Assembly (NCBI RefSeq): GCF_022846255.1 | Contig: NZ_AP025682.1 | From: Escherichia coli | Lineage (GTDB): Bacteria > Pseudomonadota > Gammaproteobacteria > Enterobacterales > Enterobacteriaceae | Reading direction: 5' to 3' (one strand) | DNA: 64,000 nucleotides | Shown here: piece by piece, positions 1 to 64,000 of the stretch | Layout of the letters: every line of letters begins with the position of its first letter | How positions within the stretch are numbered: position 1 is the first letter of the stretch | Notes under the pieces: generated by a model | Databases searched by the model: none | Seen by the model: only the letters and a program-made list of their open reading frames with translations | Told to the model about the DNA's origin: nothing | Made by a program: the position numbers and the translations under genes

Positions 1-554
1 TGTATCTTCTCTGCAATATCTTTCTGGCAACCCATCGCATCAGTTGTGATGATTTTTCCTTTAATATCCAGCATGTTAAGAAGTTCAGGGATAGCTGTAA
101 TTTCATTGGATTTCTCATCCGTCCTGATCTGTCCGATGACCAGACTGTGCATTGTTGAGAACGCACTAATGACATGAATCGCTCCCCTGCGGCGACTCTT
201 GTCATAAGAATGTCGGAGCGTTTTTCCATCAATTGCAATAACGTCTTTATCATCTGAAGAATGGCAGTCACGCATCCAGTTAATAAAGCACTCGTGAAAT
301 TTTGCAGGACTGATACAGGATACAACTCTGGCAATGGTATCGTGAACAGGAATACCATTTTCAAAATCACCATATTGCTTCAAAAAATCGAGATGTGTTT
401 CCCCAAAACCCTCTATATCTTCCCAGCCTTCTGCACCAGAAATAACGGCACAAATAGTCAACAGTAGAATATCCGATAATTTATGTTCCACTTTCCAGGC
501 TTGTCTGTAATCGGGGATAATAGAAATATGTTCCATCAATTTTTTAAGTACCAT
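1..554 (-). CDS. ISAs1-family (H-repeat-associated) transposase, N-terminal part; CDS runs off the window start
   Basis: Reverse-strand translation from the ATG at 554-552 gives [32 protein letters not shown]..., matching H-rpt/ISAs1 transposases; AAGGAG RBS just upstream. Confidence 0.85.
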
Positions 555-661
555 TTTGTTCTCCTTAATTATGTAAGGAGTATTTGATCATGTATAAGCA
601 ATAAAAAACAGCTTCAGGTAATAAGGAATATCTCAATTTTTAAACATAAAATGCGAATTAT

Positions 662-871
662 TTAGTACAAAAAAGCAGCGTTACGTGATCTTTCCCTGGT
701 TATCGCTGTTCTTTCCCCTTGACCAGGCAAATATTTTTCATTATGGATCCATACCTTGCTATAATCAATTGTATTCTCAAAAATCGATCTGGCCAATGTT
801 AATTCACCAGATGTCATTCTCCTTAATGACATATCCTTTCCCCTGGAAATAATATCTTTCAGATAAAACAC
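662..871 (-). CDS. small hypothetical protein (69 aa), possibly YncH-like
   Basis: ORF track; sits between the H-rpt transposase and ansP where yncH lies in K-12; no recognisable domain. Confidence 0.4.
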   Translation of the reverse strand: MFYLKDIISRGKDMSLRRMTSGELTLARSIFENTIDYSKVWIHNEKYLPGQGERTAITRERSRNAAFLY

Positions 872-1769
872 AAACGCTCTTTGATGTTCAACATTCCCAC
901 TTTATACAGTATTGATGGCATCATCTTCATAGAAAATGAAATCAAAGCAAGTTATCAACGTTTCCCATTACGATTTCTTAACATTAATTCTCAGCATTTT
1001 TATTAATCTATTTTCAATATCAATAACCGATGCAAATGATTACGCAGTTAACATAATCCTTATCAATTGATTAATATCTGTAAACGCTACCGCCCCACCC
1101 TGATATCTTAATCTGCACATAGCAATCTTAACGTTATGCCCCATACATTAGTAATGTAAATTAAGAATTCGGAATATATCAAATTCACTTCATAAATTAA
1201 TATCGGGAATGATATACACATTAATTATATTGAAGTAATGGTTTAAGAGTTGTAATGACCATGGAACAGGACTAATTCCAGAAACTCCTGTTGGGCAATA
1301 GCGCGTTTATCATCCTACATGCCTCTTACATTTTTTAGCCTTTTCTTTAACGTCAGCAATTGGCTCATTTAATCAGCAATGGTATTGGTATTTGGCGTAT
1401 TACCCCTGAAACCCGTCATGTGCTAGCACCTCACTATTCAATGAGCCAACCACGCCAGTGTCCACTGCAACCACTGGCGTTCAGAGCGACGAACGAGTGG
1501 CGCAAGAGTAGGACTGCCGTCGGGCATCATCAAACCAATAGTTGTTGTTTCCGTCAAAATTTCATCAGGTTGCTATTTGGTTGCCGGCCGCCTTTATCCC
1601 CACATATTTATAGCGGGATTATTTTGCATCGTTACACGATAAAAGGTAGGATTCTGCGCCGACAGTTATACCCATAAAGAATAATGGTGAATCTTGTCAT
1701 CGCCAGGATGAATAAACATTGTTCATGGCAACTTATATGACTTTTTCATTAAAGCAATCAGGGAGAGCA

Positions 1770-3269
1770 ATGAGTAAACACGACACCGACACTTCAGATC
1801 AACACGCCGCGAAACGCCGCTGGCTTAATGCCCACGAAGAGGGGTATCACAAAGCGATGGGCAATCGCCAGGTACAGATGATCGCCATTGGCGGCGCGAT
1901 TGGCACCGGCTTGTTTTTAGGTGCAGGAGCCCGACTGCAAATGGCGGGGCCAGCACTGGCACTGGTCTATTTAATCTGCGGCCTGTTTTCATTTTTTATT
2001 CTGCGTGCATTGGGTGAGCTGGTGCTACACCGCCCTTCCAGTGGCAGTTTTGTCTCTTATGCCCGTGAGTTTTTAGGAGAGAAAGCCGCTTACGTTGCAG
2101 GCTGGATGTACTTCATCAACTGGGCGATGACGGGGATTGTCGATATTACCGCCGTCGCTCTGTATATGCATTACTGGGGTGCGTTTGGCGGCGTGCCGCA
2201 GTGGGTCTTTGCGCTCGCTGCGCTGACCATCGTTGGTACCATGAATATGATTGGTGTGAAATGGTTTGCGGAGATGGAGTTCTGGTTTGCGCTTATTAAA
2301 GTGCTCGCCATCGTGACCTTTTTGGTCGTGGGTACAGTGTTCCTCGGTAGCGGTCAGCCGCTGGATGGCAACGCCACTGGCTTTCATTTAATTACCGATA
2401 ACGGCGGCTTTTTCCCCCACGGTTTGCTGCCTGCGCTGGTGTTGATTCAGGGCGTAGTGTTTGCTTTTGCCTCCATTGAAATGGTGGGTACAGCGGCCGG
2501 AGAATGTAAAGATCCGCAGACCATGGTGCCTAAAGCGATTAACAGTGTGATTTGGCGTATTGGTCTGTTTTACGTCGGCTCCGTGGTGTTGCTGGTTATG
2601 TTATTGCCGTGGAGCGCGTATCAGGCGGGGCAAAGTCCGTTCGTGACGTTTTTCTCTAAACTGGGTGTGCCATATATCGGCAGCATTATGAACATTGTGG
2701 TGCTGACCGCTGCCCTCTCCAGCCTGAATTCAGGTCTGTACTGCACCGGGCGTATTCTGCGCTCGATGGCGATGGGCGGTTCCGCACCGAGTTTTATGGC
2801 GAAAATGAGTCGTCAGCATGTGCCGTATGCCGGGATTCTGGCGACACTGGTTGTGTATGTCGTCGGCGTATTCCTCAACTATCTGGTGCCGTCGCGCGTA
2901 TTTGAGATTGTGTTGAACTTCGCGTCGCTGGGAATCATCGCTTCATGGGCGTTTATCATCGTGTGCCAGATGCGCCTGCGTAAAGCGATTAAAGAAGGCA
3001 AAGCAGCGGATGTCAGTTTTAAACTGCCTGGCGCGCCCTTCACTTCCTGGCTGACATTACTGTTTTTACTGAGTGTCCTTGTGCTGATGGCGTTCGATTA
3101 CCCGAACGGGACTTATACTATCGCGGCGCTGCCGTTTATCGGTATTCTGCTGGTTATAGGCTGGTTTGGTGTGCGCAAACGCGTTGCTGAAATTCACAGC
3201 ACTGCGCCAGTCGTCGAGGAAGATGAAGAACAACAGGAAATTGTGTTTAAGCCTGAAACGGCGAGTTAA
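1770..3269 (+). CDS. ansP: L-asparagine permease (amino acid permease family), 499 aa
   Basis: ORF track 1719..3269; start placed at MSKHDTDTSDQ (ATG 1770) preceded by GGGAGAG RBS; characteristic APC-family transmembrane sequence. Confidence 0.93.
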   Translation: MSKHDTDTSDQHAAKRRWLNAHEEGYHKAMGNRQVQMIAIGGAIGTGLFLGAGARLQMAGPALALVYLICGLFSFFILRALGELVLHRPSSGSFVSYAREFLGEKAAYVAGWMYFINWAMTGIVDITAVALYMHYWGAFGGVPQWVFALAALTIVGTMNMIGVKWFAEMEFWFALIKVLAIVTFLVVGTVFLGSGQPLDGNATGFHLITDNGGFFPHGLLPALVLIQGVVFAFASIEMVGTAAGECKDPQTMVPKAINSVIWRIGLFYVGSVVLLVMLLPWSAYQAGQSPFVTFFSKLGVPYIGSIMNIVVLTAALSSLNSGLYCTGRILRSMAMGGSAPSFMAKMSRQHVPYAGILATLVVYVVGVFLNYLVPSRVFEIVLNFASLGIIASWAFIIVCQMRLRKAIKEGKAADVSFKLPGAPFTSWLTLLFLLSVLVLMAFDYPNGTYTIAALPFIGILLVIGWFGVRKRVAEIHSTAPVVEEDEEQQEIVFKPETAS

Positions 3270-3321
3270 TTGCAAAACTGCCCGGCTACGTGCCGGGCAA
3301 ATTCAGACTACTGACGAAGGT

Positions 3322-3345
3322 GCCGGATGCGGCGTGATAAAAGTC
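3322..3345. repeat. REP (repetitive extragenic palindrome) element
   Basis: GCCGGATGCGGCGTGA motif in the ansP/yncE convergent intergenic region. Confidence 0.6.
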
Positions 3346-3381
3346 AGGCAAGTCTCTCCATTTTCACCCTCGCCATATCTA

Positions 3382-4443
3382 TTACAGCGCAATACGAATC
3401 ACATCGTCCGGCTGGGTAGCTTCCTGCTGTTTAGTGGATTTTTGTTTCACACTGACATACAGCGTTTTGCCATCGGCAGACAGCGCCAGGCTGTTCGGAT
3501 GAGTCGGCGTATCGAACGTTTTCACCACTTTATAGCTTTTCGCGTCAATCACACTGACTTTACCTGCCTGACGATGCGTCACGTAGGCTTCATTACGCGC
3601 GGGGTTAAACAGCACAGCCAGTGATTCCGGTGCCGCAACCTTCGCCAGAATATTGCCATTACGGGTATCGACCACTAACACTTCTGCCGCTTTAGAATCG
3701 GTGATAAATGCACGCTGCCTGGCGGTATCAAGGCTAATGTTGATAAAGAAGTGCTCTTTGCCGTCATCCAGCAGCTTTTTACGGCTGAGGATTTTATTGT
3801 CGGCGGTGTCGATGGTAATCAATTCGCCGTCAGCGTTAGTGGTGTAAAGACGTTTGCCTTTGCTATCCAGCGCCAAACCGGTACTCATTTTACCGGTGTT
3901 CTGGATGGCGGTTTTCAGTTTGATATTCTCGCCATCAACGACCCAAATCACGCTCTCTTTACCAATACCACTGATGTAAACGGTGTTCGTGGCATCATCA
4001 GTTACCAGCTCACGCGGCTGCAACGGACGCACTTCTTCGGTACGTTTACGCTCATCAAGCACCAGACGTCCTTTCACTTCGCCCGTTTTGGCATCTATCG
4101 CCGTGACCGCACTATTTACGGTGTTACCAAACCACAACGTCTGAGTCGTGTTATTGATGGTGGCACCAAACGACTTGAGATCGTTATGGATCGCCTGCGT
4201 CACTTCCAGAGTAACCGGATCAAGACGATAAACCACACCGCCTTTATCCAGTTTGCGGCTTTGCGAAGTGGCGAGCCACAGCGCGTTTTCTTGCTGGCTA
4301 TAAGCCATTTCGTAGGCACCTTTACCTACCGCTTTACGCAGCATTTCTTCTGCGGCCTGCGTACTGAATGATGAAGCAACGAGCAATGAACCTAACAGTA
4401 ATGAACCACGCAGGCGCGATGAAAACAGATGACGTAAATGCAT
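3382..4443 (-). CDS. yncE: YncE beta-propeller protein (353 aa)
   Basis: ORF track; sequence matches YncE; N-terminal signal-like segment. Confidence 0.9.
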   Translation of the reverse strand: MHLRHLFSSRLRGSLLLGSLLVASSFSTQAAEEMLRKAVGKGAYEMAYSQQENALWLATSQSRKLDKGGVVYRLDPVTLEVTQAIHNDLKSFGATINNTTQTLWFGNTVNSAVTAIDAKTGEVKGRLVLDERKRTEEVRPLQPRELVTDDATNTVYISGIGKESVIWVVDGENIKLKTAIQNTGKMSTGLALDSKGKRLYTTNADGELITIDTADNKILSRKKLLDDGKEHFFINISLDTARQRAFITDSKAAEVLVVDTRNGNILAKVAAPESLAVLFNPARNEAYVTHRQAGKVSVIDAKSYKVVKTFDTPTHPNSLALSADGKTLYVSVKQKSTKQQEATQPDDVIRIAL

Positions 4444-4685
4444 GACGACTCCCTTTGATGAACCGATATTTTTGCTGCTTCACAATGCTTCGCTAAGCGT
4501 AATCATCGTTACGCCCTTGTTATAAATGGGAATGGTAATCATTATTTTCTCAAATGTGGAGCATTTCTTACCGTTACGACTACAATTTTCTCAATTACTT
4601 AACGTATTGTGCCGTTTCGTTTTCCATAATTTTACAATTTTATTACTATGACGGTGTTTTCCCCATTCTTAACCTGGCTTTTTTC

Positions 4686-6788
4686 ATGAAGATTTTTTCC
4701 GTCCGACAAACCGTTTTGCCCGCACTGCTTGTCCTTTCCCCCGTTGTTTTTGCCGCTGATGAACAGACCATGATTGTCAGTGCCGCACCGCAGGTGGTTT
4801 CAGAACTGGATACCCCAGCAGCCGTGAGCGTGGTGGATGGCGAGGAGATGCGCCTGGCAACACCGCGCATTAACTTGTCTGAATCACTGACTGGCGTGCC
4901 TGGTTTGCAGGTACAAAACCGGCAGAACTATGCGCAAGATTTACAGCTGTCGATTCGCGGATTTGGCTCCCGCTCCACTTACGGAATTCGTGGTATTCGC
5001 CTGTATGTGGACGGTATTCCCGCCACCATGCCCGACGGACAAGGGCAAACATCTAACATCGATTTAAGCAGTGTGCAAAATGTGGAAGTGCTGCGTGGCC
5101 CCTTCTCTGCTCTGTATGGCAACGCGTCTGGCGGTGTAATGAATGTCACCACCCAGACCGGACAACAGCCACCAACCATTGAAGCCAGTAGTTACTACGG
5201 CAGTTTTGGCAGCTGGCGCTATGGGCTGAAAGCTACGGGCGCAACGGGCGACGGCACACAGCCTGGCGATGTCGATTACACCGTCTCAACCACACGTTTT
5301 ACGACCCACGGCTATCGTGACCATAGTGGCGCACAGAAAAATTTAGCCAATGCCAAACTGGGCGTTCGCATTGATGACGCCAGCAAATTAAGCCTGATTT
5401 TCAATAGTGTGGATATCAAAGCAGATGACCCAGGTGGGCTAACCGAAGCAGAATGGAAGGCGAATCCACAACAAGCGCCTCGTGCAGAACAGTACGACAC
5501 GCGAAAAACCATCAAGCAAACTCAGGCTGGGTTGCGCTATGAGCGTAGCCTGAGCGCGCAAGATGATATGAGTGTGATGATGTATGCCGGAGAGCGAGAA
5601 ACGACCCAGTACCAGTCAATCCCGATGGCCCCCCAACTTAACCCGTCGCATGCGGGCGGCGTGATTACTCTGCAACGCCATTACCAGGGGATAGACAGCC
5701 GCTGGACACACCGTGGTGATCTGGGCGTTCCGGTCACGTTCACTACCGGCCTGAACTATGAAAACATGAGTGAAAACCGCAAGGGCTACAATAACTTCCG
5801 CCTGAATAGCGGCGTGCCGGAATACGGGCAAAAAGGTGAGTTGCGCCGCGACGAACGCAATCTGATGTGGAACGTCGATCCCTATTTACAGACGCAGTGG
5901 CAGCTGAGCGAAAAACTGTCGCTGGATGCTGGCGTGCGCTACAGCTCCGTGTGGTTTGATTCCAACGACCATTACGTTACTCCGGGTAACGGCGATGACA
6001 GCGGTGATGCCAGTTATCACAAATGGCTACCTGCCGGTTCGTTAAAATATGCAATGACCGATGCCTGGAATATCTATCTGGCAGCCGGGCGAGGTTTTGA
6101 AACGCCGACGATTAATGAGCTGTCTTATCGTGCTGATGGACAAAGCGGTATGAACTTTGGGTTAAAACCCTCCACCAACGATACAATTGAGATCGGCAGT
6201 AAAACGCGTATTGGTGATGGGCTGCTTAGTCTCGCATTGTTCCAGACCGACACCGATGATGAAATTGTTGTCGATAGCAGTAGCGGTGGGCGTACGACTT
6301 ACAAAAATGCCGGAAAGACCCGTCGTCAAGGCGCTGAACTGGCATGGGCTCAACGTTTCGCGGGAGATTTTCGCGTAAAAGCGTCCTGGACCTGGCTTGA
6401 TGCGACCTATCGCAGCAATGTGTGCAATGAACAGGATTGTAACGGTAACCGGATGCCAGGGATCGCCCGTAATATGGGCTTTGCGTCGATAGGTTATATA
6501 CCGGAAGATGGTTGGTATGCAGGCACGGAAGCGCGTTATATGGGCGATATTATGGCAGATGATGAAAATACGGCCAAAGCGCCTTCTTATACACTCGTCG
6601 GCTTATTCACCGGGTATAAATACAATTACCACAATTTTACCGTGGATTTATTTGGTCGTGTCGATAATTTATTCGATAAAGAATACGTTGGCTCTGTCAT
6701 TGTCAATGAGTCAAACGGGCGATATTACGAACCTGCGCCCGGACGAAATTATGGTGTCGGCATAAATATTGCGTGGCGATTTGAGTGA
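4686..6788 (+). CDS. yncD: TonB-dependent outer membrane receptor YncD (700 aa)
   Basis: ORF track 4554..6788; start placed at MKIFSVRQTVLPALLVLSPVVFA signal peptide (ATG 4686); C-terminal ...AWRFE typical of TonB-dependent receptors. Confidence 0.9.
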   Translation: MKIFSVRQTVLPALLVLSPVVFAADEQTMIVSAAPQVVSELDTPAAVSVVDGEEMRLATPRINLSESLTGVPGLQVQNRQNYAQDLQLSIRGFGSRSTYGIRGIRLYVDGIPATMPDGQGQTSNIDLSSVQNVEVLRGPFSALYGNASGGVMNVTTQTGQQPPTIEASSYYGSFGSWRYGLKATGATGDGTQPGDVDYTVSTTRFTTHGYRDHSGAQKNLANAKLGVRIDDASKLSLIFNSVDIKADDPGGLTEAEWKANPQQAPRAEQYDTRKTIKQTQAGLRYERSLSAQDDMSVMMYAGERETTQYQSIPMAPQLNPSHAGGVITLQRHYQGIDSRWTHRGDLGVPVTFTTGLNYENMSENRKGYNNFRLNSGVPEYGQKGELRRDERNLMWNVDPYLQTQWQLSEKLSLDAGVRYSSVWFDSNDHYVTPGNGDDSGDASYHKWLPAGSLKYAMTDAWNIYLAAGRGFETPTINELSYRADGQSGMNFGLKPSTNDTIEIGSKTRIGDGLLSLALFQTDTDDEIVVDSSSGGRTTYKNAGKTRRQGAELAWAQRFAGDFRVKASWTWLDATYRSNVCNEQDCNGNRMPGIARNMGFASIGYIPEDGWYAGTEARYMGDIMADDENTAKAPSYTLVGLFTGYKYNYHNFTVDLFGRVDNLFDKEYVGSVIVNESNGRYYEPAPGRNYGVGINIAWRFE

Positions 6789-6823
6789 TTATCTTGATGC
6801 CCGGTATTTGCTGGGCATTTAAT

Positions 6824-7489
6824 TTAACGATTATATTGCTGGTATAACATAGCAACATTTTGTTGCATAATTTCAGCAAGACAATGTCTGCATCCCTCTT
6901 TGTCTTTTACTTTTAACGCGGCGAGTAGTTCATGATAGCTTTCTATACGCTCACGTAATTCCGCTGGGTTAATCGCTTCATAAAGATAATGTAAACCAGG
7001 TCCCATCCTGATCCACAGTTGCTCAATCATTTCACACAGGATGGGCATATTTGAACGATGATAAATCGCTAAGCGAAATAGTCTGTTCGCATTAATGATT
7101 TGTTCCATGTCGCCCTTTTCTTGCGCCTGCTGTAATTTCTCGAGCAATTCCTCGAGTTCCGCCAGGTCTGGCGGGGTGAGGTTTTCAAGAGCCAGAGTAA
7201 CTGCCATTAATTCCAGTTCGTAGCGAATCCGATTGATTTCGTCTAATTGACGTTTCCCCACTTCCGGAACTGTAAATGCTTGCGCTGGTGCGACAGAAAG
7301 CGCATTCACCGAAACCAGACGTAATAATGCTTCACGCACGGGTGTAATACTCATACCTAATTGCTCCGCCAGATTTTTAGTAATCAGGCGTGCGCCAGGT
7401 TTTAATGCGCCAATACTAAGCTGATGTTTCAGGTCGTTCTCAACCTGCATAGTCAAACTGATATGCGGTATTTTTTCCGTTCCAGGCAT
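6824..7489 (-). CDS. mcbR: GntR/FadR-family transcriptional regulator McbR (221 aa)
   Basis: ORF track; N-terminal HTH (MSITPVREALLRL) and FadR-type C-terminal domain. Confidence 0.9.
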   Translation of the reverse strand: MPGTEKIPHISLTMQVENDLKHQLSIGALKPGARLITKNLAEQLGMSITPVREALLRLVSVNALSVAPAQAFTVPEVGKRQLDEINRIRYELELMAVTLALENLTPPDLAELEELLEKLQQAQEKGDMEQIINANRLFRLAIYHRSNMPILCEMIEQLWIRMGPGLHYLYEAINPAELRERIESYHELLAALKVKDKEGCRHCLAEIMQQNVAMLYQQYNR

Positions 7490-7687
7490 GTTATTTCCTT
7501 CACGTGTATTCGTTCTAACTCTGCCGGTATAGCAGAAGTTGTTTACCTGGCGTATGAAGCTGAATAATCATTATCCACTCATCTTTATTGTTATTAGCCG
7601 TCGAACAGTGATGTAGTTAGTTAATTAAAGCTGGAAATAAGATTTTTGCCTGGATTTTTGTGGCGGCTTTACGCCGCCGTCGTATCT

Positions 7688-8725
7688 TTAGTCATCACCC
7701 GCGACGCGAATAACAACTTTACCGAAGTTTTTGCCGTTCAGCAGGCCAATAAACGTCTGTGGGGCGTTCTCCAAACCGTTGGTAACTTGTTCACGATAGT
7801 GAATTTTTCCCTCTTTTACCCACTGCCCCATCTCTTGCTGAAACTCATGGATGCGGTGACCATAATCCTGACTAATAATAAACCCTTGCAAGCGAATGCG
7901 TTTTTTCAGCACCGTTGCCATCAACAGGGGTAAACGATCCGGACCGGGTGGTAGCTCTGTAGCGTTATAGCTGCTCACTAAGCCACAAACGGGAATGCGC
8001 GCAGATGTATTAAGTAATGGTAGCACTGCATCAAATACCTTACCGCCCACGTTTTCATAATAGATATCAATACCTTTTGGGCACGCTTTCGCCAGTTGTT
8101 CGGCAAAATCGTCCGCGTGGTGATCAAGGCAAACATCGAAGCCTAACACCTCGGTAGCATGGCGGCATTTTTCCGCGCCACCGGCTACCCCCACCACTCT
8201 GCAACCTTTAAGTTTGCCGATTTGCCCCACCGTCGCCCCTACTGGTCCTGTCGCCGCCGCAACCACCAGCGTTTCGCCCTCTTTAGGCTGACCGATATCC
8301 AGTAGGCCCATATAAGCAGTAAAGCCTGGCATCCCCAGCACACCCAGCGACCACGATGGATTTTGCGGATGATCGCCAAGTTTCACCAGTTCATCACCAC
8401 TGGATATGTCATAGTCCTGCCATCCACTGTAGCCCAGCACCCAGTCGCCAGGCTGATAATCAGGATGATTCGACTCCACGACACGGCTCACCGTGCCGCC
8501 GACCATCACGCCGCCAATATCAACAGGCGGTGAATAAGATGGCTCATCGCTCATACGTCCACGCATATACGGGTCCAGTGACAAATAAACTGTGCGCAGT
8601 AACACCTGTCCTTCACCCGGTGTGGCGACATCATCTTCTTCAAGACGGAAATTCTCCGGAACCGGTGCGCCATGCGGACGCGAGGCCAGAACCCAACGGC
8701 GGTTACGCTGCTTTTGTTGCCCCAT
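7688..8725 (-). CDS. curA: NADPH-dependent curcumin/dihydrocurcumin reductase (345 aa)
   Basis: ORF track 7688..8818; start placed at MGQQKQRNRR (ATG 8725-8723) with AGGAGAG RBS; medium-chain dehydrogenase fold. Confidence 0.9.
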   Translation of the reverse strand: MGQQKQRNRRWVLASRPHGAPVPENFRLEEDDVATPGEGQVLLRTVYLSLDPYMRGRMSDEPSYSPPVDIGGVMVGGTVSRVVESNHPDYQPGDWVLGYSGWQDYDISSGDELVKLGDHPQNPSWSLGVLGMPGFTAYMGLLDIGQPKEGETLVVAAATGPVGATVGQIGKLKGCRVVGVAGGAEKCRHATEVLGFDVCLDHHADDFAEQLAKACPKGIDIYYENVGGKVFDAVLPLLNTSARIPVCGLVSSYNATELPPGPDRLPLLMATVLKKRIRLQGFIISQDYGHRIHEFQQEMGQWVKEGKIHYREQVTNGLENAPQTFIGLLNGKNFGKVVIRVAGDD

Positions 8726-8905
8726 AATGCTCTCCTGTGCTTTTAGCATGAATCCATCAATAGTAGCAGGCTCACAGGATTGGTTTTGTTTGCAGCCGTC
8801 ACATCCCCTCTGCAACACGCAATAATTTCATAGAGGAATCCGTTGCTTCGGGCTGTTTTCGATAGTATTGATAACATCATCATCATTATTTTATCGAGGC
8901 CAGAC

Positions 8906-9424
8906 ATGTCCATCCGTTTTGCCCGCAAAGCCGACTGTGCTGCAATTGCGGAAATTTATAACCACGCCGTGTTGTATACGGCGGCTATCTGGAATGACCA
9001 AACGGTGGATGCGGATAACCGCATTGCCTGGTTTGAAGCGCGGACCATAGCAGGTTATCCGGTGCTGGTGAGTGAAGAAGATGGCGTAGTGACGGGATAT
9101 GCCTCGTTTGGCGACTGGCGTAGTTTTGATGGTTTTCGCCATACCGTGGAACATTCGGTTTATGTCCATCCCGATCATCAGGGGAAAGGTCTGGGGCGTA
9201 AATTGTTAAGCCGATTGATTGATGAAGCGCGGGATTGCGGGAAGCATGTCATGGTCGCCGGGATCGAATCGCAAAATCAGGCCTCGCTGCATCTGCACCA
9301 GTCGCTGGGATTTGTCGTCACCGCGCAAATGCCGCAGGTAGGCACTAAATTTGGGCGCTGGCTGGATCTGACATTTATGCAGTTGCAACTCGACGAGCGC
9401 ACTGAACCGGACGCGATTGGATGA
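8906..9424 (+). CDS. mnaT: GNAT N-acyltransferase MnaT (172 aa)
   Basis: ORF track 8843..9424; start at MSIRFARKADC (ATG 8906); GNAT motifs. Confidence 0.9.
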   Translation: MSIRFARKADCAAIAEIYNHAVLYTAAIWNDQTVDADNRIAWFEARTIAGYPVLVSEEDGVVTGYASFGDWRSFDGFRHTVEHSVYVHPDHQGKGLGRKLLSRLIDEARDCGKHVMVAGIESQNQASLHLHQSLGFVVTAQMPQVGTKFGRWLDLTFMQLQLDERTEPDAIG

Positions 9425-9870
9425 ATCAGTCACTTACCCTTGCCTTTTTGATTGCAGCCGGGATTGGTCTGGTAGTCCAGAACACGCTGATGGTGCGCAT
9501 CACCCAGACCTCCTCTACCATTCTCATCGCCATGTTGCTGAACTCACTGGTGGGGATTGTGCTCTTTGTTTCTATTTTATGGTTTAAACAAGGCATGGCG
9601 GGGTTTGGCGAACTGGTGTCCAGCGTGCGCTGGTGGACACTTATACCTGGCTTGCTGGGATCGTTTTTTGTCTTCGCCAGTATCAGCGGATATCAGAATG
9701 TGGGAGCGGCGACAACTATTGCAGTACTGGTCGCCAGCCAGCTGATTGGCGGTCTGGTGCTGGATATCTTCCGCAGCCATGGCGTACCACTTCGGGCGTT
9801 GATCGGCCCAATTTGTGGCGCAATTTTACTTGTGGTTGGCGCCTGGCTGGTGGCCAGACGCTCATTTTAA
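9421..9870 (+). CDS. ydcZ: DMT-superfamily inner membrane protein YdcZ (149 aa)
   Basis: ORF track; hydrophobic multi-TM sequence; start overlaps mnaT stop. Confidence 0.88.
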   Translation: MNQSLTLAFLIAAGIGLVVQNTLMVRITQTSSTILIAMLLNSLVGIVLFVSILWFKQGMAGFGELVSSVRWWTLIPGLLGSFFVFASISGYQNVGAATTIAVLVASQLIGGLVLDIFRSHGVPLRALIGPICGAILLVVGAWLVARRSF

Positions 9871-10104
9871 TCAGAGGATGGTACCGCCTTTGGTTAACTG
9901 TTCGTGGCGCGCTTCCATATCTTCTTTATGTTTGCGACCGTGATGAGCAATAGCGGTGCGCAAACGCTGCTGCTGGGTGTAGCGATCTTCCCGACTTAAC
10001 TCCGCGTCATCGCTCAGGGCGATTAATAATTCGTTCATATGGGCAATGACGCTCTCTTCAATCGCGGCATCCACGCGCGCGATGACTTCATCCAGATGCG
10101 ACAT
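9871..10104 (-). CDS. ydcY: YdcY, uncharacterised 77-aa protein
   Basis: ORF track; matches YdcY. Confidence 0.85.
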   Translation of the reverse strand: MSHLDEVIARVDAAIEESVIAHMNELLIALSDDAELSREDRYTQQQRLRTAIAHHGRKHKEDMEARHEQLTKGGTIL

Positions 10105-10189
10105 ACTTTCTCCTTAGCCACTTGTGAAATTTATCGATTCATCCAAATGATATAAGTCTGCGTGGTGCCGTCAAGCCAGTGCATAAGAT

Positions 10190-10363
10190 TTAAAACAGAG
10201 AAAACAACAGCGCCACCGGGAAACTCATCGGCCATGTTGCCCCCACCAGAAAGGCGCTTAAGAAACGGATGCGTTTCTTATCGTGAGAAAGAAACCAGGT
10301 GATAAGAAATGCGATTGCTGCCATAACCGCATAAAAAACAAGCATATGTTGATAGAGAGACAT
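10190..10363 (-). CDS. ortT: OrtT (YdcX) small membrane toxin, 57 aa
   Basis: ORF track 10190..10429; start placed at MSLYQHMLVFYAVMAAIAF... (ATG 10363-10361). Confidence 0.85.
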   Translation of the reverse strand: MSLYQHMLVFYAVMAAIAFLITWFLSHDKKRIRFLSAFLVGATWPMSFPVALLFSLF

Positions 10364-10558
10364 GTACGGGCGTCCAGCCAGATGAATAAAACGCGCGCAA
10401 ATATGCGTCATTTTTTTGACGTGCATCAAGTTTTTTCACCAGTTAGAGAAAAAATCATCAAACAGCAACTTGCCCTTCTCTATCTTCAGAATGAGTATTA
10501 TTGCGGATTTTCTTAACCCGTACTATACACATAGGGGCAATGATAAAAGGTGGCAAAA

Positions 10559-10654
10559 ATGAATGTTTCCAGTAGAACTGTAGTACTGATAAATGTCTTT
10601 GCTGCTGTTGGTTTGTTTACTCTTATCTCTATGAGATTTGGCTGGTTTATTTGA
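10559..10654 (+). CDS. yncL: YncL small membrane protein (31 aa)
   Basis: Hand translation: ATG at 10559 gives MNVSSRTVVLINVFAAVGLFTLISMRFGWFI then stop; AAGGTGG RBS upstream; below ORF-track size cut-off. Confidence 0.7.
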   Translation: MNVSSRTVVLINVFAAVGLFTLISMRFGWFI

Positions 10655-10750
10655 TGTTGTGATTTTGCACGCAGCACGTACTGTCAGAGAAATCAGTGCT
10701 CTGACAGTACGCAAGATCATCTCATACTCTTACGATCTGCAATATTATCC

Positions 10751-12175
10751 TTAATGTTTAACCATGACGTGGCGGACGACGGTGTAATCCTCCAGCCCAT
10801 AAAGTGACATATCCTTGCCGTAACCAGAAAGTTTCTGCCCACCGTGCGGCATTTCACTTACCAGCATGAAATGGGTATTGACCCAGGTACAACCATATTG
10901 CAGCCGCGCGCTGACGCGATGCACCCTGCCCACATCTTTCGTCCATACCGAAGATGCAAGTCCGTACTGGCTGTCATTCGCCCAGTTCACCACCTGTTCT
11001 TCGTTGTCGAAGAGCGTAACACTCACTACCGGACCAAATACCTCTTTTTGCACGATGGCATCGTCCTGTAATGCGCCAGCCAGCAGCGTCGGCGCATAGT
11101 AATAGCCATTACCCTTGCGCTTTTCACCGCCAGTGATCACTTTGATGTGCCCTGTCGCTTTCGCCTCTTCTACCGCCTTGCTGACGCGTTCGAGATGCGC
11201 CAGCGAGCTTAAAGGTCCAAGCTCCGTAGACTCGTCATCCGGCGAACCCGATTTTAACGTTGCCACCGCAGCACCGAGTTTTTCCACCAGCGTATCGTAA
11301 ATGCCTTTTTGCGCGTAGATCCGACAAGCCGCAGTACAATCCTGTCCGGCATTGTAATAGCCAAAAGTACGTACACCTTCGACCACTGCTTCAATATCCG
11401 CATCATCAAAAACAATCACTGGCGCTTTGCCACCAAGTTCCATATGAGTACGCTTAATGGACGGCGCGGTATGGCTGATGATGTGTTCCCCAGTGGCGAT
11501 AGAACCCGTCAGCGACACCATCCGCACTTTGGGATGTCCGGTCAGCGGATCGCCCACCGTTTTGCCTCTGCCAAACAGCACGTTAATCACGCCAGCCGGG
11601 AAGATATCTTTCGCCAGCTCTGCCAACTTCAACGCGGTCAGCGGGGTAATTTCTGATGGTTTAAGCACTACGCAGTTCCCTGCCGCCAGCGCCGGAGCCA
11701 GTTTCCACGCAGCCATCATCAGCGGATAATTCCACGGTGCGATAGAAGCCACGACCCCCAACGGATCGCGACGGATCATCGAAGTATGACCTTCAAGATA
11801 TTCACCTGCCGCCAGACCATTCAGGCAGCGCGCCGCACCGGCGAAAAAGCGAAAGACATCGACAATCGCCGGAATTTCATCATTGAACGCGCGATGCAGC
11901 GGTTTGCCACAATTACGGGACTCCAGTTCGGCAAAAACCTGACCATTTTCTTCAATAACATCAGCCAGTTTCAGCAGGCATTCCGCACGCGCTTTTGGCG
12001 TGGTTTGCCCCCATTCGGCAAATGCTGCATCTGCCGCGCGAACAGCAGCATTGACCTGCTCTGCGGATGCCTCGGCAATCTCCAGTAAAACGTCCCCCGT
12101 TGCCGGATTATAGACAGGCTGTTTTTCCCCTTCGCCGCTAACCAGTTCTCCGTTAATCAGTAACTTATGTTGCAT
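10751..12175 (-). CDS. patD: gamma-aminobutyraldehyde dehydrogenase (474 aa)
   Basis: ORF track; aldehyde dehydrogenase family sequence with catalytic Cys region. Confidence 0.93.
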
Positions 12176-12196
12176 AGCATATTCCTGTATCAGTGG

Positions 12197-12991
12197 TTAT
12201 TGACCATTGTCGCCTTCGCGGGTTAGCCACCAGGCCCCCAGGATCGGCAAGGTTGTTACCAACATAACCAGCAGTGCCACCACGTTGGTTACCGGGACAT
12301 CACGCGGTCGCCCAAGCTGATTGAGCAACCACAACGGTAACGTTCGTTCATGACCTGCCGTAAAAGTCGTCACGATGATTTCATCGAACGACAAGGCAAA
12401 CGCCAGCATTCCTCCAGCCAGTAACGCCGAACTGAGATTCGGCAACACTACGTAGCGGAAGGTTTGCCAGCCATTGGCCCCAAGATCCATTGACGCCTCA
12501 ACCAGACTCCACGAGGTGCGGCGAAAACGGGCGATGACATTGTTAAACACCACCACTACGCAAAAAGTCGCATGACCGACTACGATGGTGAAAAATCCCG
12601 GCTCCAGATTGATGGTTTTAAAAGCGGTTAATAGCGCCAGACCAGTGACAATGCCCGGCAGCGCAATGGGCAGCAGCAGTAACAACGAAATGGCGTTTTT
12701 ACCGAAAAAGTCTCGTCGCCACAGCGCGGCAGCGGCCAGCGTCCCTAACACCAGCGCGATTAATGTCGCCAGCGCCGCCACTTTAAGTGACAGTGTCACG
12801 GCATCAAGAATATCACTACGCTGTGCTGCCACGCTAAACCAGCGCAGCGTCAGGCCTTGCGGTGGAAAACTAAACGCCGCATCTTCAGTGTTAAACGCAT
12901 AAACGGCGATAATCAGAATGGGAAAATGTAAGAAAACCACGCCGCCCCAGGCCGCCAGTTTGAGGAAAAACGGTGCGCGTTCAGAGTGCAT
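12197..12991 (-). CDS. ydcV: ABC transporter permease YdcV (264 aa)
   Basis: ORF track; polyamine-type ABC permease; last gene before patD on the same strand. Confidence 0.9.
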
Positions 12992-13922
12992 CGAACGCTC
13001 CCAGACGTTTCACGAACGCCAGGTAAAGTGCGATGAGAACAATCGGCACCAGGGTGAATGCCGCCGCCATCGGCATATTGCCAATCGCCCCCTGCTGGGA
13101 ATAAACCATATTGCCGATAAAATATCCTGGAGGGCCAACCAGCTGCGGGACAATAAAATCGCCCAGCGTGAGTGAGAAGGTAAAGATAGAGCCAGCGGCA
13201 ATACCCGGGATTGCCAGCGGCAGCACCACATAGCGAAAGGTTTGTCGTGGACGTGCGCCAAGATCAGCCGACGCCTGCAACAATGACGGCGGCAAACGCT
13301 CAAGCGCCGCCTGCACCGGGAGGATCATGAACGGCAACCAGATATAGAGAAACACCAGAAAGCGCCCCAGCCCGGAAGTTGACAGCGTATTGCCGCCCAC
13401 CGCCGGTAGCGTGAGGAACGCAGTCAGCAGTGGTTCCAGCCCCAGATGTTGTAAAAACCACTGCGCCACGCCATCTTTTGCCAGCAATAACGTCCAGGCA
13501 TAGGCTTTAACAATGTAGCTCGCCCACATCGGCAACATTACCGCGATATAAAAAAACGCTTTCATTTTTCCGCTGGTATAGCGCGCCATATACCACGCCA
13601 TTGGAAAAGCCAGAATGGCGCTGGCGATAGTGACTGCCACAGCCATGGTCAGCGTGCGGAGAATGATGTCGTAATTCGCCGGATTAAACAGCGCACGGAT
13701 ATTCGCCAGCGTCAGTTCCGGCGTTACCGACATGGTGAAATCGTCAAAGGTATAAAAGCCCTGCCACAACAGCGTCAGCAGCGAGCCGAAATAGACAATG
13801 CCAAACCACATTAGCGGGCCAAGCAGCAGCAAAAACAGCCCCAGCCCCGGATTACGCCAGAAGAAACCGGACACCTTACCCAGACCTGGACGTGAAGGTG
13901 ATTGCAATACGTTCATCGCCAT
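12981..13922 (-). CDS. ydcU: ABC transporter permease YdcU (313 aa)
   Basis: ORF track; overlaps ydcV start, consistent with operon. Confidence 0.9.
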
Positions 13923-14936
13923 TCACCTCTCCTCAACCAGCGCCACCATCACATCACGCGACCAGGAAACCATCACCTGTTGTCCGGGCGTGAGCGTGGC
14001 AGGCAGTTCTTCGCCTGTCATATTGGCCTGACTCACCAGCAGTTTTTCACCGCCGCTCAGTGTCAGTTCAAAACGAGTTGCCGCGCCCTGATACTGCACC
14101 GCCTGGATCGTGCCATTAGCCTGCATTTCGCCAGGGGTGTTGAGGCGGATATGTTCCGGTCGTAGTGCGAAGCTTCCCGTCATGCCACAAAGTTTCTCTG
14201 CCATCAGTCCATCAAAAACATTCGATGTCCCAACGAATCCCGCAACAAACGGCGTGCGCGGGCGCATATAGAGATCGCGCGGAGAATCGACCTGTTCAAT
14301 GCGTCCATTATTGAAAACCGCCACCCGATCGGACATCGATAACGCTTCGCCCTGATCGTGGGTAACGAAGATAAAAGTGATACCGAGAGACTGTTGCAGC
14401 TTTTTCAGCTCAAGCTGCATTTGCTCTCGCAATTTGAGATCCAGCGCGCCGAGCGGTTCATCCAGCAACAACACACGCGGTTCGTTCACCAGTGCTCTGG
14501 CGATGGCGACTCGCTGGCGCTGACCACCAGAAAGTTGTGACGGTTTACGTTGCTGTACAAACCCCAACGCCACTTTCTCAAGCGCCTCTTGCGCCATTGC
14601 ATGCCGCTGCTTTTTATTCACGCCTTTGACCATCAGCCCGTAGGCTACGTTGTCAAGAATCGACATATGCGGAAATAGCGCGTAGTCCTGGAAGACAGTA
14701 TTCACGTCCCGCTCCCACGGTGGCAGATTGCTGGCGGGCGTACCAAAAATAGAGATAGCCCCGCCGGAAAGCTGTTCGAATCCAGCAATCAGGCGCAGGC
14801 AAGTGGTTTTGCCGGAGCCGGACGGCCCCAGCATAGAGAAGAACTCACCATCTTTTATCGCAATACTGACGCCATCTACTGCGCGCACGTCACCGTACAA
14901 CCGTGAGACGTTGTCAAACTCCACTGCGTACGTCAT
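13923..14936 (-). CDS. ydcT: ABC transporter ATP-binding protein YdcT (337 aa)
   Basis: ORF track; Walker A GPSGSGKTT and ABC signature LSGGQRQR. Confidence 0.93.
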   Translation of the reverse strand: MTYAVEFDNVSRLYGDVRAVDGVSIAIKDGEFFSMLGPSGSGKTTCLRLIAGFEQLSGGAISIFGTPASNLPPWERDVNTVFQDYALFPHMSILDNVAYGLMVKGVNKKQRHAMAQEALEKVALGFVQQRKPSQLSGGQRQRVAIARALVNEPRVLLLDEPLGALDLKLREQMQLELKKLQQSLGITFIFVTHDQGEALSMSDRVAVFNNGRIEQVDSPRDLYMRPRTPFVAGFVGTSNVFDGLMAEKLCGMTGSFALRPEHIRLNTPGEMQANGTIQAVQYQGAATRFELTLSGGEKLLVSQANMTGEELPATLTPGQQVMVSWSRDVMVALVEER

Positions 14937-14953
14937 AAAACACCCCAGCGAAG

Positions 14954-16099
14954 TTAGCGACCGCCCATAATGGCAATGTAATCCTGCGTCCAGCGACTGT
15001 AGGGAACAAACTTGCCCCCTTCTGCTATAGGCGTTTTCCAGAAGGCGATTTTATCGAAATAGTTAAAACCGTTTGTTTCACAACCTTTCTCGCCTAATAA
15101 CGGACTGGCTTTACACCCTTGCGGCACTACTGGTAACGAGCCAAACCAGGCCGCCACATCGCCCTGCACTTTTGGGGTTAATGACCAGTTCATCCATTTG
15201 TAGGCGCAAACCGGATGTTTCGCTTCGCTATGTAGCATGGTGGTGTCAGCCCAACCGGTAACGCCCTCCTTCGGGAAAACGGTAGCGACAGGCTGGCCTT
15301 CGGCTTTCAGGGCGTTGGCCTGATAGGGCCATGCACTGGAAGCCACCACACCCTCGTTTTTGAAATCGCTCATTTGCACGGTAGTGTCATGCCAGTAGCG
15401 ATGGATCAAATTATGTTGATCGCGCAGCACTTTCAGCACCGCCTGATACTGTTCTTCGGTGAGTTGATACGGATCACTGATGCCCAACTGTGGCTGCGTG
15501 GCTTTGACGAACAACGCGGCATCCGCAATGTAGATAGGGCCATCATAAGCCTGTACCCGGCCTTTATTGCTCTTGCCGTCCGGCAGATTCTGCTCAACAA
15601 AAACCACTTGCCAGCTATCCGGCGGCGTCGGGAAGGTTTTAGTGTTGTACATCAGCAGGTTCGGCCCCCATTGGTAAGGTGTGCCGTAAACTTTGCCACC
15701 AACGTTAAACCAGTCGCCTTTAACCACGCGCGGATCGAGCGCTTTCCAGTTGGGAATCAAGGCGGTATTAATTGGCTGCACGCGTTTGCCCATAATCAAA
15801 CGCAGCGAGGCATCGCCGGATGCCGTAACCAGATCGTAACCCCCTTTGGCCATCAGACTGACCATTTCATCGGAAGTCGCGGCGGTTTTAACATTCACCG
15901 CGCAGCCTGTCTCTTTTTCGAATTGCGTTACCCAGTCGTACTGTTTATCAGTTTGTCCGCGTTCGATGTATCCCGGCCAGGCGATAATATCCAGTCGCCC
16001 TTCCGGATTCTCTAAATTGGTAGGCGGTTCGGCGGCGTGAGCGGTCATTATTGTCATGCTGAGCGCACACAGGCTGCTGCGGGCAAATGTCTTGCTCAT
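14954..16099 (-). CDS. ydcS: periplasmic substrate-binding protein YdcS (381 aa)
   Basis: ORF track; signal peptide then PotD/PotF-like binding protein. Confidence 0.9.
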   Translation of the reverse strand: MSKTFARSSLCALSMTIMTAHAAEPPTNLENPEGRLDIIAWPGYIERGQTDKQYDWVTQFEKETGCAVNVKTAATSDEMVSLMAKGGYDLVTASGDASLRLIMGKRVQPINTALIPNWKALDPRVVKGDWFNVGGKVYGTPYQWGPNLLMYNTKTFPTPPDSWQVVFVEQNLPDGKSNKGRVQAYDGPIYIADAALFVKATQPQLGISDPYQLTEEQYQAVLKVLRDQHNLIHRYWHDTTVQMSDFKNEGVVASSAWPYQANALKAEGQPVATVFPKEGVTGWADTTMLHSEAKHPVCAYKWMNWSLTPKVQGDVAAWFGSLPVVPQGCKASPLLGEKGCETNGFNYFDKIAFWKTPIAEGGKFVPYSRWTQDYIAIMGGR

Positions 16100-16343
16100 A
16101 AGGTCTTACTCCTGTCGTAATTAATTGTTCAGCCGCCGTGCCGTAAAAATATCTCCTTGTTTAACCATAGACGGCGGCTTGCAGGCACACCTTCGGCCCT
16201 GAGAAAATTTAATCAGGTTGTGAGCTACCGCGCATTATGCCGTCTGTAAGGTTATCTTCTGGAGTATAGACAAGGAGTTAGGATATATGACTGCTATTCG
16301 AAATTCATATTACCCAACCTGAGAGGAATTAAATTAAACGCTA

Positions 16344-17750
16344 TTACAGCCGTTCTTGAATAAGTTTGCCTAATTGTTTTACCGCCTGTTCTTCACGTTC
16401 TCCCCACTGCCACGCGGTATTAAAACGAAAAAAACGTGACCAGTTTTCACCGGTAGAAAACATATTACCCGGCGCAATACTGATATGATGCGTCAGTGCC
16501 ACCAGGCTTAATTCTCCTGCATCTAACGGCTCGGGGAGCTCCAGCCAGAGAAAATAACCGCTGTCATTGTGATGAATTTTGACTTCCGCAGGCAGATAAC
16601 GCAGCAAAGCCTGCCAGGCGCGTTGTTTACGTTCCGCAAGCTGGCGACGCAGGCGACGAAGATGAGCATCGTATCGGCGAGTAGAAAGGTAATCCACCAG
16701 CGCAAGCTGCATCGGTGAGCTGGTGGAAAGCGTACTCATCAACTGCAAGCGTTGAATTTTACGTGCATGTTTTCCGGCGGCGACCCAACCAATACGAAAA
16801 CCAGGCACCAGACATTTCGAAAACGAAGAGCAATGCAAAACACCATCGTGGCGATCCCACGCTTTCGCAGGCAGCGGTTTTTCCCGTCCAAAATAAAGTT
16901 CGCTATAAACGTCATCTTCAATCAGCGTTACGTTGTACTGATTGAGCAACGCTACCAGCCGCACTTTTTTCTGCGGCGTTAAGGTAAATCCAAGTGGGTT
17001 CTGGCTATTAGTCATCAGCCAGCACGCTTTCACCGGATACTCCTGCAACGCCAGTTCCAGCGCCTGAAGATCGATCCCTTCTTTAATATCCGTCGCTACC
17101 GATAACGCCTTCAGCCGTAACCGCTCCAGCGCCTGCAACGCGCCGTAGAAACAAGGATTCTCTACTATCACCCAATCGCCCGGTTCAGTGACCGCTTGCA
17201 AACTGAGGTTTAATGCCTCTAACGCCCCGGCGGTAATGACAATTTCATCAGGAGAAATGGTGATGCCCTGTAAGGCATAGCGACGAGCAATAGCCTGACG
17301 CAGTTCTACGTTTCCTGGCGGTAAGTTTTCAATCACGCTCATCGCCGTGGCGGTTTTGCTTACCTGCGCCAGCGAGCGGTTTAGTTGTTGGAGGGGGAAA
17401 AGTCGCGGGTCGGGAAAGGCCGAGGCAAACGGAACTACCGACGGATCACGACTGGCCTGCAACATATCAAAAATATAGGTGTTGATATCGACTGCTTCAT
17501 CTCGTGTGACTGGAATGACTGTCGCTTTCGGCATTTTTATTGCCTGTGGCGCAACGTAATAACCCGATTGCGGTCGCGCGATAATATATCCCTGACTTTC
17601 GAGCAACTGATAGGCATGGCTGACAGTCATAAAGCTCATGCCAGAAAGCGCCACCTGGTCACGCAACGAAGGCAAACGATCGCCGGGTTGCCAGATACCC
17701 GACGCAATCTGCTCGCGTAATTGTTCTGCAAGCTGCTGGTATTTTTTCAT
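16344..17750 (-). CDS. ydcR: MocR-family (GntR HTH plus aminotransferase-like domain) transcriptional regulator YdcR (468 aa)
   Basis: ORF track; N-terminal GntR HTH and C-terminal fold-type I PLP domain. Confidence 0.9.
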   Translation of the reverse strand: MKKYQQLAEQLREQIASGIWQPGDRLPSLRDQVALSGMSFMTVSHAYQLLESQGYIIARPQSGYYVAPQAIKMPKATVIPVTRDEAVDINTYIFDMLQASRDPSVVPFASAFPDPRLFPLQQLNRSLAQVSKTATAMSVIENLPPGNVELRQAIARRYALQGITISPDEIVITAGALEALNLSLQAVTEPGDWVIVENPCFYGALQALERLRLKALSVATDIKEGIDLQALELALQEYPVKACWLMTNSQNPLGFTLTPQKKVRLVALLNQYNVTLIEDDVYSELYFGREKPLPAKAWDRHDGVLHCSSFSKCLVPGFRIGWVAAGKHARKIQRLQLMSTLSTSSPMQLALVDYLSTRRYDAHLRRLRRQLAERKQRAWQALLRYLPAEVKIHHNDSGYFLWLELPEPLDAGELSLVALTHHISIAPGNMFSTGENWSRFFRFNTAWQWGEREEQAVKQLGKLIQERL

Positions 17751-17828
17751 TATCGAATCGTAATTATGTGCAGATGATTCGGCAGTCTATATCAGTTGTT
17801 AAAAATGACAACTTTTCATTAACTGTAA

Positions 17829-18068
<240 letters not shown>

Positions 18069-18243
18069 TTACCTCCGTGTGTAATGTGCTCGAAAATAGC
18101 ACTAAATCGCCGCAACGGCAGAATGCAATGCAAAATCAGGAAGGAAGATTCCAGAATTTCTTTGCTCTAATTTGCAAAACTGAATAATAACCTCAAGAAA
18201 CGATCGGCATCATAGCGGCAAAAGGTTAGAAAAAGGTGGCGGG

Positions 18244-18474
18244 ATGTTTTCGAAGGCGTTATCGGTTGTCTTATTAACGTGTGCACTGTTCTCAGGACAA
18301 CTCATGGCAGGGCACAAAGGACATGAATTTATGTGGGTAAAGAATGTGGATCATCAGCTGCGTCATGAAGCGGACAGCGATGAATTGCGTGCTGTGGCGG
18401 AAGAGTCGGCGGAAGGTTTGCGCGAGCATTTTTACTGGCAAAAATCGCGCAAACCAGAAGCGGGACAGCGTTGA
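18244..18474 (+). CDS. yncJ: YncJ (DUF2554), secreted 76-aa protein
   Basis: ORF track; signal peptide MFSKALSVVLLTCALFSGQLMA. Confidence 0.88.
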   Translation: MFSKALSVVLLTCALFSGQLMAGHKGHEFMWVKNVDHQLRHEADSDELRAVAEESAEGLREHFYWQKSRKPEAGQR

Positions 18475-18484
18475 GTCGTGTGTT

Positions 18485-18515
18485 GCCGGATGCGGCGTGA
18501 CACCTTACCCGGCAG
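18485..18515. repeat. REP element
   Basis: GCCGGATGCGGCGTGACACCTTACCCGGCA in the yncJ/rlhA convergent intergenic region. Confidence 0.6.
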
Positions 18516-18565
18516 GCAATATCATGCAGATTTGATGAGTGGTGAGTAACCCGAAAACTGGCGTT

Positions 18566-20527
18566 TTACCCTTTTCGCTTCGGCAATGTTTTCAGCAGAT
18601 CATCCGGACTTACGGATGCCACTACGCTTCCCGGTAACGGCATTTTCAGTATGTGATTTTTGATTTTGCCAATGACGTGCATCTCGCATGGGCGGCAATC
18701 AAACTTTAGCGTTAATACTTCATCGCCGTTAACCAGTTGCATTGGCGTCGCCTTCCAGCTTTTGATATTGCCTTTCGCCTGTTTCGGGCACAGATTGAAG
18801 GCAAAGCGCAGACAATGCTTGGTGATCATCACCGGGACTTCGCCCTTCTCTTCATGTGCCTCATACGCCGCGTCAATCAGTTGCACACCATAGCGATGAT
18901 AAAATTCACGCGCTTTCTGGTTGTATACGTTCGCGAGGAAACTCAGATGCGTTTGCGGATAAACCGGCGCAGGATCAGCAACCGGTTTACGGCTGCCGCG
19001 CTGGTAACTGGCAAGACGCGCAGCATCAAGCATATCGGCGGCTTCACGGCGGAACTGGTTTAACAGACTGTTTGGTACAAACAGCGCCCCCGGCAAATTA
19101 ATTTGCACATTGCGGGCGTAATAGATGGTTTGCCCCAGTTTTGCCAGACCATCCTTCAGATTGTTCATTGCTTTTTCGGCGTTATTGGCTTCGTCGAACT
19201 GCCCGTCCAGCGTATGTGTGATGCTGACACCCTCTTCACTGGTGAGGGTCAGAATCAGTTGTTCCTGCCAGCCGCCCAGTTCAATGTCTACCGCCACCCG
19301 GCGTTCGCTGGAGGTTTTTGTCAGTGCCTGCTGCCAGTTATGATCAAGATTTCGGTTTAGTGGGTGATGCGGGCGAATTTTGTGCAAATCTGCTGGCATT
19401 TCATTGGGCCAGACGCGGTACTGATTTTCTCCGGTTTTCTCTACCGTATTAGCACGAAAACCGACGACTTCACGTTTAATCATCACGTTCAGGCCATCGC
19501 CATTTGCCAGTGGCTCGGTAACGGCAACATCAATATGATCTTTCGCTACTTTCAATACTTCGCCCACCGGCAGGCCGATAAATTTCGGCGAATCGAACGC
19601 GCCAATATCGCCTTTACGGGCATTCACAAAATAATCTGTGCTACCACGGTGGAAAGTCTTTTCCGTCGATGGAACAAAGAAATGTTCAGTACGACCTGAT
19701 GAAGCGCGCGCCAGATCGCCACGTTCTTCAATAATGGCATCCAGCATCTGACGATAATGGGCGGTGATATTCTTCACGTAGCTCATATCTTTGTAACGCC
19801 CTTCAATCTTGAAGGAGCGTACGCCAGCATCAATCAGCGCGCCGAGGTTGGCAGTCTGATCGTTATCTTTCATCGACAGCAGATGTTTTTCATAGGAAAC
19901 CACCCGCCCCTGATCGTCTTTCAATGTGTATGGCAAACGGCACGCCTGCGAGCAATCGCCACGGTTGGCGCTACGCCCTGTTTGCGCATGAGAAATGTAG
20001 CACTGACCCGAATAGGCCACGCACAATGCGCCATGAATAAAGAATTCAATGGTCGCGTCCGTGGCCTGGTGAATCGCGCGGATCTGCTCAAGATTCAGCT
20101 CTCGCGCCAGCACAATCTGCGTGAAGCCAACATCAGAGAGGAACTTCGCTTTTTCTACTGTACGAATATCGCACTGCGTACTGGCGTGCAGTTCAATCGG
20201 CGGAATATCAAGTTCCAGAATCCCCATATCCTGAACAATCAGCGCATCGACACCGATCTGGTAGAGGTCAGTAATCAGCCGTTGCGCGGGTTCCAGCTCA
20301 TCATCATGCAAAATGGTGTTAAGCGTGACGAAAATTTTTGCACCATAACGATGGGCAAACGGCACCAACTCGGCAATATCTTTCAGGCTATTACTGGCAT
20401 TATGACGGGCACCAAAACCAGGGCCGCCGATATAAACAGCATCGGCACCGTGCAAAATAGCTTCGCGGGCAATGGCGGCATCGCGTGCCGGGCTTAACAG
20501 TTCAAGACGATGAGAAGATACGGTCAC
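18566..20527 (-). CDS. rlhA: peptidase U32-family protein RlhA/YdcP (653 aa, GTG start)
   Basis: ORF track 18566..20569; U32 peptidase signature; start inferred at the in-frame GTG 14 codons in (MTVSSHRLELLSPARD). Confidence 0.85.
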   Translation of the reverse strand: MTVSSHRLELLSPARDAAIAREAILHGADAVYIGGPGFGARHNASNSLKDIAELVPFAHRYGAKIFVTLNTILHDDELEPAQRLITDLYQIGVDALIVQDMGILELDIPPIELHASTQCDIRTVEKAKFLSDVGFTQIVLARELNLEQIRAIHQATDATIEFFIHGALCVAYSGQCYISHAQTGRSANRGDCSQACRLPYTLKDDQGRVVSYEKHLLSMKDNDQTANLGALIDAGVRSFKIEGRYKDMSYVKNITAHYRQMLDAIIEERGDLARASSGRTEHFFVPSTEKTFHRGSTDYFVNARKGDIGAFDSPKFIGLPVGEVLKVAKDHIDVAVTEPLANGDGLNVMIKREVVGFRANTVEKTGENQYRVWPNEMPADLHKIRPHHPLNRNLDHNWQQALTKTSSERRVAVDIELGGWQEQLILTLTSEEGVSITHTLDGQFDEANNAEKAMNNLKDGLAKLGQTIYYARNVQINLPGALFVPNSLLNQFRREAADMLDAARLASYQRGSRKPVADPAPVYPQTHLSFLANVYNQKAREFYHRYGVQLIDAAYEAHEEKGEVPVMITKHCLRFAFNLCPKQAKGNIKSWKATPMQLVNGDEVLTLKFDCRPCEMHVIGKIKNHILKMPLPGSVVASVSPDDLLKTLPKRKG

Positions 20528-20599
20528 TTTCTTATCCAGTAGCTGAAAAATGGCGGCTATTTTAGCCACAAGCGCGACGTTGCGAAATAGTTTTCCCGC

Positions 20600-21136
20600 T
20601 TAACTGCGCGGGTAATGGATGAGGGAATGAAAATGTACGGTTTGCTCCCCACCATTACGATAGACATGCGTGACGTCTGCAGCAAATCGAACGCCTTCCC
20701 CACAATTAAGGCTCTGCCATTCACCATCAACACACAGATCAAGTTGTCCATCAATGACGACGACATGTTCGATTACCCCCTTTTCATGGGGCGTCGATTC
20801 GCTTATTGCACCGGGTGCCATCTGAATCGAGAAGTGTTCAAAGCAGAGTTGTGGATCATAAGGAAACAGCGAAGTGATCACCATCGCCTGCCGTTGTGGA
20901 TCATAAACTGAAGGCGTAGAGGACTGCGGCGGAGAAATAAATGTTGAAAATGGCACGTTCAACCCGGTGGCAATTTTCCATAATGTCGCGACCGTCGGGC
21001 TGGATTCATTACGCTCAATCTGCCCTAACATCGCTTTAGAAACGCCCGTCGCTTCTGCCAGTCGCGAAAGACTCCAGCCGCGCTGCTGACGTAGTTGTTT
21101 AAGTGTGGTGGATAAAAAGCGAGCGAGATTTTCCAT
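20600..21136 (-). CDS. sutR: XRE-HTH plus cupin transcriptional regulator SutR/YdcN (178 aa)
   Basis: ORF track; N-terminal HTH (LRQQRGWSLSRLAEATGVSKAMLGQIER) with C-terminal cupin. Confidence 0.9.
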   Translation of the reverse strand: MENLARFLSTTLKQLRQQRGWSLSRLAEATGVSKAMLGQIERNESSPTVATLWKIATGLNVPFSTFISPPQSSTPSVYDPQRQAMVITSLFPYDPQLCFEHFSIQMAPGAISESTPHEKGVIEHVVVIDGQLDLCVDGEWQSLNCGEGVRFAADVTHVYRNGGEQTVHFHSLIHYPRS

Positions 21137-21227
21137 GCGACTCCTCCGGCAAAACGGAAGTTTATCACTTGTGCGTTATAACGGACAAATGCTACGGTAC
21201 CTGTACGTTATAACGCACGAGGTGACT

Positions 21228-22403
21228 ATGCGTCTGTTTTCTATTCCTCCACCCACGCTACTGGCGGGGTTTCTGGCGGTATTAATTGGCTACGCCAGTT
21301 CAGCGGCAATAATCTGGCAAGCAGCGATTGTCGCCGGAGCCACCACTGCACAAATCTCTGGCTGGATGACGGCGCTGGGGCTGGCAATGGGCGTCAGTAC
21401 GCTGACTCTGACATTATGGTATCGCGTACCTGTTCTCACCGCATGGTCAACGCCTGGCGCGGCTTTGTTGGTCACCGGATTACAGGGACTAACACTTAAC
21501 GAAGCCATCGGCGTTTTTATTGTCACCAACGTGTTAATAGTCCTCTGCGGCATAACGGGACTCTTTGCTCGTCTGATGCGCATTATTCCGCACTCGCTTG
21601 CGGCGGCAATGCTTGCCGGGATTTTATTACGTTTTGGTTTACAGGCGTTTGCCAGTCTGGATGGTCAATTTACGTTGTGTGGCAGTATGTTGCTGGTATG
21701 GCTGGCAACCAGGGCCGTTGCGCCGCGCTATGCGGTAATTGCCGCGATGATTATTGGGATCGTGATCGTTATCGCGCAAGGTGACGTTGTCACAACTGAT
21801 GTTGTCTTTAAACCCGTTCTCCCCACTTATATTCCCCCTGATTTTTCGTTTGCTCACAGTCTGAGCGTTGCACTCCCCCTTTTTCTGGTGACGATGGCAT
21901 CGCAAAACGCACCGGGTATCGCAGCAATGAAAGCAGCCGGATATTCGGCTCCTGTTTCGCCATTAATTATATTTACTGGATTGCTGGCACTGGTTTTTTC
22001 CCCTTTCGGCGTTTATTCCGTCGGTATTGCGGCAATCACCGCGGCTATTTGCCAAAGCCCGGAAGCGCATCCGGATAAAGATCAACGTTGGCTGGCAGCT
22101 GCCGTTGCAGGCATTTTCTATTTGCTCGCAGGTCTGTTTGGTAGTGCCATTACCGGGATGATGGCTGCCCTGCCCGTAAGTTGGATCCAGATGCTGGCAG
22201 GTCTGGCGCTGTTGAGTACCATTGGCGGCAGTTTGTATCAGGCGCTGCATAATGAGCGTGAGCGCGACGCGGCGGTGGTGGCATTTCTGGTAACGGCAAG
22301 TGGATTGACGCTGGCCGGGATTGGTTCTGCGTTTTGGGGATTAATTGCCGGAGGCGTTTGTTACGTGGTGTTGAATTTAATCGCTGACAGAAACCGATAT
22401 TGA
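21228..22403 (+). CDS. ydcO: BenE-family inner membrane transporter YdcO (391 aa)
   Basis: ORF track 21105..22403; start placed at MRLFSIPPPTLLAG (ATG 21228) with GAGGTG RBS. Confidence 0.88.
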   Translation: MRLFSIPPPTLLAGFLAVLIGYASSAAIIWQAAIVAGATTAQISGWMTALGLAMGVSTLTLTLWYRVPVLTAWSTPGAALLVTGLQGLTLNEAIGVFIVTNVLIVLCGITGLFARLMRIIPHSLAAAMLAGILLRFGLQAFASLDGQFTLCGSMLLVWLATRAVAPRYAVIAAMIIGIVIVIAQGDVVTTDVVFKPVLPTYIPPDFSFAHSLSVALPLFLVTMASQNAPGIAAMKAAGYSAPVSPLIIFTGLLALVFSPFGVYSVGIAAITAAICQSPEAHPDKDQRWLAAAVAGIFYLLAGLFGSAITGMMAALPVSWIQMLAGLALLSTIGGSLYQALHNERERDAAVVAFLVTASGLTLAGIGSAFWGLIAGGVCYVVLNLIADRNRY

Positions 22404-22442
22404 CATCCTCCACGCCCTGAAGGACGTGGATCCCTGCTACGT

Positions 22443-23651
22443 TCAGGCTGTCGCCTGAATCATTTCGGTGGGTTCCTGCTTCAACGGGCGGCCTGACTGC
22501 ACCATCTCTCCACAGGCAAGAACGGCGTGCCCCGCCGCTAAAATGTTACGAGCGCCATTTACATCGGCGTTCGCTGTATATCCACATACCTGGCATCTGA
22601 ATTTACTTTGTGACAGGCGGTTCTCTTTCGCTGTATGACCACAGTACGCGCAACGCTGGCTTGTATACGCTGGCGGAACAGCAAGCACCTGACCGCCACG
22701 CCAGAGCTGCTTGTACTCAAGCTGGCGGCGCATTTCATACCAGCCCTGATCCAGTATCGAACGGTTTAAACCTGATTTTGCCCGGACATTGCGCCCCGGC
22801 TGGCTGACCGTACCCGCTGCTGACTTTGACATGTTGCTGACCTTCAAATCCTCAATGACTATCATTGCGTGGTTTTTGCTGACGGCCGTTGTGACTTTGT
22901 GAAGGTAGTCCCTGCGGATATTTGCGATACAGGAATGCAGTCGCTGTATTTTGCGTTTCTGCTTCTGCCAGTTGTTGCTGAATTTGACCTTGCGGCTTAA
23001 CTGTCGCTGAAGTCTCGCCAGCGTCTTCTGGTTTTTCTGAAAACTGTTTACAGGCTCAAAGACTGTGCCATCTGACAGCGTGGCGAGTTTAGCCACGCCA
23101 GCATCCAGCCCGACCATTGATGCTGAAGGGTGAGCCGGAGTGGATACTTCACTTTCTGTCTGAATACTGATGTACCACTTACCGCAGGACTGGCTGACAG
23201 TGACATTTTTCACAACACCCGTGACCTGACGGCTATTCCGGTAGCGCATCCAGCCCAGTTTCGGCAGAAAAATACGGCTGTTTTCCTGATCGAGCTTAAC
23301 GCCCTGCGGGTAGCGGAATGCATCATTCTGTCCCCGCTTTTTGAATCGGGGAAAAGCAGCCCGCTTCCGGAAGAAGTTTTTGTAAGCCCGCTCAAGGTCT
23401 TTCAGTGACTGTTGCAATGGCTGTGAGGGAGAATCTTTAAGCCATTGCGTTTCAGTGGCGTTTTTCCACTCAACCAGCCAGGAAGCCATTTTCCCGTAAG
23501 GGATGTATTTATTACCGGCCTCATGATTCTCATTCTGAAGCGCCAGAGCACGATTGAAAACGAAACGACATGCGCCTGCGAAGCGCCTCATTTCACACTC
23601 CTGTTGACCACCTGGTCTTAACTGGAATTTAAATGCCTGTAATCGTTTCAC
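22443..23651 (-). CDS. insQ: TnpB (IS605 OrfB-family RuvC-like RNA-guided nuclease), 402 aa, apparently intact
   Basis: ORF track; N-terminal KFQLRP...NRALAL, C-terminal zinc-finger CAYCGH...CQVCG and RuvC-like segments. Confidence 0.9.
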
Positions 23652-23658
23652 AGGTCAA

Positions 23659-24164
23659 ATGATACTTTGGTCTGTGAAAAAAGAAACCGATATCCGGCGT
23701 GGAAGGCATTGTGTTTTCCTGATGCATGTTCAGCTGGTCTTTGTCCCAAATACCGACGCCAGATTTTTGACCATGACGCGACAGAAAAACTACGCACTTA
23801 CTATTCAAATGTATGTGCTGATTTTGAAGCTGAACTGGTTGAAATGGATGGCGAACCAGATCACGTCCATTTGTTAATTAACTATCCTCCCAAACTGGCG
23901 ATATCCAGTCTGGTAAACAGCCTCAAAGGCGTATCGGGTAGGTGACTGCGACGAGATCGACCAGATATTGCAGTCAGGTATTACTACAAAGGCGTTTTGT
24001 GGAGTCCTGGCTATTTTGCCAGTAGCTGCGGAGGTGCGCCAATATCCGTCATCCGCCAATACATTGAACAACAGCAAACACCTGGTCAGGTGGAAAACCG
24101 CGCCTTATATCCCCGCCCTGAAGGACGGGGTTTTACGGCGCACCGGATAAAAAGCGCCATCTAA
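23659..24164 (+). pseudogene. IS200/IS605 Y1 (HUH) transposase TnpA, disrupted
   Basis: Motifs split across frames: ...HVQLVFVP then KYRRQIF...DHVHLL...LKGVSGR, in-frame TGA at 23943-23945, then YYKGVLWSPGYFASSCGGAPISVIRQYIEQQ. Confidence 0.7.
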
Positions 24165-24181
24165 CGATGGCGCGTCTGGAA

Positions 24182-24850
24182 CTACTTTTTGTTAACGTCA
24201 AACATGGTGGCATCGGTCGCCATGTCATCAATAACTTGTTTAATATTTTCGAAAGCCATTGGCGTACTTTCGTTATTCAGGTCTTTACCTTCGCCCTGAC
24301 GAACGACTTTGATAACCGGTTTATTAGTCGCTGCATCAATCAGCTCACCTTCAAAATACAAGCGAGTATCCATGGTTCGGTGGCCTGTAGCCATTTGCGT
24401 CCCCGCTACCACTAATGCAACAGGAACCACTTCATAGAATTGCAGCCCTTCTTTACTGGTATCTACACCGGTAATGGCCCCACGGAAAATCAGACTACGC
24501 GGCCCAGCGGTGGTAACCAGTGGTTTACGCTGCGCTATCGCTTCTTTCATTTCGGTGTTGGTATAGTTCAAAATTTTATCCAGAACTTTCTGCCCTACCT
24601 GGGTAGAAGGTTTCGGTACCGGATAATAAGTGATTGGGTTCCAGACGATGCTGTCATATTTGCTTTGATCAAAACTCGGGTCTACCCAACGTAAAACAGG
24701 TTTACCTGTTGCCGAGGTTGTTTCTTTTAAATCAGAGTAATTGTTTAAAAAACCAGAATATTTATCTGGCTGGGTGATTTTAGAGGCACAACCAGACAGA
24801 GCCAACAAGCCGCATAAAGCTGCAACTTTCGCAAATGATGTGGTACGCAT
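24182..24850 (-). CDS. ydcL: lipoprotein YdcL (222 aa)
   Basis: ORF track; lipobox LALSGC. Confidence 0.9.
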   Translation of the reverse strand: MRTTSFAKVAALCGLLALSGCASKITQPDKYSGFLNNYSDLKETTSATGKPVLRWVDPSFDQSKYDSIVWNPITYYPVPKPSTQVGQKVLDKILNYTNTEMKEAIAQRKPLVTTAGPRSLIFRGAITGVDTSKEGLQFYEVVPVALVVAGTQMATGHRTMDTRLYFEGELIDAATNKPVIKVVRQGEGKDLNNESTPMAFENIKQVIDDMATDATMFDVNKK

Positions 24851-25152
24851 GAATAGTTTCCTGAGATGATTATATTACTTTCTAAGTTATAGCAAAAAGC
24901 GCCGCTTCGTGTTGTGGCAAAAAAAGTGTTGGTGAAAATAAATTTTTTAGCCCCTTTTCAGACGACATAGTCAATGCCGAAAAAGGGGCTAAGTCAATCA
25001 TCAGTAGTTAAATTTCAGTAAGTTAAGCGGCTAAAAAACTTCGACTACTGTGATTAATTTCACATCCCTTCGATAAAAAATATGCTTACCGAAAAGAAGA
25101 ACAGTAAACCATCTCAGCGTGGGGAATTTTCACGCGCTTTGTTCTTACCGGA

Positions 25153-25746
25153 TCATTTTTTACGTGCCAGCATCGTGGCGAAACGCAGTTTAATACGATT
25201 ACCGTTGGCGTCGGTGCGGTGCAGTTCGCCGACGTCTTCATTGTATTTCACCATCTCCCAGCCTTCGTAATATCGACGTAATTCCCCCTCTTTGAAGGCA
25301 AACGGGAAGCCGACGGTACATGGATAATCAGCGGTATCCATCGCCGCCACAATCAGGTTGTAACCACCAGGTTTCGTGCAACGTTGCATATTGGCAATCA
25401 GCCCTGGGATGGTTTTAGCCTCAAGGAACATCAGCACCACAGTCGAAAGAATAAAATCGTATTTCCCATCAAATGTGAGGTTATTCAGATCAACGACCCG
25501 GGTGTGTAAATTATCCAGATTTTCAATGGATTTAATGCGCTCGACGTTGGCGATACTCATGGCATTTTTATCCCATGCGTCAACATCATAACCATTGGCT
25601 GCCAGGTAGAGACTGTTACGACCATTGCCACAGCCCAGATCCAGCGTTTTACCCGGTTTAACCACTTTCACCGCTTCCAGTACTTCAGAGTGTGTGCGAG
25701 TTAATTCATATTTATCAGTAAAATAGTTTTCGTCACGAATGATCAT
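25153..25746 (-). CDS. tehB: tellurite methyltransferase TehB (197 aa)
   Basis: ORF track; SAM-methyltransferase motif [11 protein letters not shown]. Confidence 0.93.
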
Positions 25747-26735
25747 TCTTTGTCCTCTGCTTTCATTAAAACGGCGCGCTCGGTTCTGATTAACAATTTT
25801 CCCTGCATCAGAAGCGCAAAAGTACGGATGAGCAGTATTGCAATAATAAAATTGGTAAAGATAAACAGCGGCACCGCCAGCGTATGGAAAAATCCATTAT
25901 CGCTGCTACTCCCCAGATGCAAACCGGTGGTTGCCAGTGCAGATACACCGAACGAGAAACTCCAGAATGAAGCATTAAATGGCTGGGAGAGATACCATGG
26001 CATCAGACGTAGCATAAACAGCAGTTGCAGCAGTCCATAACCGAAAAGCATTTTCGCCAGCGTGTCACCCTCGCCGCCGTTGACGCTCAGCCAGGCACTA
26101 CAGGCCACCAGCGCAGGAGCGAGCTGAATGCCGAGTGATGTCCGCAGTGCCGTGGGTAATTCTCCCGAACTGCGCAGACGCTGCAAGATCACCGGTTCCA
26201 GGCTTAGCCATGAGAAAACGCCTGCGCCTAAAAACACCAGACCGGCGTCGGTGTAGCCCAACGCACCACAGGCCATTGCGCTGATAAAGTTGTTGGCAAC
26301 TGTCGGCAGATACAGTCCAGGCGTGGTAGCTTCTTCAGGGTGAGATCCGCGCCATAATCCCGCAGTTTGCCAGGCGGCATAAGCCAACTGAACCACGACA
26401 CCAAAACTGAACAGGCACACCGCCAGTGGGCGAAACCACGGAACAAAACCAATCGCCACCAGCATCGTCGTTGCCGGAAACAAACTCACAAAACTGCTCA
26501 GCACTGGATGGCGCACTTCTGCCAGCACGCTATGCGGAAAGCGTATGAGTCGGGTAATAAATGCGCCAGTCAATAATCCCCAGATGATCATCGCCAGAAT
26601 CACCAGCCCATCACCCAACCAGTGGCTGACCTGCCAAACCTGGCTGGCATAGCGCCAGGCAAATCCCATCCCTATCGTCCCCAACACAATACCAAAGTAG
26701 CCTGCCGGCAAATTGAGCACTTTATCGCTCTGCAT
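25743..26735 (-). CDS. tehA: tellurite-resistance / dicarboxylate-exporter family membrane protein TehA (330 aa)
   Basis: ORF track 25743..26843; start placed at [19 protein letters not shown] (ATG 26735-26733); overlaps tehB start. Confidence 0.9.
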
Positions 26736-26858
26736 CTTCTTACTCATTTTGTTTAATTTATAAAGTATATTTGAAATGCATTTTATGGAATTTTCTCGAG
26801 CATAGCCAGAGCCGCAGAATTTGCTACGGTTATAGTAAGTCACCTGTGGGAAAACGCT

Positions 26859-27839
26859 ATGCGTAAATATCGTCTAAGTGAAGAACAGCGAGCCTTTAGT
26901 TATCAGGAAGATGGCACTAAAAAAAGTGTGTTATTACGGCAAATTATCGCCATGAGCGATTTTAACGATGTGATAGCAGGAAGCGCTGGCGGCTGGATCG
27001 ATCGCGAAACGGTGTTAGCACAGGAAGGAAATTGCTGGATTTACGACCAGAATGCTATTGCGTTCGGCGGAACGGTGATTTCCGGGAATACGCGTATCAC
27101 CGGCACCAGCGTGCTGTGGGGAGAGGTTTACGCAACGGATAATGTCTGGATCGATAATAGTGAAATCAGCCAGGGGGCATATATAAGTGACAGCGTCACC
27201 ATTCGTGACTCATTAGTTTGCGGTCAATGTAGAATATTTGGTCACGCCTTAATTGATCAACATTCTATGATCGTCGCCGCACAAGGCTTAACGCCCGAAC
27301 ATCAACTCCTGCTACAAATTTATGATCGCGCGAGGGTTAGCGCCTCGCGTATTGTCCACCAGGCACAAATTTATGACGATGCCGTCGTCCGGTATGCTTT
27401 TATTGAACATCGCGCCGAAGTTTTTGATTTTGCCAGTATTGAAGGTAATGAAGAGAACAACGTCTGGCTATGCGATTGCGCTAAAGTTTACGGTCACGCG
27501 CAGGTGAAATCTGGCATAGAAGAAGATGCCATTCCGACGATTCATTACAGTTCACAGGTGGCGGAATATGCCATTGTGGAAGGTAATTGTGTGTTAAAAC
27601 ATCATGTCTTGATTGGCGGAAATGCCGTGGTACGTGGCGGACCGATTCTGCTCGACGAGCACGTTGTCATACAAGGTGAGAGCCGTATTACAGGTGCGGT
27701 GATAATTGAAAACCATGTGGAGTTAACTGACCACGCCGTCGTTGAAGCCTTTGATGGCGACACGATTCATATCCGTGGTCCAAAAGTCATTAACGGCGAG
27801 GAGCGCATTACGCGAACGCTGCTGGCAGGGTTATTGTGA
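26859..27839 (+). CDS. ydcK: YdcK, hexapeptide-repeat (left-handed beta-helix) protein, 326 aa
   Basis: ORF track; repeated [LIV]-G-x4 hexapeptide pattern. Confidence 0.88.
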
Positions 27840-28370
27840 ATCGATAATACGCGCGTATAAGTTCACATCATCATAGGCATCATTCAGGAACTCAGCCTGT
27901 TTAAGGCAACCTTCAAGGATAAAACCATTGCGCAACGCTACCTGGTTGCTTTGCGGATTGTCCACCCGACATTTGATCACGAAGCGTCTAAGTTCACCAG
28001 ACTGAGCGTAATGATGAATCAATGCCTGCAGCGCCTGAGAAATGATCCCCTGCCCCTGATGAGATTCGTCCAGCCAGTAGCCGATTTCAGCGGTTTTATT
28101 CAGTGGTTCAATACGATTAAACGAGATAACGCCGATAAGTTCATCTTCTTTGAAAATCATGAACATTTTGGCATAGCCGCGTTGATGCAACATTACATTG
28201 CCCTGCACTGTTTTTCGCGTGTCCTCTTCACTTTGAACAAACTGCGGCCAGTTTAGCGACTGCTGTAACCAGGTTCTATTTTTACAGATTAACTGATAAA
28301 GAGGTGTGACATGACTTTCTGCAACAGCATGTAATTCAAGTGATTCGCTTACTTTTATCGTTTCGGTCAT
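27831..28370 (-). CDS. rimL: ribosomal protein L7/L12 serine acetyltransferase RimL (179 aa)
   Basis: ORF track 27831..28385; start placed at [16 protein letters not shown]; GNAT motifs. Confidence 0.9.
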
Positions 28371-28432
28371 CTTATCTCCAGTCAATCCATGCAGTTGTTA
28401 AAAAAGCCGCCTGGCTGGCGGCTTAGGAAAGT

Positions 28433-28657
28433 TTACACCTCTTTGACGCTCTCCTGCTGCAGGATTTTGAGCATCTCATCTTTTAACTGTAGCTTTTGTT
28501 TTTTCATGCGGACCACTTCCGCATTGTACCCTCGACCGTTGGAACCTTCCTTTCTGGCAATTTCATGATCAAGTTTATTGTGTTTATCGAACAAGGACAT
28601 AAAGCGAGGATTTTCGTTTTTCAGACGGGATATTAAATCTCGATATTCTGGAAACAT
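28433..28657 (-). CDS. ydcH: YdcH (DUF465) small protein, 74 aa
   Basis: ORF track 28433..28663; start placed at MFPEYRDLISRL. Confidence 0.85.
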   Translation of the reverse strand: MFPEYRDLISRLKNENPRFMSLFDKHNKLDHEIARKEGSNGRGYNAEVVRMKKQKLQLKDEMLKILQQESVKEV

Positions 28658-28796
28658 ACGCACTCCCTGTTAGTGGCTGACAAGGTGTATCTGAAATACA
28701 CACCATCAGATTACTCATTTAACTTAGGGAAAAATGCGAGCGGGATCGTGTTTAACCAGACGGCACCTCCCGAAGAAGATGCCGAAGAAAAAACGA

Positions 28797-30452
28797 TTAA
28801 CTCATCACGCGGTCATCAACATACTGACGTTTATCCGGCGCTGGCGGGAAATACTGATACAGCCATGTTTCACTGATAGCGTCGCCCTGACAACGCAGAT
28901 ACATCCGCATATCGACCGGATCAGTGGAGTCCGAAGTCGGATACCAGTCAAACTGAATACGATAACCATCAATGGGTTCAATATAGAGAATTTCGATTTG
29001 CTTCGCTTCCCCACTGGAAAGCGTAATCACCGGCTCAATGCCTTTTGGCGCGGCAGCTTTCAGATCACCACCAACGAAATCGACGGCAAAACGACGCGCC
29101 CATTTTTCGGGATAGTGTTCACCTGGAGCCCAACCTTCCGGGAAACCACCCATGCCGGTACGCGTCGCCATAACGCGCGCTAATGGGCAATGAACAGGCG
29201 GTTGCGCACTCCAGTACAGACGATACTGGAATGCAAACTCATCACCCGCTTTTACAGCTTTTTCTGGCTGCCAGAAGCAGACAATGTTATCCAGCGTTTC
29301 GCCCGTTGTTGGGATTTCCATCAGGCCGATGGTGCCCTTACCCCACTTGTTACGCGGTTCCACCCACAGACTTGGGCGTTTGTTATACCAGCCCATAATG
29401 TCCTGATAATGGGAGAAATCACGATCCAGTTGCAATAAACCAAACCCTTTCGGGTTGTTGTCGGTGTAAGCATTGAACTGCAATTTTTGCGGATTGTTCA
29501 GCGGACGACAAATCCACTCGCCGTTGCCCCGCCACATGGACAAACGATCAGAGTCATGGATTTGCGGATGAATGGTGTCGCACATCCGACGTTCATTAGT
29601 ACCGCAGCTGAACATACTGGTCATCGGCGCAATGCCCAGCTGTTTAATGTCTTTGCGCGCATACAGGTGATTTTCCACATCCATAATCACCTGACTTTTC
29701 TCGCAATGGATAGTGAACTTATAGGCACCAGTAATGCTGGCGCTATCGAGCAACGCATAAACGGTAAAGGTGGTTGCCCCCGGTTTTACCGTATCAAACC
29801 AGAAGGCGGTAAAGTCGGGGAACTCTTCTTTACTGTCGGTGTAAGTGTCGATCGCCAGGCCGCGAGCCGATAGACCGTATTGATATGTGTCGTCAACGGC
29901 GCGGAAATAACTCGCACCGAGGAATGATACTACATCACGGCGCGCCAGTTCGGGGGCTTTAAACACGCGAAAACCGGCAAAACCGAGATCGCTTTGCCCT
30001 TCTAATTGTTTGGTATCCACACCCGCATCGTTGTATTTGAACAACTCCGGGCGAAAGTGAATTTCACGCGCCAGATGTGTTGCGGGATCAACAGAAAACA
30101 TACGAACGCGGCGACGGAATCCCATTCCCATATGGAAAAACTGAGCGTCCAGTTGACGGTTCTCAACGTTATGCCAGAGCGATTTTTCGGCGTCGTATTG
30201 AATACTGTTATAAGCCTGCGGCGTCATTGTCGCCAGCGTGTCAGGTAACGGACGCGGCGCACCACGCCACGCTGTTTGCGCTAAGTCGTGCGCCATTGAC
30301 TGTAGAATGGAGAAGTCAAAACGCTGGGTTTGCCCGTCGGCAATATCAGAATCTGCCGCGAATGCCGCCTGAGAAAAAAGAGAAACAATGCCGCTGGTAC
30401 CGCACACGGCGGCCATAGCCATTGAACCTTTAATAAATCGTCTACGATCCAT
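28797..30452 (-). CDS. opgD: glucans biosynthesis protein D (periplasmic, Tat signal), 551 aa
   Basis: ORF track; twin-arginine signal [16 protein letters not shown]; MdoG/MdoD family. Confidence 0.93.
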
Positions 30453-30676
30453 ACCTGAAAGTGAGTCCTTCTGGTGTTGTGAATGGTCCCGCGCTGGTCG
30501 TTTTCAGCGGCAAGAAAGTGCTTATTTATGACCGCTCACTCTAGACAATATTTATTAATAATCCAATTGTTGAACTGAGAGAATATGCATAAATCGGCAA
30601 TTTTTTTATGTCGATGGGATGAGCCTGATTCGTTTGTAAAATCAGGCAAATTTTTGCAAAGGCGGATGGTCAGAAT

Positions 30677-32020
30677 TTAAAGCAAACCACAGCGACGTTT
30701 ACTGCGTTCTTCCGCTTCCTGATAAAGCTGGAACTCATCCAAAACCGGGCAGCCCAACGCCTGCTCAAATGCTTCGCGACTGGCATTACCGTGACTGCGT
30801 GCCTGCGTTTCATTACCCAGATTTGACTGGAAGATCCCCGCCGCGCTAACGGGCAAGAAATCTTCATAGGTAATGGGTTGCGCCACTACCCAACCACGTT
30901 CAATTAAGGGCTGTGGATCGTCTCCGGGATGAATCGCCTGACGATGCGCCTCACCCGAAGGCGTCAGACGGTACCGGAACCATGCCAACCCTTGCTGACG
31001 CATTAAAAACTCACTGTCAGGAAAAGTGCGGAAGGTTTCCTGTAAATGCATTTGGTGAGTGAGATTATCCTGCCCGGTTCCAGCGTTACGCAGAAGATCA
31101 TCATACAGTTGTCGCCCTTTCGGCGTTAATGCCACACCACGCTGCTCTATTTCACCAAAGCGCGCGGTATGCGTACCCTGTTTCTGCCCTGCAAACAACA
31201 CCGTCTCTTCCAGTGCTTTAAAGCTGGTCTGGCGTAGTAAAATCGGTACCTCGCGGCGCGGCGGCCCTTCGATCAGAATTTTGGGTTCAATCCCGCATTC
31301 AGGCATCATCGACTGCACCCGGTCAATATCCAGCGTACGTGGCGTCAGGTGGTTGATATGGCATCCAGGAAAACAGACCACATCAGCAATCAACCGATGT
31401 TCGTTGTGCAAGGCGCGATAGGTTTCTTCATCTACCGTTGCTGACTGGTGCCAACGAAACGTTTCCAGGGCTTCCTGCACAAACTCCTGTGCCTGTGTTT
31501 CGTTAAAACCGCCCCGCTGCTCATACTCCTCTAACAGTTGTCGACAACGTGGGGTGAAGATATCGCGCTGACGCAGAATCTCCGCCGCTTTCTGGCGCAA
31601 AAATTCGTTCTCGATAAGCTCAAGGCGGAGTAATGAGGTAAAAACGCGGAAGGGATTACGCGCCAGAGAAGCATCATCAATGGGCCGAAATGCTGTGGAA
31701 TGTACCGGCACTCCCGCCTGCGAGAGATCGTAATAGCTCACCGGGTACATCCCCATAATGGTAAACATCCGCCGAAGAGTAGCAAGCTCTTGTGCAGTCC
31801 CAACACGAATCGCCCCATGACGTTCAACATTCAGTCGCGCCAGCTCGTCTGCATTTACCATTTTTTCGTGCAGTTGAGGATTGTTTTCCAGCACAGCCAG
31901 ATTCACATCAGCTACCAGTTCCAGCAGCGTGCCATATTGCGGAACTTCTTGCTGGTACATGGCTGACATTGCCTGCGAAAACTGTTCCCGAATCTCATCC
32001 GCCGTGATGCTGTTCGCCAT
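30677..32020 (-). CDS. ydcJ: YdcJ (DUF1338, metal-dependent dioxygenase-like), 447 aa
   Basis: ORF track; matches YdcJ. Confidence 0.88.
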   Translation of the reverse strand: MANSITADEIREQFSQAMSAMYQQEVPQYGTLLELVADVNLAVLENNPQLHEKMVNADELARLNVERHGAIRVGTAQELATLRRMFTIMGMYPVSYYDLSQAGVPVHSTAFRPIDDASLARNPFRVFTSLLRLELIENEFLRQKAAEILRQRDIFTPRCRQLLEEYEQRGGFNETQAQEFVQEALETFRWHQSATVDEETYRALHNEHRLIADVVCFPGCHINHLTPRTLDIDRVQSMMPECGIEPKILIEGPPRREVPILLRQTSFKALEETVLFAGQKQGTHTARFGEIEQRGVALTPKGRQLYDDLLRNAGTGQDNLTHQMHLQETFRTFPDSEFLMRQQGLAWFRYRLTPSGEAHRQAIHPGDDPQPLIERGWVVAQPITYEDFLPVSAAGIFQSNLGNETQARSHGNASREAFEQALGCPVLDEFQLYQEAEERSKRRCGLL

Positions 32021-32236
32021 AGTGTCTGCCTCCAGTGGTCAGTAATCTGGAGTGTAGGTAACCGCATTCACTCCGGCGGGAAGAATTTACAAACTGTGAT
32101 CTCGCCGCGAAAACATCAATATTATCCATTTTGCTGTAACATAATTGCTTTAATTGTTAATAATATTTTGCAATCAAGTTATCATAATCAAACAACTTCA
32201 CTTGTCAGCGACACCGCTTCGTTTTTAACATCGCTT

Positions 32237-33160
32237 ATGGAAAAAAATAGTCTGTTTAGTCAGCGCATCCGTTTGCGCCACCTTCATACATTCGTAGCTG
32301 TCGCACAACAAGGAACTTTGGGGCGCGCGGCTGAAACCCTTAATTTGAGTCAACCTGCGCTCTCTAAGACATTGAATGAACTGGAGCAGCTGACGGGCGC
32401 TCGCTTGTTTGAGCGTGGTCGTCAGGGGGCGCAACTTACCTTACCCGGCGAACAATTTTTAACGCATGCAGTCAGAGTACTTGACGCCATCAACACTGCC
32501 GGACAGTCGCTTCATCGTAAAGAAGGTCCTAATAATGATATCGTCAGGGTTGGTGCACTACCTACTGCGGCACTAGGGATATTACCTTCGGTTATAGGTC
32601 AGTTTCATCAGCAACAAAAAGAGACGACCTTGCAAGTTGCGACAATGAGTAACCCTATGATTCTGGCGGGTTTAAAAACCGGGGAAATCGATATCGGCAT
32701 TGGTCGGATGTCAGATCCTGAACTGATGAACGGGCTTAATTACGAACTGCTGTTTCTTGAATCGCTGAAGCTGGTTGTCCGCCCTAATCACCCGCTACTT
32801 CAGGAGAACGTAACGCTAAGCCGGGTGCTGGAATGGCCGGTCGTTGTATCACCAGAAGGCACTGCGCCACGCCAGCATTCAGATGCATTAGTGCAGAGCC
32901 AGGGATGTAAAATTCCTTCGGGTTGTATCGAAACGCTGTCTGCTTCGCTATCTCGTCAACTTACGGTTGAATACGACTACGTGTGGTTTGTCCCTTCTGG
33001 CGCTGTAAAAGACGACCTGCGTCATGCCACGCTGGTGGCCCTGCCTGTTCCGGGACATGGTGCAGGCGAACCGATTGGAATACTGACCCGCGTAGATGCG
33101 ACGTTCTCTTCTGGTTGCCAGTTGATGATTAACGCTATTCGAAAATCAATGCCGTTCTGA
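32237..33160 (+). CDS. ydcI: LysR-family transcriptional regulator YdcI (307 aa)
   Basis: ORF track 32096..33160; start placed at MEKNSLFSQRIRLRHLHTFVAVAQQGTLGRAAETL (ATG 32237). Confidence 0.9.
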   Translation: MEKNSLFSQRIRLRHLHTFVAVAQQGTLGRAAETLNLSQPALSKTLNELEQLTGARLFERGRQGAQLTLPGEQFLTHAVRVLDAINTAGQSLHRKEGPNNDIVRVGALPTAALGILPSVIGQFHQQQKETTLQVATMSNPMILAGLKTGEIDIGIGRMSDPELMNGLNYELLFLESLKLVVRPNHPLLQENVTLSRVLEWPVVVSPEGTAPRQHSDALVQSQGCKIPSGCIETLSASLSRQLTVEYDYVWFVPSGAVKDDLRHATLVALPVPGHGAGEPIGILTRVDATFSSGCQLMINAIRKSMPF

Positions 33161-33197
33161 AAGGTGAAGGGATCTGTCGATCCCTCCTTTAACATTT

Positions 33198-34838
33198 TCA
33201 CACCGTAGCGAAACTAACTGGTTCACCCGCTCCGCGAGGTACTGCCGACACGGAATGTTTGTTCAGACGGAATACGTCCACCGCCTCAGTTAATCGTGCA
33301 GCCTGTTCTTCAAGGGACACCGCCGCTGCTGAGGCTTCTTCTACCAGAGAAGCATTCTGTTGCGTCACCTTATCCATTTCAGAAATCGCCTGGCTAACCT
33401 GCGTTATGCCTCTACTTTGTTCATCCGAGGCGGCGGCGATTTCCTGCATGATATGTGTGACACTCGCGACGGCATCAACAATAGTGCTCATGGTTTTCCC
33501 TGCCGTTGCCACCTCATCCGACCCCAGGTCAATTAACCTGACTGATTCACTGATCAAGCCTTCAATCTCTTTCGCCGCCTGAGCGCTGCGGCTTGCGAGT
33601 GTCCGTACTTCGCTGGCGACAACGGCAAATCCACGCCCTTGCTCACCCGCTCGCGCGGCTTCAACGGCAGCATTCAGTGCCAGAATATTCGTCTGGAAAG
33701 CAATACTGTTGATGACGGCGGTGATCTCAGAAATTTTCTTCGAACTCGTGGAGATAGCGCCCATCGTTTTTACTACACCGGAAACCGTCTGCCCGCCATT
33801 GCAGGCTTTAATAGAAGCCTCTTGCGCCAGTTTGCTGGCATGATGCGCGTTATCCGCATTCTGTTTCACCGTCGCAGTGAGTTGCTCCATGCTGGCGGCA
33901 GTTTGTTCAATTGCCGCCGCTTGTTCTTCAGTGCGAGATGAAAGGTCCGCATTGCCAGCGGAAATTTCGCTGGTGCCACGATAAATCTCTTCCGCGCCCT
34001 GTCGAACGGTCCCTACAGTCATCCCCAGTGAATGCTGCATTTGCTGTAAATGACGACTTAAGCGACCGATTTCATTACGACCCGCCGGTTCATCATTCAT
34101 CGTCAGATCGCCACTGGCGATTTTTTCAATCCGTTGTGCGGCATGTTGCAGTGGACGAATGACGATCCGACGTAGCACTATAAATGTTATCAGCGTCATG
34201 ACCAGGGCAAGCACAAACGCGCCAATCATGAACATCCCACCCAGGCGGGTGCGCTGATGGGCCAGTTCCGCCAGTTGGTTGGCTCTGGTGCTACGTATCT
34301 TAACGGCTTTGTTCAAAATATCGGTATAAGCATTATCCAGCGGTCGGATCTGCTCACTTTCATGATTGATAATCGCTTCAAACATGCCATTTTTGGCATA
34401 TTTCAACATCGGTTGCATACCCGTGATATAAGCCTGGAAGCGTTGATTTAATTCAGTGTCGAGGGCTTCATCAGCAGGTGTTTTCACCGACCGATTCTGA
34501 TAAGCACGATAACCTTGCTGCGACTGTTTAATCTCCGATTCGGCTTGCGCAATATTTCGCTTCATTGCTTCCATTTCCGCAATACGACTCGCTGCCCCGG
34601 CCTGAATCATATTGATCCGGGCTGAACGCAAAAAATCTGAACTGTTCGCTAACCCGGTCCGAATCTCAATCTCCGCAGTAACATCACGCTGATCGCGATC
34701 GGCCTGCCAGAGGAAATAGCCAGCCAGAGCAGAACTTAATGCGAATAGAACTAAGATACCGCCAAGAATGCAGGCAAATAACGGAACCAGCCTGATGTGA
34801 TGCAAAAAACCTAATCGCTGTGAGGGAGTTGTATTCAT
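33198..34838 (-). CDS. trg: methyl-accepting chemotaxis protein III (ribose/galactose), 546 aa
   Basis: ORF track; periplasmic sensor, HAMP and highly conserved MCP signalling domain. Confidence 0.93.
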
Positions 34839-35133
34839 TACCGTTGTCTCTCGTCCAGGTTTACTCCTGATAGAAAGTCATCGGCACTTGACGGTAATTA
34901 CTTATGACCAAAAACCTCTTTGCGTCACATTTTTACAACAATTATGGCAGAGAAGAATAATGCCATTGGAATGAAGAGAGTAACGAATGATTAAACTGGC
35001 AAACCCGAATGACGAAAAATTCTGGAAAACAGCACGCAATTTCGTCAGGTGATTATTTTCGTCCCTAAGGAAACCACATAGGATGCTCACGGGTGCCTGA
35101 GACTTTCTGTTTTCAGGCTAACCGGGAATCAGA

Positions 35134-35178
35134 AAGACGAAGGCCCCGACCGATATTTCTATCAACCGAGGCCAACGA

Positions 35179-35189
<11 letters not shown>
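35134..35189 (-). ncRNA. sokB: SokB antisense RNA of the hokB/mokB type I toxin locus (position approximate)
   Basis: Placed antisense across the mokB start by analogy with hok/sok loci and remembered K-12 layout; ends not determined from sequence. Confidence 0.3.
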
Positions 35190-35386
<197 letters not shown>

Positions 35387-35457
35387 GGGCAAGCGCGGGG
35401 ATTTTCCCCGCGCATCTGACTAGCAGATTCATTTTCTCATGGCACCCCTTTTACACT

Positions 35458-35631
35458 TCAGTTAGTGCATGTTTTTTTCGATGCACTAATAGAACCATCA
35501 TTACAGACAAATTTGCCGCCTGCCGTACAGTGTGAGATCCCCCCTTTCGAACCAGAACAGGGTTTGCGCCCGGCATCGGCATAAAAGGAAACAAGCGTTC
35601 CCATAACCAGGATAAGCGCCAGTTTTTTCAT
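35458..35631 (-). CDS. ydcA: YdcA small secreted Cys-containing protein (57 aa)
   Basis: Hand translation from ATG 35631-35629 with GGAGG RBS: MKKLALILVMGTLVSFYADAGRKPCSGSKGGISHCTAGGKFVCNDGSISASKKTCTN; below ORF-track cut-off. Confidence 0.8.
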   Translation of the reverse strand: MKKLALILVMGTLVSFYADAGRKPCSGSKGGISHCTAGGKFVCNDGSISASKKTCTN

Positions 35632-35801
35632 ATAACCTCCATGATTTATCGAATCTTATGTTCGATTTGAACGTTATACGCTGGTTTATTTTGATACCGT
35701 TGATGAGATCAAAGATCGGGTGAATTGATTAAAGATAAGCCAGATGGACGTATAGACAAGGATTATGGTTTTATTTGTCATACAAATAAATATAATAGGC
35801 G

Positions 35802-35865
35802 CTTCCGATGTAGGCCCGTATTCTTCGCCTGTACCACGGGTCGGTTTTAGTACAGGCGTTTTCTT
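35802..35865 (+). ncRNA. rydC: RydC Hfq-dependent small RNA
   Basis: CTTCCGATGTAGGCCCGTATTCTTCGCCTGTACCACGGGTCGGTTTTAGTACAGGCGTTTTCTT matches the RydC pseudoknot sRNA; TATAAT -10 box at 35791-35796; lies between ydcA and cybB. Confidence 0.85.
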
Positions 35866-35875
35866 TAAATATCCT

Positions 35876-36406
35876 TCAGGAACGTTTACGCGGCATCATG
35901 CGTAGAAGTGTGTTGTCCTTCCAGAAATAGTGGTGTGCCAGTGCAGCCGCAGCGTGCAACCCGATGACAAAATATCCCAGATTCGCCAGCGTTTCATGCC
36001 ACGACTTTAAGCTATCAACCCGTTCGAAATTGGCCTCTGAAGCGTAAGGCATCGTCAAACCAAACGCAAACCACGGGTTGCCCCGGTTATACATCATCAC
36101 CAAACCAATCACTGGCAGCGCAATAAACAGGAGATAAATCACCAAATGGCCCAAATGCGCCAGTCCCGTCATCATCGGTTTTGGCTTAGGTATAATCGGC
36201 GGGGTTGGGCATTTCAGCCTTAACAAAAGACGAACCACCATCAGTACGAGAATTGAGATGCCACAGGAAACATGAATCATGTTGATGAGGGGCCGATCGC
36301 TACGTGGGAAGAAACCACGAAACTCCATTGCGCAATACGCTACGATAACCAGCAAAAAGACCAGCCAGTGAATGCTGATTTGTAACCTTGAGTATTTATT
36401 TCCCAT
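35876..36406 (-). CDS. cybB: cytochrome b561 (176 aa)
   Basis: ORF track 35876..36442; start placed at M(G/E)NKYSRLQISIHWLVFLL; conserved His ligands. Confidence 0.9.
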   Translation of the reverse strand: MGNKYSRLQISIHWLVFLLVIVAYCAMEFRGFFPRSDRPLINMIHVSCGISILVLMVVRLLLRLKCPTPPIIPKPKPMMTGLAHLGHLVIYLLFIALPVIGLVMMYNRGNPWFAFGLTMPYASEANFERVDSLKSWHETLANLGYFVIGLHAAAALAHHYFWKDNTLLRMMPRKRS

Positions 36407-36594
36407 AACATTTCCTGCTTTAACATAATTTGCCGTTAACATAACGGGCTTTTCTTAAAATTTCATTAAATATTGTTCACCTGTTTTCAGTACGTTACGT
36501 TTCGCTGCAAGAATGTAGATTGCCCATCCCGCCATCCTGGTCTAAGCCTGGAAAGGATCAATTTTCATCCGAACGTTCCTGACAGGAGAAGACC

Positions 36595-37596
36595 ATGAGT
36601 AAAGTTGGTATTAATGGTTTTGGTCGTATCGGTCGACTGGTGTTGCGTCGATTACTTGAAGTCAAAAGCAACATAGACGTTGTCGCTATTAATGATCTCA
36701 CTTCCCCAAAAATTCTCGCCTACCTGCTGAAACATGATTCAAACTACGGACCGTTCCCCTGGAGCGTTGATTATACGGAAGATTCACTTATCGTTGATGG
36801 GAAAAGTATCGCGGTTTACGCCGAAAAAGAGGCTAAAAATATTCCGTGGAAAGCGAAAGGCGCAGAAATCATTGTCGAATGTACAGGCTTTTATACCTCC
36901 GCCGAGAAATCGCAGGCGCATCTTGATGCTGGCGCGAAGAAGGTGTTGATTTCCGCCCCTGCCGGTGAAATGAAAACCATCGTTTATAACGTCAATGACG
37001 ACACTCTGGATGGCAACGACACCATTGTTTCCGTGGCGTCATGCACCACTAACTGCCTTGCGCCGATGGCCAAAGCCTTGCATGACAGTTTCGGGATAGA
37101 AGTCGGCACGATGACAACCATTCATGCCTATACCGGCACCCAGTCACTGGTGGATGGCCCACGTGGTAAAGATTTACGTGCTTCACGCGCAGCGGCAGAA
37201 AATATCATTCCCCACACTACGGGGGCGGCAAAAGCCATTGGTCTGGTGATCCCGGAACTGAGCGGCAAACTGAAAGGTCATGCGCAACGCGTGCCGGTGA
37301 AAACAGGTTCGGTCACTGAACTGGTGTCGATTCTCGGAAAAAAAGTGACTGCCGAAGAGGTGAACAACGCGCTTAAAAAGGCGACAAACAATAACGAGTC
37401 ATTTGGTTATACTGATGAAGAAATAGTCTCTTCCGATATCATTGGCAGCCATTTCGGTTCGGTGTTTGATGCCACGCAAACGGAAATTACCGCCGTGGGC
37501 GATTTACAACTGGTGAAAACGGTCGCCTGGTACGATAACGAATATGGCTTCGTCACACAGCTTATTCGCACCCTCGAAAAATTCGCTAAACTCTGA
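36595..37596 (+). CDS. gapC: glyceraldehyde-3-phosphate dehydrogenase C, intact (333 aa)
   Basis: ORF track; uninterrupted GAPDH with [12 protein letters not shown] motif and catalytic [10 protein letters not shown]. Confidence 0.92.
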
Positions 37597-37637
37597 CGCG
37601 CACAGGCGGAGGAAAAAACCTCCGCCTCTTTCACTCA

Positions 37638-39077
37638 TTACGACTGTAAATAAACCACCTGGGTCTGCAGATATTCATGCAAGCCATGTTTACCATCTGC
37701 GCCGCCAATACCGGATTTACGCCATCCAGCGTGGAAGCCTTGCATAGCTTCGAAGTTTTCACGGTTGATGTAAGTTTCACCAAACTTCAGCCCTTTAATG
37801 GCTTTCATCGCGACGTTCAGATTTTGGGTATAGATTGATGAGGTCAGGCCGTAATCACTGTCATTAGCCATTGAGATAGCCTCTTCCAGCGTGTCAAATG
37901 CGACCACCGGCAGAACCGGGCCAAAGGTTTCCTCATGCATAATCGACATTTCCTGGCGAACATCCAGCAGCAATGTCGGCGGATAATAATATCCTTTCCC
38001 CTCTACCGCTTTGCCACCCAACGCCACTCTCGCCCCTTCTTCTACTGCGCGCGCCACTTTTTGCTCAACCCTTTCCAGCGCCGCGGCGTTAATCAACGGT
38101 CCCATCGCAATGTCGTTGCGTTCAGCAGGGTTACCAAATTGAACCGCCTGCATCGCTTCACCCAGCCGATTGACGAACTGATCATAAATGCTTTTCTGTA
38201 CATAAACACGTTCTGCACAGTTACACACTTGCCCACTATTAATGACGCGTGAATCAACGATGGCTTTGACTGCCAGTTCAAGATCGGCATCGTCCATTAC
38301 GATAGCCGGTGCTTTACCCCCCAATTCCAGGCACACTTTGGTGATGTTTTTCGCCGCAGTCGCCATAATCTTTTCACCTGCAGAGACGCTGCCTGTCATA
38401 CTGACCATTGCGACCTTTGGGTTACCCGCCAGTTCTTGCCCAACGGTTTCACCACGCCCGAGTACAAGGTTAAACACGCCGCGCGGAAGGCCTATTTCAT
38501 CAACGATTTTGGCGAATGCAATCGCATTGTTTGGCGTAAATTCACTGGGTTTAATGACGATGGTATTACCGGTCAAAAGAGCGGGAGCCATTTTGCGGGC
38601 AATGAGGAAGAACGGAAAGTTCCACGGCAGAATGCCGGTAGTCACGCCAAGCGCACGTTTAAACAGAAGAATATTTTCTCCTGGACGATCGCTTTGAATA
38701 ATCTCGCCCTCGTAACGCCGTGCCCACTCCGCCATATAATCGATATAGTCCGCAGTAAAAGCCACTTCGACTTCAGCCAACTGCTGGATCTTGCCCCCTT
38801 CTTCGACAATCAGCGCACTGATTTCACTGGCACGTTCCCGGATCCCGGCGGAGATTTTGCGCAACCAACTGGCGCGTTCAATAGCAGGCAACGCTTCCCA
38901 TTCTGGTTGTGCACGTTCTGCTGCATCGATTGCCTTACGGGCATCCTCGGCCTGACCATCGGGAATGCGGGAAATGACAGCCTCTGTAGCAGGGTTTTCC
39001 ACATCAATCCATGCGTCTCCACGCCAGGTAACAAACTGTCCATCGATATACATAGGATGTTGAACGGGTACTGACAT
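37638..39077 (-). CDS. aldA: lactaldehyde dehydrogenase (479 aa)
   Basis: ORF track; aldehyde dehydrogenase family. Confidence 0.93.
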   Translation of the reverse strand: MSVPVQHPMYIDGQFVTWRGDAWIDVENPATEAVISRIPDGQAEDARKAIDAAERAQPEWEALPAIERASWLRKISAGIRERASEISALIVEEGGKIQQLAEVEVAFTADYIDYMAEWARRYEGEIIQSDRPGENILLFKRALGVTTGILPWNFPFFLIARKMAPALLTGNTIVIKPSEFTPNNAIAFAKIVDEIGLPRGVFNLVLGRGETVGQELAGNPKVAMVSMTGSVSAGEKIMATAAKNITKVCLELGGKAPAIVMDDADLELAVKAIVDSRVINSGQVCNCAERVYVQKSIYDQFVNRLGEAMQAVQFGNPAERNDIAMGPLINAAALERVEQKVARAVEEGARVALGGKAVEGKGYYYPPTLLLDVRQEMSIMHEETFGPVLPVVAFDTLEEAISMANDSDYGLTSSIYTQNLNVAMKAIKGLKFGETYINRENFEAMQGFHAGWRKSGIGGADGKHGLHEYLQTQVVYLQS

Positions 39078-39273
39078 GGGCGACTCCTGTGATTTACATG
39101 TTTGTTTTTGGTAAATTTATTGTTAATTAACATCAATTATCAGAGAGACGGCATCGTGAAAGGACAATTCTGTGAAGGGCTTCATAAAAACAAGTGTAAA
39201 AGGAATTAAAGGCAGAAATAAAAGTCAGAAGTCATGCCCGTTTGCAAACAATTGGTTCACGAACGGGCAATTT

Positions 39274-40074
39274 TTAACGTAACGAGCGACTTTCCATCGC
39301 CTCGATGAGCACCGCATCGTGTTTCAGCGTTTGCCATGCCTGGATGACTTCTGCCGGAAAATCAACGTGAACGATAAAATCTCGCCCGCGGGGGCCGTAG
39401 CCATCGCTATCATCGCGTAAACGCGGCAGCTCGCCAGTGAGTAGCGATAGATAACGCTCAACCGGCCATAATCCTTGCAACGGATTAACAAAGATTACAC
39501 TGTCTGCGTTATTTCCTAACTGAGGAACGAATCCGGGATAACTTAACCAGCGTGGTGCATCGGGATTATCCCCGGTTATACGGCGGAACGTCGCCATCGT
39601 GCGCCGCTGCATGGTGGGGTCCTGAACAACGATAGCCGTATGAACTCGTTCTACGGCCTGATTCAATAGCGCGATGCTAAAGCGTGCGTTTTCACCGCAG
39701 TTTGTTGACTGGTCTTCAATCCAGATTTTTTCATGCGGAATATGCCAGAACTGATGAGCGATATCCGCCAGGATGGTAGCTTCAGCTCTGCCAGTGGTGC
39801 GGATAGTGTTGTAGTGTGGATGCTGTGCGATGGCGCTATACAAAAAAGTTGTCGAGTGACCGATACCACCACTAATCAGTAAAGGAATTTGCTGATCGCG
39901 GGCAATCTTACATGCCGCATCGATAGTCGGCATAACCGCATTGCCTGCAAGGATCACGCAATCGGCCTGATACGGCACCTCACCGGAGAAATCATCCTGC
40001 GCCAGCCACTGTCCGATAACATTTATGGCATCTATGGTTGCCGGCGAAAGCGTCGGAAACGGGGTAATATTCAT
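39274..40074 (-). CDS. ydcF: YdcF (DUF218), 266 aa
   Basis: ORF track; matches YdcF. Confidence 0.9.
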
Positions 40075-40289
40075 GGTTCCTCCTTATCGTTCCCTTAAGA
40101 ATACTGCGTGAGATAATAGTGAGAAGCGGAGCACTCTGAAAGGAGGAAGTCGTATTTCCTTAACTGCCACTCCGCAAGCCTGACATATTTTTTAAGGAAA
40201 TGCTGTAGATAAACATTATTCATCTTGCAGCAGAGAATTGTATTTTTCTGAACTCCTGAATTTTTTCCCTTATCGTTTTTAGAATTAAT

Positions 40290-40320
40290 AAAAAACCCGG
40301 CGCTAAATGCTTACCGGGTT
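40290..40320 (-). terminator. rho-independent terminator downstream of hrpA
   Basis: On the minus strand a CCCGGTAAGCATTTAGCGCCGGG hairpin is followed by a T-run, immediately after the hrpA stop. Confidence 0.55.
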
Positions 40321-40346
40321 TTAGATTTATCAGGCAAATAGCAGTG

Positions 40347-43300
40347 TTAACCGCTAATCTGCTCCATCGCCTGCAAAATACGCTTATCCGAAATCGGATA
40401 AGGCGTGCCAAGTTGTTGAGCGAAGTAACTAACGCGCAGCTCTTCTATCATCCAGCGGACCTCTTTCACGTCTTCATCCTCACGACGTGCAGGCGGTAGT
40501 TTGTTGATCCATTGCTGCCACGCCTGCTGGACGTTTTCGACTTTCAGCATCTGAGCACGGTCGCGATGTGGATCAATCGCCAGTTTTTCCAGTCGTTTTT
40601 CAATCGCCTGCAAATAACGCAGCGTGTCGCCCAGCCGTTTGAAGCCGTTACCAGTGACAAAACCGCGATACACCAGCCCGCCCATCTGCGCTTTAATGTC
40701 AGAAAGCCCCAGCGCCATGGTCATATCCACCCGCCCTTTCAGACGTTTGTTGATATTGAACACCGCAGTGAGGATTTGCTCGACCTGCTTCGCAATATCC
40801 ACCACTGTGTCGTTCAGTTCAGCGCGGACTTTTTCATGCAGCGCAGCAAAGCCTTCTTCCGTCCAGACCGGGCCACCATTGGCGTCGATCAGTTGATCCA
40901 CACCGCAGGAGATACAGTCGTCGATCAGCTCCAGCACTTTGCCATACGGGTTAAAGTACAGCCCCAGCTTGGCTTTGTTTGGCAACTTCTCATGCAAATA
41001 TTTGATTGGCGAGGGAATATTCAGCAGCAGTAAACGGCGAAGACCGTTCCACATTGCCTGCTTCTGTTCCAGCGGGTTATCAAACAGTTTGATCGCTACG
41101 CTGTCACGCTCATCCACCAGCGCCGGCCACGCCTTCACTTTGTAGTTGCCGCGCTTCTGCTCGTAGCTTTCCGGCAGTTGACCAAAACTCCAGATATGTA
41201 AACCGCTCTGCTCGATACCGTCATCCGCCACGGCAGACAGCGTTTCCTGCACTTTGCCTTTCAGGGCGTCTTTCAGATCCTGTAATGAGCGCCCTTCTTT
41301 TAGCTTCTTGTTTTTGTCATCCACCACGCGGAAAGTGATTTTCAGGTGATCGGGCACCTGATCCCAGTGCCAGTCTTCGCGGTCAACGGTGACGCCAGTC
41401 ATCCGCCGTAACTCTCGTTCAAGGCTGTCGAGCAACGGCAATTCCAGCGGTGTGACGCGGCCTAAAAACGCTTCGGCGTAGTTTGGCGCGGGCACAAAAT
41501 TACGGCGTACCGGCTTCGGCAGCGATTTAATCAGGGCGATGATCAGCTCACGACGCAGACCGGGGATCTGCCACTCAAACCCACTCTCCTCAACCTGGTT
41601 AAGTAACGGCAGCGGGATATGCACGGTCACACCGTCAGCATCCGCACCGGGCTCAAACTGATAGCTCAAACGCAGTTTGAGATTGCCCTGATGCCAGAAG
41701 TTCGGGTAATCCAGTTTGCTGATTTTTTCCGCCCCTTCTTTGATCAACATGCTCTTTTCAAAGTTGAGCAAATCAGGCGTTTCGCGGCTGACTTTTTTCC
41801 ACCAGCTGTCGAAGTGACGTGCGGAAATCACATCGTGGCTGATGCGCTGGTCGTAGAACTCAAACAGCGTTTCGTCATCCACCAGAATATCGCGGCGACG
41901 TGATTTGTGTTCCAGCTCTTCTACTTCCGCCCGTAGTTTCAGGTTTTCACGGAAGAATGCGTGACGCGTCTGCCAGTCACCTTCCACCAGCGCGTGGCGA
42001 ATAAAGAGTTCACGACATAACGCCGGATCGATCTGGCTGTAGTTGACCTTACGCGCAGCAACAATCGGCAACCCGTAAACAGTGACTTTTTCCGTTGCCA
42101 TCACCGCGCCCTGCGCCCGTTCCCAGTGCGGTTCGCTGTAGGTGCGTTTGATTAAATGCTGAGCGACAGGTTCCACCCATTCTGGATCGATGCGTGCCGC
42201 AATGCGCCCCCACAGGCGGCTGGTTTCTACCAGTTCCGCCACCATTACCCATTTCGGCGGCTTTTTGAATAAACCAGAACCGGGGAAGATGGAGAAACGC
42301 GCGTTACGTGCGCCGGTATATTCTTGTTTATCGGCATCTTTCATGCCGATATGCGAAAGCAAACCGGTCAGCAACGCAATGTGAATTTCGCGATAATCCG
42401 CCGGTTCGCTGTTAACCGGAATGCCAAGTTCTTTCACCACCTGGCGCAACTGGGTGTAGATATCCTGCCATTCGCGCACGCGCAGATAGTTGAGATAATC
42501 AGTACGACACAGGCGACGGAAGGCGTTTGAAGAAAGCGCCTTTTGCTGCTCGCCAAGATAATTCCACAGATTCACAAATGCCAGGAAGTCAGACTCTTTG
42601 TCGTGGAAGCGACGATGTTTTTCGTCAGATGCCTGCTGTTTATCCATCGGACGCTCACGCGGATCCTGAATGGAGAGCGCGGACGTGATAATCATCGCCT
42701 CACGCACGCAGCCATGTTTTTGCGCTTCCAGCACCATTCGCGCCAGACGAGGATCGACTGGCAGTTGCGAGAGCTGGCGACCGAGCGGCGTCAGTTTATA
42801 GGCGCTGGCCTGTTCATCAGTGGTGATCGCGCCCAGCTCTTCGAGCAGACGCACGCCATCCTGGATATTGCGTTTATCCGGTGCTTCGACAAACGGGAAT
42901 GCGGCGATATCGCCCAAGCCCAGTGCGGTCATCTGCAAAATAACCGAGGCCAGGTTAGTACGCAGAATTTCTGGGTCGGTAAACTCCGGGCGCGAGAGGA
43001 AATCGTCTTCGGAATAGAGACGAATACAGATCCCTTCTGACACACGACCGCAGCGGCCTTTACGCTGATTAGCTGAAGCCTGCGAAATTGGCTCAATCGG
43101 CAAACGCTGCACTTTGGTGCGATAGCTGTAGCGGCTGATACGCGCCGTACCTGGGTCGATAACGTATTTAATCCCCGGTACGGTCAGCGAGGTTTCCGCG
43201 ACGTTAGTCGCCAGCACAATGCGCCGTCCGCTGTGCGACTGGAAGACGCGGTTCTGCTCGCTGTTGGAAAGCCGTGCATAAAGCGGAAGAATTTCCGTAT

Positions 43301-44249
43301 GGCGTAAGTTCAGCTTGTTCAGCGCATCGGCGGTATCGCGAATTTCTCGCTCGCCGCTCATAAAAATCAGAATGTCGCCAGGGCTTTCCTGGCTCAGTTC
43401 ATCTACGGCATCGAAAATCGCCTGCAACTGGTCGCGCTCGGTGTCATCAGCTTCTTCAACAATCGGGCGATAGCGCACTTCCACCGGATAGGTCCGACCG
43501 GAGACTTCGATAATCGGCGCATTATTAAAGTGGCGCGAAAAGCGTTCCGGGTCGATAGTCGCGGAGGTGATAATAATTTTTAGGTCAGGACGCCGCGGCA
43601 GCAACTCTTTCAAATAGCCGAGGAGAAAATCGATATTCAGGCTGCGTTCGTGCGCTTCGTCAATAATGATGGTGTCGTACTGCATCAGCAGGCGGTCTTG
43701 CTGGATCTCTGCCAGCAGGATGCCGTCGGTCATCAGCTTGACCATCGTGTTATCACTGACGTGATCGCTGAAACGCACTTTGTAACCGATGCAACCGCCC
43801 GGCTCCGTTTTCAGCTCTTCCGCAATACGGTTCGCCACCGTTCTTGCCGCCAGGCGACGCGGCTGGGTATGGCCGATCAGCCCTTTAATCCCGCGCCCCA
43901 GCTCCATACAGATTTTCGGTAGCTGAGTCGTTTTACCGGAACCCGTTTCCCCGGCGACGATCACCACCTGGTGGTCACGAATCGCTTCGAGAATGTCCTG
44001 CTTTTTCTGACTAACCGGCAAATTGTCCGGGTAAGTAATCTCCGGTCGTGCCGCTTCACGCAGCAGGACTTTCCCTGCCGCATGGTCAATCTCTTTCGCC
44101 ATCTCCTGGAAAATGGCTTGTTGTGCATCAGGATTTTTAACCTTCTTCACACCGTGCAGACGGCGTAAAAAACGCTGTCTGTCGCGCAGCATCAGCGAAT
44201 CCAGCCGCTGCTGCAAGTCAGCAAAGGTCAATTTTTGTTGTTCTGTCAT
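40347..44249 (-). CDS. hrpA: ATP-dependent RNA helicase HrpA (DEAH-box), 1300 aa
   Basis: ORF track; Walker A GETGSGKTTQ, DEAH box. Confidence 0.95.
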   Translation of the reverse strand: MTEQQKLTFADLQQRLDSLMLRDRQRFLRRLHGVKKVKNPDAQQAIFQEMAKEIDHAAGKVLLREAARPEITYPDNLPVSQKKQDILEAIRDHQVVIVAGETGSGKTTQLPKICMELGRGIKGLIGHTQPRRLAARTVANRIAEELKTEPGGCIGYKVRFSDHVSDNTMVKLMTDGILLAEIQQDRLLMQYDTIIIDEAHERSLNIDFLLGYLKELLPRRPDLKIIITSATIDPERFSRHFNNAPIIEVSGRTYPVEVRYRPIVEEADDTERDQLQAIFDAVDELSQESPGDILIFMSGEREIRDTADALNKLNLRHTEILPLYARLSNSEQNRVFQSHSGRRIVLATNVAETSLTVPGIKYVIDPGTARISRYSYRTKVQRLPIEPISQASANQRKGRCGRVSEGICIRLYSEDDFLSRPEFTDPEILRTNLASVILQMTALGLGDIAAFPFVEAPDKRNIQDGVRLLEELGAITTDEQASAYKLTPLGRQLSQLPVDPRLARMVLEAQKHGCVREAMIITSALSIQDPRERPMDKQQASDEKHRRFHDKESDFLAFVNLWNYLGEQQKALSSNAFRRLCRTDYLNYLRVREWQDIYTQLRQVVKELGIPVNSEPADYREIHIALLTGLLSHIGMKDADKQEYTGARNARFSIFPGSGLFKKPPKWVMVAELVETSRLWGRIAARIDPEWVEPVAQHLIKRTYSEPHWERAQGAVMATEKVTVYGLPIVAARKVNYSQIDPALCRELFIRHALVEGDWQTRHAFFRENLKLRAEVEELEHKSRRRDILVDDETLFEFYDQRISHDVISARHFDSWWKKVSRETPDLLNFEKSMLIKEGAEKISKLDYPNFWHQGNLKLRLSYQFEPGADADGVTVHIPLPLLNQVEESGFEWQIPGLRRELIIALIKSLPKPVRRNFVPAPNYAEAFLGRVTPLELPLLDSLERELRRMTGVTVDREDWHWDQVPDHLKITFRVVDDKNKKLKEGRSLQDLKDALKGKVQETLSAVADDGIEQSGLHIWSFGQLPESYEQKRGNYKVKAWPALVDERDSVAIKLFDNPLEQKQAMWNGLRRLLLLNIPSPIKYLHEKLPNKAKLGLYFNPYGKVLELIDDCISCGVDQLIDANGGPVWTEEGFAALHEKVRAELNDTVVDIAKQVEQILTAVFNINKRLKGRVDMTMALGLSDIKAQMGGLVYRGFVTGNGFKRLGDTLRYLQAIEKRLEKLAIDPHRDRAQMLKVENVQQAWQQWINKLPPARREDEDVKEVRWMIEELRVSYFAQQLGTPYPISDKRILQAMEQISG

Positions 44250-44440
44250 AACGTTAGTGGGCAGTAGGCTGCCTGATTAATTTTCTTTTAAATGATAGAT
44301 ATAGAGTACCACATCGCGGCTTTCTATGCGTTGTTCAATAAATTCGAACATAGGCTTCGATTTATTGCGCTATCTCTGTGGCAGGATTGTGAATAAAGTG
44401 TCAACAAGCAACGGGGCATTGCCCATTCAAATATCTATAA

Positions 44441-45055
<615 letters not shown>

Positions 45056-45066
45056 GATTTATGATG

Positions 45067-45093
45067 CCTCCCACGAAAGTGGGAGGTTTTTTT
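45067..45093 (+). terminator. rho-independent terminator of azoR
   Basis: CCTCCCAC-GAAA-GTGGGAGG hairpin followed by TTTTTTT, 12 nt after the azoR stop. Confidence 0.65.
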
Positions 45094-45095
45094 AT

Positions 45096-45962
45096 TTAAC
45101 CCGCCTTTTGCGCAATACTGTCCAGCGTTGCCAGCACGTCATCCGTTAGCACTAATTCATCGGACGCCATATTCTCCCGCAGATGCCCCACCGAAGAGGT
45201 GCCAGGAATCAACAAAATATTCGGTGAACGTTGTAACAGCCACGCCAGCGCCACCTGCATTGGTGTTGCACCCAGGCTCGTAGCAACATCGGAAAGCGTG
45301 GAGGATTGCAGCGGCGTAAAGCCCCCGAGCGGGAAGAACGGCACGTAGGCAATGCCATCACGAGCCAAAGCATCAATCATTGCGTCATCAGCACGGTGGG
45401 CAATGTTGTATTCGTTCTGCACGCAGACGATTTCGGCAATCTTTCGCGCCTCTGCAACCTGCGTCGGTGTGACGTTACTCAGGCCAATATGTTTTACCAG
45501 GCCTTGTTGTTGCATCTCCGCCAGCACTGTCAGGCTGGCCTCAATCGATCCTTCCGCTGGGCCATGACCATCCCCCATCATAACGCGCAGGTTAACCACA
45601 TCCAGTACGTCCAGGCCGAGATTACGTAGATTATCGTGTACCGCTTTTTGCAGCTCTGCCGGAGAAAATGCGGGTAACCAGGAAGCGTCCTCTCCACGCC
45701 GCGCACCAATTTTAGTGACAATTGTCAGGTCGTCAGAGTAAGGATAAAGCGCTTCGCGGATAATCTGATTGGTGACGTGCGGACCATAAAAGTCGCTGGT
45801 ATCAATATGATTGACGCCCAATGCCAGCGCCTCGCGCAGCACGGTTATAGCGACGTGGCGATCTCTTGGGGGGCCAAAAACCCCAGAACCAGCCAGTTGC
45901 ATCGCGCCATAACCAAGACGGTTAACGGATTTTGTACCGAGAGTAAATGTGTTGCTGCTCAT
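45096..45962 (-). CDS. ydbC: putative NAD(P)-dependent oxidoreductase YdbC (aldo-keto reductase family), 288 aa
   Basis: ORF track; AKR-family sequence. Confidence 0.85.
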   Translation of the reverse strand: MSSNTFTLGTKSVNRLGYGAMQLAGSGVFGPPRDRHVAITVLREALALGVNHIDTSDFYGPHVTNQIIREALYPYSDDLTIVTKIGARRGEDASWLPAFSPAELQKAVHDNLRNLGLDVLDVVNLRVMMGDGHGPAEGSIEASLTVLAEMQQQGLVKHIGLSNVTPTQVAEARKIAEIVCVQNEYNIAHRADDAMIDALARDGIAYVPFFPLGGFTPLQSSTLSDVATSLGATPMQVALAWLLQRSPNILLIPGTSSVGHLRENMASDELVLTDDVLATLDSIAQKAG

Positions 45963-46087
45963 CGCACCCTGCCCTGTAATAAAACGGATTAAGAAAAATC
46001 AGTATAGGAATGAATAGAGATAAATAATGCGAGGGTGTAAACAAGATTACTGGATGAGTAGCTCTAATATCCTGAAAGACACCAAAA

Positions 46088-46149
46088 CAAGACGCGTCAA
46101 GTACCGCATCCGGCAATAAAAAACCGCAACCTGTATCAGCGTTGCGGTT
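46088..46149. repeat. REP-like palindromic unit plus hairpin with T-run (likely paaY terminator on the minus strand)
   Basis: GACGCGTCAAGTACCGCATCCGGCA REP-like motif; AACCGCAAC...GTTGCGGTT hairpin followed on the minus strand by TTTTTTATT. Confidence 0.5.
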
Positions 46150-46162
46150 AAGGTATCACATG

Positions 46163-46783
46163 CTAAAAATTAGAACGTTCAGCATCTGGACGTGACTGTT
46201 TCGGTCGCAGATTCTCATCAAATACCAGACGCTGCCTGCCAGGTTCAACTTCCCGCAATGGCTCGACTTGATGCAACGTCTGCTTACAACGTGTCACCAG
46301 CACCTGATACTCATGCGTGCCCTGCTTTTTCCATGCCAGCTCCTGCTCACTAAGTTCACGAATCGCTTTTGCCGGGCTGCTGACAATCAGATAATTAGCA
46401 GGCATTTCTGCTTTGGCTTTCACAAATGCGGATGCGCCAACAATACTGTTCTCACCAATCACCGCACCGTCCATCACTACCGCGTTCATTCCCACTAACG
46501 CATTGCGGCGGATAATGCAGCCGTGAAGGATAGCGCTATGACCAATATGCCCATCTTCTTCAACGACAGTATCCTGCCCGGGAAAGCCGGGCATAACGCA
46601 ATTATCCTGAATGTTCGCGCCATCTTTCACCACGATACGACTAAAATCACCTCGCAGGCTGGCATTTGGTCCAACGTAAACGCCCTTGCCGAGAATAACA
46701 TCGCCGATCAATACCGCTGTCGGATGAACAAAACTCTCTTCTGTTACAATCGGAGTCAGACCGTCTATCTGATAAATTGGCAT
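46163..46783 (-). CDS. paaY: hexapeptide-repeat thioesterase / gamma-carbonic-anhydrase-like protein, PaaY-type (206 aa)
   Basis: ORF track; [11 protein letters not shown]... with left-handed beta-helix repeats; GGAGG RBS; the rest of the paa operon is absent from this window. Confidence 0.75.
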
Positions 46784-46818
46784 AACACCTCCTGTTCAAT
46801 ATTCAAACCGCCAAAACG

Positions 46819-47124
46819 TTGAAAATACAGGCTACCCGGCGAAGGCTGCTCACCGACCGAGGTTTCACCTTTTTCACTAACGAACGCTACAGCAGCAGGC
46901 GCTACGCGCTGATAAAATTTGCCGATAAAGGTTTGGTGGTCGCGCAATATATTCGTAACCGTCGTCTCGATTTTTGTGCAGATGCGATTCGCCATGCCGC
47001 AGATGATGAAAAACTGGCAGGCATTGGCTTTCATTGGGGATTTTCCGACCAGAGTCATTTTTCAACGGTATTTAAACAACGCTTTGGGATGACGCCAGGC
47101 GAGAATCGGCGTAAATTCCGCTAA
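46819..47124 (+). pseudogene. feaR: AraC-family regulator, C-terminal HTH fragment (likely feaR remnant)
   Basis: 101-codon ORF ending in an AraC-type second HTH (GFHWGFSDQSHFSTVFKQRFGMTPGENRRKF); no N-terminal domain; adjacent to ydbL as feaR is in K-12. Confidence 0.5.
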
Positions 47125-47161
47125 CTAATTCGCGTTGCATGTACAGCAACGCGAATTAGTT
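47123..47161. repeat. perfect 16-bp inverted repeat (hairpin) spanning the feaR-fragment stop
   Basis: AACTAATTCGCGTTGC-ATGTACA-GCAACGCGAATTAGTT; no flanking U-tract on either strand. Confidence 0.6.
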
Positions 47162-47295
47162 AAAACAGATATTTGACTATGCATTTTTCAGGGCAAAAGA
47201 CAATTTGGCAGGAATTTTTGAATAATCATCTTATTTCCGGAAAATAGATTAATCGCCTTCTCCTGTAGCGTTATCCCGATATTGCGGTTTTGCTA

Positions 47296-47622
47296 TTAAA
47301 ATTTTCGCACCCATTTACCGTTTATCCCTTGTACATATTCCCCGGGTTTGGCCCGTTCTACGAGCTTTTGCCCGGCGAGTTTCGCGATATCATCCACCGA
47401 CACATTATTTTGCTTTGCCAGTTGTTGATAGCTCGCTTTACGTTCGGCATTGATGTCGGTTACTAATTTCTCAGTTTCAGCATCTGTTTTCAGCGCAACC
47501 AGATAACCATAAAATGTTTCGCCTACCCGCCCCTGAGTTCTGGCTTCATCCAGAGTCAATGCCATTACATTGCTGCTTACCAAGCCAACAAGAAATGCAC
47601 AAAGAAGTAATGTTCTTTTCAT
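47296..47622 (-). CDS. ydbL: YdbL (DUF1318) periplasmic protein, 108 aa
   Basis: ORF track 47296..47703; start placed at MKRTLLLCAFLVGLVSSNVMA signal peptide with GAGGTG RBS. Confidence 0.88.
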   Translation of the reverse strand: MKRTLLLCAFLVGLVSSNVMALTLDEARTQGRVGETFYGYLVALKTDAETEKLVTDINAERKASYQQLAKQNNVSVDDIAKLAGQKLVERAKPGEYVQGINGKWVRKF

Positions 47623-47629
47623 CATCACC

Positions 47630-47815
47630 TCAAAAAAGATCGCTACGGGTCTCAAGCAGCTCTTCGACATCTTTGTCTGCCTTGATGATGATCTCATGCT
47701 CAATTTTAACGTTCATATTGATAGTGATCGGTTCCTTAGGTGCAGCGACTTCAATGCGAGGCGTACAGCCAACCAGCATAAAAGATGACGTCAACGCAGC
47801 CAGTAAAATTTTCAT
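47630..47815 (-). CDS. ynbE: YnbE lipoprotein (61 aa)
   Basis: ORF track; lipobox LVGC. Confidence 0.88.
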   Translation of the reverse strand: MKILLAALTSSFMLVGCTPRIEVAAPKEPITINMNVKIEHEIIIKADKDVEELLETRSDLF

Positions 47816-50451
47816 TGTTTATCCTCACACTCTTTTCCTTGCGGACAGTCATTTCCCGGTAGACGCGCGTTCTGCTCCAGCCATGCCTGGAGATTATCGC
47901 CAAAGCGTAAACTGCGCCACAGCGTAAAAATATTCTCTTCATGATGGTAATTAATATTTACCGTACCGCTTTTACCATCAACGCGACTGGTACCTGTAAT
48001 ATTGGCCTGCATGGTTAATAAACCGAGATTATCTAAATTAATTTTTGTCGATGAACGGCTAATTTCCATATAGCGCAACCAGTTAATTGCTGAACCCGCG
48101 GTCATATTGTCTTTCACCACCGCATCTGCGGTGTCTTTATCCAGCCGCAAGGTCATCGGCCCGCTATTTGCCAGCCAGCCGTCTTTCACAATCCATTTTT
48201 CGTTGTTTAGCCATAACGGCAATGCACCACTAAATGCCCCGGACATGGCGAATTGTTTCGGATTGACGGCGCTAACCAGTTCGCTGGAGGAAAGATTATT
48301 CAGCCGCAACAGCGCCGGGTCATGTTGCGGCATACGTAATTGTTTCATCAGCACGTTACCGCCTAACACATCGACGCTAACATCAGTCAACAGCAATGGT
48401 TCTTCTTCAGTCCACGGATAACGCCCTTGCAAATCAGCCGTAATATTTTTCGCTGTAACCAGATTAATCACTTCGGCAATTCGCAACGTAACGGGACCGC
48501 GAGTCCCCAGATGCCAGGCTCCATCGGCAAAACGGAAAGGCAGGACAAAATCGACACCGTTAACCTGATTATCTGGCATCCAGGCACTACCGCCTTTCAA
48601 CACGCCGTGCCCTCCCGCGCGGAATCCTTGTTCGGGCGCTGCTGAAAATGCAACCTGAGCATACAGTTCACCATCGCGTAAGTTCATCTTCCAGTCGGGT
48701 GGCACCAACGGCTGGAATACAGTCAGTGATTGTTTAGGCCACCAGGCGTTACCGCGCAGACGAATACCGTCCCAGCGACCATTTACCCGAACCGGGCCAA
48801 TCTCACCAGCATGTAAATCGCCTTTAAAGAGGAAATACGTCGGATCGCGCCCATCGACGCTAAATTTTAAGGTTGATGGCGGTAACACACTGCCGCCAGT
48901 GAACAGCGTTTGCCCGGCGTCCAGTGACAGCGCGCCGCTGAAGGAGGGATGCTGTGCGTCACGTCCCCAGACGACGGGCTTGTCGAGAATTAATCGCGGC
49001 TTTTCTACCGTCATCGTACCGTATTGTAACTGGTCGAAACCGGTGGAGAGATCGGTCAGCGTAATCGTGCTGTCATGCCACTCACCTTTTCCTGCGACAT
49101 CCCAGGTGGCATTCATCGGTGTAAAACTCCCTTTTCCCCAGTAGCGCCACTGCCAGCGGCCAGCGTCAGGGAGAAAATCATTCGCCAGCCCATCCATATG
49201 CAGCACGAAATCGCCCAGTTCATTTTCATGCGCCTGCAAAATGGCCTGCAAACGTCCGTCAACACCACGTTGGGTGACTTTTACACCCGCTAAAGGCCAG
49301 CGGATTTCATCGATGTCCAGCGAATCAATGACTCTTCCCTTTGAACGAAGTAACGCGCCAGGCTCAAAGGTCAGCGTTGGGTCAGACAGACTTCCACTTA
49401 GCTGCGCAGGTAAACGGGCATATAAAATGAGGTCCGCCTGTTTCGCTTCACCGGTCAGCTGCAGAGGCAGCTGGCTGTTATCCATGCTTAATTTTCCTGG
49501 GCCAAAATTTAACACCGCGTTGCCTTTACCCGCTTGCCCCTGGGTCAGCACACTCAGTCGCCCGCTGACCAGAGCGTTCTCGAGCCCTGCCTGCCAGTTG
49601 TCGACTTTAACACCCAGTCGGCCACTCAAAGGAAAACCTGCATACGGCCAGCTCCAGCGACCATCGCTTACGGTCAATTGTTGACGAGTAATTTGCCACG
49701 GCAAATCGAGCAACGGATCGCCGTTATCCCGTGCCAGCACAATCAATTGCCCGCTATTTTCCTGCCAGTCCAGCTCGGCATCCACCAGTGACGGTTCCTG
49801 CGGCAAGTTTAACGTCGCAGTAGCATGACCACTTACCGGAAGTCCATCCGGCACGAGCGGCATAGTAAATTCCCCCACCAGTTTTACCGGCGGCTGATTT
49901 TCAAACGCGGCGACATCCAGTTCGCTGACTGTAAGTTGTTGCCCTTTCAGCTGGCCTTGAAATTTAACTTTTTCGCCCTGATAACGCAGTTGCTGGATAT
50001 CGGAGGTTAATGCGAGAGAGAGTTTTCCCTGCCATTCCTGCCAGGGAGAAAAAATCAGTTTATCGATATTGATCCAGGTGTTAGGCAGCATGGACTGCCA
50101 CTGCGCGAGGGTTTTTGGAGCGGCTGGCGATTGTTCCGCCTGCGGCAATTTCGCCAGACAAGCAGAATCAAGTTCTACCGTGCCGACGTTCAATAACCAG
50201 CGGCTGGGATGTGAAAGGCTGGCGTTGGTGATATGCGCAAGCTGACAATCTCCCACCAGATAACGGAGATCGGGGATGATTAAACCTTTACGCGTAATGC
50301 GTGGGCTTTCATCTAATGCAATACGTGTCCCGAGCGGTAGCCAGATGCCCGCCAGCGTGGGAACCCACAGCCCGAGCGTCATCAGCAGCGTCAACGGCAC
50401 AAGAATAATCAGTAATAACAGCGCGAGAACGGCTTTATATTTACCCAGCAT
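47812..50451 (-). CDS. ydbH: YdbH, AsmA-like large envelope protein (879 aa)
   Basis: ORF track; N-terminal membrane anchor; operon with ynbE-ydbL. Confidence 0.9.
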   Translation of the reverse strand: MLGKYKAVLALLLLIILVPLTLLMTLGLWVPTLAGIWLPLGTRIALDESPRITRKGLIIPDLRYLVGDCQLAHITNASLSHPSRWLLNVGTVELDSACLAKLPQAEQSPAAPKTLAQWQSMLPNTWINIDKLIFSPWQEWQGKLSLALTSDIQQLRYQGEKVKFQGQLKGQQLTVSELDVAAFENQPPVKLVGEFTMPLVPDGLPVSGHATATLNLPQEPSLVDAELDWQENSGQLIVLARDNGDPLLDLPWQITRQQLTVSDGRWSWPYAGFPLSGRLGVKVDNWQAGLENALVSGRLSVLTQGQAGKGNAVLNFGPGKLSMDNSQLPLQLTGEAKQADLILYARLPAQLSGSLSDPTLTFEPGALLRSKGRVIDSLDIDEIRWPLAGVKVTQRGVDGRLQAILQAHENELGDFVLHMDGLANDFLPDAGRWQWRYWGKGSFTPMNATWDVAGKGEWHDSTITLTDLSTGFDQLQYGTMTVEKPRLILDKPVVWGRDAQHPSFSGALSLDAGQTLFTGGSVLPPSTLKFSVDGRDPTYFLFKGDLHAGEIGPVRVNGRWDGIRLRGNAWWPKQSLTVFQPLVPPDWKMNLRDGELYAQVAFSAAPEQGFRAGGHGVLKGGSAWMPDNQVNGVDFVLPFRFADGAWHLGTRGPVTLRIAEVINLVTAKNITADLQGRYPWTEEEPLLLTDVSVDVLGGNVLMKQLRMPQHDPALLRLNNLSSSELVSAVNPKQFAMSGAFSGALPLWLNNEKWIVKDGWLANSGPMTLRLDKDTADAVVKDNMTAGSAINWLRYMEISRSSTKINLDNLGLLTMQANITGTSRVDGKSGTVNINYHHEENIFTLWRSLRFGDNLQAWLEQNARLPGNDCPQGKECEDKQ

Positions 50452-50658
50452 GGGTAGTTAATATCCTGATTTAGCGAAAAATTAAGCATTCAATACGGGT
50501 ATTGTGGCATGTTTAACCGTTCAGTTGAAGGTTGCGCCTACACTAAGCATAGTTGTTGATGAATTTTTCAATATCGCCATATCTTTCAATTATATTTGAA
50601 ATTTTGTAAAATATTTTTAGTAGCTTAAATGTGATTCAACATCACTGGAGAAAGTCTT

Positions 50659-51648
50659 ATGAAACTCGCCGTTTATAGCACAAAACAGTACGACAAGAAG
50701 TACCTGCAACAGGTGAACGAGTCCTTTGGCTTTGAGCTGGAATTTTTTGACTTTCTGCTGACGGAAAAAACCGCTAAAACTGCCAATGGCTGCGAAGCGG
50801 TATGTATTTTCGTAAACGATGACGGCAGCCGCCCGGTGCTGGAAGAGCTGAAAAAGCACGGCGTTAAATATATCGCCCTGCGCTGTGCCGGTTTCAATAA
50901 CGTCGACCTTGACGCGGCAAAAGAACTGGGGCTCAAAGTAGTCCGTGTTCCAGCCTATGATCCAGAGGCCGTTGCTGAACACGCCATCGGTATGATGATG
51001 ACGCTGAACCGCCGTATTCACCGCGCGTATCAGCGTACCCGTGACGCTAACTTCTCTCTGGAAGGTCTGACCGGCTTTACTATGTATGGCAAAACGGCAG
51101 GCGTTATCGGTACCGGTAAAATCGGTGTGGCGATGCTGCGCATTCTGAAAGGTTTTGGTATGCGTCTGCTGGCGTTCGATCCATATCCAAGTGCGGCGGC
51201 GCTGGAACTCGGTGTGGAGTATGTCGATCTGCCAACCCTGTTCTCTGAATCAGACGTTATCTCTCTGCACTGCCCGCTGACACCGGAAAACTACCATCTG
51301 TTGAACGAAGCCGCCTTCGATCAGATGAAAAATGGCGTGATGATCGTCAATACCAGTCGCGGTGCATTGATTGATTCTCAGGCGGCAATTGAAGCGCTGA
51401 AAAATCAGAAAATTGGTTCGTTGGGTATGGACGTGTATGAGAACGAACGCGATCTGTTCTTTGAAGATAAATCCAACGACGTGATCCAGGATGACGTATT
51501 CCGTCGCTTGTCTGCCTGCCACAATGTGCTGTTTACCGGGCACCAGGCATTCCTGACAGCAGAAGCTCTGACCAGTATTTCTCAGACTACGCTGCAAAAC
51601 TTAAGCAATCTGGAAAAAGGCGAAACCTGCCCGAACGAACTGGTTTAA
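50659..51648 (+). CDS. ldhA: fermentative D-lactate dehydrogenase (329 aa)
   Basis: ORF track; D-2-hydroxyacid dehydrogenase NAD motif GVIGTGKIG. Confidence 0.95.
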   Translation: MKLAVYSTKQYDKKYLQQVNESFGFELEFFDFLLTEKTAKTANGCEAVCIFVNDDGSRPVLEELKKHGVKYIALRCAGFNNVDLDAAKELGLKVVRVPAYDPEAVAEHAIGMMMTLNRRIHRAYQRTRDANFSLEGLTGFTMYGKTAGVIGTGKIGVAMLRILKGFGMRLLAFDPYPSAAALELGVEYVDLPTLFSESDVISLHCPLTPENYHLLNEAAFDQMKNGVMIVNTSRGALIDSQAAIEALKNQKIGSLGMDVYENERDLFFEDKSNDVIQDDVFRRLSACHNVLFTGHQAFLTAEALTSISQTTLQNLSNLEKGETCPNELV

Positions 51649-51655
51649 TCTTCCC

Positions 51656-51683
51656 GCTCCCCTGCATTCCAGGGGAGCTTATT
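51656..51683 (+). terminator. putative terminator of ldhA
   Basis: GCTCCCCTG-CATTC-CAGGGGAGC hairpin followed by TTATT. Confidence 0.5.
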
Positions 51684-51758
51684 CAGATAATCCCCAAAGA
51701 CCTTTCATCCTCTATTCTTAAAATAGTCCTGAATCAGAAACAGTAATTGAGAACCACA

Positions 51759-52181
51759 ATGAAGAAAGTAGCCGCGCTTGTTGCGCTAAGCCTGCTGATG
51801 GCGGGATGTGTAAGTAGTGACAAAATTGCTGTAACGCCAGAACAGCTACAGCATCATCGCTTTGTGCTGGAAAGCGTAAACGGTAAGCCCGTGACCAGCG
51901 ATAAAAATCCGCCAGAAATCAGCTTTGGTGAAAAGATGATGATTTCCGGCAGCATGTGTAACCGCTTTAGCGGTGAAGGCAAACTGTCTAATGGTGAACT
52001 GACCGCCAAAGGGCTGGCAATGACCCGTATGATGTGCGCTAACCCGCAGCTTAATGAACTCGATAACACCATTAGCGAAATGCTGAAAGAAGGTGCACAA
52101 GTGGATCTGACCGCGAACCAGTTAACGCTGGCGACCGCGAAACAGACATTAACTTATAAGCTGGCGGATTTAATGAATTAA
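51759..52181 (+). CDS. hslJ: heat-shock lipoprotein HslJ (140 aa)
   Basis: ORF track 51747..52181; start placed at MKKVAALVALSLLMAGC. Confidence 0.9.
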   Translation: MKKVAALVALSLLMAGCVSSDKIAVTPEQLQHHRFVLESVNGKPVTSDKNPPEISFGEKMMISGSMCNRFSGEGKLSNGELTAKGLAMTRMMCANPQLNELDNTISEMLKEGAQVDLTANQLTLATAKQTLTYKLADLMN

Positions 52182-52444
52182 TAGCTGCCACAGCTCCCGG
52201 CGGCAAGTGACTGTTCGCTACAGCGTTTGCCGTTGGGTAATGCACACATCCCAATCGCCGTACCATCCAGTTGGCGGGCAACAGAAAGCGAACCGCCGAT
52301 CATTGCACAATTTGCTTCTCCACTACTGGACATCGACGCTTTTAAACCTGGCGCTACGTGCGCCGCAGTCGCCTGCTGAACAGGTTCACTACTACACGCC
52401 GACAACAATAAAGCGGCACACCCTACCCAAAACGCTGCTCGCAT
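52178..52444 (-). CDS. ydbJ: YdbJ (DUF333) lipoprotein, 88 aa
   Basis: ORF track; lipobox LLSACS. Confidence 0.88.
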   Translation of the reverse strand: MRAAFWVGCAALLLSACSSEPVQQATAAHVAPGLKASMSSSGEANCAMIGGSLSVARQLDGTAIGMCALPNGKRCSEQSLAAGSCGSY

Positions 52445-52717
52445 CTTTTCTTCCTCTGATCTTCAAGCCAAACGACACCGCCATAAATAATAGGCAGCAC
52501 AGAGGGCGGCGTCGAGAGCTGTCCTGCGCGTTGCCCCGCATTTTTACTTTTTTATGGCTATTTTTTTGCCCTCTGTTTGATCAAAACATTCATTACGCTG
52601 ATGTGGGGGACACAAAAGCGAAAATGCAGAAGAAAGCCATTTGCTAAAATTGAACGATTACTACTGGGCGCGCAGCAATTTCGTGCGCCCCTCATTTGCG
52701 CAATGTAAGGGTGTCAT

Positions 52718-55700
52718 ATGATTACTATTGACGGTAATGGCGCGGTTGCTTCGGTGGCGTTTCGCACCAGTGAAGTTATCGCCATCTACCCTATTACCCC
52801 CAGTTCCACGATGGCAGAACAGGCTGATGCATGGGCCGGAAACGGCTTGAAAAACGTTTGGGGAGACACACCACGCGTGGTTGAAATGCAGTCGGAAGCG
52901 GGTGCTATCGCTACCGTGCATGGTGCTTTGCAAACTGGTGCCCTCTCAACATCGTTTACGTCATCGCAGGGTTTGCTGCTGATGATCCCGACGCTGTACA
53001 AACTGGCAGGCGAACTCACACCGTTTGTCCTGCATGTTGCGGCACGTACCGTTGCCACACATGCACTCTCTATTTTTGGCGATCATTCCGACGTTATGGC
53101 GGTGCGCCAGACGGGTTGCGCGATGTTGTGTGCAGCAAACGTCCAGGAAGCGCAAGACTTTGCTCTCATTTCGCACATCGCGACGCTGAAAAGCCGCGTG
53201 CCATTTATTCATTTCTTTGATGGTTTCCGCACATCCCACGAAATCAATAAAATTGTCCCGCTGGCCGATGACACGATTCTTGAACTGATGCCGCAGGCAG
53301 AAATTGATGCTCATCGCGCCCGGGCACTCAACCCGGAACATCCGGTGATCCGCGGTACGTCCGCCAATCCTGACACTTATTTCCAGTCTCGCGAAGCCAC
53401 CAACCCATGGTACAACGCGGTCTATGACCATGTTGAACAGGCGATGAATGATTTCGCTGCCGCGACAGGTCGTCAGTATCAGCCGTTTGAGTATTACGGG
53501 CATCCGCAAGCGGAACGGGTGATTATCCTGATGGGCTCAGCCATTGGCACATGTGAAGAAGTGGTTGATGAATTGCTGACCCGTGGCGAAAAAGTCGGCG
53601 TGCTGAAAGTTCGCCTGTACCGCCCCTTCTCCGCCAAACACTTGCTGCAAGCTCTGCCGGGATCCGTGCGCAACGTGGCGGTACTGGACAGAACCAAAGA
53701 GCCTGGTGCCCAGGCAGAACCGCTCTATCTGGATGTGATGACCGCACTGGCAGAAGCCTTTAATAATGGCGAGCGTGAAACCCTGCCCCGTGTCATTGGT
53801 GGGCGCTATGGTCTTTCATCCAAAGAATTTGGCCCGGACTGTGTACTGGCGGTATTTGCCGAGCTCAACGCGGCTAAACCGAAAGCGCGCTTTACGGTTG
53901 GTATTTACGATGATGTAACCAATCTGTCACTGCCGTTGCCGGAAAACACCCTACCAAACTCGGCGAAACTGGAAGCCTTGTTTTATGGCCTTGGTAGTGA
54001 TGGCAGCGTTTCCGCGACCAAAAACAATATCAAGATTATCGGAAATTCCACGCCGTGGTACGCACAGGGCTATTTTGTTTACGACTCCAAAAAGGCGGGC
54101 GGCCTGACGGTTTCTCACCTTCGCGTGAGCGAACAGCCGATTCGTTCCGCTTATCTCATTTCCCAGGCTGATTTTGTTGGCTGCCACCAGTTGCAGTTTA
54201 TCGATAAATATCAGATGGCTGAGCGTTTAAAACCTGGCGGCATTTTCCTGCTCAACACGCCGTACAGCGCAGCTGAAGTGTGGTCGCGCTTGCCGCAGGA
54301 AGTTCAGGCCGTGCTAAACCAGAAAAAAGCGCGCTTCTATGTGATTAACGCGGCGAAAATCGCCCGCGAATGTGGCCTGGCGGCTCGTATTAATACCGTC
54401 ATGCAGATGGTTTTTTTCCATCTGACGCAGATTCTGCCTGGCGATAGCGCCCTGGCAGAATTGCAGGGTGCGATTGCCAAAAGTTACAGTAGCAAAGGCC
54501 AGGATCTGGTGGAACGCAACTGGCAGGCTCTGGCGCTAGCACGTGAATCCGTAGAAGAAGTTCCACTGCAGCCAGTTAATCCGCATAGCGCCAATCGACC
54601 GCCAGTGGTTTCCGATGCCGCTCCTGATTTCGTGAAAACCGTAACCGCTGCGATGCTCGCGGGGCTTGGCGACGCCCTCCCCGTTTCGGCACTGCCGCCA
54701 GACGGCACCTGGCCGATGGGCACCACGCGCTGGGAAAAACGCAATATCGCCGAAGAGATCCCCATCTGGAAAGAGGAACTCTGTACGCAATGTAACCACT
54801 GTGTCGCCGCTTGCCCACACTCAGCTATTCGCGCAAAAGTGGTACCGCCTGAAGCGATGGAAAACGCCCCTGCCAGCCTGCATTCGCTGGATGTGAAATC
54901 GCGTGATATGCGCGGGCAGAAATATGTCTTGCAGGTGGCTCCGGAAGATTGCACCGGTTGTAACTTGTGCGTCGAAGTTTGCCCGGCGAAAGACCGTCAG
55001 AATCCAGAGATTAAAGCCATCAATATGATGTCGCGCCTGGAACATGTCGAAGAAGAGAAAATCAATTACGATTTCTTCCTCAACCTGCCAGAAATCGACC
55101 GTAGCAAACTGGAACGTATTGATATTCGTACATCGCAGCTGATTACACCGCTGTTTGAATATTCAGGTGCTTGCTCCGGTTGTGGCGAGACGCCGTATAT
55201 TAAATTGCTGACTCAGCTCTATGGCGACCGGATGTTGATCGCTAATGCCACTGGCTGTTCTTCAATATACGGCGGTAACCTGCCTTCAACACCATATACC
55301 ACCGATGCCAATGGTCGTGGACCGGCATGGGCGAACTCGCTGTTTGAAGATAACGCCGAATTTGGCCTTGGTTTCCGCCTGACGGTCGATCAACATCGTG
55401 TCCGCGTGCTGCGTCTGCTCGATCAATTTGCCGATAAAATCCCGGCAGAATTACTGACTGCGTTGAAATCAGACGCCACGCCAGAGGTTCGTCGTGAACA
55501 GGTTGCAGCTTTACGCCAGCAACTCAACGATGTTGCTGAAGCACATGAACTGCTGCGTGACGCAGATGCCCTGGTGGAAAAATCAATCTGGCTGATTGGT
55601 GGCGATGGCTGGGCTTACGATATCGGCTTTGGCGGTCTGGATCATGTATTGAGTTTGACGGAAAACGTCAACATTCTGGTGCTGGATACGCAATGCTATT

Positions 55701-56242
55701 CCAACACCGGTGGTCAGGCGTCGAAAGCGACACCGCTGGGTGCAGTAACTAAGTTTGGCGAGCACGGCAAACGTAAAGCGCGTAAAGATCTTGGCGTCAG
55801 TATGATGATGTACGGTCATGTTTATGTGGCGCAGATTTCTCTCGGCGCGCAGCTGAACCAGACGGTGAAAGCGATTCAGGAAGCGGAAGCGTATCCGGGG
55901 CCATCGCTGATCATCGCTTATAGCCCATGTGAAGAGCATGGTTACGATCTGGCACTCAGCCACGATCAGATGCGCCAACTCACTGCTACCGGCTTCTGGC
56001 CGTTATATCGCTTCGATCCTCGTCGTGCCGATGAAGGCAAACTGCCGCTGGCGCTGGATTCACGCCCGCCGTCAGAAGCACTGGAAGAAACGTTACTTCA
56101 CGAGCAGCGTTTCCGTCGTCTGAATTCGCAGCAGCCAGAAGTGGCAGAACAGTTATGGAAAGATGCTGCAGCTGATTTGCAAAAGCGCTATGACTTCCTG
56201 GCACAAATGGCCGGAAAAGCGGAAAAAAGCAACACCGATTAA
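52718..56242 (+). CDS. ydbK: pyruvate:flavodoxin/ferredoxin oxidoreductase (1174 aa)
   Basis: ORF track; two 4Fe-4S ferredoxin CxxCxxCxxxCP motifs and TPP-binding domain. Confidence 0.95.
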   Translation: MITIDGNGAVASVAFRTSEVIAIYPITPSSTMAEQADAWAGNGLKNVWGDTPRVVEMQSEAGAIATVHGALQTGALSTSFTSSQGLLLMIPTLYKLAGELTPFVLHVAARTVATHALSIFGDHSDVMAVRQTGCAMLCAANVQEAQDFALISHIATLKSRVPFIHFFDGFRTSHEINKIVPLADDTILELMPQAEIDAHRARALNPEHPVIRGTSANPDTYFQSREATNPWYNAVYDHVEQAMNDFAAATGRQYQPFEYYGHPQAERVIILMGSAIGTCEEVVDELLTRGEKVGVLKVRLYRPFSAKHLLQALPGSVRNVAVLDRTKEPGAQAEPLYLDVMTALAEAFNNGERETLPRVIGGRYGLSSKEFGPDCVLAVFAELNAAKPKARFTVGIYDDVTNLSLPLPENTLPNSAKLEALFYGLGSDGSVSATKNNIKIIGNSTPWYAQGYFVYDSKKAGGLTVSHLRVSEQPIRSAYLISQADFVGCHQLQFIDKYQMAERLKPGGIFLLNTPYSAAEVWSRLPQEVQAVLNQKKARFYVINAAKIARECGLAARINTVMQMVFFHLTQILPGDSALAELQGAIAKSYSSKGQDLVERNWQALALARESVEEVPLQPVNPHSANRPPVVSDAAPDFVKTVTAAMLAGLGDALPVSALPPDGTWPMGTTRWEKRNIAEEIPIWKEELCTQCNHCVAACPHSAIRAKVVPPEAMENAPASLHSLDVKSRDMRGQKYVLQVAPEDCTGCNLCVEVCPAKDRQNPEIKAINMMSRLEHVEEEKINYDFFLNLPEIDRSKLERIDIRTSQLITPLFEYSGACSGCGETPYIKLLTQLYGDRMLIANATGCSSIYGGNLPSTPYTTDANGRGPAWANSLFEDNAEFGLGFRLTVDQHRVRVLRLLDQFADKIPAELLTALKSDATPEVRREQVAALRQQLNDVAEAHELLRDADALVEKSIWLIGGDGWAYDIGFGGLDHVLSLTENVNILVLDTQCYSNTGGQASKATPLGAVTKFGEHGKRKARKDLGVSMMMYGHVYVAQISLGAQLNQTVKAIQEAEAYPGPSLIIAYSPCEEHGYDLALSHDQMRQLTATGFWPLYRFDPRRADEGKLPLALDSRPPSEALEETLLHEQRFRRLNSQQPEVAEQLWKDAAADLQKRYDFLAQMAGKAEKSNTD

Positions 56243-56270
56243 ATGCTCTGGATAAGGATCATCCAATTCT

Positions 56271-56380
56271 AAAAAAAAGCCCGGACGACTGTTCGGGCTT
56301 GTCTTCTTATATGTTGGAAAATCAGTAGCAATGCAATGGCCCAACAGAAAATAAAATCTGTGACAATAAAGGCATATAAC
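56271..56380 (-). ncRNA. micC: MicC Hfq-dependent small RNA (ompC/ompD repressor)
   Basis: Minus strand reads GTTATATGCCTTTATTGTCACAGATTTTATTTTCTGTTGGGCCATTGCATTGC...AGCCCGAACAGTCGTCCGGGCTTTTTTTT; divergent from ompN as in K-12. Confidence 0.85.
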
Positions 56381-56607
56381 CCGCGCAGAATAACGTATAG
56401 AAAATTAAAAGTATAATTTTTATTTTGTATGTGTTATCTCCAATACATTCACCAGACTTATTATCATTTCTGAAGAATTATTTAATTAAGGTTTTACTTA
56501 AGGCGTAACAAATGATATTTATCGGCTAACTGAACTTCTCCTTTAGGATGTTTTCACTCCCCAAAATGGGGATGAAAGGCAAATAAAATAACTAAAGGAT
56601 TTATTCA

Positions 56608-57741
56608 ATGAAAAGCAAAGTACTGGCACTCTTAATTCCTGCCCTGCTCGCTGCAGGTGCTGCACATGCAGCCGAAGTTTATAATAAAGACGGCAACAAA
56701 TTAGATCTGTATGGCAAAGTTGATGGCCTGCATTATTTTTCTGATAATTCAGCGAAAGATGGCGACCAGAGCTATGCTCGTCTGGGTTTTAAAGGCGAAA
56801 CCCAAATTAACGATCAACTCACTGGCTACGGTCAATGGGAATACAATATTCAGGCAAACAACACCGAATCTTCAACAAACCAGTCATGGACCCGTCTGGC
56901 ATTTGCCGGACTGAAATTTGCAGATTACGGTTCTTTCGATTACGGACGTAATTATGGCGTAATGTACGACATCGAAGGCTGGACTGATATGCTACCTGAA
57001 TTTGGCGGTGACTCTTATACCAATGCAGACAACTTTATGACTGGTCGTGCCAATGGCGTCGCGACTTATCGTAATGCTGATTTCTTCGGTCTGGTAAATG
57101 GTCTGAACTTCGCGGTGCAGTATCAAGGTAACAACGAAGGTGCCAGTAATGGTCAGGAAGGCACCAACAACGGACGTGATGTTCGCCATGAAAACGGTGA
57201 CGGCTGGGGTCTTTCCACAACATATGATTTAGGCATGGGCTTTAACGCTGGTGCGGCATACACCTCTTCTGACCGCACCAATGACCAGGTTAACCATACT
57301 GCGGCGGGTGGTGATAAAGCAGACGCGTGGACTGCTGGGCTAAAATACGATGCTAACAATATTTACCTGGCAACCATGTATTCAGAAACGCGTAATATGA
57401 CCCCGTTTGGCGACAGCGATTATGCTGTTGCAAACAAAACCCAGAACTTTGAAGTCACTGCACAGTACCAGTTTGATTTTGGTCTGCGTCCGGCAGTCTC
57501 TTTCCTGATGTCTAAAGGCCGTGACCTGCACGCTGCCGGTGGTGCAGACAACCCAGCAGGTGTTGATGATAAAGATCTGGTTAAATACGCCGATGTTGGC
57601 GCGACTTACTATTTCAATAAAAACATGTCCACCTATGTTGACTATAAAATCAACCTGTTGGATGAAGATGACAGTTTCTACGCTGCCAACGGCATCTCTA
57701 CCGATGATATCGTCGCTTTAGGTCTGGTTTATCAGTTCTAA
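56608..57741 (+). CDS. ompN: outer membrane porin OmpN (377 aa)
   Basis: ORF track; signal peptide, general-porin family, C-terminal ...LVYQF. Confidence 0.93.
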
Positions 57742-57749
57742 ATCCCCCT

Positions 57750-57773
57750 GCCCGCTGTTTTGGCGGGCTTTTT
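57750..57773 (+). terminator. rho-independent terminator of ompN
   Basis: GCCCGC...GCGGGC hairpin followed by TTTTT just after the ompN stop. Confidence 0.6.
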
Positions 57774-57800
57774 CTGCCTATTCATCCTCCTTTGATCTAA

Positions 57801-58316
<516 letters not shown>

Positions 58317-58323
58317 CACTAAC

Positions 58324-58348
58324 GCCCGCACATTGCTGCGGGCTTTTT
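58324..58348 (+). terminator. rho-independent terminator of uspF
   Basis: GCCCGCA-CATTGC-TGCGGGC followed by TTTTT. Confidence 0.65.
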
Positions 58349-58502
58349 GATTCATTTCGCAAATGTGCTGACATTTTCCCCTCTAATCATTACAATTTAA
58401 ATTTATGAATTATGCATTGATAATCGCTATTATAATATCGTTCCCTGTGCATTATTATCAGTTTTTCTGGTATTAAAAGACTGGGCGCTAATAGGAGATG
58501 CA

Positions 58503-59004
58503 ATGAACCACGCAATGTTTCCTGGCATAGTTCTAGCCTGGATTATAGGTATGCCGCTGGGAATTGGTGCATTTATTGTAGGACTGTCTTGTGCAATTGC
58601 AACTGGCTATCTGAAAGATAATAGCATCATAAAGAAAGATACCATTATAGGTATCGTTTTTTCAGGAATTTTTGTCTTGACTATCAACAGGCACAAGTCA
58701 GCGGATTACAGATATCATTATTACATTACAGTTTACTCTGCATGGTATCGCCTACCATTTTTGCCACATTAAAAGCAGTCGGAATTATTCTGTCTATATA
58801 CTATTAACAGCTCCAGGGTCTATTGCTGTCCTCACCACGCGTCGCTTTCATAAGGCATTACTTATCGCCGTAACGATATCAATAACAATATCAGGCGTAT
58901 GGTTATTATATTTTCTCGACAGAGCCCCAGCGCCGACAATCGTCCTCTTATTTGCTGTAGCATTTCTTTTCGCGCTGATAATAATCAATTTTCGGAAACA
59001 ATAA
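58503..59004 (+). pseudogene. membrane protein remnant resembling the C-terminal half of an ABC-3 family (ZnuB/MntB/SitD-type) metal-transport permease; two frameshifts
   Basis: AGGAG-ATG start, then hydrophobic reading continues through three frames; final frame ends ...FLDRAPAPTIVLLFAVAFLFALIIINFRKQ, like the conserved ABC-3 permease C-terminus; AT-rich codon usage. Confidence 0.45.
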
Positions 59005-59283
59005 TCTCAACAGTAGAATAAAGAGGCAAATCAATCATTACATATATAAGATGGTGCTAATATTGTACCGCCTTTAAATTGAATTTTATCCTTTCACCCT
59101 TACACAATTTAAGGAATGCAGATGACTATTTTATCAGCTCCCAGCCTTTTTCCTGGTAATCGAAAACTTGAAAATCATTAACTCTAAGAAATTCTGCCAA
59201 ATCGTTGAAATTACTTTAAATTAGACTCGAACAAATCAACCCCTGATGGGGCTTTTACTTATCAATTTAATCGTGTAGATATC

Positions 59284-59331
59284 GACCTCCATCTGCCCGC
59301 CTCAGATTCGTACCTGGTGGAGGTCTTTTTT
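59284..59331 (+). terminator. orphan terminator-like hairpin with U-tract in the AT-rich remnant region
   Basis: GACCTCCA...TGGAGGTC 8-10 bp stem followed by TTTTTT; a second small hairpin (CCCCTGATGGGG) lies about 40 nt upstream; no annotated gene ends here. Confidence 0.4.
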
Positions 59332-59392
59332 CGTTGCCTCTTTCCCCCTTTAGTTCAGTATAAAATCATCAAACTAATGCTGTTCACACTAT

Positions 59393-59572
59393 TTACCTCC
59401 AGCATTCTATATAAATAATAGAAATAAAAACCCCAATACATAGTGCATTGGCATGACCAAACATCAATGCCATTATACTCGCCTCTGTTAAATACTCGCT
59501 AGTTAATATGATAGGCACGCATGATATAACAATCCATATGCTAATACATAAATACACCAGTATTTTTCTCAT
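59393..59572 (-). CDS. candidate small membrane protein (59 aa), AT-rich, unknown function
   Basis: Hand translation: MRKILVYLCISIWIVISCVPIILTSEYLTEASIMALMFGHANALCIGVFISIIYIECWR; AGGGA RBS-like 7 nt upstream; two hydrophobic segments; below ORF-track cut-off. Confidence 0.3.
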   Translation of the reverse strand: MRKILVYLCISIWIVISCVPIILTSEYLTEASIMALMFGHANALCIGVFISIIYIECWR

Positions 59573-60279
59573 AGTCAGTCCCTGTGATTAACAACAAGGC
59601 ATAGTTAAACATATTTCACATTCAAACGTAAACATTATTAATAAAATTCTGTCAATCAAACTGACATCACGATTCAAGCCCTCTTCAAACTGAAGGTTAG
59701 AGCAGCGTAGAACATTTCAAAACAATACACTAAAAAAATACCCGAACAAAAAACTTAATTCTTTTTTATTGTGAACTTTAGTAATTTTGCCATGCAACTC
59801 TTTATTACATTTAGGCCTATCTTATTTCATGGCAACGCAGATACAGGACCATTTCTTGTGCTATGGATAAGTAATAAGCTAGTTACATCTTTTTAAGAGA
59901 ACCATTTTCACATATCAAGATATCATCACCACCCACAATGAATTAAGTATTTTTCTTATTCTTTAGATTAGATGCGTAATGAATCCCTAACTCCATTCGG
60001 GCGTTATGGCTCTTTCATTTGAAATACATTCATATCCAATGTAATATTTCCATGCGCAAATATAACTACCGACCATACTCATCATTTATTACAGAGAATT
60101 ATTTTATTCACCGAAAAGTTTCACAAAATATCCCCTGATAGAAAACTAAAAAACACTGCATAATATCGCTATTCTGGCACTTGCGAAAAATTATATTCTG
60201 CACCTGTTGTAGCGTTCTATTTCTCCGCCTGGCAACGAATGCACAATGTCCGCCACAGTTTCTGTTCTAATTTCTTCCT

Positions 60280-60588
60280 GTGTTACCGCATCCTGTACGG
60301 GTAGCGCAACACCAGCATGCTAAGCAAGGCTTTCCCATCAGATTTCACTACGACTATTTGGGAGCGAGATGGAATGCAGCAGTAAAACGTGCTGGTATTC
60401 GCCGCCGTAATCCGTACCATACGCGACATACTTTTGCCTGCTGGCTGTTGACGGCAGGAGCGAACCCGGCATTTATAGCCAGCCAGATGGGGCATGAAAC
60501 TGCGCAGATGGTGTATGAAATTTACGGTATGTGGATTGATGACATGAACGACGAACAGGTAGCCATGTTAAATGCGCGGTTATCGTAG
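60280..60588 (+). pseudogene. phage tyrosine integrase, C-terminal fragment (Rac-type integrase remnant)
   Basis: ORF carries the integrase C-terminal catalytic region (...HTRHTFACWLLTAGANPAFIASQMGHETAQMVYEIY...); no N-terminal or core-binding domain; directly upstream of ttcA. Confidence 0.7.
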
Positions 60589-60639
60589 TTGCAAAGTTTG
60601 CCCTCAATATGCCCCACTTAGTACCAGAGAACTGAAATA

Positions 60640-61575
60640 ATGCAAGAAAATCAACAAATTACAAAGAAAGAACAATACAACCTGAACAAATTACAAAAAC
60701 GTCTGCGTCGTAACGTGGGCGAAGCCATTGCTGACTTCAATATGATTGAAGAAGGCGATCGCATCATGGTTTGCCTCTCCGGGGGTAAAGACAGCTATAC
60801 CATGCTGGAGATTCTGCGCAATTTGCAGCAAAGCGCGCCAATCAATTTTTCGCTGGTGGCTGTTAACCTCGATCAAAAGCAACCGGGCTTCCCGGAACAC
60901 GTTCTGCCCGAGTATCTTGAAAAGCTGGGCGTTGAGTACAAGATTGTTGAAGAGAACACTTACGGTATCGTGAAAGAGAAGATTCCGGAGGGCAAAACCA
61001 CTTGCTCACTGTGTTCTCGCCTGCGTCGCGGTATCCTTTATCGTACCGCAACGGAACTAGGGGCGACGAAGATCGCACTGGGTCACCATCGTGACGATAT
61101 CCTGCAAACGCTGTTCTTAAATATGTTCTACGGTGGCAAGATGAAAGGTATGCCTCCGAAACTGATGAGCGATGATGGCAAACATATCGTGATCCGTCCG
61201 CTGGCCTACTGCCGCGAGAAAGATATTCAGCGCTTTGCCGATGCAAAAGCGTTCCCGATTATTCCGTGCAACCTGTGCGGTTCACAGCCTAACCTGCAAC
61301 GTCAGGTGATTGCTGACATGTTGCGTGACTGGGATAAACGTTATCCGGGGCGTATCGAGACGATGTTCAGCGCAATGCAGAATGTGGTGCCGTCGCATCT
61401 GTGCGATACCAACCTGTTCGATTTCAAAGGCATTACCCACGGTTCTGAAGTGGTTAACGGGGGTGATCTGGCGTTTGATCGCGAAGAGATCCCACTACAA
61501 CCAGCGGGCTGGCAGCCTGAAGAAGATGAAAATCAGTTGGATGAGTTACGGCTGAATGTGGTTGAAGTGAAATAA
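60640..61575 (+). CDS. ttcA: tRNA-cytidine(32) 2-sulfurtransferase TtcA (311 aa)
   Basis: ORF track; PP-loop motif SGGKDS and CxxC pairs. Confidence 0.93.
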
Positions 61576-61660
61576 CCCGGATAGCGCCCGATGCGCAAGC
61601 GTATCGGGCTACTCTTATGGAGGCCGGATAAGACGCGGCCAGCGTCACATCCGGCAATGC
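61576..61660. repeat. REP/BIME cluster between ttcA and dbpA
   Basis: Palindromic units CCCGATGCGCAAGCGTATCGGG and GGCCGGATAAGACGCGGCCAGCGTCACATCCGGCA in the convergent intergenic region. Confidence 0.6.
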
Positions 61661-61703
61661 CGAAGAAGATGTTTACTCTTGCACCCTGCAATTCAACATT
61701 TCA

Positions 61704-63077
61704 TTATTTTAATAACCGCACCCGGCACGTTTTTCCTTTAATCTTCCCACCCTGTAGCTGTTTCCATGCTTTATGAGCAACAGCCTGACGCACCGCGACA
61801 TAGACATGCGCCGGATGCACGGCAATTTTGCCAATATCTGCGCCATCAAGCCCGATGTCTCCTGTCAGCGCACCTAATACATCACCCGGGCGCATTTTGG
61901 CTTTTTTCCCGCCATCGATACACAACGTTGCCATTTCTGCTTTCAGCGGCACAATGGAACTATTTGCTGGCGGCGTTTGCCAGTTAAGTTTTATCTGCAA
62001 CATGTCAGAAATGATATTGGCCCGCTGTGCTTCTTCCGGGGCACAGAAACTGATCGCCAGACCGCTATTTCCTGCACGAGCTGTACGACCGATGCGATGT
62101 ACATGAACTTCAGGGTCCCACGCCAGCTCAAAGTTCACCACCAGCTCAAGCGATTTTATATCCAGACCACGCGCAGCAACATCAGTCGCGACCAGTACAC
62201 GGGCGCTACCGTTAGCAAAACGTACCAGGGTCTGATCGCGATCGCGTTGCTCCAGATCGCCGTGTAACGACAATGCACTTTGCCCTACTTCATTCAGCGC
62301 GTCACAGACAGCCTGGCAATCTTTTTTGGTATTGCAAAACACCACGCAAGAGGATGGCTGATGCAAGCTTAATAACCGTTGCAACAGAGGAATTTTGCCT
62401 TTGCTGGATGTCTCATAAAATTGTTGTTCAATAGGTGGCAGAGCATCTGTTGAGTCAATTTCAATCGCTAAAGGATCGCGTTGCACTCTTCCGCTGATTG
62501 CGGCAATGGCTTCCGGCCAGGTTGCCGAAAACAGAAGTGTCTGCCGAGATGCTGGCGCAAAACGGATGACATCATCAATGGCGTCACTAAATCCCATATC
62601 CAGCATGCGGTCGGCCTCATCCATCACCAGCGTATTCAACGCATCCAGTGATACAGTGCCTTTTTGCAGGTGATCCAGCAAACGGCCCGGCGTTGCCACG
62701 ATAATATGCGGCGCATGTTGCAACGAATCACGCTGCATACCGAACGGTTGACCACCGCACAACGTCAAAATTTTGGTATTTAGCAGAAAACGCGCCAGCC
62801 GACGCAATTCACCTGCCACCTGATCCGCCAGTTCACGCGTAGGACACAGCACTAAACCCTGGGTTTGAAATAGCGACACATCAATTTGCTGTAACAAGCC
62901 GAGGCCAAAAGCCGCCGTTTTGCCGCTGCCGGTTTTCGCCCGCACGCGAACATCTTTTCCGGCAAGGATCGCCGGAAGCGCGGCGGCCTGCACCGGCGTC
63001 ATGGTTAAATAACCCAACTCATTAAGGTTTGTGAGTTGGGCGGGAGGCAAAACATTCAGGGTAGAAAAAGCGGTCAC
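61704..63077 (-). CDS. dbpA: ATP-dependent RNA helicase DbpA (DEAD-box, 23S rRNA hairpin-92 specific), 457 aa
   Basis: ORF track; motifs AKTGSGKT, DEAD, SAT and C-terminal RNA-binding domain. Confidence 0.95.
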   Translation of the reverse strand: MTAFSTLNVLPPAQLTNLNELGYLTMTPVQAAALPAILAGKDVRVRAKTGSGKTAAFGLGLLQQIDVSLFQTQGLVLCPTRELADQVAGELRRLARFLLNTKILTLCGGQPFGMQRDSLQHAPHIIVATPGRLLDHLQKGTVSLDALNTLVMDEADRMLDMGFSDAIDDVIRFAPASRQTLLFSATWPEAIAAISGRVQRDPLAIEIDSTDALPPIEQQFYETSSKGKIPLLQRLLSLHQPSSCVVFCNTKKDCQAVCDALNEVGQSALSLHGDLEQRDRDQTLVRFANGSARVLVATDVAARGLDIKSLELVVNFELAWDPEVHVHRIGRTARAGNSGLAISFCAPEEAQRANIISDMLQIKLNWQTPPANSSIVPLKAEMATLCIDGGKKAKMRPGDVLGALTGDIGLDGADIGKIAVHPAHVYVAVRQAVAHKAWKQLQGGKIKGKTCRVRLLK

Positions 63078-63106
63078 AATCTATTCTCGTGGTCATCGAC
63101 GCAAAG

Positions 63107-63280
63107 TCAGCAGGCGCGTATCCTCGCAGATCTACGCTCACGATGCGACAATTTAATCGGTTCTTCATCGGGTGGTGGGTCAGGCATGGGTTGCGGGCGA
63201 GGGATCGGATCAGGTACTGGAACAGGATCGCCAGGAATCGGTTCAGGGACAGGAATTTGCAAATAAATAAGTGTCGTCAT
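63107..63280 (-). CDS. candidate proline-rich small protein (57 aa) immediately upstream of dbpA
   Basis: ATG at 63280-63278 preceded by GGAGGG; translation MTTLIYLQIPVPEPIPGDPVPVPDPIPRPQPMPDPPPDEEPIKLSHRERRSARIRAC; stop 29 nt before dbpA start; below ORF-track cut-off. Confidence 0.4.
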   Translation of the reverse strand: MTTLIYLQIPVPEPIPGDPVPVPDPIPRPQPMPDPPPDEEPIKLSHRERRSARIRAC

Positions 63281-63554
63281 ATTTCCCTCCGGTCATTGGG
63301 TGGACTCTTAAAGGGTAGACGCTGATAAATAACAGGCAAAAAAAAGCCGACTCATCAAAGTCGGCGTCGTACGAATCAATTGTGCTATGCAGTAATTCAA
63401 AAAAGGAAGTAAGACAATATGGAGCGCAACGCCCATCGCTTGACGTTGCATTCACCTGCAAGAGAGATATTGCCCTGAATGGGTAGAGAGTTTATTGACT
63501 TCGCTCAAACTTTACGGCGTTTTTGTATACAGATAGCCGGAAAAATTGCTTTTG

Positions 63555-64000
<446 letters not shown>

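Follow-up and report, generated by a model that had tools for sequence, protein, structure and literature searches.

A perfect inverted repeat with arms of 17 nt each lies between the convergent genes feaR and ydbL in the stretch of Escherichia coli DNA analysed here (64 kb; the window). By analogy with known transcripts, there is about an even chance (a probability of roughly 0.5) that this palindrome is a 3′-end-protecting hairpin, i.e., one that blocks exonucleases on Rho-terminated transcripts and is shared by feaR and the convergent ydbH-ynbE-ydbL operon. Its position at a stop codon, its stability, the lack of a U-tract, and the dependence of termination on Rho on at least one strand lead to this reading. 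The features concerned are the following (window coordinates):

46918-47124, plus strand: C-terminal fragment of feaR, 68 codons plus stop.
47122-47138: left arm of the perfect inverted repeat, TAACTAATTCGCGTTGC; its first three bases (47122-47124) double as the TAA stop codon of the feaR fragment.
47131: variable base of the left arm; C in the window, G in K-12, A in a minor lineage.
47139-47145: loop ATGTACA, 7 nt.
47146-47162: right arm of the perfect inverted repeat, GCAACGCGAATTAGTTA.
47153: partner base in the right arm, co-varying with 47131; G in the window, C in K-12, T in the minor lineage.
47163-47295: the remaining, E. coli-specific feaR-ydbL spacer, containing neither a conserved ORF nor a terminator-like site.
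47296-47622, minus strand: ydbL, last gene of the ydbH-ynbE-ydbL operon, converging on the palindrome from the right.

An earlier note, made from the letters alone, had described a perfect palindrome of 16 bp across the stop of the feaR fragment. It is indeed perfect and does span the stop, but the flanking T and A pair as well, which extends the arms to 17 nt. The palindrome is far above chance expectation: it is the longest perfect hairpin of the 64-kb window, and the longest perfect arm in 100 composition-matched simulations did not exceed 12 nt, compared with 17 nt here. Its RNA was predicted to fold with −24.9 kcal/mol on the plus strand and −25.5 kcal/mol on the minus strand (z-scores of −9.6 and −8.0, respectively; none of 200 shuffles was as stable), and no other strong structure was found downstream of ydbL. 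Irrespective of the strand, no T-run follows the stem, the tails being AAAACAGA (plus) and AGCGGAAU (minus), and a terminator scan of positions 46700-47800 returned no terminator-like site; the loop ATGTACA, the convergent genes, and the missing U-tract on either side, all of which the earlier note had pointed out, were thus confirmed in the sequence and by the scan. Promoter-like matches around the palindrome were at background level. An Rfam scan of positions 46000-48500 at a permissive threshold gave chance-level matches alone (E-value >5), none of them on the palindrome, which also carries no RefSeq annotation. No second copy of the arm exists within the 64-kb window, even when three mismatches are allowed. 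The second-longest perfect hairpin of the window (positions 10677-10711; 13-bp arms CGTACTGTCAGAG/CTCTGACAGTACG, 9-nt loop) lies ∼40 bp past the stop of a 474-aa ORF (10751..12175, minus strand) and has no T-run; it may be another 3′ hairpin devoid of a U-tract.

The gene order around the palindrome (hrpA, azoR, pdxI/ydbC, paaY, paaX fragment/feaR fragment, palindrome, ydbL, ynbE, ydbH) agrees with that of E2348/69-like strains. At the deletion junction 46917|46918 (within 46765-47124), a C-terminal fragment of paaX (minus strand) is fused to the C-terminal fragment of feaR (plus strand); the rest of paaX, paaA-K, paaZ, tynA, feaB, and most of feaR were lost, and the strain the window stems from has no intact paaX. 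The same paaX-feaR junction is annotated in E2348/69 and S1-IND-02-A, and the sequence across it was matched in ∼259 of 5,426 genomes. Since feaR is a promoterless fragment in the window, situated beside oppositely oriented genes, only the ydbL-sense transcript can matter there. On the minus strand, the spacer (47163-47295) constitutes the 3′ untranslated stretch from the ydbL stop to the hairpin, which the ydbL transcript meets ∼135 nt past the stop codon; in strains with intact feaR, the hairpin begins at the feaR stop codon. With the deletion, ydbH-ynbE-ydbL came to be followed on the same strand by paaY and pdxI. A small ORF in the spacer (22 codons, start at 47180) was discarded as a candidate gene because it is cut to 9 codons in K-12 and, thus, not conserved. 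Likewise, the palindrome is not the boundary of an island or a recombination event, as the junctions at 46917|46918 and ∼47232 are both away from it.

The palindrome is single-copy and E. coli-specific. Of 5,426 complete genomes, 3,976 were matched by a 79-nt query, the median being one site per genome; with allele-specific queries, the number rose to ∼4,190, and the site was invariably flanked by feaR and ydbL. When metagenomes were screened with a degenerate version of the palindrome, all 120 contigs retrieved likewise had feaR and ydbL as flanks, and the few apparent copies on plasmids or phages turned out to be mislabelled chromosomal pieces, among them records of 4.8-4.9 Mb and an unannotated one of 23 kb. 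Conservation in relatives, which the earlier note had brought up, is divided: ∼77% of complete E. coli genomes have the palindrome in a well-paired form, but it is absent from every non-E. coli relative found. In Pseudocitrobacter (two loci) and Pluralibacter, the stop codons of feaR and ydbL abut without any spacer, and the convergent arrangement of the two genes is older than the palindrome. A sister Escherichia (strain SCPM-O-B-8794, labelled E. coli; locus L009) lacks it too; its feaR is 94.4% identical to that of K-12 at the nucleotide level and its YnbE and YdbH proteins are ∼91-93% identical, and its spacer of ∼90 bp is unrelated and forms no strong hairpin. At the nucleotide level, the locus ceases to resemble E. 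coli precisely where feaR ends, at its stop codon (L009 3395-3800). YdbL of the same strain is only ∼75% identical, versus 96% for FeaR and ∼93% for YnbE, which suggests that ydbL and the spacer either change at a much higher rate than the adjacent genes or have been exchanged.

The ∼23% of E. coli genomes without the palindrome lack it because of islands or IS-mediated rearrangements. In E. coli fS54a (L019 1771-3004), an IS5-family element (ISKpn26-like, with a frameshifted transposase and a TTAG target duplication) sits inside the right arm, which shows that the palindrome can be split without obvious harm. Strains of the type of 8178 have kept ydbL and miss the 17-bp palindrome. The whole feaR side has given way to an A+T-rich island in strain 8178 (L003 2150-2520) and in two or more further strains; the island junction in 8178 corresponds to window position ∼47232-47234, inside a weak palindrome, ATCTTATTTCCGGAAAATAGAT (∼47228-47249). 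In EC590 (L004 1788-2500), another E. coli strain, an IS1B abuts a 5′-shortened ydbL match and the feaR side is replaced; IS1 also adjoins the locus or lies upstream of it in other strains (13P484A, L017 1-208). The interval between feaR and ydbL seems to be a rearrangement-prone spot. Being confined to E. coli, missing from ∼23% of its genomes, and split in one strain, the palindrome is young and dispensable, and its dispensability counts against a protective role.

Approximately 99% of the palindrome copies belong to five alleles, named here after the base at arm position 10 and its partner:

C·G (window type): perfect; 880 genomes.
G·C (K-12 type): perfect, and the loop ends pair too, giving 18 bp; 1,401 genomes.
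G·C with T·G as the uppermost pair of the stem: a single wobble (U·G in RNA of the feaR sense); 1,321 genomes.
A·T: perfect; 129 genomes.
C·C: mismatch; 412 genomes.

Taking the ∼4,190 genomes together, the combinations at pair 10/32 are G·C (2,722 genomes), C·G (880), and A·T (129); the pair is complementary in 89% of the copies, by way of three base combinations, and mismatched (C·C) in 10%. Fourteen of the 17 stem pairs are invariant among the distinct alleles. In a shuffle control, the observed pair count was attained by 24 of 500 shuffles; with one co-varying pair and seven related sequences to draw on, this weak significance is given no weight here. The first and the last base of the loop are polymorphic within E. 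coli as well, and in the K-12-type loop, ATGTACT, the end bases pair, which results in an 18-bp stem with a 5-nt loop. Irrespective of these differences, all natural alleles are predicted to fold strongly (−19.5 to −27.6 kcal/mol). The fraction of polymorphic sites is 5 of 41 (∼12%) in the palindrome, 12.6% in the spacer, 5.6% at the 3′ end of feaR, and 7.5% in ydbL; pairing thus appears to be kept while the primary sequence of the palindrome is as variable as that of the spacer. Free base identity together with kept complementarity argues for a hairpin, made of either RNA or single-stranded DNA, and against a site recognized by a sequence-specific protein. Of the two options the earlier note had offered, a structure or a protein-binding site, the former is therefore favoured by the three complementary states of the variable pair (C·G, G·C, and A·T), whereas the same freedom, which is not expected of a half-site, leaves the latter unsupported. 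Co-variation of a single pair can, however, arise by template switching without any selection, and the persistence of the C·C mismatch at 10%, on two flank backgrounds, indicates that perfect pairing is, at most, under weak selection. The common B1-type allele (loci L005 and L006) carries adjacent substitutions, CA to TG, at the stem/loop boundary (47138-47139), which create a (TG)3 run and two positions compatible with G·U pairing in the feaR-sense RNA only; the adjacency of the two changes points to one event, either templated or by slippage.

How transcription behaves at the locus can be assessed in K-12. In MG1655, the palindrome is located at ∼1,446,340-1,446,380, with ydbL ending at 1,446,206 (plus strand) and feaR at 1,446,378 (minus strand). 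A Rho termination region has been reported at 1,446,501 (plus strand), antisense to feaR (Adams et al. 2021, PMC7815308, Supplementary file 2), which is ∼120 nt past the palindrome in the ydbL direction. The reads upstream and downstream of this position numbered 54 and 14, respectively, in untreated cells, and 87 and 91 in the presence of bicyclomycin (Rho score 4.03, p = 1.3e-5; Adams et al. 2021, PMC7815308). Transcripts in the ydbL direction are therefore ended by Rho, at a resolution of 800 nt, the size of the windows from which the score was derived and which do not place termination precisely relative to the hairpin. As the drop in reads is gone when Rho is inhibited, polymerase passes the hairpin, which is consequently not an autonomous terminator in this direction. 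To judge from the identical stem and the U-poor tails, polymerase probably passes in the feaR direction, too. A canonical intrinsic terminator was rejected, given that there is no U-run, no site in the scan, and, in the ydbL direction of K-12, no drop once bicyclomycin is added; the earlier statement that the palindrome is not a classic terminator was correct in this regard. Term-seq under three growth conditions called no 3′ ends at 1,4462xx-1,4464xx (Adams et al., Supplementary files 1, 3; PMC7815308), which low expression of the ydbHL operon may explain, and the TRS paper contains no relevant 3′-end entry for the locus. The suggestion that the element works bidirectionally is borne out only in so far as the same stem forms in both transcripts; no 3′ end was mapped at the hairpin on either strand.

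If the palindrome is indeed a protective 3′ hairpin, its transcription from either side would yield a very stable RNA hairpin without a U-tract, which itself would probably not stop RNA polymerase. The enzyme would run past, Rho would end the transcript further downstream, and 3′-to-5′ exonucleases would trim the RNA back until blocked by the hairpin, leaving a stable 3′ end. We infer, accordingly with due reserve, that the 3′ ends would be located at the hairpin and that it would stabilise the mRNA. Rho-dependent transcripts of E. coli have precise steady-state 3′ ends just past stable stem-loops lacking U-rich tails; PNPase and RNase II trim the RNA back to these protecting stem-loops, termination lies further downstream, and the sequence downstream of the stem-loops is rich in C over G (Dar and Sorek 2018, PMC6061677). 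The palindrome resembles this class (NAR 46:6797) in being a stable hairpin just past a stop codon without a U-rich tail, in the Rho dependence of termination on at least the ydbL strand, and in a mild downstream bias for C over G, the C/G ratio being slightly above 1 in both directions (1.1-1.4 and 1.2-1.9). It differs from it in its stem, which with 17-18 bp is of unusual length and perfection and has a rather A/T-rich base, in serving two convergent genes, and in that no 3′ end has been mapped at the hairpin.

The strongest competitor, clearly less probable than a protective hairpin but a possibility to be taken seriously, is a neutral palindrome that arose when an error created an inverted duplication and that template switching during replication has since kept perfect, without the need for any function of RNA or protein. 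The nascent strand would fold back and copy one arm from the other, so that a mutation in one arm leads to the matching change in the other. Experiments in E. coli have established quasipalindrome mutagenesis via template switching (PMC7202029, PMC6357072). Perfect inverted repeats with arms of at least 13 bp are ∼150-fold over-represented in non-coding DNA of MG1655 and stay perfect more than expected, for which template switching, from imperfect to perfect, has been invoked (Lavi et al. 2018, PMC5941160). A neutral origin is also in line with the palindrome being young, lineage-specific, dispensable, and no more conserved in sequence than the surrounding spacer, and with the stability of the hairpin when folded as single-stranded DNA (−18.6 kcal/mol).

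Further evidence on the neutral origin comes from the history of the alleles, for which the flanks of 108 loci, representing 64 haplotypes, were used to build a tree, the palindrome itself being masked. In this tree, C·G occurs across numerous deep haplotypes and is apparently the ancestral state; the A·T haplotypes are nested next to those with C·G; G·C clusters shallowly with its T·G derivative; and C·C, the intermediate that template switching predicts and which exists at 10%, has two backgrounds and falls between C·G and G·C. One of these backgrounds has flanks resembling C·G upstream and G·C downstream, so that C·C on this mixed background may be a recombinant joined inside the palindrome (C·G × G·C) rather than a mutational intermediate. 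The other is near-identical to a G·C haplotype, with essentially only position 10 of the left arm being different. At the level of the alleles themselves, C·C differs from the K-12-type G·C solely at this position and from C·G at the partner base and the last loop base, a pattern that would fit template switching. A·T was seen only together with truncated feaR (in both of the two informative loci, plus three RefSeq rows annotated as fragment), whereas C·G was found with both intact and truncated feaR, and strains with C·G and A·T have the same deletion junction in common. The most economical reading of these flanks is that the double change from C·G to A·T postdates the loss of feaR; recombination could also explain A·T.

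Tentatively, and with no more than a minor share of the probability, the locus can be viewed as a population-scale record of quasipalindrome correction, in which the same pair of a 17-bp hairpin was re-perfected at least two times. If so, one path led from C·G to G·C via the C·C intermediate still present in 10% of the copies; the other led from C·G to A·T, apparently in a lineage whose feaR had been destroyed before. Were this the case, the arms would owe their continued perfection to intrastrand template switching or to the ydbL-sense RNA alone, with no part played by a feaR-related function. Several observations weigh against a purely neutral palindrome: the mismatch persists on two backgrounds, so correction is not rapid; C·C on one of them looks recombinant; and a position exactly at the stop codon between convergent genes is what is expected of a 3′ hairpin. 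Besides, a neutral origin is compatible with a modest role of the RNA and does not exclude one.

Considerably less probable is a bidirectional terminator of the collision type, where the stem-loop of the nascent RNA fixes the point at which head-on polymerases meet and the collisions end both transcripts. Elements of this kind have been described as requiring a stem-loop and as being prevalent between convergent E. coli gene pairs (Liu laboratory; Ju et al. 2019; Wang et al. 2022), and the arrangement found here, a single symmetric stem-loop between convergent genes whose sequence is unlike that of an intrinsic terminator, matches them. The class is described as Rho-independent, whereas termination in the ydbL direction depends on Rho, the drop vanishing with bicyclomycin; in addition, the feaR fragment of the window is promoterless, which leaves no obvious source of a converging polymerase.

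An operator for a dimeric DNA-binding protein, be it PaaX or another regulator, is very unlikely, despite the fact that the palindrome has perfect dyad symmetry, adjoins the PaaX-regulated region, and contains in its arms TAATTC/GAATTA, one mismatch away from the PaaX half-sites TGATTC/GAATCA. The comparison with sites of dimeric regulators, which the earlier note had proposed and which covered PaaX as the one candidate at hand, spoke against it, as the PaaX operator fits neither in sequence nor in spacing: it reads TGATTC-N27-GAATCA, versus TAATTC-N21-GAATTA in the window, i.e., with 21 instead of 27 nt between the half-sites. K-12 has PaaX and yet worse half-sites (TAATTG-N21-CAATTA), the window strain has no intact paaX, the variable position can be C, G, or A with an always complementary partner, which is a signature of base pairing, and a site at the 3′ ends of both genes has no promoter to control. 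A weak intrinsic terminator, formed by a G+C-rich inner stem (CGCGUUGC...GCAACGCG) followed by A/U-rich AAUUAGUUA, with upstream UAACUAAUU able to pair with the tail and strip it from the RNA:DNA hybrid, is permitted by the sequence architecture, and mixed or transitional terminators have been noted as possible (Dar and Sorek 2018, PMC6061677), but it is just as hard to uphold because the tail has 4 U in 9 bases and drew no call in the scan, reads do not drop in the ydbL direction when Rho is inhibited (87 vs 91), and the same stem is present on both strands.

The remaining likenesses place the palindrome among elements already described; it belongs to a known class, either that of U-tract-less 3′ hairpins or that of long perfect intergenic inverted repeats, and does not represent a new system. 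With the repeats of Lavi et al. 2018 (GBE 10:918) and the quasipalindromes of the Lovett laboratory, it shares being a long perfect non-coding inverted repeat that was re-perfected after change and that has an imperfect intermediate allele in the population; those repeats were scored across species, whereas the palindrome is confined to E. coli and the variation is within the species. REP elements have been described as dual terminator/stabiliser elements of 3′-UTRs (Harris et al. 2026 preprint; classic REP/BIME literature). Like these, the palindrome is extragenic, located in the 3′-UTR between convergent genes, and variably present among strains, and the roles proposed are alike (exonuclease barrier, partly Rho-dependent attenuation); unlike these, it is single-copy per genome, not G+C-rich, and without the REP consensus. 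Identity with REP/BIME was consequently dismissed, considering the median of one place per genome (5,426 genomes) and the lack of a second copy in the window. With the bidirectional terminators (Ju et al. 2019; Wang et al. 2022), it has in common a single stem-loop of non-intrinsic appearance between convergent genes; that class differs by its Rho independence from the Rho-dependent termination in the ydbL direction found here.

The practical value of the palindrome is modest. For E. coli, it probably defines the 3′ end of the mRNA of the ydbH-ynbE-ydbL phospholipid-transport operon and, in strains with intact feaR, probably sets the 3′ end of the feaR mRNA, too. Beyond this single locus, the allele series at pair 10, spread over ∼4,200 genomes, could serve as a natural test of whether selection on RNA structure or template-switch mutation underlies the perfection of hairpins.

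Follow-up and report, generated by a model that had tools for sequence, protein, structure and literature searches.

Several Escherichia coli prophages that integrated at the end of a gene have lost their mobility by deletion and kept only a few genes, and the 'grounded' or defective prophages DLP12, e14 and Qin are examples (Ramisetty & Sudhakari, 2019; PMC6379469). In K-12 the Rac prophage lies beside ttcA with its integrase gene intR adjacent and the ttcC' pseudogene at its far end, as the initial annotation of the present locus correctly stated. The 23-kb Rac of K-12 retains intact int and xis genes as well as its two att sites, and it is still capable of excision (PMC4632033). In strain CFT073 the N-terminus of TtcA is rac-type although no rac lies at ttcA, a case reported without an explanation (Liu et al., 2015; PMC4632033). 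TtcA variants have been reported to differ in carbenicillin tolerance. Among the CFT073 Tn5 insertions of a copper screen is one 'between c1819 and c1820'. The sitABCD metal-uptake genes were found in 70% of the intestinal lambda phages of one collection (Mathieu et al., 2020; PMC6969025).

The interval between uspF and ttcA studied here (58317-60639, ∼ 2.3 kb) comes from E. coli GCF_022846255.1, contig NZ_AP025682.1; positions refer to the window, the whole 64-kb stretch of DNA analysed. Local gene order is nifJ-micC-ompN-uspF-[scar]-ttcA-dbpA-ynaL-fnrS-zntB. Across the scar lie, in order, a sitD-like permease pseudogene (sitD'), a hok relic, an intact small open reading frame (orf59), relics of lygF and ydaW and an integrase tail, followed by ttcA itself. 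The scar very probably represents the fixed, non-mobile remains of a single lambdoid prophage, a mosaic of the Rac/Qin type. The suggestion, made initially from the letters of the sequence, that an integrase-bearing element has been reduced to a scar is supported by relics that keep a Rac/Qin-type order and orientation and by the position of the sit cargo.

Among 5,426 complete genomes of E. coli, 1,043-1,049 carry the same scar, at the same place and in one copy, while 2,483 have an empty uspF-ttcA site; the copy in E2348/69 is 99.8% identical. We take the carriers, the present strain included, to be phylogroup B2 on the basis of the named strains E2348/69, UTI89, CFT073, NC101, LF82 and ST131. 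No intact locus aligned end to end with the region; the same degenerate locus alone did so (∼ 1,043 genomes), and RefSeq annotates the scar-bearing loci as pseudogenes throughout. On the uspF side, positions 57800-58396 (uspF plus 80 bp) match K-12 at 98.8%, homology ends at 58396 and B2-specific sequence starts at 58397. The spacer 3' of uspF that is common to all E. coli holds the first part of a very decayed integrase fossil (58361-58396, plus strand): a 51-bp alignment of the K-12 spacer to the 3' region of intR has 76% identity and a score of 42 versus 16.4 ± 1.9 for shuffled sequences (none of 500 reached it). The fossil is much older than the scar, and it shows that this site has served for integration on more than one occasion. 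An Rfam scan of 56000-64000 at E ≤ 1 gave nothing inside the scar; micC and fnrS were found outside it, and the remaining hits were sub-threshold noise.

The 3' integrase fragment that had been noted as abutting ttcA was confirmed (60343/60357-60588). The stub (60343-60588, plus strand) is co-oriented with ttcA and consists of the last 81 codons (∼ residues 331-411 of 411) of a Rac-type IntR. Its protein sequence is 93.8% identical to IntR of Rac-SA53 and 92.6% to that of K-12; its DNA from 60357 matches the intR 3' end at 97.5% (K-12) and 96.5% (Rac-SA53), and PHROG integrase families are matched with E = 1e-22. It is therefore the 81-codon tail of a 411-codon phage integrase, not a full-length non-phage gene. 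Between its end and the start of ttcA (60640) lie 51 bp, the same spacer as in K-12. This phage-derived spacer and the phage-type first 50 nt of ttcA together form the attL side (60589-60689, plus strand), in an arrangement identical to K-12 intR-ttcA and to the annotated attP of Rac-SA53.

A 26-bp att core occupies 60664-60689 (nt 25-50 of ttcA). The search for a core repeat flanking the remnant, proposed with the initial annotation, found this core to be single: no second copy (attR) was detected in the 64-kb window with up to three mismatches allowed, and blastn returned no copy of ttcC'. A full-length integrase is absent (only residues ∼ 331-411 are left) and there is no xis homology. Because attR, a working int and xis are all missing, the scar, as read from its sequence, cannot excise. 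The N-terminus of TtcA is of the phage type, as in Rac-bearing K-12, where the ancestral form is encoded by ttcC'. This phage-encoded N-terminus is now permanent in B2 strains such as CFT073, and the scar explains the rac-type TtcA of that strain, which resolves a small puzzle of the literature.

The DNA between the permease and integrase fragments had been described as very AT-rich and without a long ORF. The composition and ORF content hold (31-39% G+C in 59005-60356 versus ∼ 50% in the flanks; longest ORF 59 codons), but the stretch is not featureless, since relics of ydaW, lygF and hok lie inside it, all on the minus strand. An internal fragment of ydaW (DUF1627; 60230-60340) is 86.6% identical to ydaW of Rac-SA53 (phage coordinates 12336-12447) and is a DUF1627 pseudogene in RefSeq. 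The C-terminal part of lygF, which encodes a Ren-like protein, follows at 60114-60250 with 72-75% identity to lygF of Rac-SA53, PhiR42_1 and 640R1; a 31-codon ORF here (60108-60203) matches positions 87-114 of 116 of PHROG 142, 'Ren-like exclusion protein' (E = 1.6e-6). The hok/mok type I toxin relic (59232-59338) comprises a C-terminal part and a short 3' flank; alignments of 66-98 bp with the hok genes of Rac-SA53, mEp460, PhiR42_1 and 640R1 show 76-80% identity. Just the last 22-35 codons are recognizable, with an in-frame stop inside (relic '..TKKDLHQVRI*GGQMEVDIYT' versus Hok '..TRKDLCEVRIRTGQTEVAVFT') and no intact ORF of ∼ 50 codons. Homology ends at 59338; upstream of this point no DNA homology to a sok/mok regulatory region was seen, nor an Rfam match at E ≤ 1.

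The spacer between the permease and hok relics (59005-59231) matches the same B2 locus only, in searches of phage, plasmid and E. coli DNA and of proteins, and the AT-rich stretch 59594-60113 has no phage or plasmid match. A 786-bp core (59339-60124) occurs at this locus only, in 1,044 complete E. coli genomes, and a distant blastn search of all complete E. coli genomes found no diverged copies of it. Distant blastn of the whole scar against phages and plasmids gave matches limited to sitD, hok, lygF, ydaW and int, and tblastn with six-frame ORFs of Rac-SA53, K-12 Rac, 4A7, mEp460, PhiR42_1 and 640R1 revealed no further relics in 59005-59231 or 59594-60113. Two 'full-length' plasmid matches to the scar are records carrying the same chromosomal segment.

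At the uspF end, the frameshifted permease fragment reported initially is present at 58405-59004 (plus strand). It is a pseudogene of a sitD-like ABC-3 metal-transporter permease whose translation needs three frames, and RefSeq agrees, giving it in identical loci the label 'metal ABC transporter permease, frameshifted'. The gene has lost ∼ 14 codons at its N-terminus, frameshifts have accumulated at positions that vary from strain to strain, and an internal deletion of 171 bp (57 codons) lies at 58674/58677. Membership of PF00950 (ABC-3) was precomputed on the called ORF fragments of the locus, and full-length SitD proteins match this family with E ∼ 1e-50. Full-length SitD-type relatives, among them those of Pluralibacter and Pantoea, share ∼ 45% identity overall, rising to 61-66% over the 44% of the query that aligns best; at the DNA level sitD of lambda-like phages and plasmids is 67-69% identical. 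The uninterrupted ORF of ∼ 280 codons is lost, and no sitA, sitB or sitC partner gene lies between uspF and sitD'. In phage 4A7 the layout is xis, int, attP and sitA-B-C-D, then tail genes on the opposite strand; once this arrangement is integrated, sitD falls where sitD' sits, in identical orientation. A separate island is an alternative source for sitD'.

Collinearity is clearest with Rac-SA53, where window positions 60357-60760, 60230-60340, 60125-60238 and 59273-59338 correspond to 1054-651, 12447-12336, 13060-12947 and 18006-17941, so that the order and relative orientation of int, ydaW, lygF and hok are kept. From this anatomy we infer that a Rac-type integrase would have inserted a phage at the att core in an ancestor of the B2 lineage, the phage carrying a divergent sitABCD-like metal-uptake operon as cargo beside attP. 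At least six deletions would then have taken ∼ 95% of the element. Lost would be attR (with the displaced original 5' end of ttcA), sitABC, xis, int up to codon 330 and every gene for structure, lysis and regulation; left would be the collinear stubs sitD', hok', lygF', ydaW' and int', along with some unassignable AT-rich DNA and a single small ORF that is still intact. As a result ttcA is now preceded by the integrase 3' end in place of its ancestral upstream region. No intact relative of the scar's phage was found, and because the phage has no reference genome, the single-element origin rests on order and orientation. That no reference phage unites these modules could point instead to two tandem elements, a sit-like island or second prophage at the uspF side and a Rac-type prophage at the ttcA side, each decayed separately. 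Such an origin would also fit the reuse of the site, recorded by the older integrase fossil in the spacer of all E. coli, and the far greater divergence of sitD' (∼ 67% DNA identity to phage sit) than of int' (97.5% to Rac). Unequal divergence between modules is, however, expected because lambdoid phages are mosaics, sitD' has exactly the position and orientation of attP-proximal cargo in a single lambdoid prophage, and neither an att core nor a second integrase relic nor any other boundary separates sitD' from hok'. We therefore regard two elements as improbable and retain the single prophage.

The one ORF that has escaped this decay, orf59 (59393-59572, minus strand), has 59 codons, with AGGGA six bases 5' of its ATG, and encodes two predicted hydrophobic helices (hydropathy peaks at residues 4-22 and 33-55). 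A word-indexed protein search returned only its E. coli copies, and an exhaustive HMMER search was needed to recover the family, whose members are 38-44% identical to it. In phages PhiR42_1 and 640R1, as in metagenome contigs, the homologue has lygF on one side and hok on the other. Those of the two phages align with orf59 without gaps over 59 codons, share its start and stop, and end in ...IE[YC]WR*. With pN = 0.34 and pS = 0.71 (dN/dS about 0.2), the family alignment shows long-term coding constraint. Searches of orf59 against Pfam, PHROGs and NCBIfam gave nothing significant and PADLOC no match at all, and no mention of the peptide was found in published papers. RefSeq does not call orf59 as a gene, and in the PhiR42_1 and 640R1 records an antisense ORF is annotated in place of the homologue; the family thus consists of unannotated small membrane proteins, common among E. 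coli prophages, at whose loci RefSeq and phage records have either no gene call or one on the wrong strand. That orf59 could be a second Hok-like toxin was considered and dropped, as there is no PF01848 match and the architecture, with two helices, differs.

Diversity within the scar was compared among 18 genomes (15 haplotypes) in ∼ 9 windows, which were chosen after the data had been viewed. Segregating sites make up 3.3-7.9% of positions in the relics; for synonymous positions in uspF and ttcA the figure is 5.8-8.8%, and most of the scar drifts neutrally. The spacer 59005-59231 is neutral-like (nine segregating sites in 207 bp), and 59594-60113 is the most variable part (41 sites in 520 bp). 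Two zones differ: the orf59 zone (59347-59593) has two segregating sites in 247 bp, the remaining relics 99 in a combined 1705 bp (Fisher p = 1.7e-4), and the integrase stub has two in 232 bp among the 18 genomes (p = 4e-4 versus the other relics). Both p values survive correction for about nine windows. The question raised initially, whether the AT-rich DNA still encodes anything, thus has a partial answer in one intact 59-codon ORF within a low-diversity island. To judge from this low diversity, orf59 has possibly been retained as a functional small membrane protein, and the integrase stub, now the upstream region of ttcA, is probably kept as its promoter or leader. A promoter scan of the plus strand from 60200 to 60639 called no promoter-like site, so none convincing for ttcA lies in the stub. 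The scan also gave no convincing site for orf59, and no conserved promoter is evident in the highly polymorphic DNA just upstream of it (59594-59700).

How much weight the two zones can bear depends on three readings of the same variation. The strongest of them would make both pieces domesticated in B2, orf59 under purifying selection for host benefit, for example through a membrane-active exclusion or toxin-like function, and the stub as promoter or leader of the tRNA-thiolation gene ttcA; if true, it would explain why the deletions stopped exactly at those pieces. We hold it only tentatively, and it is rather doubtful for both pieces together. Somewhat easier to credit, if short of an even chance, is that the whole scar is junk, orf59 and integrase stub included, and that low diversity reflects chance, local mutation rate or past recombination. 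The windows were picked post hoc and the sample is just 18 genomes (15 haplotypes), the region 5' of orf59 is highly variable, and orf59 lacks a family annotation and is passed over by RefSeq. Moreover, the sample contains two non-synonymous polymorphisms in orf59 and no synonymous one, so that the pattern within B2 is by itself no proof of selection on the protein. Set against junk are the two Fisher tests, which hold after correction for the ∼ 9 windows, the low dN/dS of the orf59 family, and a frame that stayed open amid AT-rich sequence as all the genes around it were destroyed, the catalogued variants being nearly all full length with single substitutions. In addition, ttcA has to be transcribed from some promoter, and the DNA that originally preceded it is no longer there.

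The invariance extends to synonymous sites, as might be expected if the island 59347-59593 were a structured small RNA, for instance a regulatory leftover of hok/sok, rather than a protein-coding gene. The island immediately precedes the hok relic and shares its strand, and a terminator-like hairpin with a T-run is predicted on the minus strand (59451-59433). Yet neither strand has a notable folding energy (z = -0.19 and -1.26), on which ground an RNA was rejected as lead explanation, Rfam gives no match at E ≤ 1, homology to the hok locus stops at 59338, and the phage homologue preserves the protein frame better (tblastn E = 7e-17 in sense versus 1.4e-9 in antisense). We consider a small RNA highly improbable.

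Taken as a whole, the locus is an ordinary genomic fossil, largely annotated already, with two modest leads in orf59 and the integrase stub, and it leaves the current understanding of prophage decay unchanged. It is a well-resolved case of extreme prophage whittling in which the pieces that the adjacent host gene probably needs were spared. With K-12 Rac and the inducible Rac-SA53 it shares the ttcA att core, the integrase type, the TtcA N-terminus and the int-ydaW-lygF-hok order. In contrast to K-12 Rac, 2.2 kb are left, with 81 int codons and neither attR nor xis, and the sit-like cargo is absent from both K-12 Rac and Rac-SA53. The lambda-like coliphages (Lambda_4A7, NC_049946; Mathieu et al., 2020) provide the parallel for this cargo, a SitD-family permease at the attP-proximal end of the b region whose orientation relative to int is that of sitD'; unlike the scar's phage they integrate at icd with another integrase, and their intact sitD is 66-69% identical in DNA. 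In its nin-like region, where orf59 immediately precedes hok, the scar is like Qin-type phages and not Rac: PhiR42_1 and vB_EcoS-640R1 have lygF, an orf59 homologue and hok arranged alike and all on one strand, but are complete phages with another integrase (59% amino-acid identity) and an orf59 homologue that is ∼ 40-44% identical. Compared with DLP12, e14 and Qin, the scar is far more reduced, and its presence, instead of varying, is fixed within one lineage.

The interval between uspF (57882-58316) and ttcA (60640-61575) measures 2,323 bp and lies in the gene order nifJ(ydbK)-micC-ompN-uspF-scar-ttcA-dbpA-ynaL-fnrS-zntB. G+C content is 31-39% across ~58300-60250 versus ~50% in the flanks, and the longest ORF listed within the interval has 59 codons, which agrees with the AT-rich DNA without a long ORF described in the initial annotation. 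In the flanking regions, Rfam placed MicC (56263-56383, minus strand, 122.7 bits) and FnrS (63342-63459, minus strand, 134.8 bits) at their expected positions. The corresponding K-12 interval is occupied by the 23-kb Rac prophage, whose intR abuts ttcA as the initial annotation stated, and the ttcC' pseudogene (51 bp, the displaced original ttcA 5' end, i.e. attR) lies 176 bp from uspF. The window is homologous to K-12 from uspF as far as 58396 and again from 60357, within intR (97.5% identity). RefSeq lists three pseudogenes at the identical locus in E2348/69, NC101, UTI89, LF82 and others: 'metal ABC transporter permease, frameshifted', 'DUF1627 domain-containing protein, frameshifted, incomplete' and 'tyrosine-type recombinase/integrase, missing N-terminus'. 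The left part needs three frames to encode an ABC-3/SitD-type permease, and a tyrosine integrase C-terminus ends 51 bp before the ttcA start; together with the RefSeq pseudogenes, these features show that the description of a frameshifted permease fragment and a 3' integrase fragment abutting ttcA was accurate.

The permease relic, sitD' (58405-59004, plus strand), lacks ~14 N-terminal codons relative to full-length relatives and carries a 171-bp internal deletion at 58674/58677; its frameshift positions differ from strain to strain. Full-length SitD proteins of Pluralibacter, Pantoea and E. coli share ~45% identity with it overall, rising to 61-66% in the best-matching 44% of the query; at the DNA level, sitD genes of phages and plasmids are 66-69% identical to it. 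In CFT073 the N-terminal ORF of sitD' is c1820, and c1819 would, at a guess, be the C-terminal part. A copper-resistance screen in that strain lists an unvalidated Tn5 insertion 'between c1819 and c1820' among its hits (PMC11005409). This insertion appears to lie within the sitD' pseudogene, and the hit could reflect polar effects on uspF.

Further relics lie on the minus strand: a C-terminal portion of hok interrupted by an in-frame stop (59232-59338), a lygF/Ren-like C-terminus (60114-60250) and a ydaW/DUF1627 fragment (60230-60340) with 86.6% identity to the inducible Rac phage Rac-SA53. Searches of phages, plasmids and complete E. coli genomes, and tblastn of phage ORFs, gave no match beyond the scar locus for 59005-59231 and 59594-60113. 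The scar blocks map to Rac-SA53 at 1054-651 (int/attP/ttcA), 12447-12336 (ydaW), 13060-12947 (lygF) and 18006-17941 (hok); they are strictly collinear, with the same orientation relative to int as in the complete phage. This bears out the proposal of an integrase-bearing element reduced to a scar. Phages PhiR42_1 and vB_EcoS-640R1 carry a homologue of the intact 59-codon ORF (orf59), with lygF on one side and hok on the other, all on one strand, just as in the scar. The order in the lambda-like phage 4A7 is xis, int, attP, sitA, sitB, sitC, sitD, then tail genes on the opposite strand; when the circle is opened at attP, sitD comes to lie near the int-distal end pointing toward int, matching sitD' in position and orientation. 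Intestinal lambda phages commonly carry the sitABCD operon as cargo; in one collection 70% of them had it (PMC6969025). From these comparisons we interpret the scar as a single sit-carrying lambdoid prophage of the Rac/Qin type. Searches of phages, plasmids and complete E. coli genomes yielded no intact relative of this phage. Judging by the block boundaries, reducing such a phage to the 2.2 kb left today would have taken at least six deletions.

The integrase stub (60343-60588, plus strand) corresponds to IntR residues ~331-411. Next come a spacer of phage origin and the first 50 nt of ttcA in their phage-type version (60589-60689); the 26-bp att core occupies 60664-60689. The search for a flanking core repeat that had been suggested found this single occurrence in the 64-kb window with three mismatches allowed, and DNA comparison with K-12 and blastn of the scar revealed no ttcC' copy. 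Excision by tyrosine recombinases has established requirements; with no attR, no xis and int down to 81 codons, excision of the scar is therefore impossible. The TtcA N-terminus (60640-60690) is the Rac-supplied form, not the ancestral form of ttcC' and empty sites. Liu et al. 2015 (PMC4632033) showed that four residues at the TtcA N-terminus change when Rac excises and that behaviour in carbenicillin is altered; they gave CFT073 as an unexplained exception, with a rac-type TtcA but no rac at ttcA. The exception is explained because CFT073 has the same scar (c1820 in sitD'), which implies that the rac-type variant has become fixed in the scar-carrying lineage. The DNA originally upstream of ttcA was first displaced and later lost by deletion, so on the simplest reading the stub would now carry the ttcA promoter or leader; a simple promoter scan called no promoter-like site in it.

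Of 5,426 complete E. coli genomes, 1,043 carry the full 2,323 bp, once and at the same place, and 1,044-1,049 carry the parts specific to the scar of phylogroup B2. The named carriers E2348/69, UTI89, CFT073, NC101, LF82 and ST131 are, we assume, B2 strains. In 2,483 complete genomes a single match spans a synthetic empty site built from uspF, 176 bp and the ancestral ttcA. In the others one match covers the uspF side as far as ttcC' and a separate one the ttcA side, as in K-12, and we infer from these alignments that their sites are occupied. IS200C insertions were seen in the empty-site spacer of H231 (NZ_CP154406.1) and within the B2 scar of H15 (NZ_CP065152.1). The spacer common to all E. 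coli (58317-58396) ends in ~36 bp (58361-58396) in which a far older integrase fossil begins; in K-12 (L003 30091-30141) the fossil runs on through a 'AATCCGTACCATAC' (NPYHTRH) motif. Alignment of the spacer from K-12 with the 3' region of intR scores 42, versus 16.4±1.9 for shuffles (0/500 reached 42). As this very old fossil lies in the 176-bp uspF-ttcA spacer of all E. coli, 'empty'-site strains included, the so-called empty site was itself occupied earlier.

Diversity was assessed in 18 genomes (the window and 17 other carriers, 15 haplotypes), picked by BLAST rank rather than phylogeny. Segregating sites amount to 5.6% in sitD', 4.3% in 59005-59211, 5.5% in hok', 7.9% in 59594-60113 and 3.3% in lygF'/ydaW', close to the synonymous sites of uspF (5.8%) and ttcA (8.8%); thus the scar behaves for the most part like neutral DNA. 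The AT-rich block 59594-60113 is the most polymorphic and contains most of the fixed differences that set the E2348/69-like lineage apart from other carriers, for which past recombination import and neutral drift are both possible. Two islands stand apart, the orf59 zone (59347-59593, 2 sites in 247 bp) and the integrase stub (60357-60588, 2 in 232 bp), versus 99 in 1,705 bp for the other relics (Fisher p = 1.7e-4 and 4e-4, respectively, with windows set after inspection of the data). The stub is far less polymorphic even than ttcA synonymous sites.

The intact orf59 (59393-59572, minus strand) encodes two hydrophobic segments, and AGGGA lies six bases ahead of its ATG. A word-indexed protein search retrieved E. 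coli copies only; an exhaustive search found homologues at 38-44% identity that are widespread among prophages of E. coli and Shigella. The alignment with a phage homologue is ungapped over 59/59 codons (59% DNA identity, pS 0.71, pN 0.34), and this, with a dN/dS of ~0.2, indicates that the family is genuinely coding. The sense frame is better conserved than the antisense (tblastn E = 7e-17 vs 1.4e-9). The phage records leave the gene unannotated (PhiR42_1 11053-11232, vB_EcoS-640R1 5001-5177) and call an overlapping antisense ORF there ('hypothetical protein', 'hornerin'). Catalogued B2 variants are nearly all full length with single substitutions. Against current function count the two polymorphisms among the 18 genomes, both non-synonymous, the highly variable 100 bp upstream, in which a promoter scan called no promoter, and the lack of a match in Pfam, PHROGs, NCBIfam and PADLOC. 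A structured RNA in place of a protein was unsupported by an Rfam scan and by RNA folding of both strands.

The scar pseudogenes are already annotated. Searches of the accessible literature turned up none of three further points: the scar's derivation from a single sit-carrying prophage of the Rac/Qin type, the account given here of the CFT073 exception, and the two islands of low diversity. In integration site and integrase type the scar is like Rac-type prophages; its nin-like region is similar to that of Qin-type phages, and its cargo to sit operons found in lambda-like coliphages, a mosaic that is normal for lambdoid phages. It does not qualify as a functional Rac-type prophage because int, xis and attR are missing, and it works like any of the 'grounded' prophage remnants (PMC6379469).

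What the first reader, a model, noticed from the sequence alone, without database searches (positions are those of the whole stretch)
58503..59004. ABC-3 type metal permease fragment with its own SD-ATG and two frameshifts
Seen in sequence: a well-formed RBS and ATG open a hydrophobic ORF that needs two frame changes to reach a ZnuB/MntB/SitD-like C-terminus (...DRAPAPTIVLL...). AT-rich codons suggest foreign origin. The good start on a fragment is unusual.
Basis: partly seen in the sequence, partly recalled or inferred. Interest (0 to 1): 0.35.

Follow-up and report, generated by a model that had tools for sequence, protein, structure and literature searches.

The report
Decayed sitD-like permease pseudogene
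This is a dead, broken copy of a manganese/iron transporter membrane gene (SitD type), probably left by a long-decayed prophage in one E. coli lineage; it is already labelled a frameshifted pseudogene in public annotations and is ordinary.

Summary
Window 58390-59004 (+) is a relic of an ABC-3 metal permease. Pfam PF00950 matches all three forward frames, and the closest intact proteins are SitD (62-76% aa per segment).

The coordinates and the reading of the start are off. Homology runs upstream to 58390. The "SD + ATG" at 58493-58505 is the codon string Ile-Gly-Asp-Ala-Met of the conserved SitD motif GDAM(S/N)HA, so the ATG is an internal Met codon.

Lesions against intact sitD:
- a 23-nt 5' truncation, with sitABC absent
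- a 1-nt deletion in a C run near 58442, found only in the E2348/69-like lineage
- a 169-nt internal deletion after 58673
- a 1-nt deletion near 58799
- a 6-nt in-frame deletion

The locus is present in 1044 of 5426 complete E. coli genomes, always between uspF and ttcA. PGAP calls it "metal ABC transporter permease, frameshifted". Eight alleles carry four independent 1-nt indels and one IS insertion, and their substitutions look neutral (15 non-synonymous to 5 synonymous, ratio 0.96). This rules out sequencing error and argues against function.

Order and orientation (sitD', ren', DUF1627', int', ttcA) match a lambdoid prophage with sitABCD cargo, as in phage Perceval. Already known; low interest.

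The parts
58324..58350 (+). Intrinsic terminator of uspF (GCCCGCACATTGCTGCGGGC followed by TTTTTG). It separates the relic from upstream transcription.
   Evidence: Terminator scan. The uspF CDS ends at 58316.
58351..58388 (+). Start of an ancient integrase remnant that non-carrier E. coli also have. In K-12 it continues as ..KCADIFPS-NPYHTRHSF... Here it is cut off at 58388 and joined to the sitD relic.
   Evidence: K-12 is 98.8% identical to the window up to about 58388-58396 and then diverges. The K-12 sequence across that point is 76% identical to the int fragment at window 60385-60435 and translates to the NPYHTRH integrase motif. Non-carrier genomes match only 58317-58388.
58390..58446 (+). 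Relic segment A, SitD residues 9-27 (LQFKFMNYALIIAIIISFP). It contains ATG 58405, which PGAP uses as the pseudogene start and which aligns to Met14 of SitD. The first 23 nt of sitD and all of sitABC are missing.
   Evidence: tblastn with SitD, DNA alignment A2, PGAP feature. tblastn finds no SitA in the window and only a generic ABC ATPase for SitB.
58442..58444 (+). Frameshift 1: a C run of 3 where other alleles have 4 (a 1-nt deletion). It is specific to the E2348/69-like lineage. This lesion makes ATG 58503 the first start codon of the downstream ORF.
   Evidence: Allele alignments. The deletion is in the window and A25 and absent from EcN, M1/5, WP4, CFE299 and two Logan contigs. The E2348/69 reference has the same 600-nt PGAP pseudogene span as the window.
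58440..58673 (+). Relic segment B, SitD residues 26-103 (75.6% aa identity).
   Evidence: tblastn. Pfam ABC-3 profile positions 39-98, E 5.8e-13.
58493..58505 (+). These are the codons ATA GGA GAT GCA ATG (I-G-D-A-M) of the conserved GDAM(S/N)HA motif. In intact sitD the same codons read ATG GGT GAC GCG ATG, with no SD-like sequence.
   Evidence: Base rate of the pattern in the window.
58673..58674 (+). Junction of a 169-nt internal deletion, roughly SitD residues 104-159, which also shifts the frame. It is shared by all alleles examined. The flanks resemble each other in intact sitD (GGCATGTTTG and GGGATTTTTTG), which suggests deletion between short repeats; this is inference.
   Evidence: DNA alignment A2, gap columns 313-481. 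The tblastn segments skip SitD 104-151. Pfam profile positions 99-142 are unmatched.
58674..58798 (+). Relic segment C, SitD residues about 160-201 (DYQQAQVSGLQISLLHYSLLCMVSPTIFATLKAVGIILSI), in a second frame.
   Evidence: tblastn, 70-74% aa identity. Pfam profile positions 143-191, E 4.4e-9.
58799..58800 (+). Frameshift 3: a 1-nt deletion in the codon for SitD Ser202. It is shared by all alleles examined. One genome (CFE299) has ISEc40 inserted at this point.
58801..59004 (+). Relic segment D, SitD residues 203-271 (62% aa identity), containing ...DRAPAPTIVLL.... It has a 6-nt in-frame deletion and an early stop at 59002-59004.
   Evidence: tblastn, Pfam profile positions 193-257, DNA alignment A2.
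59005..60110 (.). AT-rich filler (33.8% GC) of unknown origin. It belongs to the same lineage-specific 2-kb block but has no recognisable gene.
   Evidence: No Pfam or PHROG hit for any stop-to-stop segment of 35 aa or more. No Rfam match. No similarity to the DNA downstream of sitD in phage Perceval.
60111..60266 (-). C-terminal fragment of a Ren-like lambdoid exclusion protein. PGAP does not annotate it.
   Evidence: phrog_142, E 4.4e-7, profile positions 80-114 of 116.
60194..60345 (-). DUF1627 (lambdoid early-region protein) fragment. PGAP marks it as a frameshifted partial pseudogene.
   Evidence: PF07789, E 5.6e-11. PGAP feature in the E2348/69 record, which converts to window 60230-60345.
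60358..60588 (+). 3' fragment of a Rac-type integrase gene (intR-like), directly upstream of ttcA (60640-61575).
   Evidence: PGAP annotation. It is 96-98% identical to the 3' end of intact intR in Rac-carrying genomes.

Best explanation
Window 58390-59004 is a non-functional pseudogene, the decayed remainder of a SitD-type permease gene. SitD is the second membrane subunit of a SitABCD-like Mn2+/Fe2+ ABC importer.

The gene lost its partners sitABC and its first 8 codons. It also lost about 56 internal codons, and its reading frame is broken in two places in all carriers and in a third place in this strain's lineage. It makes no transporter and has been drifting neutrally.

The apparent ribosome-binding site and ATG at 58493-58505 are the internal codons Ile-Gly-Asp-Ala-Met of the ancestral gene. 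That ATG heads an ORF only because a lineage-specific 1-nt deletion upstream disconnected the N-terminal part.

Most likely history (inferred):
1. A Rac-like lambdoid phage carrying a divergent, AT-rich sit operon in its b region integrated at ttcA in an ancestor of the carrier lineage.
2. Deletions then removed nearly everything.
3. What remains is sitD', about 1.1 kb of AT-rich filler, ren', DUF1627' and int', lying next to ttcA.
For: Identity
- PF00950 matches all three forward frames, and a conceptual repair scores 84.9 bits against a cutoff of 20.1.
- tblastn with SitD gives four collinear segments at 53-76% aa identity.
- SitC matches at only 41-43%.

Lesions
- They are mapped on a DNA alignment with intact sitD.

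Not an artefact
- 1044 of 5426 complete genomes match the segment, 1033 of them over at least 80% of it, at 95-100% identity.
- PGAP flags the locus as a frameshifted pseudogene in each of the six records inspected.

Neutral decay
- Eight alleles show four independent 1-nt indels plus an ISEc40 insertion.
- They differ at 15 non-synonymous and 5 synonymous sites, against a site ratio of 3.11. The resulting ratio is 0.96.
- ORF boundaries differ between lineages: 89 aa here, about 122 aa in EcN, and 199 aa in some Logan assemblies.

No partners
- SitA is absent from the window and SitB matches only a generic ABC ATPase far away. The uspF terminator lies 40 nt upstream.

Prophage history
- Carriers lack the 3' part of the ancient integrase remnant and the native ttcA 5' end that K-12 keeps.
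- The ren-like, DUF1627 and intR-like fragments lie between the relic and ttcA.
- Lambdoid phages such as Perceval and the Lambda_ev series carry sitABCD between attP and the tail fibre genes, on the same strand as int.
- That layout predicts the order and orientation seen here.
Against: - There is no direct expression data. The best sigma-70-like match in the region (CTGACA-17-TACAAT, 58368-58396) lies just upstream of ATG 58405, so some transcription and translation of short hydrophobic peptides cannot be excluded.
- The prophage-cargo history is inferred from order and orientation only. No genome with the intact ancestral prophage or an intact copy of this sit allele was found.
- The 1.1 kb downstream of the relic matches nothing.
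- The int' fragment is about 97% identical to modern intR, while the relic is only about 67% nt identical to modern sitD. The two need not have arrived together.
Confidence: 0.92

Rival explanations
1. The frameshifts are sequencing or assembly errors in homopolymers, and the real gene is one intact frame.
For: One of the three frame changes lies in a C run (CCC against CCCC at about 58442).
Against: - The 169-nt deletion and the -1 near 58799 are in all eight alleles examined, from independently sequenced genomes.
- 1033 complete genomes carry at least 80% of the segment at 95-100% identity, and PGAP calls it frameshifted in every record inspected.
- The CCC variant is in this window and in strain A25, and the E2348/69 reference has the same 600-nt pseudogene span. 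The window differs from that reference at 55 positions over 10.7 kb, so it is a separate sequence.
- Even with every 1-nt indel repaired, the gene would still lack 169 internal nt, 8 N-terminal codons and sitABC.
Confidence: 0.01
2. The SD-ATG at 58493-58505 is a real start. The 89-aa hydrophobic ORF (58503-58772), or its 122 to 199-aa versions in other strains, is expressed as a small membrane protein with a new function.
For: - The AGGAG motif has a 5-nt spacer before ATG and is conserved in all alleles.
- A promoter-like site lies at 58368-58396.
- Some lineages have an uninterrupted 199-aa ORF, P0001.
Against: - The SD-like bases and the ATG are explained by ancestral codons.
- The ORF's ends differ between lineages through independent indels and an IS insertion.
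- Substitutions fit neutrality, with a ratio of 0.96.
- The product would hold about two of the eight or more helices of the parent fold, followed by an out-of-frame tail.
Confidence: 0.04
3. The relic comes from a non-phage genomic island that once lay between uspF and ttcA, independent of the neighbouring prophage fragments. It would still be a dead pseudogene.
For: - The relic and the 1.1 kb after it are much more AT-rich (34-38% GC) than the int', ren' and DUF1627' pieces.
- It is only 67-68% nt identical to phage or plasmid sitD.
- A review reports that sit islands occupy several chromosomal sites and rearrange often (PMC7545054).
Against: - The orientation and position of sitD' relative to int' and ttcA are those predicted from sit-carrying lambdoid phages.
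- The carriers' left junction cuts through an older integrase remnant and removes the native ttcA 5' end. That is what a deletion running from the chromosome into a prophage integrated at ttcA would give.
Confidence: 0.25
4. Programmed ribosomal frameshifting reads through the frame changes to make a functional permease.
For: None beyond the existence of frame changes.
Against: - One 'shift' is a 169-nt deletion that removes about 56 residues of the membrane domain.
- The shift sites differ between lineages.
- No partner genes are present.
- No Rfam frameshift element or any other RNA family matches.
Confidence: 0.005

Closest known systems
SitD, the permease subunit of the SitABCD Mn2+/Fe2+ ABC importer of E. 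coli, Shigella and Salmonella, including copies carried by lambdoid phages (e.g. phage Perceval) and ColV-type plasmids
   Same: - It has the ABC-3 fold signature and is collinear with SitD residues 9-271.
- Identity is 75.6%, 70% and 62% aa in the three main segments, and it is clearly closer to SitD than to SitC.
- It shows the same GDAM(S/N)HA and SAPAPTIV-type motifs.
- Its position and strand relative to a prophage integrase match those in sit-carrying lambdoid phages.
   Different: - It is only 67-68% nt identical, with 37.6% GC against 49%.
- It has a 5' truncation, a 169-nt internal deletion, two or three frameshifts and an early stop.
- sitABC is absent.
- It is not a recent decayed copy of the modern E. 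coli sit operon. It is the relic of a distinct allele with no intact relative above about 71% identity in 1.84 billion representative proteins.
PGAP pseudogene 'metal ABC transporter permease, frameshifted' (E2348C_RS29615 in NC_011601.1 and its equivalents in other carrier genomes)
   Same: It is the same locus. The sequence is 100% identical over window 58480-59010, and the annotated span converts to window 58405-59004.
   Different: - PGAP starts the feature at ATG 58405, whereas homology starts at 58390.
- PGAP gives no subfamily and no history.
- It does not annotate the neighbouring ren-like fragment.
Rac cryptic prophage at ttcA in E. coli K-12 (intR ... ynaE, with the ttcC pseudogene at attR)
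   Same: - It uses the same integration site.
- The int' fragment here is 96-98% identical to the 3' end of intR.
- The ttcA 5' end here is the phage-supplied version, 93% identical to the displaced ttcC of K-12.
   Different: - K-12 Rac is 23 kb and carries no annotated sit genes in the stretch fetched here, stfR to ttcC.
- Here only about 0.5 kb of recognisable lambdoid fragments remain.
- The attR side, including ttcC, has been deleted.

Membership tests
ABC-3 transport family (Pfam PF00950; ZnuB/MntB/SitC/SitD permeases) | Sequence match to the family HMM above the gathering score | tested here: met
   The three frame pieces score 49.4, 36.7 and 30.9 bits, and the conceptual repair scores 84.9 bits, against a cutoff of 20.1.
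ABC-3 transport family (Pfam PF00950; ZnuB/MntB/SitC/SitD permeases) | One uninterrupted ORF of about 260-290 aa covering the whole membrane domain | tested here: not met
   Profile positions 1-38 are barely represented and 99-142 are absent. The relic needs three frames and has a 169-nt deletion. It descends from the family but is not a functional member.
ABC-3 transport family (Pfam PF00950; ZnuB/MntB/SitC/SitD permeases) | Operon partners: a cluster-9 substrate-binding protein, an ATPase and usually a second permease | tested here: not met
   tblastn with SitA, SitB and SitC finds no SitA. SitB matches only a generic 30%-identical ABC ATPase at 14.3-14.9 kb. SitC matches only the relic itself, weakly. 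The neighbours are uspF and prophage debris.
SitD subfamily (iron/manganese ABC transporter permease subunit SitD) | Closest intact homologues are SitD rather than SitC, ZnuB, MntB or AztB | tested here: met
   - The top named hits are SitD of E. coli and Enterobacter and close enterobacterial 'metal ABC transporter permeases'.
- Identity is 62-76% to SitD against 41-43% to SitC.
- NCBIfam HMMs (AztB, SloB) score far below their cutoffs, and no SitD model appeared among the NCBIfam matches.
SitD subfamily (iron/manganese ABC transporter permease subunit SitD) | Mn2+/Fe2+ transport activity | not testable with these tools
   Activity is not expected, given the lesions.
Lambdoid prophage remnant at ttcA (Rac-type) | Integrase gene adjacent to ttcA with a phage-supplied ttcA 5' end | tested here: met
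   The int' fragment at 60358-60588 is 96-98% identical to intR. It ends 51 nt before ttcA, about the spacing I recall for K-12 intR-ttcA (not fetched here). The ttcA 5' end is 93% identical to K-12 ttcC.
Lambdoid prophage remnant at ttcA (Rac-type) | Other lambdoid genes in the map order and orientation expected relative to int | tested here: met
   ren' (-) and DUF1627' (-) lie distal to int' (+), and sitD' (+) lies at the far end. This is the arrangement in phage Perceval once it is permuted at attP. The fragments are tiny, so this is supportive rather than conclusive.
Lambdoid prophage remnant at ttcA (Rac-type) | attL/attR repeats bounding the element | tested here: not met
   No ttcC-like attR copy lies between uspF and the relic. 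The only match to ttcC in 57800-61000 is the ttcA 5' end itself. This fits a deletion of the attR side.

The most novel reading that the evidence does not exclude
The relic could be the only surviving trace of an otherwise unsampled, AT-rich sit-like operon lineage that a Rac-like phage brought to the ancestor of the carrier strains. In addition, the deletion junction created a near-consensus promoter (CTGACA-17-TACAAT, 58368-58396). That promoter might now drive small hydrophobic peptides of 89 to 199 aa, depending on lineage, with some membrane effect.
Probability: 0.04. Interest if true: 0.3.

Novelty: already known. Interest (0 to 1): 0.08.

Why it matters
It matters little biologically. 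This is a dead gene that standard annotation already flags.

It has three small practical uses:
- It shows how an internal conserved motif (Gly-Asp-Ala-Met), once recoded with AT-rich codons, can mimic a Shine-Dalgarno sequence plus ATG and mislead ORF-based reading.
- Gene callers sometimes emit "ABC-3 proteins" from this pseudogene, which pollutes protein databases. Examples are the 199-aa P0001, the 122-aa and 101-aa cluster representatives, and a 56-aa RefSeq CDS.
- The presence or absence of the 2-kb block between uspF and ttcA is a clean binary lineage marker, present in 1043-1044 of 5426 complete genomes. It also records an old prophage integration at ttcA, in carrier strains that have only debris of that prophage left there.

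Tried and rejected
- I first took ATG 58363 (M-C-*-H-F-P-L-*-S...) for the original sitD start. I rejected this because K-12, which lacks the relic, shares that sequence up to 58388. There it is part of an integrase remnant (KCADIFPSNPYHTRHSF).
- A search for an intact close relative failed. The word-indexed search of 5.8 billion proteins found nothing intact above about 71% identity in aligned parts. The exhaustive HMMER search of 1.84 billion representatives gave its best full-length hits at 62-71%, and the 88-98% hits were short ORFs of 100-122 aa, probably called from this same pseudogene.
- A peptide-pattern scan of 100,044 species-representative genomes found no related locus. I did not establish whether the E. 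coli representative in that collection carries the relic, so its absence from other Escherichia species is not proven.
- Megablast against all complete E. coli genomes found no intermediate forms. Genomes have either the whole 2.3 kb or only its ends.
- Distant blastn against phages and plasmids matched only sitD at 67-68% and small lambdoid pieces. Two 'plasmid' records with 100% coverage look like chromosomal sequence, but I did not check this.
- The 1.1 kb downstream (59005-60110) gave no Pfam, PHROG or Rfam hit and no similarity to the DNA after sitD in phage Perceval.
- NCBIfam gave no subfamily call, since all hits were far below their cutoffs.
- The primary paper on sit islands that the review cites (Fisher et al. 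2009) was not found under the DOI I tried from memory. I used the review PMC7545054 instead.

Full report
**Where we are.** The window around the finding reads ompN (56608-57741), uspF (ends 58316), about 2 kb of AT-rich DNA, an integrase fragment, then ttcA (60640-61575), all on the + strand. It is 99.5% identical over 10.7 kb to E. coli O127:H6 E2348/69, and 100% identical over 58480-59010. In that RefSeq record PGAP annotates a pseudogene, "metal ABC transporter permease, frameshifted" (E2348C_RS29615). Its span converts to window 58405-59004.

**Checking the observation.**
- The ORF at 58503-58772 (89 aa, hydrophobic) exists and is preceded by AGGAG at 58493-58497.
- Pfam ABC-3 (PF00950) matches all three forward frames. 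The frame of the ATG covers profile positions 39-98 (E 5.8e-13), a second frame covers 143-191 (4.4e-9), and a third covers 193-257 (2.5e-7). A conceptual repair scores 84.9 bits.
- The segment has 37.6% GC and GC3 of 0.26-0.39. Phage-borne sitD has 49% GC and GC3 of 0.57.

tblastn with E. coli SitD (285 aa) gives four collinear pieces:

| SitD residues | Window coordinates | aa identity |
|---|---|---|
| 9-27 | 58390-58446 | 53% |
| 26-103 | 58440-58673 | 75.6% |
| 152-201 | 58649-58798 | 70% |
| 203-271 | 58801-58995 | 62% |

- The relic therefore begins at 58390, not 58503.
- The ATG is the Met of the conserved motif GDAM(S/N)HA.
- The SD-like AGGAG is made of the codons ATA-GGA-GAT. In intact sitD these read ATG-GGT-GAC, with no SD-like sequence.
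- The "good start on a fragment" is therefore a by-product of AT-rich codon choice in an internal motif.
- That ATG is the first start codon of its ORF only because of an upstream 1-nt deletion found in this lineage.

**Lesions.** A DNA alignment with sitD of phage Perceval and an alignment of eight alleles give the following list.
1. The first 23 nt of sitD are missing, as is everything upstream of it. No SitA or SitB homologue accompanies the relic, and the remnant is SitD-like (62-76%) rather than SitC-like (41-43%).
2. A 1-nt deletion in a C run near 58442 is present in this window and A25. The E2348/69 reference has the same 600-nt pseudogene span. The deletion is absent from EcN, M1/5, WP4, CFE299 and two Logan contigs.
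3. A 169-nt deletion after 58673 (about SitD residues 104-159) is shared by all eight alleles.
4. A 1-nt deletion near 58799 is shared by all eight alleles.
5. There is also a 6-nt in-frame deletion and an early stop.

Other lineages add their own damage: +T near 58535 (M1/5, CFE299), -T at 58732 (two Logan contigs), -T at 58911 (WP4) and an ISEc40 insertion at 58800 (CFE299). The -T at 58732 happens to fuse frames into an uninterrupted 199-aa ORF, P0001. That ORF still reads about 35 codons out of the ancestral frame.

**Function.**
- Among the alleles there are 15 non-synonymous and 5 synonymous differences in the ancestral frames. The site ratio is 3.11, which gives a ratio of 0.96, so there is no sign of constraint.
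- ORF ends differ between lineages.
- The uspF terminator lies just upstream.
- No RNA family matches.
- Everything points to a dead gene drifting neutrally.
- The one loose end is a promoter-like site (CTGACA-17-TACAAT, 58368-58396) that spans the junction. Such matches are common in AT-rich DNA: 16 were found in the region against 10 expected.

**Not a sequencing artefact.** 1044 of 5426 complete genomes match the segment, 1033 of them over at least 80% of it, at 95-100% identity. It always lies between uspF and ttcA, and PGAP calls it frameshifted in all six records inspected. The shared lesions recur in all eight alleles examined.

**History (inferred).**
- All other E. coli genomes match only 58317-58388, plus the intR 3' end where Rac is present.
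- K-12 is identical to the window up to about 58388. It then continues with an older integrase remnant (..KCADIFPS-NPYHTRHSF..), followed by the native ttcA 5' end (ttcC) and Rac.
- In carriers that old remnant is cut at 58388 and ttcC is gone.
- Between the relic and ttcA lie a Ren-like fragment (60111-60266, -, phrog_142, E 4e-7), a DUF1627 fragment (-, PF07789, E 6e-11) and the 3' end of an intR-type integrase (+, 96-98% identical to Rac intR).
- Lambdoid phages in GenBank (Perceval, the Lambda_ev series) carry sitABCD between attP and the tail-fibre genes, on the same strand as int.
- Permuted at attP, that map predicts the layout seen here: sit at the far end pointing inward, early-right genes on the opposite strand, and int next to the target gene.
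- The simplest account is that a Rac-like phage with a divergent sit cargo integrated at ttcA. A deletion from the chromosome into sitD, together with internal deletions, then left this debris.
- I put about 0.65 on that account and about 0.25 on an unrelated island.
- No intact copy of this allele was found anywhere. The best full-length relatives are about 70% identical.

**Comparison with what is known.**
- By descent it is a SitD-type ABC-3 permease.
- It fails the tests for a functional member: it is not one ORF, it lacks the full membrane domain, and it has no partners.
- It is the same object as the PGAP pseudogene. A review places the functional sit system of phylogroup B2 strains such as 536, S88, APEC O1 and LF82 in an island at icd (PMC7545054). 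This relic is therefore a second, older sit acquisition.
- The carriers I recognise are B2 strains, from my own knowledge of them: E2348/69, Nissle, ATCC 25922, JJ1886 and APEC O1:K1:H7. I did not test this here.

**Verdict.** The feature is already known and ordinary, so interest is low.

Noticed in passing
window 58351-58388 (and K-12 NC_000913.3 about 1435090-1435140): An integrase-gene remnant sits right after the uspF terminator. It is shared by carriers and non-carriers. In K-12 it reads ..KCADIFPSNPYHTRHSF.. and is 76% identical to the Rac-type int fragment. This suggests an integration near ttcA that predates Rac.
   Followed up: partly
window 60111-60266 (-): A C-terminal fragment of a Ren-like lambdoid exclusion protein (phrog_142, E 4.4e-7). 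PGAP does not annotate it in the E2348/69 record.
   Followed up: partly
window 58368-58396 (+): The best sigma-70-like match in the region (CTGACA-17-TACAAT, 10 of 12). Its -35 element lies in the old integrase remnant and its -10 element in sitD codons, so it was created by the deletion junction. It lies 9 nt upstream of ATG 58405.
   Followed up: no
window 59393-59572 (-): A 59-aa hydrophobic ORF (MRKILVYLCISIWIV...). It is intact in the E2348/69-type allele. In four other alleles an indel is present and the start sequence was not found. It has no Pfam or PHROG hit and is probably noise in AT-rich DNA.
   Followed up: partly
window 59284-59331 (+): A 10-bp GC-rich stem (GACCUCCAUC / GGUGGAGGUC) with a 22-nt loop, followed by U6, about 280 nt after the relic's stop. 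The fold is -17.2 kcal/mol with a z-score of only -1.3. It may be an old terminator.
   Followed up: partly
window 53539-55765 (nifJ/ydbK): The window is not E2348/69 itself. It differs from NC_011601.1 at 55 positions over 10.7 kb. Most of these lie in nifJ, including 8 differences within 25 nt at 53704-53728, which looks like a recombination tract.
   Followed up: no
L003 (NZ_OZ465017.1) 4455-4625; P0001, P0124, P0125: Gene callers emit 'proteins' from this pseudogene. Examples are a 56-aa RefSeq CDS named metal ABC transporter permease downstream of an ISEc40 insertion, a 199-aa Logan ORF, and 101-aa and 122-aa cluster representatives. They are minor database contaminants.
   Followed up: partly
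window 60640-60690 (ttcA 5' end): The first ~50 nt of ttcA are the phage-supplied version, 93% identical to the displaced ttcC pseudogene of K-12. The ttcA gene here is therefore a chimera of prophage-derived and native sequence, even though almost no prophage remains.
   Followed up: partly

Follow-up and report, generated by a model that had tools for sequence, protein, structure and literature searches.

A hairpin that runs directly into a tract of six T, with no gene ending beside it, raises the question of whether it terminates a transcript that annotation has missed or owes its shape to something else. In the window, that is, the whole stretch of 64,000 nucleotides of Escherichia coli DNA that we analysed, such a site lies between uspF and ttcA. 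It comprises a small GC hairpin (CCCCTGATGGGG, 59240-59251) with a 4-bp GC stem and a 4-nt loop, a large hairpin (GACCTCCATC...GGTGGAGGTC, 59284-59325) with 10 pairs, including one G.U on the plus strand, and a 22-nt loop, and the run TTTTTT (T6, 59326-59331, plus strand), which reads AAAAAA on the minus strand. An earlier note on this DNA had described the two hairpins followed by the T-run, with no annotated gene ending there, and had suggested that a small RNA missing from the annotation, or else a decayed prophage transcript, might have its 3′ end here. The description itself is borne out: the elements are present in the sequence, RNAfold keeps both hairpins in the MFE structure and in the centroid, the RefSeq annotation of strain E2348/69 is empty between 59004 and 60230, and the annotation at the locus is 'none' in all matches listed among the ~1044 genomes that carry it. 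It is the origin and the role of these elements that we interpret differently.

Of 5426 complete E. coli genomes, ~1044 carry the locus (97.8-100% identity), among them those of Nissle 1917 and ST131. Window positions 58400-60300 correspond, at 99.9-100% identity, to the minus strand of record NC_011601.1 (E. coli O127:H6 E2348/69), a window position p being converted into NC_011601.1 position 1580034-(p-59100). The local gene order begins on the window plus strand with nifJ/ydbK, followed by MicC (56263-56383, minus strand, Rfam 122.7 bits), by ompN and uspF on the plus strand, by a frameshifted metal-ABC permease pseudogene that ends at 59004, by the annotation-free stretch of ~1.2 kb, and then by a DUF1627 fragment, a C-terminal integrase fragment (60280-60588), ttcA and dbpA.

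The segment that holds both hairpins and the T-run is related to the hok family of type I toxin genes. A blastn search with 59100-59400 against the 5426 E. coli genomes returned the locus itself and annotated hokD coding sequences (CDSs), with 59273-59338 matching the hokD CDS at 80.3% over 66 nt (E 4e-6 in 28 Gb), antisense to the window plus strand; the match runs opposite to the annotated hokD strand, which places the window's homolog on the minus strand. The same spot is matched by ~370 plasmid records (hokD or Hok family), in sense orientation to the window's minus strand, and the plasmid hokD alignments reach 59338-59240, with 74.8% identity over 99-103 nt. Within the window only, the hok similarity has a blastn E of 1.6e-11. 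In translation, and in a MAFFT alignment with hokA-E, the minus-strand frame KKDLHQVRI*GGQMEVDIYT stands against HokD RKDLCEVRIRTGQTEVAVFT, and the longer reading ...ATKKDLHQVRI*GGQMEVDIYTIKL against HokD ...VTRKDLCEVRIRTGQTEVAVFTAYEPEE. Pfam HOK_GEF (PF01848) is the sole family matched by the conceptual peptide (E 0.05, 13.6 bits, below the cut-off of 22), and when all six frames of the window were scanned with a small Hok HMM, the segment came second, behind the intact hokB (35237-35383). We delimit a hokD/hokC-like relic at 59240-59344 on the minus strand, covering codons ~23-51 and ~15 nt past the ancestral stop; these ~105 nt, read from 59344 to 59240, are the remnant of the 3′ half of a hokD/hokC-type toxin gene. 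Protein-level support is below the Pfam threshold, and the homology spans ~100 nt only. A literature search for hok together with uspF/ttcA gave nothing relevant.

Each of the elements that gives the site its appearance has a counterpart in intact hok genes. On the minus strand, the 5′ arm of the large hairpin, GACCTCCACC, corresponds to the codons D-L-H-Q (D-L-C-E in HokD) and its 3′ arm, GATGGAGGTC, to the codons M-E-V (T-E-V in HokD), so that the large inverted repeat is an intragenic hok stem, formed between the D-L and the E-V codons. The AAAAAA of the minus strand is made of Lys-Lys codons, whose counterparts before the D-L-C-E motif are the Arg-Lys codons AGGAAA in hokD and AGAAAA in hokC; the T-run is the complement of the two basic-residue codons preceding the stem, and two G-to-A changes perfected it. 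The small hairpin starts 4 nt past the ancestral hok stop TAA (59257-59255, minus strand, now out of frame) and aligns with ACCCGGCGAGGG of the hokD 3′ untranslated region (UTR), and stems from the first bases of the former hok 3′ UTR. Folding of the corresponding 60 nt from intact hokD and hokC gave the same GACCUC...GAGGUC closing stem inside the CDS, with energies of -16.6 to -17.8 kcal/mol in sense and of -11.9 to -16.3 in antisense, and the antisense of the intact genes reads GACCUCC...GAGGUC and then UUUCCUCGUU (hokD) or UUUUCUCGUU (hokC). Since the antisense of intact hokD and hokC shows the same stem followed by these sequences, the hairpin-plus-T-run was inherited from this hok lineage. 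Judged from these sequences, the likeness to a terminator is a by-product of descent, namely hok coding sequence viewed from the wrong strand, and the large hairpin that the earlier note took for a terminator stem is former hok coding sequence.

The same comparison disposes of the view that the hairpins are chance palindromes in AT-rich intergenic DNA, with neither history nor function. The folding statistics would fit it, as none of the z-scores is significant: the 111-nt plus-strand fold has z = -1.10, with 27 of 200 shuffles as stable, and longer contexts give z = -0.17 (231-nt, plus strand) and -0.55 (minus strand). The folding free-energy check that had been suggested for this site, with z from -1.1 to -0.2, therefore shows nothing unusual, and shuffled sequence yields ~1.5 comparable sites per window. 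Chance palindromes are refuted, however, by the hok homology and by the fact that hok genes carry the same stem, and we leave them practically no probability.

Seen from the plus strand, the site could also be a working Rho-independent terminator, made of the large hairpin and U6, of an unannotated small RNA (sRNA) or small-ORF transcript or of read-through from the permease pseudogene, a reading that we consider improbable. The 10-pair stem, with -12.7 kcal/mol when folded alone (-11.6 on the minus strand), runs on this strand directly into TTTTTTCG, and terminator-shaped sites (stem of 9 pairs or more, loop of 25 nt or less and, within the 8 bases that follow, six T or more) are rare: the 64-kb window holds 4, both strands counted, whereas dinucleotide shuffles give 1.55. 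There is a 19-aa open reading frame (ORF; 59122-59181) with an AAGGA Shine-Dalgarno 100 nt upstream; this ORF is polymorphic at one position only (59139), where the three alleles GCT, GCA and GCC are synonymous. In the small hairpin, moreover, the outer pair stays closed on the plus strand in every variant (C-G, U.G and U-A). On the other hand, a consensus terminator scan does not call the large hairpin, because its 22-nt loop exceeds the limit of 3-8 nt, which is also the typical range; the motif is inherited from hok CDS antisense and is nearly identical in intact hokD; and with more flanking sequence included, the U-tract is predicted to pair with bases upstream of it. For uspF the same scan gives a strong terminator of its own at 58324-58343, and no gene of the plus strand ends close by, the pseudogene ending at 59004. 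The covariance-model check likewise gave no family: the Rfam 15 models, run over 56000-61000 at E<=1, returned only MicC and a sub-threshold Leu leader, leaving the hairpins unmatched on either strand. As for transcripts, the part covered of the EPEC 3′-end tables (PMC10687069) contains no terminus at 1579700-1580099, and the EPEC RIL-seq tables (PMC8550237) list for the uspF-ttcA intergenic region an RNA of the opposite strand only and none of the plus strand, although these tables hold significant Hfq chimeras only, so that a plus-strand RNA not binding Hfq would escape them.

By sequence criteria, the toxin gene to which the hairpins belonged is dead. In translation and alignment, an in-frame TGA (59304-59302, minus strand) stands at a HokD Arg position and CAC (His; 59317-59319, minus strand) replaces the conserved Cys codon; near the relic's end there are a 1-nt and a 3-nt deletion, owing to which the old stop codon is out of frame. 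Nothing recognisable is left of the N-terminal half, as shuffle tests upstream of the relic gave no significant similarity (p 0.15-0.53 for the DNA-level gain). The hokD leader compared with 59405-59660 is equally non-significant (59 of 500 shuffles score as well), as is the hokD 3′ UTR compared with 59120-59262 beyond its first ~15 nt (354 of 1000 shuffles equal it). Neither a mok frame nor a Sok-like antisense RNA is detectable at the relic, by Rfam at E<=1 and by comparison with the hokD leader, and the hok mRNA features (5′ tac / 3′ fbi pairing and a terminal 3′ stem-loop) are absent from it in the 3′ UTR comparison. The intact ORF of ~50 aa that marks a hok gene, encoding a transmembrane helix at the N-terminus and the conserved Cys in the C-terminal domain, is lacking too. 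Nor was an intact ortholog found among 100,044 species-representative genomes with a degenerate 43-nt pattern, which returned four loci, all of them ordinary intact hokD genes. The feature is an unannotated hok pseudogene fragment, produced by ordinary gene decay of a well-known kind.

How the gene may have reached this place is suggested by its surroundings. The stretch from ~58350 to ~60250 is AT-rich (30-40% GC), against ~50% GC in the flanking core genes, and its right end, adjoining ttcA, carries LygF/YdaW/DUF1627/integrase fragments. The ttcA gene serves as the attachment gene of Rac-type prophages. A search of a phage collection with 59000-60300 gave a match confined to the right-hand part (60125-60299, LygF/YdaW) and none for the hairpin region at E<=1e-5; a search for an attachment-site duplication that would delimit a prophage remnant found none. 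hokD itself is prophage cargo, being carried by Qin in K-12 and found in a prophage-type ydfU-rem-hokD context in another strain. The hok gene probably arrived with a prophage or island that then occupied the ttcA attachment site and later decayed. The suggestion of a decayed prophage transcript was thus right in part, in that a hok relic lies near prophage and integrase fragments, and wrong as to the strand and the role as a terminator.

The strand on which the relic is transcribed today is the one on which it once was coding. RyhB is an iron-stress sRNA and PasD2 a prophage sRNA, and both are partners of an RNA from this region. In EPEC RIL-seq data an Hfq-associated RNA named ttcA.uspF.IGR (PMC8550237 Tables S3, S5 and S7) maps to 59151-59596 on the plus strand of NC_011601, which is the window minus strand; these limits mark the outermost 5′ ends among the chimeric reads, not the ends of the transcript. 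In the chimeras with RyhB (13 fragments, p 3.4e-6) the RNA1 reads start at 1579696-1579983, that is, window 59438-59151, and in those with PasD2 (14 fragments, p 2.3e-7) at 1579538-1579544, window 59596-59590 (PMC8550237 Table S3). The RNA always appears as RNA1, the 5′ and target-like partner, its fraction as RNA2 being 0, with 27 fragments in the 'activating' condition only and a longest U tract of 3 (PMC8550237 Table S5). A chimeric read that starts at 59151, ~90 nt past the small hairpin, implies that some transcripts pass both hairpins. What had been read as the U-tract of a transcript end is, in this documented RNA, an A-tract (the Lys-Lys codons) that lies upstream of the hairpin. An unannotated transcript, as anticipated by the earlier note, does therefore exist, in the RIL-seq data, but it is on the minus strand and behaves as a target.

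This RNA contains an unannotated hydrophobic ORF of 59 aa (MRKILVYLCISIWIV...IYIECWR, 59572-59393, minus strand) in our ORF list, with its ATG at 59572 and an AGGGA Shine-Dalgarno at 59583-59579. The PasD2 motif CUUGUUGUUA-AUCACAGG-GACUGACUAU is placed directly upstream of this ATG (PMC8550237 Table S7), and the PasD2 site AUCACAGG (59588-59581) overlaps the Shine-Dalgarno. The best predicted pairing site for RyhB (59371-59410, minus strand) spans the ORF stop, just upstream of the relic; there RNAduplex predicts -26.3 kcal/mol for the RyhB core, which puts the site among the best 0.3% of all 40-nt windows when both strands of the 64 kb are scanned. A run of full-length RyhB against the whole RNA was set aside, as RNAduplex returned an unrealistic 190-nt duplex, no better than shuffles. 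In the four lineages compared the ORF has stayed intact, V6M being its one change, and it shows 1 variable site in 180 nt against 14 in 421 nt of the flanks (p ~0.04-0.05), and its dominant protein cluster holds at least 1000 contigs, all of E. coli. Homologs were found in E. coli only; one seemingly distant match came from an E. coli assembly of low quality and was this very locus. As a target, ttcA.uspF.IGR goes unmentioned in the Pas sRNA preprint. The ORF is presumably translated. The hairpins lie 70-150 nt downstream of its stop on the same strand, and hence within the 3′ part of the minus-strand Hfq-bound RNA.

Very probably, then, the relic has no function as a plus-strand terminator and is carried in the 3′ part of the minus-strand RNA. 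This unannotated Hfq-bound RNA would start near 59596, carry the 59-aa ORF and be contacted by PasD2 at the ribosome-binding site and, by prediction, by RyhB at the ORF stop, and the hairpins would have no role of their own.

A small, hydrophobic ORF that is conserved intact and sRNA-targeted on Hfq could itself be taken for a divergent type I toxin that is still active, whether as a working gene of the hok type or as a novel toxin assembled from hok parts. Its C-terminus, read through stops (…FISIIYIECWR*IV*TALV), is loosely similar to the Hok transmembrane segment, and adding this stretch to the conceptual peptide raises the Pfam score by 7-8 bits, to 20-22. That score is only a hint, however, because the splice was made by hand and chosen by eye, and the neutral six-frame HMM scan missed it. 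The ORF has no match to HOK_GEF, the Hok frame contains a stop and lacks the Cys, no Sok-like antisense RNA was detected with Rfam, and the upstream DNA-level gain is, as noted above, not significant. A live toxin is very improbable.

Variation among genomes bears on whether the hairpins do anything on the strand that is transcribed. Among four B2-type lineages 5 of the 105 positions of the relic vary, the highest density in the 600 nt compared, which fits neutral decay. The large hairpin and T6 (48 nt), unlike the rest of the relic, are invariant in these lineages. The outer pair of the small hairpin is C-G in 31 genomes and U-A in 249, while 633 genomes have C.A when read on the minus strand and U.G when read on the plus strand, and in this last and commonest haplotype the mismatch leaves a 3-bp stem on the minus strand. 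As hokD carries A..A at these positions, the mismatch form is probably ancestral, as far as the alignment tells, and was closed twice by independent transitions, for which a rough post-hoc estimate of the chance is ~0.01. The invariance of the large hairpin or the double closure of the small one could reflect some structural constraint, on either strand.

In this regard, the relic may have been co-opted on the minus strand, the hairpins forming a structured 3′ UTR or terminator of the mRNA of the 59-aa ORF, a reading that overlaps with that of a mere relic and that we hold to be possible but doubtful. The small hairpin followed by UUGAUUUGUU would then be an intrinsic terminator or an Hfq-binding 3′ end, while the A-rich tract and the large stem would stabilise the RNA or bind the distal face of Hfq. 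The terminator scan does call the small hairpin on the minus strand (-8.5 kcal/mol alone, against -7.5 on the plus strand), and its flanks are A-rich on the 5′ side and U-rich on the 3′ side on both strands; the RNA is found on Hfq, an ARN-rich sequence, GAAAGAGGCAACGAAAAAAGA, precedes the large stem on the minus strand, and the invariance and the two closing transitions just described point the same way. Against this, at least one RyhB chimeric read starts at 59151 and so reveals read-through past the small hairpin, the C.A mismatch weakens this hairpin in the 633 genomes of the commonest haplotype, the minus-strand fold is ordinary (z -0.55), and the RNA shows neither a U tract longer than 3 nor sRNA-like behaviour as RNA2 (PMC8550237 Table S5). 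A more far-reaching version is rather unlikely, namely that hok debris was rebuilt into a lineage-specific mRNA for a 59-aa two-helix membrane protein, in which the old hok stem and terminator would serve as a working 3′ UTR module and PasD2, at the ribosome-binding site, and RyhB, near the stop, would exert control, in roughly a fifth of the E. coli genomes (Nissle 1917, ST131, E2348/69 and relatives). We keep to the reading of a passive relic within the minus-strand RNA.

From a methodological point of view, the locus is a caution, as a convincing 'orphan terminator' is here a dead gene's coding sequence read on the wrong strand, and the antisense strands of intact hokD and hokC show the same pseudo-terminator. 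One unannotated hok relic, present in ~1044 of 5426 complete genomes, is added to the E. coli inventory. The more interesting by-product is the 59-aa ORF on an sRNA-contacted transcript: what stood as an anonymous intergenic RNA in the EPEC RIL-seq tables is an unannotated Hfq-bound transcript with a conserved ORF between uspF and ttcA. Should this ORF prove to be translated and under the control of RyhB and PasD2, it would illustrate on a small scale how a lineage-specific gene can be built on toxin-gene debris.

With a Rho-independent terminator the site shares, on the plus strand, a GC-rich stem of 10 pairs with six U directly after it; it differs in its loop, of 22 nt instead of the usual 3-8, in that the motif comes from coding sequence of the opposite strand, and in that no plus-strand gene or RNA is known to end at T6. 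The minus-strand RNA resembles the RyhB and PasD targets of EPEC in being always RNA1 and in carrying the PasD2 motif on its ribosome-binding site, while the predicted pairing, at 59588-59581 and 59410-59371, lies outside the hairpins and the regulation is a prediction only.

The closest known relative of the relic is hokD (relF), found in Qin, in other lambdoid prophages and on plasmids, which gives the best nucleotide match (80% over 66 nt and 75% over ~100 nt). Both have the codon order (R/K)-K-D-L-x-x-V-R-I-x-x-G-Q-x-E-V and the GACCUC...GAGGUC stem in common, and the small hairpin aligns with the first bases of the hokD 3′ UTR. Unlike hokD, the relic consists of the 3′ half only, has the TGA, the Cys-to-His change and the 1-nt and 3-nt deletions, and is without the hok start, the leader and the terminal 3′ stem-loop. 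The chromosomal hokC (gef)/mokC/sokC and hokB/mokB/sokB loci belong to the same gene family; hokB/sokB is intact in the same window (35049-35529, 98% identical to K-12) and served as positive control. The hokC and hokB loci keep an ORF of ~50 aa, an overlapping mok and an annotated antisense Sok, none of which is detectable at 59240-59344. In K-12, hokA, hokC and hokE are abutted by IS elements (IS150 or IS186), with their hok frames intact, and such IS insertions reportedly inactivate K-12 hok loci. In the relic, by contrast, it is the reading frame that has degenerated, and there is no IS. What it shares with K-12 hokA, hokC and hokE is the state of a decayed or disabled hok locus, which is commonplace in E. 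coli chromosomes.

An unannotated open reading frame (ORF) of 59 codons lies on the minus strand at 59393-59572, preceded by a Shine-Dalgarno sequence at 59579-59583, and encodes a hydrophobic product in which two helices are predicted. This ORF, for which there are no PGAP calls, is restricted to E. coli and is unbroken in the E2348/69, Nissle, ST131, and FDAARGOS_1254 records, with V6M as the sole change. Its Shine-Dalgarno is overlapped by a published RIL-seq site of the sRNA PasD2 (PMC8550237), and chimeric RIL-seq read starts form a cluster just ahead of the ORF, at 59596-59590, a position that may correspond to the 5' end of its mRNA. Within the ORF, and on the same strand, a terminator-like hairpin with a U-run is found at 59433-59451 (CCAATGCACTATGTATTGG GGTTTTTATT); it contains only three GC pairs and is probably spurious as a terminator. 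If real, it would bear on the amount of full-length ORF mRNA produced.

The outer pair of the small hairpin, formed by 59240 and 59251, varies among genomes. In a sampling that is clone-biased, 31 genomes carry C-G here and 249 carry U-A; a further 633 have C.A as read on the minus strand, equivalent to U.G on the plus, and about 130 show other combinations. Each of two independent transitions closes the pair, a pattern that may weakly indicate constraint on the structure or may simply reflect chance.

On the plus strand, a 19-aa ORF (MTILSAPSLFPGNRKLENH; 59122-59181) carries an AAGGA Shine-Dalgarno 6 nt upstream. Among the same four lineages its sole variable site is 59139, where three alleles, GCT, GCA, and GCC, are all synonymous; these bases also fall within the second-best predicted site for the sRNA RyhB (59150-59111, opposite strand, -21.2 kcal/mol).

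Immediately after the uspF terminator, an AT-rich, frameshifted metal-ABC transporter permease pseudogene occupies 58405-59004 (+), with an identical frameshift in the four records examined. Fragments of the prophage genes LygF/YdaW/DUF1627, together with the C-terminal third of a tyrosine integrase, adjoin ttcA at 60125-60588; they are what is left, at the ttcA site, of a Rac-type prophage that has been almost erased. An att duplication, looked for near uspF, was not found. Further upstream, flanked by ydbK/nifJ and ompN, the MicC sRNA was identified at full length at 56263-56383 (-) (Rfam RF00121, 122.7 bits), an interval for which RefSeq lists no MicC feature.

The positive control for the Hok searches was the intact hokB/mokB/sokB locus at 35049-35529 (+), which shows 98% identity to its K-12 counterpart and has its hokB ORF at about 35237-35383.

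Follow-up and report, generated by a model that had tools for sequence, protein, structure and literature searches.

The DNA analysed here, referred to as the window, is a stretch of 64,000 nucleotides from Escherichia coli (RefSeq assembly GCF_022846255.1, contig NZ_AP025682.1). According to RefSeq, the region of interest carries, in this order, nifJ, ompN, uspF, a frameshifted metal ABC permease gene, approximately 1.2 kb without any feature, a fragment of a DUF1627 gene, a fragment encoding the C-terminus of an integrase, ttcA, and dbpA, and it is 100% identical to the corresponding region of E. coli O127:H6 E2348/69. The gene for the sRNA MicC is found upstream of ompN (56263-56383, minus strand; Rfam RF00121, 122.7 bits), as expected for this region. 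The permease pseudogene (58406-59005, plus strand), a metal ABC transporter permease gene located between uspF and the prophage remnant described below, is annotated as a pseudogene by RefSeq in 10 out of the 10 genomes inspected (E2348/69 and nine others).

The stretch without annotated features holds a 59-codon ORF on the minus strand (59393..59572), which starts with ATG, ends with TAA, and encodes the protein MRKILVYLCISIWIVISCVPIILTSEYLTEASIMALMFGHANALCIGVFISIIYIECWR (59 aa). A Shine-Dalgarno-like AGGGA (59583-59579, minus strand) is situated 7 nt 5' of the ATG, and, since an in-frame TAA is present five codons upstream, this ATG is the first possible start. Position, ATG, AGGGA, and stop codon are those given in an initial annotation of the window, made from the sequence alone, whose description of a product dominated by Ile, Leu, Val, and Cys in DNA of atypical composition also agrees with the measured values. 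These four residues account for 46% of the protein (GRAVY 1.41), and the GC content is 33% in the ORF and 32-37% in the DNA around it (59000-60250), versus 49% in the whole window. This AT-rich setting could be silenced, and promoter scans yielded no convincing sigma-70 promoter upstream of the ORF in either of the two clades in which it occurs (see below). The length of the frame is no evidence of a gene, because 41% of the shuffled sequences reach it: when the 1225 nt of AT-rich DNA were shuffled 2000 times with dinucleotide content preserved, the longest ATG-initiated ORF averaged 57.6 +/- 16.8 aa (P(>=59 aa) = 0.41). What speaks for a gene are the homologs and the polymorphism data, and not the open frame.

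The product is predicted to be a 59-aa helical hairpin in the inner membrane. The two hydrophobic segments reported in the initial annotation appear in the AlphaFold2 model (mean pLDDT 80.6, from a shallow alignment) as helices 2-24 and 30-58, so that the two helices occupy nearly the whole length of the protein. The first of them, TM1 (codons 3-24; 59501..59566, minus strand), contains the invariant residues W13, S17, C18, P20, I21, I22, and T24, and the second, TM2 (codons 32-55; 59408..59479, minus strand), the invariant G39, N42, A43, and G47, of which G39/A43/G47 form a small-xxx-small ladder accompanied by a buried Asn (N42). The chain ends four residues after TM2. Further invariant residues are Y27 in the loop and E56, W58, and R59 at the C-terminus, and the motifs conserved in both clades are W13, S17-C18-x-P20-I-I, F38-G39, N42-A43-L44, G47-V-F, and I55-E56-x-W58-R59. 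According to the positive-inside rule, the N-terminus (MRK) and the C-terminus (E-x-W-R) are probably cytoplasmic and joined by a short periplasmic loop, since the N-terminus carries positive charge (MRK or MK) and the chain ends in Arg. Invariant residues of the type listed above commonly bring about specific association between helices, and their pattern here points to packing of this kind and not to non-specific membrane damage. A reading of the product as a lipoprotein was rejected, as VYLC does not form a lipobox and conservation is lacking at Cys9.

The prophage around the ORF is lambdoid, occupies the Rac-type attachment site at ttcA, and has decayed to approximately 1.6 kb. The C-terminal fragment of a tyrosine integrase (60359..60589, plus strand) abuts ttcA, and an integrase fragment at the 5' end of this gene is the arrangement of the Rac prophage attachment site of K-12. 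Upstream of the ORF and on its strand lie pieces of two lambdoid early genes, DUF1627 (ydaW-like) and DUF977 (lygF-like), which span 60101..60346 in the order seen in intact phages; the DUF977 fragment was located at approximately 60238-60101 by BLAST against lambdoid phage loci. A duplicate of the ttcA 5' end that could represent attR was searched for and not found, which indicates a deletion that removed the distal end of the prophage. The word "remnant" used in the initial annotation is therefore appropriate, with the integrase and DUF1627 fragments annotated by RefSeq and the DUF977 and hok fragments detected by BLAST.

The hok fragment, a hok/mok pseudogene (59273..59338, minus strand), lies 55 nt downstream of the ORF and is 79% identical to hokD codons 25-45. 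It reads TKKDLHQVRI*GGQMEVDIYT, with an in-frame TGA, versus TRKDLCEVRIRTGQTEVAVFT in HokD. The interval from the ORF to hok codon 25 is missing from the window; it would have contained sok and the promoter of hok, together with the start of mok and the part of hok that encodes the transmembrane segment. Rfam detects no sok in the window. A terminator-like hairpin, AGCCCCATCAGGGGTT, with a T-rich tail (59228..59253, minus strand; hairpin at 59253-59238), identified by a consensus scan only, is located just 3' of the hok fragment and constitutes a possible 3' end of the ORF transcript. On the plus strand, a second "terminator-like" hairpin, GACCTCCA...TGGAGGTC(T)6, coincides with 59273-59338 and is the antisense of the hok fragment. 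When the flanks (59006-60130) were compared with phage DNA, the 66-nt hok fragment was the sole match. The approximately 520 nt between 59573 and 60100 are AT-rich, lack any ORF, and show the highest polymorphism of the locus (about 4-5%); DNA searches matched them neither to any phage of the collection nor to E. coli genomes other than the approximately 1044 that carry the remnant. In addition, the sequence of the genome behind IMG/VR UViG_2684622582_000011 matches 58503-60689 of the window at 98.4% and then diverges inside the ttcA 5' end (its positions 1-1882, set against the window from 60689 onwards), which suggests a second prophage beside the remnant at the ttcA site; in that case, the attachment site would still be in use.

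Homologs in intact phages and the coding frame

Full-length homologs with 41-44% identity are encoded by the temperate Escherichia phages PhiR42_1, vB_EcoS-813R8, and vB_EcoS-640R1 (tblastn, E = 5e-11 to 2e-10), and also by prophage-like records labelled as plasmids (E about 1e-11). The tBLASTN conservation that the initial annotation had proposed as a check is thus present. All of these homologs are exactly 59 aa long and share the same start and stop with the window protein in a gap-free alignment with 24 invariant positions. The ATG of the phage-type genes is closely preceded by AGGAGG or AGGGGG, in a place equivalent to that of AGGGA in the window. As grounds against its reading, the initial annotation had named a frame without conservation in related sequences and without a translation signal; what was found is, on the contrary, a conserved frame with a Shine-Dalgarno-like motif at the same position in both clades. 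A scan of IMG/VR revealed 158 further contigs encoding a relative, and the best 80 of these 158 all match residues 1-59.

The sequences fall into two clades, the window type and the phage type, which share 59% nucleotide identity, with 25, 18, and 30 differences at codon positions 1, 2, and 3, respectively. Between them, dN is 0.45 and dS 2.1 (saturated), giving a dN/dS of ~0.2. When neutral drift was simulated with an equal number of substitutions, 3% of the runs kept the frame open, and the observed 26 identical residues out of 59 were reached with a P of 0.0008. The two clades resemble each other only within the ORF (alignment z = 16.9), and the 300 nt that precede it cannot be aligned (z about 0); in tblastx comparisons the ORF frame scores 82.6 bits versus at most 45.5 bits for the other frames. 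We conclude from these comparisons that the frame is protein-coding.

In the intact phages, the gene belongs to the nin region, on the early-right strand, after O/P, DUF1627, DUF977, and a few small ORFs. It is followed by hokD, rem, ydfU/DUF968, rusA, and Q, beyond which lie the lysis genes. The order and strand of DUF1627, DUF977, the ORF, and hok are the same in the window and in the phages, the neighbours in the window being fragments. The hokD start is located 258-260 nt downstream of the phage-type gene in 74 out of the 78 loci with enough downstream sequence, and the exceptions include IS insertions; the interval holds a genuine sok RNA gene (106.7 bits versus a gathering score of 59). 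The idea that hok is always preceded by this gene was rejected, as "phage Rac" MN652886 and HP5 have an unrelated soluble ORF (87 aa in MN652886) and mEp460 has none. The link is one-sided, since other lambdoid phages carry hok without the ORF gene upstream.

A word-indexed search of 5.8 billion proteins with the window protein returned, at full length and at least 97% identity, only E. coli entries, besides truncated or chimeric gene calls. Such entries go under the names "hypothetical" or "uncharacterized membrane protein". Public protein collections already contain the exact window protein, together with its V6M variant, and the family includes the UniRef entries A0A0J2DWW3_ECOLX, A0A2S5RMW9_ECOLX, and A0A2A7M3A7_ECOLX. 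An exhaustive HMM search of 1.8 billion representative proteins disclosed no third clade, only the two clades already described and truncated or chimeric gene calls. Similarly, a six-frame scan of 100,044 species-representative genomes gave a single match, a phage-type allele on the 5.5-kb contig JAIJJM010000167.1 from a "Collinsella" MAG, which is probably a mis-binned E. coli prophage fragment. As judged from these searches, the family is a young or fast-evolving orphan restricted to lambdoid (Qin/Rac-like) prophages of Escherichia/Shigella.

The window-type gene is uncalled in every RefSeq record inspected, and the same holds for the phage allele in every RefSeq record listed. In some phage and plasmid records, an ORF is annotated on the opposite strand instead, as "hornerin" or hypothetical (4907-5158, 4907-5164, and 4973-5158, all on the minus strand in three records). 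In the window, this opposite-strand frame is closed by several stop codons, and its annotation is probably a mis-call that hides the real gene.

Variation among Escherichia coli genomes

The window-type segment is present in 1044 out of 5426 complete E. coli genomes (19%), with one copy each, and the phage-type allele in 1568 out of the 5426 (29%). Carriers of the window type include E2348/69, ATCC 25922, ST131, and Nissle, which span pathogens and probiotics, as well as UM146 and NC101; many of the carriers are what we take to be classic, well-known phylogroup B2 strains.

The alignment of 11 remnant genomes over 1301 nt contains 50 variable sites, only one of which falls in the ORF (59557, V6M), when 7.9 would be expected from the flanks. 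This deficit is significant according to a Poisson test (P = 0.003) and a binomial test (P = 0.005), and corresponds to 4.4% of variable sites in the flanks versus 0.6% in the ORF. In these same genomes, each 180-nt window that does not overlap the ORF holds at least four variable sites. The tract of low polymorphism (59344..59593, one variable site in 250 nt) comprises the ORF, its ribosome-binding site, and 49 nt downstream. At a larger scale, the ORF shows at most one mismatch in 1017 of the 1044 genomes, while an identity of at least 99% over a 401-nt query that includes the flanks is reached in 6 of the 1044. The same holds for the phage-type clade: at 3.3 variable sites per 100 nt, the ORF varies less than any other part of its module (upstream DNA 9-37, intergenic region 14, hokD 21). 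Public protein records contain two common intact forms (on at least 1000 and on 206 contigs) and truncated variants of 54 and 57 aa (on 8 and 11 contigs, respectively).

Eight polymorphisms were seen inside the ORF, and every one of them changes an amino acid, with no synonymous change among them. The remnant clade contributes V6M, and the phage clade A16V, V31I, M37I, H40Y, V48G, V52G, and M53T. The number of events is small, and the pattern does not differ significantly from neutrality (P about 0.1). It is not the classic signature of purifying selection, and may reflect the inflation of dN/dS at very shallow divergence. The ORF has remained intact while its neighbours, including hok, decayed, and it evolves several-fold slower than the surrounding DNA. 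Considering homologs and polymorphism together, it is very likely that the ORF is a real gene under constraint.

Candidate roles of the product

Searches of Pfam, NCBIfam, PHROGs, and PADLOC produced nothing significant for either allele, and no Hok/Gef, holin, or defence family was recovered. The best PHROGs hit of the ORF protein (E = 0.067) is a family of unknown function, and no known defence or exclusion profile in PHROGs or PADLOC-DB matched. A sequence-profile search of the PDB with the ORF protein gave no match. The comparison of the AlphaFold2 model with viral structures by Foldseek retrieved nothing at E <= 0.001, an outcome to be expected, as the model is a bare hairpin. Rfam recognises no RNA family at the ORF, and promoter-like hexamers on the plus strand inside it occur at a frequency expected by chance. 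A novel antisense RNA could still escape a comparison based on sequence alone. In the literature searched, no paper containing the peptide strings was located, and the supplements of a translatomics study of EHEC (PMC4765031) hold no match to the ORF peptide; HokD is mentioned only generically in PMC10903887.

Taken as a whole, the explanation that best fits these data, and which we regard as reasonably probable, is that of a genuine and constrained prophage gene persisting in a dead prophage, with a role as a membrane accessory factor that is a guess. The favoured form of this guess, put forward tentatively from the sequence features and by analogy, is a phage accessory or exclusion-type factor that would modify a function of the inner membrane. 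The protein would pack with its own copies or with a larger host membrane protein and could, for example, keep superinfecting phages from delivering their DNA, an activity known from other small phage proteins of the inner membrane. A function in exclusion would benefit the host, and this benefit would explain why the ORF was retained after the prophage died. Such a factor is the preferred explanation for the lone and nearly invariant retention of the ORF in a dead prophage, and a free-standing toxin seems less probable than a factor of the accessory or exclusion type that acts by helix packing. Of the two possibilities offered in the initial annotation, the one of a prophage-derived small membrane factor is supported by the homologs and the helices, while the one of a membrane toxin is not favoured, given the lack of an antitoxin signal and of a toxin-family match, and the loss of hok where the ORF was kept.

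The toxin reading, which we consider unlikely, nevertheless has several features on its side. A membrane-damaging toxin, either type I-like or pinholin-like, would use the TM2 ladder and Asn42 to oligomerise into a small pore and depolarise the inner membrane, and in the phage it would serve during the lytic cycle or, beside hok/sok, as an element of addiction or abortive infection. The protein is indeed small, very hydrophobic (GRAVY 1.41), and prophage-borne, and its gene adjoins a genuine type I toxin locus on the early-right phage strand, so that induction would lead to its transcription. Helices that oligomerise into pores also typically contain small-xxx-small ladders and a buried Asn. 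However, no family of antitoxins or antisense RNAs is found beside the ORF, as Rfam gives only sok, which is hok's own and is absent from the window, and the ORF mRNA region folds no better than its shuffles (z = -0.03), unlike the structured mRNAs of type I toxins. The profile searches described above provide no link to Hok/Gef, holins, or defence toxins, and the protein has two helices and no charged C-terminal tail. Moreover, the true toxin gene hok is destroyed in the remnant, while the ORF is intact in nearly all of the 1044 genomes and truncated variants are rare, which is hard to reconcile with an unregulated toxin.

It could also be argued that the ORF is a non-functional relic, the product of which once worked in the phage and is now silent, the frame having stayed open and little changed through chance or owing to the young age of the remnant. 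Chance alone readily yields frames this long in the AT-rich tract, no promoter was found, the surroundings are all pseudogenised, and the sole substitution in the ORF among the 11 genomes is nonsynonymous (V6M). Against this stand the flanks, which have the same chromosomal history and are far more variable than the ORF (4.4% versus 0.6%, P about 0.003-0.005), the coincidence of the polymorphism trough with the ORF and its ribosome-binding site, and the conservation with at most one mismatch in 1017 of the 1044 genomes. Accordingly, we hold this possibility to be quite improbable.

A more far-reaching proposal, which we rate as rather doubtful, is that of a domesticated prophage micro-protein: the hairpin alone would have been kept under selection and would form or plug a component of the inner membrane, acting as a new type of phage exclusion or as a counter to the Hok-type toxins of incoming lambdoid phages, in whose neighbourhood the gene is always carried. 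Survival in a dead prophage in which hok was destroyed makes the ORF a candidate for prophage-gene domestication. If this proposal is true, the protein is lineage-specific, beneficial to the host, and missing from the standard annotation in roughly half of E. coli genomes.

Finally, a nucleotide-level element (such as a binding site, an RNA, or an opposite-strand gene) with the 59-codon frame as a by-product is very improbable: the lack of synonymous polymorphism in either clade and the opposite-strand ORF annotated in phage records ("hornerin" or hypothetical) would agree with it, but that frame is closed by several stops in the window, neither a fold-energy signal nor an Rfam match was obtained, and amino-acid pattern, length, start, and stop have been kept at a DNA identity of 59% (dS 2.1, dN 0.45).

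To return to the preferred reading, that of a constrained prophage gene, the ORF is a well-supported example of the small membrane proteins missed by automated annotation. The sequence is already in the databases as a hypothetical protein, and it is of a familiar kind, namely, a small prophage-encoded membrane protein; without a phenotype, the product is one more conserved hypothetical protein.

Comparison with known systems

The closest relatives are unnamed 59-aa prophage proteins from E. coli and Shigella, recorded as "hypothetical" or "membrane protein", which belong to the same family as the ORF protein and whose entries carry no functional annotation. Among families with a name, the only one giving the ORF protein any score is DUF4212/TIGR03647, the small subunit of sodium:solute symporters, which likewise has two helices. 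The scores are 13 bits versus a cut-off of 30 and 13.8 versus 26 (E = 0.14 and 0.05, respectively). Membership was rejected, because these values lie far below the cut-offs, the phage allele has no match, and there is no symporter gene nearby; the similarity is compositional only.

With the Hok/Gef toxins (PF01848), the ORF protein shares its condition of small, hydrophobic, prophage-encoded inner-membrane peptide, and both genes are physically linked in the phages, at a distance of ~260 nt. However, there is neither sequence similarity nor a profile match between them, and Hok has one helix instead of two, an N-terminal transmembrane helix with a periplasmic tail that carries a conserved Cys. 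In addition, the Hok locus comprises a mok leader, sok, and a structured mRNA, whereas the ORF has no mok-like leader, Rfam recognises no sok-like antisense RNA that would belong to it, and its mRNA region does not fold unusually.

Class II holins and pinholins, such as S21 from phage 21, are two-helix hairpins of ~60-70 aa with a small-xxx-small ladder in TM2. The ORF protein resembles them in the hairpin, in size, and in the TM2 ladder G39/A43/G47. In contrast to them, its gene is located upstream of Q, outside the lysis cassette, and the protein lacks the charged C-terminal tail, the dual-start motif, and any match to a holin family.

T4 Imm and HK97 gp15 are small phage inner-membrane proteins that mediate superinfection exclusion. 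The ORF protein has no match in PHROGs, Pfam, or PADLOC. It would resemble these proteins in being short, phage-encoded, located in the inner membrane, and devoid of an enzymatic domain; the host would gain from keeping a protein of this type, and their way of working is the one tentatively favoured here for the ORF protein.
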